DNA of 11,154 nt from Chthonomonadales bacterium. GTDB lineage: Bacteria > Armatimonadota > Chthonomonadetes > Chthonomonadales > Chthonomonadaceae. A model generated the notes under the pieces. That model was not told the origin of the DNA. It saw only the letters and a program-made list of their open reading frames with translations, and did not search any database. Both the position numbers and the translations under genes were made by a program. Location of the stretch: assembly GCA_038217285.1 (NCBI GenBank), contig JBBQPO010000207.1, positions 1 through 11,154 on the forward strand, written 5' to 3'. This document shows positions 1 through 11,154 of this stretch, in pieces. Numbering within the stretch: the first letter of the stretch is position 1; each line of letters begins with the position of its first letter.

Positions 1-843
1 CTGCGTGAGCCATTCTTCCAACCCACTCCACGACTGATATTTGTGGTTACACTTCGCAGAGGAAATCACTTCCAACGTGTTGGGACGTTCCCTGATTCTT
101 TGCTTGAATTCTGTATAAGCACTGTTGCTGTCGCCCAAATCTCTGTTCAAGTAAACAATGAACGTGTCATCTGCGCGGGCTTGAAGAGAAATACGCTGGA
201 CGCAATCCACCCATTTGCCCACTTCTTCAGTGACCCCTCCTTGCTCCCAAAAGTAGGAAAAATAAAAAACGAGTGTTCCTCCGTCTTTGACCGGGCAATC
301 CACTTGCTCAATCCAGTGCGGATTTTTGATGTCAGGGTAGCATCCTCGAAAATGATCTCCAAAGAGATCATCTTGGTTTTGCTTTCTGTTGAAATTCAAG
401 GCGATGTCCGTCATAAAAGAATGGATGTCACACCCCAGATAATCAAGCTCAAGCCGTTTTTTTGCAGGTAAACTTTGCTGGAAATCCGCGAGAGCCATAC
501 ACGCGGTCATCGGACCGCAGCCGACATCAATCATCAAAACATTCGAGGGCTTTTGATAGATGTACGGCTTGAAAAATGTCTGATACTCGCGCTCAATCAC
601 CTTTTTGTTTCCGTCCAGATGCATAGGCATATAGATATAGCTGTATAACAACGCAAGCGCACGGGTTTCGCAAGGAGTTCGTGCGTACCCCAGTATTCTC
701 ATGCGGATATAATGATCGAACGACGAAAATTCGGTTCTGCTTTGCTGGTAGGCGACAAGATAGTGATTGACTTCTTGATTGATTTCTTCGTCCTCACGGA
801 ACGGCTTCAACACAATATCACGGAACGCTTCCTGATATCCCAC
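1..843 (-). CDS. Class I SAM-dependent methyltransferase-fold protein, 3' end outside the window (partial)
   Basis: Manually translated, stop-free minus-strand frame absent from the ORF track. GTG at 843 is preceded by AGGAG. Protein begins MGYQEAFRDIVLKPF and contains LLYSYIYMPMHL, SAM motif I VLMIDVGCGPMT and the beta-2 acidic motif LDYLGCDIH. The frame stays open upstream to 1191, so the start is not certain. Sampled 60-nt lines are 37-50% GC. Confidence 0.8.
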   Translation of the reverse strand, partial: MGYQEAFRDIVLKPFREDEEINQEVNHYLVAYQQSRTEFSSFDHYIRMRILGYARTPCETRALALLYSYIYMPMHLDGNKKVIEREYQTFFKPYIYQKPSNVLMIDVGCGPMTACMALADFQQSLPAKKRLELDYLGCDIHSFMTDIALNFNRKQNQDDLFGDHFRGCYPDIKNPHWIEQVDCPVKDGGTLVFYFSYFWEQGGVTEEVGKWVDCVQRISLQARADDTFIVYLNRDLGDSNSAYTEFKQRIRERPNTLEVISSAKCNHKYQSWSGLEEWLTQ

Positions 844-974
844 TTTATTCTCCTGCTGCCACGCCTCCGAGATGTCGAGCAGCCCATACACCTTCGCCTG
901 AATGTTGGGCAGCGGCAAGTATGCGTGTAAAAAACCCCACATTGGCAAATCGCTGCCCTGATGCCCGGAAAATG

Positions 975-1169
975 TCACGTAATCGGTCGTTTGCGTGACT
1001 CTTCCGTCTTGAACACGAGGCCGTTGTTGTCCTCGATCGCTTGCCGCAGCAGAGCATCGTGGCGCGCGAGGGCGAGGCGCATGTCGTCGGGATGGGCGTC
1101 CCAGAGTTTGGTGCTGCCTTCGATGTCGGTAAAGAGAAAGGTGATGGTTCCTGTGGGAAGAACGGGCAT
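975..1169 (-). pseudogene. Truncated class III adenylate/guanylate cyclase N-terminus (type usually fused to ATPase/TPR domains)
   Basis: MPVLPTGTITFLFTDIEGSTKLWDAHPDDMRLALARHDALLRQAIEDNNGLVFKTE, with a GGAG RBS before the ATG at 1169. Family resemblance ends just before the expected GD motif, and TGA follows at 977-975. Confidence 0.85.
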
Positions 1170-1212
1170 TGCCAAACTCCAACGCAAGGTCTTAACGAGG
1201 GTACGCGGATAG

Positions 1213-1239
1213 ATTCACCGTCTTTTCCAGAATCCCTGC
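1213..1239 (-). promoter_or_regulatory. Putative sigma-H-like promoter for the cyclase remnant
   Basis: Minus strand GCAGGG-N17-GAAT, 43 nt upstream of the ATG at 1169. Confidence 0.5.
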
Positions 1240-1347
1240 ACGAGGGCGAAGGTGAGGAAAGGAAGGGCTCTGTTTCTGTCGGGTAAAACCAGTTCAAGAG
1301 ACTGCTTTTCAGTCCTAACAACGTCTGATAACCTCATTTATGCTCGC

Positions 1348-1376
1348 CAGGGCTGAAGCAGTTGCCTCCAGCCCTG
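1348..1376 (-). terminator. Stem-loop downstream of the hyi-like gene; possible terminator
   Basis: Perfect 8-bp inverted repeat CAGGGCTG...CAGCCCTG with further inner pairing, 15 nt past the stop at 1392. No clear U-tract. Confidence 0.45.
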
Positions 1377-1391
1377 TGGCCTCTCCCGATA

Positions 1392-2150
1392 TTACACGTC
1401 ACAGATGCGGTAGGCCATCTCTAAGCTGATGGAGGCGTCTTTAAGGGGACTGAACTCCTGGCCGACGTACCCGTCATAGTTGGTAGCGGCGATTGCCCGC
1501 ATGATAGCCGGGTAGAAGAGTTCCTGGCTCTCGTCGATTTCGTTGCGACCGGGATTTCCGGCGGTGTGGAAATGGCCGATGTGTTTGATGTTGTTGCGGA
1601 GAGTGCGGATGACGTCGCCTTCCATGATCTGCATGTGGTAGATGTCGTAGAGGAGTTTGACGCGGGGGGAATCGACGGCTTCGCAGGCAGCGACGCCCCA
1701 GGCCGTATGGTCGCACTGGTAGTCGGGATGGTCTACTTTGGAGTTCAGGAGTTCCATGACGAGGGTCACACCGGCGCTCTCAGCGGCCTTTTTGACCCGA
1801 TTCAGACCTTCGACAGTATGCTCCAGGCCGACCGCGTCCGGCAGGCCATTGCGGTTACCGCTGAAGACGATCAGGGCAGGAATGCCCCACTGCACGGCCT
1901 TGGCCAGATTGGCCTCGATCTCCGCTTCGATGCGGTCGTGATTCTCGCGCTTGTTCAGGCCATCGCCGAGGGACTGATGCCCGCCCATCGTGATGATCTT
2001 CAGACCGCCGTCCACGATCTGCGGCCAGAGATTTTCCGGCGCCATCTCGACCCCGGCATAGCCGATAGCGGCCGCGCGGCCGATCAACGCGTCGGCCTCC
2101 ATGTGGCGACCGAAACACCACCAGGCCAGGGACTGCCTTATCTTGCTCAT
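1392..2150 (-). CDS. hyi: Hydroxypyruvate isomerase family (xylose isomerase-like TIM barrel) protein, 252 aa
   Basis: Metal-binding motifs ELLNSKVDHPDYQCD, LLYDIYHMQIMEGD, HFHTAGNPGRNE and GQEF. Start moved to ATG 2150 (MSKIRQS) after an AAAGGAG RBS. True substrate uncertain. Confidence 0.88.
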   Translation of the reverse strand: MSKIRQSLAWWCFGRHMEADALIGRAAAIGYAGVEMAPENLWPQIVDGGLKIITMGGHQSLGDGLNKRENHDRIEAEIEANLAKAVQWGIPALIVFSGNRNGLPDAVGLEHTVEGLNRVKKAAESAGVTLVMELLNSKVDHPDYQCDHTAWGVAACEAVDSPRVKLLYDIYHMQIMEGDVIRTLRNNIKHIGHFHTAGNPGRNEIDESQELFYPAIMRAIAATNYDGYVGQEFSPLKDASISLEMAYRICDV

Positions 2151-2246
2151 CGTCTTGTTTTCTCCTTTGAAGGGTTCCAGGCTCCTCGGCAGGCGCGAAG
2201 ACACCGAAGTGGACGCCGCAGGACGTCGCGCGATACACAAGCGCTT

Positions 2247-2274
2247 TTTCGCGAACTCTTGCCGGATCTCCTGC
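2247..2274 (-). promoter_or_regulatory. Putative sigma-H-like promoter for the hyi-like gene
   Basis: Minus strand GCAGGA-N18-GAAA. Confidence 0.5.
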
Positions 2275-2364
2275 TCTCGGCGCTACCCGTTCGCTTCGCC
2301 CCCGAAGTGGCGTACAAGCATAAATTTCAACTGGGCAGAGGGCCAAATCAGGCGTCTGTGCCGC

Positions 2365-2394
2365 TTGACAGTTGCGAACCGGATAGCCTATAAT
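2365..2394 (+). promoter_or_regulatory. Sigma-70/sigma-A promoter for rpoN
   Basis: TTGACA (2365-2370), 18-nt spacer, TATAAT (2389-2394). Both hexamers are perfect consensus and lie 57 nt upstream of the GTG start. Confidence 0.8.
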
Positions 2395-2451
2395 GAATCT
2401 GCTCTCTTTTTATATGGTGCTGCGTGCGTCTCGAGATCGAGGTTTACGGTC

Positions 2452-3900
2452 GTGCTGCTCCAAAACGATCAACGTCAGGTTATTACTCAGCGGATCGATC
2501 CCAAGATTATCATGGCGAATTCGATCCTTCAGCTTACGTCGATGGAACTGGTACAGTCCGTCGAAAGCGAACTGCTGGAAAATCCGGCCCTGGATACTCT
2601 GGACGATTCTCCCTGCTCCGGCGACTGCATCGATCCCACCAACTGCCCCTACTGCTCCGCGCGACGCCTCCGCGACGCCGACGCCGACCCGCGTTCCGAA
2701 ACCCCCGACTCCGGTGAACAGGAGACCGAATACGAACTCTTCGGATTTCAGACCGCCGAAGCCGAAGAAGAGTACGATTTCGTCGCCAATCTCGAAGCCG
2801 AACTGACCTTTCAGGAGCACCTGCGCGCGCTGATGCGCAATGTCGTGCCCGCCGAAGAGTACTGGATGGCCGAGTATCTCATCAACAGCCTCAATGAACG
2901 CGGCTGGCTGGATGCCGACCTCGACGAGATGGCGGCAGAGATGGGCGTTTCCCCTTCCGACCTGTGTCGGCTGCTCGACCTGCTGCAGACGTGCGACCCG
3001 CCGGGCGTGGGCGCGCGCAACCTGCAGGAGTGTCTGGCCATCCAACTCCGCTACCTGCTGGACGAAGATATCGACGCCGGCAAAAAGCACCTGATCACCT
3101 TCGCCCAAAAGATGGTGACCGAGCACTTCGATCATGTCACCGGACAGCGTCATCTGAAGCTGGCGCGTGCCGTCGGCTGCACGGTCGAGGAGGCGAAACA
3201 GGCGTTGGAGTATATCAGCGCCCGACTCAACCCCTCTCCCGCCAGCCAGTTCCGTCCGCCCTGGGCCTATCGCCCTAACAACAGCACCTCCTCCGTACGC
3301 CCGGACGTCCGGGTGCGACGCACCGAGATCGGTTATGATGTGGAGGTGGGAGGGGCCGATACGTTTTCTCTCTGCGTGAACCCGCAGTATCGCGCGACCT
3401 ACGCCCAGATCAAAAGTGGGAAAGGGCACTATTCCGAAGAGGATCGAAAGAACGTCACGGAGTATGTGGAGCGCGCGGAGATGTTCATTCGCAACCTCAA
3501 CCAGCGGCGGCAGTCCCTGCGGCTGATCACCCACTGCATTATCGAATATCAGATCGGGTTCCTGGAGACCGGATCGCGGCAGTTCCTGCGTCCTCTGACC
3601 CGCACACAGATCGCCCGACACCTCGATCTGCACGAGTCGACCGTGAGCCGCGCCACAGCCAACAAGTTCCTCCAGCTTCCCAATCAGGAAGTGATCAGTT
3701 TCAACCTCTTCTTCAACTCTTCTCTCTCCGTCAAAGACGCCATCGAGGAGATCATCCAGGAGGAAGACCCGGCCCATCCGCTCTCGGACCAGCAGATCGT
3801 AACCCTGCTTCTCGAAAAGGGCATCCATGTCGCCCGCCGCACCGTCGTGAAGTACCGCGAGTCCCAGAAGATCCTCTCCTCCACGCGCCGCCGCCGGTAG
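2452..3900 (+). CDS. rpoN: RNA polymerase sigma-54 factor, 482 aa
   Basis: Region I-like ILQLTSMELVQSVESELLENPALD, core-binding DPPGVGARNLQECL, HTH region LHESTVSRATANK and RpoN box ARRTVVKYRE. GTG at 2452 with GAGG upstream, downstream of the sigma-70 promoter. Confidence 0.96.
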   Translation: MLLQNDQRQVITQRIDPKIIMANSILQLTSMELVQSVESELLENPALDTLDDSPCSGDCIDPTNCPYCSARRLRDADADPRSETPDSGEQETEYELFGFQTAEAEEEYDFVANLEAELTFQEHLRALMRNVVPAEEYWMAEYLINSLNERGWLDADLDEMAAEMGVSPSDLCRLLDLLQTCDPPGVGARNLQECLAIQLRYLLDEDIDAGKKHLITFAQKMVTEHFDHVTGQRHLKLARAVGCTVEEAKQALEYISARLNPSPASQFRPPWAYRPNNSTSSVRPDVRVRRTEIGYDVEVGGADTFSLCVNPQYRATYAQIKSGKGHYSEEDRKNVTEYVERAEMFIRNLNQRRQSLRLITHCIIEYQIGFLETGSRQFLRPLTRTQIARHLDLHESTVSRATANKFLQLPNQEVISFNLFFNSSLSVKDAIEEIIQEEDPAHPLSDQQIVTLLLEKGIHVARRTVVKYRESQKILSSTRRRR

Positions 3901-3901
3901 G

Positions 3902-3927
3902 AAATCCTCCGAAGGAAAGGAGGATTT
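3902..3927 (+). promoter_or_regulatory. Hairpin sequestering a Shine-Dalgarno sequence
   Basis: AAATCCTCC (3902-3910) pairs perfectly with GGAGGATTT (3919-3927), which contains the SD core. Confidence 0.55.
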
Positions 3928-3930
3928 GGA

Positions 3931-4044
3931 ATGCCGCAAAGCGGCGACTTCTTAAAGAAGGAAGGGATACGAACAGGAAGGCAGGAAATCCCCGAGGGAA
4001 TAGGGGTTTCGGGGCTGAGGGTGACTCCGGCGACCGTCGCCTGA
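3931..4044 (+). CDS. Candidate small protein, 37 aa (MPQSGDFLKKEGIRTGRQEIPEGIGVSGLRVTPATVA)
   Basis: AAAGGAGG at 3916-3923, 7-nt spacer, ATG at 3931, TGA at 4042-4044. Lies between rpoN and the terminator. No family recognised. Confidence 0.4.
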   Translation: MPQSGDFLKKEGIRTGRQEIPEGIGVSGLRVTPATVA

Positions 4045-4071
4045 TGCAGACCAGCACGACATCGTAAGCAA

Positions 4072-4111
4072 AGCCCCGGAGGAGCGTTCGCTCTTCCAGG
4101 GCTCCGTTTTT
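4072..4111. terminator. Intrinsic terminator, probably bidirectional
   Basis: AGCCCCGGAGGAGC-GTTC-GCTCTTCCAGGGCT stem, followed by CCGTTTTT on + and TTGCTT on -. Lies between convergent genes. Confidence 0.75.
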
Positions 4112-4120
4112 GCTCTCTCC

Positions 4121-4690
4121 TCAACCGGTGAGAGGCGGATCGAGATAAAGACCGATACCCCTCAGCGCCTCCGCAGTAACTGGAGGCGTAAGGTCGCGAA
4201 CTCGCCGCATAAATTCTCGCCCGGTGAGCCCAAGCGCGCCGAGCGCGCCGATCAATGCGACCTGTTCGTCCTCAGAGAGATCCCTTACTCGATCGACCAG
4301 TTCTCCCAGATCCGAAATCGCCTGTTGCGCCAGCGGATCGTTCAAATACGCAAGCTCGGCATTCTCCTTTCCGTATCGTTGTACGATATGCCAGCTGATC
4401 GCTTCCTCGATTACATCCAGAGCCAGCACGCGAGAGGACTCTGCGGCAAGCAACGGACGCACATGGTAAAACACAGCTTCCGGCGCCCGGACCGCCCACT
4501 CCTCTAAAAGGCGTGTGGCTTCATAGTCCCACTCGTTCCGGATACGTGGTCCCCACTCGCTCAGGTCCGGTGGGATGCGAACAAGATCGATGATGGTATC
4601 CAACCACGCGGCCGGTGCCTCCTGTACCCACTTCGTTCGGTACTCTTCTCGCTCGTCCCAGTCCGTAAATGGCCCGAAGATGTCGCCCAT
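4121..4690 (-). CDS. Hypothetical alpha-helical (HEAT/ARM-like) protein, 189 aa; possibly 5'-damaged
   Basis: Acidic, Trp-containing sequence with amphipathic helices (LALDVIEEAI, ALIGALGALG), ending at the terminator. The best RBS lies upstream of an in-frame TGA. Confidence 0.65.
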   Translation of the reverse strand: MGDIFGPFTDWDEREEYRTKWVQEAPAAWLDTIIDLVRIPPDLSEWGPRIRNEWDYEATRLLEEWAVRAPEAVFYHVRPLLAAESSRVLALDVIEEAISWHIVQRYGKENAELAYLNDPLAQQAISDLGELVDRVRDLSEDEQVALIGALGALGLTGREFMRRVRDLTPPVTAEALRGIGLYLDPPLTG

Positions 4691-4693
4691 CGA

Positions 4694-4911
4694 TCAATCG
4701 GTCACCACCATCAACCCGCTCCTGGCCCAGGCTTCGACCGGCGAGAACGGGCTCGCCATGTCCACAAGCAGATCGGTCACCAGCTTCCGAATGCGACCGT
4801 CATCCTCATCGGTCACGTGCACCGCCTTCCTATCGCGGGGCAGGGAATGATAATTGTCCTCATATCACCATCCTTCCTCGATCATTTCATACACATTCCG
4901 GGTGAACTTGT
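4694..4911 (-). pseudogene. Protein-like fragment in frame with the 189-aa ORF, interrupted by TGA codons
   Basis: Frame reads NKFTRNVYEMIEEGW*YEDNYHSLPRDRKAVHVTDEDDGRIRKLVTDLLVDMASPFSPVEAWARSGLMVVTD*SMGDIF, with TGA at 4867-4865 and 4696-4694. Confidence 0.35.
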
Positions 4912-5880
4912 TCAGGGGGCGAGGGCGGTGTCGATGGCCTGGAGGATCTCGGGGGTGAGCGACTTTCCGACCGCACCGGCGTTGTCGTTGACCTGATCGG
5001 GGCGGCTCGCGCCGATGATGACGCTGGAGACGTTCTTCTGGCGCAGACACCAGGCGAGCGCCAACTGCGCCATGCTCAGTCCGAGTTCCGCAGCGATCGG
5101 TTTGAGTTTCTGAATCCGCTCCAGTACGGCGGAGTCGAGCTCACCGCGATTGAGGAACATATTCTGTTTGGGGTCCGCGGCGCGGCTGTCCGTGGGCGGA
5201 GGCTGGCCCGGCGTGTACTTACCGGTCAGCAGACCTTGCGCGAGCGGTGAGTAGACGATCTGGCCGATGCCTTCGCGCTCGCAGAGCGGGATGATCTCTT
5301 TCTCGATGCCGCGACTCAGCAGATTGTAGTCCGGCTGACTGGAGACAAACCGGTCCAGGTGACGCGCGCGTTGCAGGGCGAGCGCCTCCGCGATCTGCGC
5401 GGGCGACCATTGGCTGAACCCGATGTAGAGCACCTTGCCCTGCGTGACCAGATCGTCGAGGGCGGAGAGCGTCTCTTCCAGCGGGGTCTCGGTGTCGTAA
5501 CGGTGGCACTGGTAGAGATCGATGTAGTCCAGTCCCATACGCTTGAGACTGGCCTCGCACTGCTCCATGATGTGCTTGCGCGAGAGCCCCTTGTTGTTGG
5601 GCATCGGCCCATCGTTCATCTGGAAGAAGACTTTGGTCGCGACCACGTAAGAGTCGCGCGGGAACTTGCTCAGCCCGCGTCCCACGACCTCTTCGCTCTT
5701 GCCCCGTGCATAGACATTCGCGGTATCGAAGAAGTTGATCCCCTGCTCATACGCCCGGTCGATACAGTTTATCGCAGTCTCGTCCTCGGTCGCGTTACCA
5801 AATGTCAGCCAGCTCCCCAGGCAAATTTCAGAAACCTTCACACCACTGTTGCCCAGTCGGCGATACTTCATCTCTGTCAT
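4912..5880 (-). CDS. Aldo/keto reductase (Kv-beta/Tas-like), 322 aa
   Basis: GINFFDTANVY (catalytic D and Y), VATKV, YIDLYQCH, QPDYNLL, YSPLAQGLLTGKY, IIGAS. ATG at 5880 after AAGGAG. Confidence 0.95.
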   Translation of the reverse strand: MTEMKYRRLGNSGVKVSEICLGSWLTFGNATEDETAINCIDRAYEQGINFFDTANVYARGKSEEVVGRGLSKFPRDSYVVATKVFFQMNDGPMPNNKGLSRKHIMEQCEASLKRMGLDYIDLYQCHRYDTETPLEETLSALDDLVTQGKVLYIGFSQWSPAQIAEALALQRARHLDRFVSSQPDYNLLSRGIEKEIIPLCEREGIGQIVYSPLAQGLLTGKYTPGQPPPTDSRAADPKQNMFLNRGELDSAVLERIQKLKPIAAELGLSMAQLALAWCLRQKNVSSVIIGASRPDQVNDNAGAVGKSLTPEILQAIDTALAP

Positions 5881-5970
5881 CGGTTCTCCTTTGCGTCCTA
5901 AATTGGAATTGCAAACCGAGTTGACTACGTCCGACAAGCCCTGTTAGTTGCCTGAATGGTAATAGAAGTT

Positions 5971-6819
5971 CTACCGATAAGGATAGAGGCCGAAGCGCAG
6001 GAGGAGCCAGGCGCAGAGAACGCCGACGGCGCTGGCGAGGAAGTTGACGACATCGTTGTTGATCCAGCGGAAGCCACGGAGGAGTGTGTGGGGCCGGTCG
6101 GCGGTGCGCGGCTGTTCGGTCGATTGGCCGGTCAGGGGATCGCGATAGAGGGCCTGCAGGCTCGCGCCCAGGACACTGTCGAAGAGGCTGCCCAGAAACC
6201 CGGCCCAGACGACCACGACAAACTCCGCCGCATTCAGTCGCCAGACGACCCATCCGGCCAGGGTGACGACAACGCTGCCGACAAGCGCCGCGAAGACCCC
6301 CAGCCCGGTGATCGCGCCGGAGGTGCCGGGCTCGACCCGTTTCCAGTTCGAGAGCAGACGCGGAGCCGATGCGGAGAGGCCGCCGATCTCCGTGGACCAG
6401 GTATCGGCGTTGACGGTGGCCAGCGCGGCGAGATAGAGCAGAAGCAGGTAGCGGGACGTTTCCAGCGGCCAGAGATGCCCGAGAGGCTGGAACAGCAGGG
6501 CGATCAGGGCGGCAGCGCCGCCGTTGGCCAGCACCTGCCCGGCGTCCCGCGTTGCGCCTTTCAAGGCCGTGGCGTCCGCCCCGGCCTTACGGCGGCGTCC
6601 CAGCCGAGACAGCAGGGAGGAGGTGCAGAAGAAGACCAACAGCGGGAAGAGGAACTTTCCGCCTCCCAACCCGAAAACAATAAAGCCGACGACCGCGGTC
6701 GCGAGCGCGCCGCTGCGGGTCAGCAGCTTCAGCCCGTAGGCGAGGAACGCAAAGCCGACGGCGAACAGCGCCGCCAGCCAGAGCTCCGGTTTAATAAGGT
6801 GAGGCAGAAGTGTACTCAT
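5971..6819 (-). CDS. DUF92/TMEM19 family integral membrane protein
   Basis: Motifs LTRSGA, RDAGQVLANGG, ADTWSTEIG, PGTSGAIT, GSLFDSVLGASLQ and NNDVVNF; multiple hydrophobic segments. Confidence 0.92.
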   Translation of the reverse strand: MSTLLPHLIKPELWLAALFAVGFAFLAYGLKLLTRSGALATAVVGFIVFGLGGGKFLFPLLVFFCTSSLLSRLGRRRKAGADATALKGATRDAGQVLANGGAAALIALLFQPLGHLWPLETSRYLLLLYLAALATVNADTWSTEIGGLSASAPRLLSNWKRVEPGTSGAITGLGVFAALVGSVVVTLAGWVVWRLNAAEFVVVVWAGFLGSLFDSVLGASLQALYRDPLTGQSTEQPRTADRPHTLLRGFRWINNDVVNFLASAVGVLCAWLLLRFGLYPYR

Positions 6820-6826
6820 TAAATGG

Positions 6827-7501
6827 TCATTTCGTCGGGCCGCGTGAAGTGAATGGGTCGCCGCGCAGGGTAAACCGCCACAGGTAGTCCTGGGCCTGCG
6901 AGATGCCTATTCGGGGCGTTGCCAGAATCGCCGACGGATCCGTCGGTTCTTGCGGTGGGCTGATCCAGAGCCGCGAGCCGAGCGTCAGATCCACGCCGTT
7001 GAGGGTTCGATCCACTCCCAACGCCTGACAGAGCCGTCCCGGTCCGCCGCATAGCGCTTGCAGACTTCTCAGCCGTGCTCGTTCCGCCGCAGCCTCGTTA
7101 CCGGAAGGCGCCTCCGTTTGGGTTAGACCACGTCGGGTGCGCATCCGTTCCATGCCCGCCAGGGGCTCCAGCGCCCGAATCAAGACCGCCTCTCCTACCC
7201 CCTCCCCGTTGGTCACGGCGTTCAGGCAGCAGTGCGCTCCATAGATGTAGTAGACGTAAGCCTGTCCCGGCGGGCCGAACATGGGCGCGTTGCGGGTCCG
7301 TTGGCCGCCGTAGGAGTGGCTGGACGGATCGTCCTGCGTGTAGGCTTCCGTCTCGGTGATACGACCTGCCACGACGCCCTCCGGCAGCACATGCACCAGC
7401 ACACCGTTGAGCAGTTCGCGTGCTACGGTCACGGTATCCCGATCATAGAACGAACGCGGCAGAGGACTGCCGAACGCTTTTCGGGCTTCCGCCTCGGTCA
7501 T
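6827..7501 (-). CDS. mpg: DNA-3-methyladenine glycosylase (MPG/AAG family)
   Basis: GRITETEAY, MFGPPGQAYVYYIYGAHCCLN, AVLIRALEP, GPGRLCQALG, TPRIGIS and WRF motifs. Confidence 0.95.
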   Translation of the reverse strand: MTEAEARKAFGSPLPRSFYDRDTVTVARELLNGVLVHVLPEGVVAGRITETEAYTQDDPSSHSYGGQRTRNAPMFGPPGQAYVYYIYGAHCCLNAVTNGEGVGEAVLIRALEPLAGMERMRTRRGLTQTEAPSGNEAAAERARLRSLQALCGGPGRLCQALGVDRTLNGVDLTLGSRLWISPPQEPTDPSAILATPRIGISQAQDYLWRFTLRGDPFTSRGPTK

Positions 7502-7513
7502 GCCGCCGTCTCC

Positions 7514-8575
7514 TCAACGCGCAATGTAGTAGAAAGCCAGTCCGACGATCACATAGACCGCCAGCAGTTGCGCGCCTTCAAGCCAGTGGCTCTTGCCATC
7601 CATCGAGATCAACACGCCGATGGCGGCAGCGGAGCTAATGGCGATCAGCTCATAGTTGCTGAACAGGATGGTGACAGGATGCCCCAGGAAAGGACTGACG
7701 AAGATGATGAGCGGCGCTACGAACATCGCAATCTGCGTGCTCGACGAGATCGCGATGTTGAGCGAGATGTCCATCTTGTTCTTCGCCGCCATCATGACCG
7801 CCGTGCTGTGCTCCGCGGCGTTGCCGATGATCGGAAGCAGGATCACCCCCAGAAACAGCTTACCGATATGCCACTGCGACAGGACGGGCTCGATGTCGTG
7901 CACCAGCAGTTCGCTCTCGATGGCCACCAGGCCGGTGCAGCCCAGCAGCACCAGCAGCGCCTTGCTGCGTGACCAGACAGGCGGCTCGGCATGCTCCTCC
8001 TCTCCGCCGCGAAATAGGTTTTCATGGGTGCGGAGCGAGAAGATCAGGCTGCCGACATAGAGAACGACGAGAACACCCGCCACCCCCATGCTCAACGCCG
8101 TGATATTCGGATCGTGCGGCGTCTCGGTGATGCCCCTCACGCGTACAAAGAGCGCCGGGACGAGCAGCGCGATGACGGCGAGGGCCAGCATCGTGGCATG
8201 ACTCTGGGCGACATCCTTGTTGAAGAGCTGCATCTTGTGCTTCAGGCCACCGACCAGCACGGAGAGGCCCAGTACCAGAAGCACATTTCCGATGATCGAG
8301 CCGATCAGCGAGGCTTTCACGACCGCGATCTGACCGCTCTGCACGGCGACGATACAGATAATGAGTTCGGTGGCGTTCCCGAAGGTCGCGGTCAGCAGTC
8401 CCCCGATACCGGGGCCAAGACACTTCGCCAACTCTTCGGTCGCCGTCCCCATAAACCCTGCCAGCGGCACGATCGCCAGGGCGGATATCGCAAACACCCA
8501 TCCCGCCGACGCGTGCATAAAGTGAAGCGCAAGGCTGATCGGCACGAAGATCAGCATCGCCAGCATCCAACGCAT
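7514..8575 (-). CDS. cax: Ca2+/H+ antiporter (CaCA family)
   Basis: Alpha-1 repeat ATFGNATELI and GSIIGNVLLV; alpha-2 repeat IIGNAAEH and SSTQIAMFVAP; acidic loop GGEEEH. Confidence 0.95.
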   Translation of the reverse strand: MRWMLAMLIFVPISLALHFMHASAGWVFAISALAIVPLAGFMGTATEELAKCLGPGIGGLLTATFGNATELIICIVAVQSGQIAVVKASLIGSIIGNVLLVLGLSVLVGGLKHKMQLFNKDVAQSHATMLALAVIALLVPALFVRVRGITETPHDPNITALSMGVAGVLVVLYVGSLIFSLRTHENLFRGGEEEHAEPPVWSRSKALLVLLGCTGLVAIESELLVHDIEPVLSQWHIGKLFLGVILLPIIGNAAEHSTAVMMAAKNKMDISLNIAISSSTQIAMFVAPLIIFVSPFLGHPVTILFSNYELIAISSAAAIGVLISMDGKSHWLEGAQLLAVYVIVGLAFYYIAR

Positions 8576-8632
8576 AAAGTTTCTCGGTTCCTTCCCGACA
8601 ACAATCGACGGCTGTAATTAAGATAGCGTCCC

Positions 8633-8660
8633 ATTCTGCTCACAGACGGGGATTTCCTGC
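8633..8660 (-). promoter_or_regulatory. Putative sigma-H-like promoter for the cax-mpg-DUF92 unit
   Basis: Minus strand GCAGGA-N18-GAAT (GCAGGAAATCCCCGTCTGTGAGCAGAAT). Confidence 0.6.
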
Positions 8661-8668
8661 CGTGCTTT

Positions 8669-8696
8669 GCAGGAACAGAGGCCGCCGTCCACGAAA
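8669..8696 (+). promoter_or_regulatory. Putative sigma-H-like promoter for the mogA-larC fusion gene
   Basis: GCAGGA-N18-GAAA, back-to-back with the cax copy. Confidence 0.55.
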
Positions 8697-8738
8697 CAAC
8701 AGGCTGTGCCTCATCCCCTTTACGAGGAGCGAACAGAA

Positions 8739-9743
8739 ATGTCTCTGCGGGTCGGAGTGTTGACAGTCAGCGATGGCTGCGCGCGGGGCGAGCGCGAGGA
8801 TGTTTCCGGGCGCGTCCTCGCCGAGATAATGACGGCCAATCAGTATGTCATCGCGGCCCGGACGGTGGTGCCGGATGAGATCCCTCGTATTGCGGCGGTC
8901 TTGACGGAGTGGTGCGACAACGACTGTGACCTGATCCTGACGACCGGTGGAACGGGTTTCGCGCCCCGCGACATCACGCCCGAGGCCACGCGCACCGTCA
9001 TCGAGCGCGAAGCGCCCGGTCTTGCCGAGCTTTTGCGGTGGACCGGCTATCAGAAGCTCGACCGGGCAGTGCTGTCGCGCGGCGTGGCAGGTATCCGCAG
9101 CCGCACTCTGATCGTCAACCTTCCCGGCAGCACCGGCGGCGTCCGCGATGGCCTCGACGTCCTGCTGCCGCTCCTTCCGCACGCCCTCGCCGTGCTTCAG
9201 GACATCCCCGTCGATCACACGCCCCAGGTCCAACCCACGCAGGAGAAGCCAGGGGAAGAAGCTTCTGATACGGAACCCCGGACCGTCGAGGAGATCCGGC
9301 AGACCTCTCCACCGCAGACCGTGGTCGTGATGGAGACCAACCTGGACGACTTCTCCCCGGAGTTCTATGAGGTGCTTATGGAGCGGCTTTTCGCGCAGGG
9401 CGCGGTGGACGTCTTTCTCACGCCGATTCAGATGAAGAAGTCTCGCCCAGCGACGCTGCTGACCGTGCTGGCCCCTCCCGACCGAACGAAGGATCTGGCG
9501 CAGACACTTTTCGCGGAGTCCTCGACCTTCGGCATCCGTTACACAACCATGAATCGCCTCACTCTGGAACGTCGCTGGGAGACGGTCACGACGGAGTACG
9601 GCCCGATTCGCCTCAAGATCGGCCTGAGAAACGGCGTCGAAACCTCCGCCTCCCCCGAGTATGAAGAGGTGAAAGCCGCCGCCCGGCTGCACAATGTCCC
9701 CGTCAAAGCGGTCTATCTCGCGGCCCAGCGGGCTCGTTTGTGA
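8739..9743 (+). CDS. Fusion of a MogA/MoaB molybdopterin adenylyltransferase domain and a LarC C-terminal (LarC2) domain, 334 aa
   Basis: N-terminal motifs VGVLTVSD, VVPDE, LILTTGGTGFAPRDITPEAT, SRGVAG and IVNLPGS; P/T/Q/E-rich linker at about 9201-9320; C-terminal motifs METNLDD, GAVDVFLTPIQMKKSRP, ESSTFGIR, TEYGPIRLK and PEYEEVK. ATG at 8739 after GAGGAG. Confidence 0.92.
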   Translation: MSLRVGVLTVSDGCARGEREDVSGRVLAEIMTANQYVIAARTVVPDEIPRIAAVLTEWCDNDCDLILTTGGTGFAPRDITPEATRTVIEREAPGLAELLRWTGYQKLDRAVLSRGVAGIRSRTLIVNLPGSTGGVRDGLDVLLPLLPHALAVLQDIPVDHTPQVQPTQEKPGEEASDTEPRTVEEIRQTSPPQTVVVMETNLDDFSPEFYEVLMERLFAQGAVDVFLTPIQMKKSRPATLLTVLAPPDRTKDLAQTLFAESSTFGIRYTTMNRLTLERRWETVTTEYGPIRLKIGLRNGVETSASPEYEEVKAAARLHNVPVKAVYLAAQRARL

Positions 9744-9770
9744 TAAATAGTGCCGTAAGGTCGCCTTTGG

Positions 9771-9798
9771 GCAGGAATTGAGGCGGCGGACGGGGAAG
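9771..9798 (+). promoter_or_regulatory. Putative sigma-H-like promoter for the ROK-SRPBCC unit
   Basis: GCAGGA-N18-GAAG. Confidence 0.45.
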
Positions 9799-9874
9799 GA
9801 TTCGGGTACGGTGAGAGACCCTTGCCCCGACGAACAATCGAACGAGTAGCCGATACTCTTCTGGAGGAACCTGC

Positions 9875-10909
9875 GTGAGCCAGCCCCGTGTACAACCGAA
9901 TTCGAACGCCTCCCTGGTGGTGGGCGTTGACCTGGGCGGTACGAATGTACGTGCCGCCGTCCTGGATCGCCATGAGCAGTCGCTTGGCCGCCATGAGAAC
10001 ACCTCCGATGCCAAAGGCGGCTTGGAGCGCACCGTGGCCCGAATAGCAGAGGCCGTGCGCGGCGCGGCACAGGCCGCCGGTATCTCGGTGGAAAAGGTCG
10101 GGGCGGTCGGTATCGCCGTGCCGGGCCATATCGATGTGCCGGCAGGAAAGATCGTCTGGGCTCCGAACTTCGGGCATTTCGAAGACGGGCTCTACATTCC
10201 GTTCAAGAACATCTATCTGCGCGAAATGTTGGAGCACGAACTGAACCTTCCCGTCGTCATGGACAACGACGCCAATGTCGCCGCGCTCGGGGAGTTCCGA
10301 TTCGGCGCGGGGCGCGGAACGAAGCATCTCGTCATGTTCACGCTCGGCACCGGGATCGGCGGCGGCATCATCATCGAGGGCGAGGTGCTGCGGGGCGCGA
10401 CGGGCGGGGCGGCGGAGGTCGGGCATATCATCATCGCCGATGGCCTGGGCAGCAGCGCCAACGGAGCGCACGGCCGCCTCGAATCGCTGGCAGGCCGAGA
10501 TCCGATCATCGAGCGCTGTACGCTGAAAATGGAGTCTGGTCGGGACACCCTGCTCTGGCGGCATGTGGAGAACACCGACGCCCTGCAGCAGCTCATCACC
10601 CCGAAACTGATCGACGACGCCGCAGAAGAAGGCGATCCGCTCGCCATCGAGGTCATGCAGGAGATCGGCCACTTCGTCGGCCTCGGCATCACCAACATGG
10701 TCAATGTCTTCAATCCGGAAGTCGTCGTCCTTGGCGGCAAGATCTCCCGCTCCAAAATCCTGTTCTCCACGGCCGTCCGGACCGCAAAAGCCACGGCCAT
10801 CGGCTCGATCCTGGCCTCGGCGAAGATCGTCCATGCCGAACTCGGAGACGACGCCGGAATCATGGGCGCGGTAGAGCTCGCGTGGCGCGAAGTAGACCGC
10901 GCGAAATAG
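9875..10909 (+). CDS. ROK family sugar kinase (glucokinase-like, no HTH domain)
   Basis: VGVDLGGTN phosphate motif, GIAVPG, NDANVAALGE, TLGTGIGGG, AEVGH and ELGDDAGIMGA. GTG start with GGAGG RBS. Confidence 0.94.
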   Translation: MSQPRVQPNSNASLVVGVDLGGTNVRAAVLDRHEQSLGRHENTSDAKGGLERTVARIAEAVRGAAQAAGISVEKVGAVGIAVPGHIDVPAGKIVWAPNFGHFEDGLYIPFKNIYLREMLEHELNLPVVMDNDANVAALGEFRFGAGRGTKHLVMFTLGTGIGGGIIIEGEVLRGATGGAAEVGHIIIADGLGSSANGAHGRLESLAGRDPIIERCTLKMESGRDTLLWRHVENTDALQQLITPKLIDDAAEEGDPLAIEVMQEIGHFVGLGITNMVNVFNPEVVVLGGKISRSKILFSTAVRTAKATAIGSILASAKIVHAELGDDAGIMGAVELAWREVDRAK

Positions 10910-10928
10910 ATCGAAAGTAGGAACCCCG

Positions 10929-11154
10929 TTGCCAAAGATCGAGCAGAGCGTCGTCATCGACGCGCCGATGGAACACGTCTATAAGATCGCTCGCGATGTC
11001 GAGACGTTTCCTCAGTTCATGCACGACCTGCGTTCCCTGACGCTCGTCGAGCGCAGTCCCGACGGTTCCCGGACGGTGACGGAGTGGGTCGGCCTCATCC
11101 GTGAGTTCAAAATGACCATCAAATGGACGCAGGAAGACCAGTGGGACGAAGTCG
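10929..11154 (+). CDS. SRPBCC/START-fold (polyketide cyclase/Coq10-like) protein, partial
   Basis: Manual translation from TTG 10929: MPKIEQSVVIDAPMEHVYKIARDVETFPQFMHDLRSLTLVERSPDGSRTVTEWVG..., the typical N-terminal pattern of this family. Runs off the window end. Confidence 0.85.
   Translation, partial: MPKIEQSVVIDAPMEHVYKIARDVETFPQFMHDLRSLTLVERSPDGSRTVTEWVGLIREFKMTIKWTQEDQWDEV

Follow-up and report, generated by a model that had tools for sequence, protein, structure and literature searches.

The window analyzed here is a stretch of 11,154 nucleotides (positions 1..11,154, forward strand, of contig JBBQPO010000207.1) from assembly GCA_038217285.1 of a Chthonomonadales bacterium. It contains a gene that joins a MogA/MoaB-type domain to the C-terminal half of LarC on one polypeptide. 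The features of this locus are as follows:

8725..8730, + strand: Shine-Dalgarno-like GAGGAG, 8 nt upstream of the ATG at 8739, read from the sequence
8739..9743, + strand: coding sequence of the MogA-LarC2 fusion (P0001), 334 aa, an uninterrupted ORF, stop codon included
8739..9203, + strand: MogA/MoaB-type molybdopterin adenylyltransferase domain, aa 1-155, assigned from PF00994 and structural relatives
9204..9314, + strand: disordered, low-complexity interdomain linker, aa 156-192, assigned from pLDDT, alignment, and dN/dS
9315..9740, + strand: LarC2 domain, aa 193-334, CTP-binding half of LarC (the nickel-pincer cyclometallase), assigned from NF052512

The first-pass annotation had described a single uninterrupted ORF (8739-9743) with an intact MogA/MoaB domain, a low-complexity linker of about 40 aa, and only the C-terminal half of LarC, with no sign of LarC1, the His-rich nickel-binding domain of LarC. 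Each part of that description is borne out. The PDE (45-47), GGTG (70-73), and RDITPE (77-82; RDxTPE) motifs of the MogA domain are all found in the translation, as are ETNLDD (199-204), MKKSRP (232-237), and PEYE (306-309) of LarC2, and the linker comes to about 37 aa. The window was also said to hold no lar or other moa/moe gene, and a scan of its ten other ORFs likewise detected none. Products of these ten ORFs include RpoN, an aldo/keto reductase, a DUF92 protein, a ROK kinase, a Ca/cation exchanger, and a methylpurine glycosylase.

The N-terminal domain of the fusion is a complete MogA/MoaB-type domain. The Pfam profile PF00994 (MoCF_biosynth) matches aa 6-148 over its whole length (1-144 of 144, E 1.3e-30), and TIGR00177 gives 119.8 bits, above its cut-off of 85.35. 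Among solved structures, the domain is closest to T. thermophilus MoaB (2is8, E 2.4e-49), gephyrin G, and Cnx1G, and E values against the solved MogA/MoaB relatives range from 2.4e-49 to 1.6e-22. Foldseek comparisons place the domain on Cnx1G, gephyrin G, and MoaB at a TM of ~0.9, with an rmsd of 0.9 A for Cnx1G. In the available text of PMC9458074, MogA is described as a trimer, and Asp49 and Asp82 of MogA, equivalent to D515 and D548 of Cnx1G and D61 and D94 of gephyrin, are described as critical for molybdopterin (MPT) adenylylation. D46 (8874-8876) and D78 (8970-8972) of the fusion align with gephyrin D61 and D94. Similar to 2is8, gephyrin G (1ihc), Cnx1G (1uuy), and E. coli MogA (1di6), the fused domain has the fold, the PDE, GGTG, RDxTPE, and PGS motifs, and both critical aspartates; unlike these proteins, it is followed, toward the C terminus, by a domain that belongs to another cofactor pathway.

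The C-terminal domain corresponds to LarC2 alone. PF01969 (Ni_insertion) matches aa 187-326 through profile positions 237-375 of 375 only (E 4.5e-48), and the NCBIfam profile NF052512 (nickel_LarC2) matches aa 195-312 in full (1-118 of 118), at 150 bits versus a cut-off of 50. The domain aligns end to end with residues 264-407 of M. thermoacetica LarC (12bi, E 9.6e-31) and with the crystal structure of L. plantarum LarC2 (6bwo, E 1.6e-26). Its integrity was judged by a conservation proxy, the columns invariant in 25 full-length LarC proteins: of 26 such columns, 18 hold the same residue in every one of the 26 fused forms, and the remaining eight do so in 21-25 of the 26. By this proxy, the CTP-binding LarC2 domain is present and conserved in the fusion.

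The predicted structure, a follow-up suggested in the first-pass annotation, shows two confident domains (mean pLDDT 89.4) connected by a disordered linker, in which pLDDT drops under 50 at aa 168-173 and 177-187. The pTM of 0.51 is as expected for two confidently folded domains without a fixed mutual orientation. No linker column reaches 90% identity in a 27-row alignment of the fusions (A2). An internal start at M198, which would yield a separate LarC2, was considered and rejected; this position is not conserved, and the consensus residue is leucine.

Both cofactor pathways are represented elsewhere in the source genome. Three genes match PF00994 (CinA, MoeA, and the fusion gene), and the only MogA-type domain found is that of the fusion. 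Contig C128 carries MoeA as a gene of its own (448 aa), MoaA and MoaC are also present, and molybdenum cofactor (Moco) enzyme families account for two MoCoBD_1, five PF00384, and three Oxidored_molyb matches. MoaE was not found in this assembly (95% complete, 459 contigs) and is present in three of four congeners. Because the sole MogA-type domain resides in a genome with many Moco enzymes, the N-terminal domain of the fusion would be expected to adenylylate molybdopterin, providing MPT-AMP to the separate MoeA. On the nickel-pincer side, LarB (286 bits versus a cut-off of 175), LarE (322 bits; larE adjoins larB on contig C303), and a LarA homologue (one Lar_N match, E 1.9e-62) co-occur with the fusion. 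PF01969 has two matches, a LarC1-only gene on contig C74 (profile positions 1-235; TIGR00299, 205 bits) and the fused LarC2, which is the only LarC2 domain found in the genome. The genome survey proposed earlier therefore yields a separate larC1, a larE-larB pair, a larA homologue, and moeA.

This inventory bears on the gephyrin-like insertase that had been proposed for the fusion, in which LarC2 would take the place of MoeA, carrying out a CTP-dependent activation of molybdopterin or inserting metal into it, or would chemically link Moco and nickel-pincer synthesis. The fusion does resemble gephyrin and Cnx1 (G-E), as well as MoaC-MoaB, MogA-MobB, and MogA-XdhC, in that a MogA-type domain and a further cofactor-biosynthesis domain share one chain, with a flexible linker between them. 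There is also a formal analogy in chemistry, in that each enzyme attaches a nucleotide to the phosphate of its cofactor precursor: MogA adenylylates a dithiolene-bearing precursor, and LarC2 cytidylylates a bis-thiocarboxylate one; the available text of PMC13510736 draws the analogy of LarC to Cnx1 and reports conversion of the AMP-carrying analogue P2TAD by LarC. Unlike the fusions named above, whose partners belong to the Moco pathway, the partner here is the nickel-pincer LarC2, and a normal MoeA is encoded separately. No match to MoeA_N or MoeA_C (Pfam) is found in the fusion protein, whereas MoeA_N is found in 17 of 18 family relatives. The fused LarC2 instead keeps the residues that are invariant in ordinary LarC and co-occurs with LarB (found in 17 of the 18 relatives) and with LarC1 (17 of 19 genomes). 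Nor is there support for the idea that LarC2 acts on a pterin-dithiolene, since in one genus without Moco markers (g4, described below) 21 of 21 LarC2 columns are kept and it is the MogA motifs that decay. Taken with the separate MoeA, these observations make a gephyrin-like insertase highly improbable.

The domain-architecture search called for in the first-pass annotation places the fusion in a single family. All 120 homologues among the matches listed carry both Pfam domains. The fusion was verified as a single stop-free frame in 25 genomes (17 + 8), some of them assemblies with 1 to 5 contigs. These genomes represent 19 genera within one Armatimonadota family (f1, whose close homologues are named Chthonomonadaceae in the sources), and the fusion is therefore neither an assembly artifact nor peculiar to one assembly. 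In the family genomes examined, it is kept in 25 of 27; one genome has a contig-edge fragment only, and in one the fusion was not found. In a 301-genome sample of the phylum, two-domain or same-frame matches occur in 18 of 18 f1 genomes (source included), and none is present in the 283 other genomes among the matches listed. Among the best 150 matches from 1.84 billion representative proteins, the only fusions are P0070, P0121, and the partial P0124.

The form of LarC differs between families. In 19 f1 genomes, including the source, LarC1-only genes are present in 17, LarC2-only forms in 18, and full-length LarC in none. In the sister families f2 and f3, LarC is full length in 11 of 12 genomes, and any MogA found is encoded by a gene of its own; all 25 of the non-f1 LarC genes fetched are single frames. 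A LarC2 tree (142 columns) places the fused domains together with LarC2 domains from the same order (SH-aLRT 92); the tree does not resolve relationships within that group, and a single origin fits it but is not proven by it. These findings are consistent with a history in which an ancestral full-length larC split within the family, the LarC2 half being joined to the C terminus of a housekeeping MogA/MoaB and LarC1 being left free-standing elsewhere. In the complete genomes of the family, the LarC1 gene lies megabases from the fusion gene. The restriction of the PF01969 match to positions 237-375, the separate LarC1, and the lack of full-length LarC in the 19 family genomes together indicate that the fusion protein, which does not carry LarC1 and LarC2 on one polypeptide, is a LarC2 subunit rather than a LarC.

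The available text of PMC13510736, a 2026 cryo-EM study, calls LarC the sole cyclometallase known in biology and describes canonical LarC2 as a dimer of trimers, with LarC1 trimers at its flanks. The CMPylated intermediate is proposed there to pass from the LarC2 core to the tethered LarC1 trimers, and every alteration of the LarC1-LarC2 linker of M. thermoacetica LarC lowered activity to less than 10%, so that a LarC working as two proteins in trans is not self-evident. The same source describes L. plantarum LarC as being made from adjacent ORFs by frameshift. Similar to canonical LarC, the family has a full LarC2 with the LarC-invariant residues kept and co-occurring LarB, LarE, and LarA-type genes, and at 42 of the 49 LarC1 columns that do not vary in full-length LarC, all split forms have the same residue. 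In contrast to the canonical polypeptide, in which LarC1, linker, and LarC2 follow one another, LarC1 is separate here and the N terminus of LarC2 is tethered to the MogA domain. The separate LarC1, the larE-larB pair, the larA homologue, and the count of zero full-length LarC in 19 genomes favor the suggestion, made at the outset, that the fusion completes a split LarC in trans. The C-terminal domain would then form an oligomeric CTP-binding core that CMPylates the P2TMN supplied by LarB and LarE, as canonical LarC2 does, and would hand the intermediate to untethered LarC1 for nickel insertion, with the cofactor going to the LarA homologue. A predicted complex of the fusion (A2, 27 rows) and stand-alone LarC1 (A1, 14 rows) scored 0.00 in two runs and counts neither way.

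The genus g4 provides a view of the fusion outside the Moco pathway. G007, a complete one-contig genome of this genus, keeps LarB, LarC1, and the fusion; all four Moco biosynthesis markers searched (MoeA_N, MoaC, MoaA-C, and MoaE) were not found, nor were MoCoBD_1 and Oxidored_molyb, and the sole PF00384 match is NuoG. In its congener G305, two Moco markers were tried and neither was found. The Moco-free status of G305 is less clean than that of G007, as G305 is a 90%-complete MAG with a 1.9-kb contig bearing a xanthine-dehydrogenase-family fragment. At 37 MogA columns that do not vary among the remaining 23 fusions, G007 deviates at 10, G305 at 11, and the metagenomic P0121 at 19, whereas at the 21 LarC2 columns invariant in the family none of the three deviates. 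D46 and D78, which are invariant in the 23 non-decayed fusions, are among the positions affected: both G007 and G305 carry D78A, and P0121 carries D46G. The three proteins form one clade (SH-aLRT 98), and the Moco-less evidence accordingly represents one evolutionary event. The retention of all 21 LarC2 columns in a genus without Moco markers and with a decayed MogA indicates that LarC2 function is independent of the Moco pathway.

The decayed MogA domain has nevertheless been maintained. It still matches 142 of 148 positions of TIGR00177, and dN/dS between G007 and G305, a single species pair, is 0.092 for the MogA domain (dS 0.83), 0.102 for LarC2, and 0.34 for the linker. In this genus, unlike in characterized MogA/MoaB proteins, the fused domain survives as an apparent pseudo-enzyme without a Moco pathway. 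Such strong purifying selection points to a second, non-catalytic role for the MogA domain of the g4 fusions, perhaps as a scaffold; selection against misfolding beside a needed LarC2 could be an alternative cause of the low dN/dS.

One such role would be ligand handling, with the MogA domain recruited to nickel-pincer synthesis, for example, to deliver P2TMN or a dinucleotide intermediate. The purifying selection after Moco loss fits this role, as does the invariance, even in the decayed forms, of the pocket-lining residues G70, G71, P81, E82, A83, R114, and G115, and MoCF-type domains of CinA/COG1058 are described in the available text of PMC3680494 as handling pyridine nucleotides or ADP-ribose. 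The decayed forms change the conserved MogA-motif positions S11, S23, T69, D78, T80, and G130, however, and in P0121 GGTG has become GGSS, which argues against a conserved nucleotide-binding pocket and leaves ligand handling very unlikely.

A further explanation is that the fusion is a neutral "Rosetta-stone" accident, in which unrelated housekeeping enzymes were joined, remain fully independent, and stay together as a harmless arrangement. The disordered, fast-evolving linker and the pTM of the predicted structure agree with this, as does the separate pathway evident for each domain in the source genome, and MogA is fused elsewhere to XdhC, MobB, MoaC, and MoeA modules. The neighboring genes are likewise unrelated and variable. 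Near the fusion, Ca/cation exchanger and ROK kinase genes occur in the window and in G016, a gene for a HEAT/AhpC-TSA protein in G007 and G006, and a gene for an HD-domain protein in G015; no lar or moa gene was found near the fusion in the window and these four family genomes, or near stand-alone MogA in two sister-family genomes, and the genomic context thus lends no support to coupling. What the neutral explanation does not account for is the MogA domain of g4. A functionless appendage is expected to drift or to be deleted, yet the catalytically decayed domain is retained at full length with a dN/dS equal to that of LarC2. Seven f3 genomes lacking Moco markers gave no match to a stand-alone MogA-type gene, and the fusion is kept throughout nearly all of the family genomes examined. 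A neutral accident is accordingly rather unlikely. The related view that LarC1 plus LarB and LarE fully accounts for the fusion, each domain acting independently, stands insofar as the separate genes are present; as to independence, the purifying selection on the decayed MogA suggests that it may be less than complete.

The surroundings of the stand-alone LarC1 gene were also recorded in the source genome. Its neighbors are a gene for a response regulator, an unassigned ORF, and a gene for a bpX6 protein, with type I-E cas genes nearby.

Considering these data together, we regard it as probable that the protein is a bifunctional MogA-LarC2 in which the LarC2 half acts in trans to complete a split LarC and the MogA domain also has a Moco-independent, non-catalytic role. 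For that role, the MogA domain would most likely serve as a trimeric scaffold or docking module, at the place occupied by the LarC1 trimers in canonical LarC. The more specific arrangement, in which MogA forms a non-catalytic trimeric platform on the faces of a LarC2 hexamer and recruits or gates free LarC1 in lieu of the covalent tether, is put forward tentatively, as we infer the oligomeric state and the scaffold role, like the enzyme activities. With such a scaffold, MogA would moonlight as both Moco enzyme and LarC scaffold in most of the family and would be a pseudo-enzyme scaffold in the Moco-less genus.

No paper describing a MogA-LarC2 fusion was found in the literature on LarC or the nickel-pincer cofactor together with MogA, MoaB, or molybdopterin, in keeping with the earlier statement that no characterized protein of this architecture was known. 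In the available text of PMC13510736, PMC13524815, and PMC11796402, no mention of the fusion, of molybdenum-type terms, or of MoaB was found, and the corresponding text of PMC11489736, on Mo-insertase fusions, leaves LarC and nickel unmentioned. In the sources, these proteins are named "molybdenum cofactor synthesis domain protein" or "nickel insertion protein"; each name hides half of the fusion, and either also obscures that the LarC of the family is split.

The fate of MogA after apparent Moco loss differs between the two families: a stand-alone form was not found in the sister-family genomes without Moco markers, whereas the fused form is kept, its catalytic residues lost and its sequence under purifying selection. 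The g4 case is thus a clean example of a fusion turning an enzyme into a selected pseudo-enzyme. If the scaffold role is correct, the fusion would be a physical link between the assembly of two sulfur-containing, nucleotide-activated metal cofactors, and it would put the 2026 model of linker-dependent transfer in LarC to a natural test. The family, in which LarC1 is untethered and LarC2 is tied to another trimeric enzyme in at least 19 genera, is a natural counter-example to the LarC tether that bears on whether the tether is needed and on whether another oligomeric module can substitute for it.

The MogA-LarC2 fusion protein, P0001, is encoded by a single gene with the following features in the window:

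8739-9743, + strand, fusion ORF, one open frame of 334 codons
8 nt 5' of the fusion-gene ATG, + strand, GAGGAG, read from the sequence

In Pfam, the MoCF_biosynth domain is complete (residues 6-148, profile positions 1-144 of 144, E 1.3e-30), and Ni_insertion is matched only over profile positions 237-375 of 375 (residues 187-326, E 4.5e-48). MogA/MoaB-type NCBIfam models match the N-terminal part, and the C-terminal part is nickel_LarC2 (positions 1-118 of 118, 150 bits vs a cut-off of 50). The architecture described in the first-pass annotation is therefore real: every motif that it quoted is found in the translation, and, as it stated, the window has no lar, moa or moe neighbors, these families having no match among the ten other ORFs scanned. 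An alignment of 27 rows was used for AlphaFold2 modeling. The model (mean pLDDT 89.4, pTM 0.51) comprises two confident domains, about residues 1-155 and 193-334, joined by a linker whose pLDDT is below 50. The modeled N-terminal domain resembles Cnx1G, gephyrin G and MoaB (TM about 0.9 on superposition), and its best solved relatives by sequence comparison are Thermus thermophilus MoaB (2is8, E 2.4e-49), gephyrin G and Cnx1G. The C-terminal domain superposes with Lactobacillus plantarum LarC2, and its best solved relatives are residues 264-407 of Moorella thermoacetica LarC (12bi, E 9.6e-31) and LarC2 (6bwo, E 1.6e-26). The protein can be classed neither as a LarC nor as a Mo-insertase; it is a LarC2 subunit joined to a MogA-type enzyme.

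A HEAT-repeat/AhpC-TSA (thioredoxin-like) gene lies directly upstream of the fusion gene on the same strand in two other genomes of the family, termed f1 (Chthonomonadaceae): G007 (locus L018, 6907-8106, - strand) and G006 (locus L021, 5639-6889, - strand). It overlaps the fusion start by 4 nt in both and may be an operon partner. In the window and in genome G016, a divergent Ca/cation exchanger gene is found upstream instead, with a ROK kinase gene downstream. At the window start, a 394-residue ORF with no Pfam match (1-1182, - strand) runs off the end; the GC content of the first 1 kb is 47% vs about 60% in the remainder, and this region may therefore be foreign or mobile DNA.

The fusion is not an artefact of one assembly. 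Both domains are found in one stop-free frame in 17 + 8 f1 genomes representing 19 genera, including assemblies of one to five contigs. One f1 genome, G018, has only a contig-edge fragment, and in another, G003 (85% complete), the fusion was not found. In a 5.8-billion-protein collection, all of the 120 best homologues listed contain both Pfam domains (55-100% identity); those with a named source are labeled Chthonomonadaceae, Chthonomonadales or Armatimonadetes and, for P0096 (62% identity), Chloroherpetonaceae, a label that differs in phylum from all of the others and could reflect a binning error or gene transfer. Across 301 sampled genomes of the phylum, each of the 18 f1 genomes, the window's own included, has a listed match that covers both domains or two matches that pair up in a single frame. 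Among the matches listed, which exclude a further 274 weaker ones, none from the other 283 genomes covers both domains, and the MogA-type frames (about 160-280 residues) and LarC2 frames (about 390-500 residues) of these genomes lie in separate places. When 1.84 billion representatives at 50% identity were searched without filters, the top 150 matches included only two whole fusions, P0070 and P0121, and a partial one, P0124; Pfam confirmed the architecture of P0121 and P0124. The other long MogA-containing proteins in this set are fusions to XdhC, MobB or MoeA modules. The MogA-LarC2 fusion is a lineage-specific variant assembled from two known families.

The window's genome assembly (6.2 Mb, 95% complete) contains exactly two PF01969 matches, the LarC2 domain of the window and a gene on contig C74 that encodes LarC1 alone (profile positions 1-235; TIGR00299 nickel_LarC1, 205 bits):

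7521-8336 of locus L006 (contig C74), - strand, stand-alone LarC1

No other lar gene is nearby. The surrounding L006 sequence (1-4298 and 9399-12467) encodes type I-E CRISPR proteins (Cse1, Cas3), a WYL regulator and a 1022-residue protein with the bpX6 domain of MoxR-vWA-beta-propeller ternary systems. LarE (322 bits) adjoins LarB (286 bits) on contig C303, and one LarA-type Lar_N domain is encoded on contig C38. With the MoeA described below, the genome survey proposed in the first-pass annotation finds five of the gene types named there: larA-type, larB, larE, a separate larC1 and moeA.

This division of LarC extends across the family. Among 19 f1 genomes, the window's own included, 17 have LarC1-only genes, 18 have LarC2-only genes and none has a full-length LarC; full-length LarC (profile positions 1-375) is present in 11 of 12 genomes of the two sister families in the order, and all 25 non-f1 LarC genes fetched carry both halves in one frame. 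In complete f1 genomes, such as G007 and G015, the LarC1 and fusion genes are megabases apart. The stand-alone LarC1 proteins are grouped in a single clade (SH-aLRT 100). Fused LarC2 domains cluster with LarC2 of the same order (support 92), with unresolved branching within the group, which is compatible with a single origin but does not prove it. Residue conservation suggests that both halves are functional. In LarC2, 26 columns show no variation among the 25 full-length proteins; 18 of them are unchanged in every one of the 26 fused forms and the remaining ones in 21-25. LarC1 has 49 columns of this kind, of which 42 are unchanged in each of the 14 stand-alone proteins. The earlier suggestion of a split LarC completed in trans fits these observations. 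Two otherwise invariant LarC1 positions, 191 and 212, are altered in 13 and 14 of the 14 stand-alone proteins, respectively (alignment A1), and the clade has a long stem branch; these changes may be adaptations to an untethered LarC1.

The three PF00994 matches in the window's genome are CinA, MoeA and the fusion, which is therefore its sole MogA/MoaB-type protein. MoaC and MoaA are present, together with two MoCoBD_1, five PF00384 and three sulfite-oxidase-type matches. MoaE (PF02391) was not found in this 95% complete assembly, probably because of an assembly gap, as three of four congeners have it.

A different situation is observed in G007, which belongs to another f1 genus and is complete in a single contig. 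LarB, LarC1 and the fusion are all encoded; MoeA_N, MoaC, the MoaA C-domain, MoaE, MoCoBD_1 and Oxidored_molyb were not found, and the only PF00384 match is NuoG (TIGR01973, 561 bits). In its congener G305, MoeA_N and MoaC were likewise not found, and a xanthine-dehydrogenase-family fragment lies on a 1.9-kb contig. Of 26 aligned fusions, 23 define 37 invariant MogA-domain and 21 invariant LarC2 columns. The other three deviate at 10 (G007), 11 (G305) and 19 (metagenomic P0121) MogA columns and at no LarC2 column; in a leave-one-out control of 17 genomes, the number of deviating MogA columns is 0-3 for the other genomes. The positions lost include S11, S23, T69, T80 and G130. Additionally, D78 is replaced by Ala in G007 and G305, and D46 by Gly in P0121. 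In alignments, the counterparts of D46 and D78 are gephyrin D61 and D94, equivalent to MogA Asp49 and Asp82 and Cnx1G D515 and D548, which are described as critical for molybdopterin adenylylation (PMC9458074). The three proteins form one clade (support 98), and the decay is therefore a single evolutionary event.

By this comparison, conservation of the MogA motifs tracks the molybdenum cofactor (Moco) pathway, and conservation of LarC2 does not. The MogA domain of the window's organism is therefore most likely a working adenylyltransferase. The gephyrin-like reading, in which LarC2 would act on the pterin, is not supported, as LarC2 is fully kept where Moco markers were not found and MogA motifs have decayed.

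The TIGR00177 match to the decayed MogA domain still extends over 142 of the profile's 148 positions. Between G007 and G305, the dN/dS of this domain by the Nei-Gojobori method is 0.092 (156 codons, dS 0.83), compared with 0.102 for LarC2 and 0.34 for the linker; both domain values are similar to the 0.05 to 0.15 of Moco-containing pairs. By contrast, seven sister-family genomes that lack Moco markers yielded no stand-alone MogA-type match. Together, selection on the decayed domain and the missing stand-alone MogA suggest a Moco-independent role for the fused domain. In LarC, LarC1 trimers joined to the N-terminus of LarC2 flank a LarC2 dimer of trimers (PMC13510736), and MogA is described as a trimer (PMC9458074); a structural role for the fused domain is plausible.

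One sister-family locus, L035 (genome G029, contig C55), has a compact MoaA-MoaC-MogA-MoeA-MoaE cluster with a MogA-type domain at residues 170-321 of a 326-residue stop-free frame and a MoaC match in a frame of equal length. By tblastn, the MogA part gives a match interrupted by one TGA and one TAG stop codon, and the region may therefore contain a frameshift or a fusion of the MoaC-MoaB type.

In a 2026 cryo-EM model, LarC2 CMPylates its substrate, P2TMN, and hands the product to tethered LarC1; activity is reported to fall below 10% when the 13-residue tether is deleted, shortened, stiffened or replaced, and a chemical analogy of LarC to Cnx1 is drawn (PMC13510736). The main text of that paper mentions no fusion, MoaB or split. 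No paper was found on a MogA-LarC2 fusion or an unlinked LarC1-LarC2 pair, and earlier LarC papers or supplements might mention either. The f1 fusion is of value chiefly as a natural split-LarC system and as an example of an enzyme domain that, once fused, was retained under selection as an apparent pseudo-enzyme.
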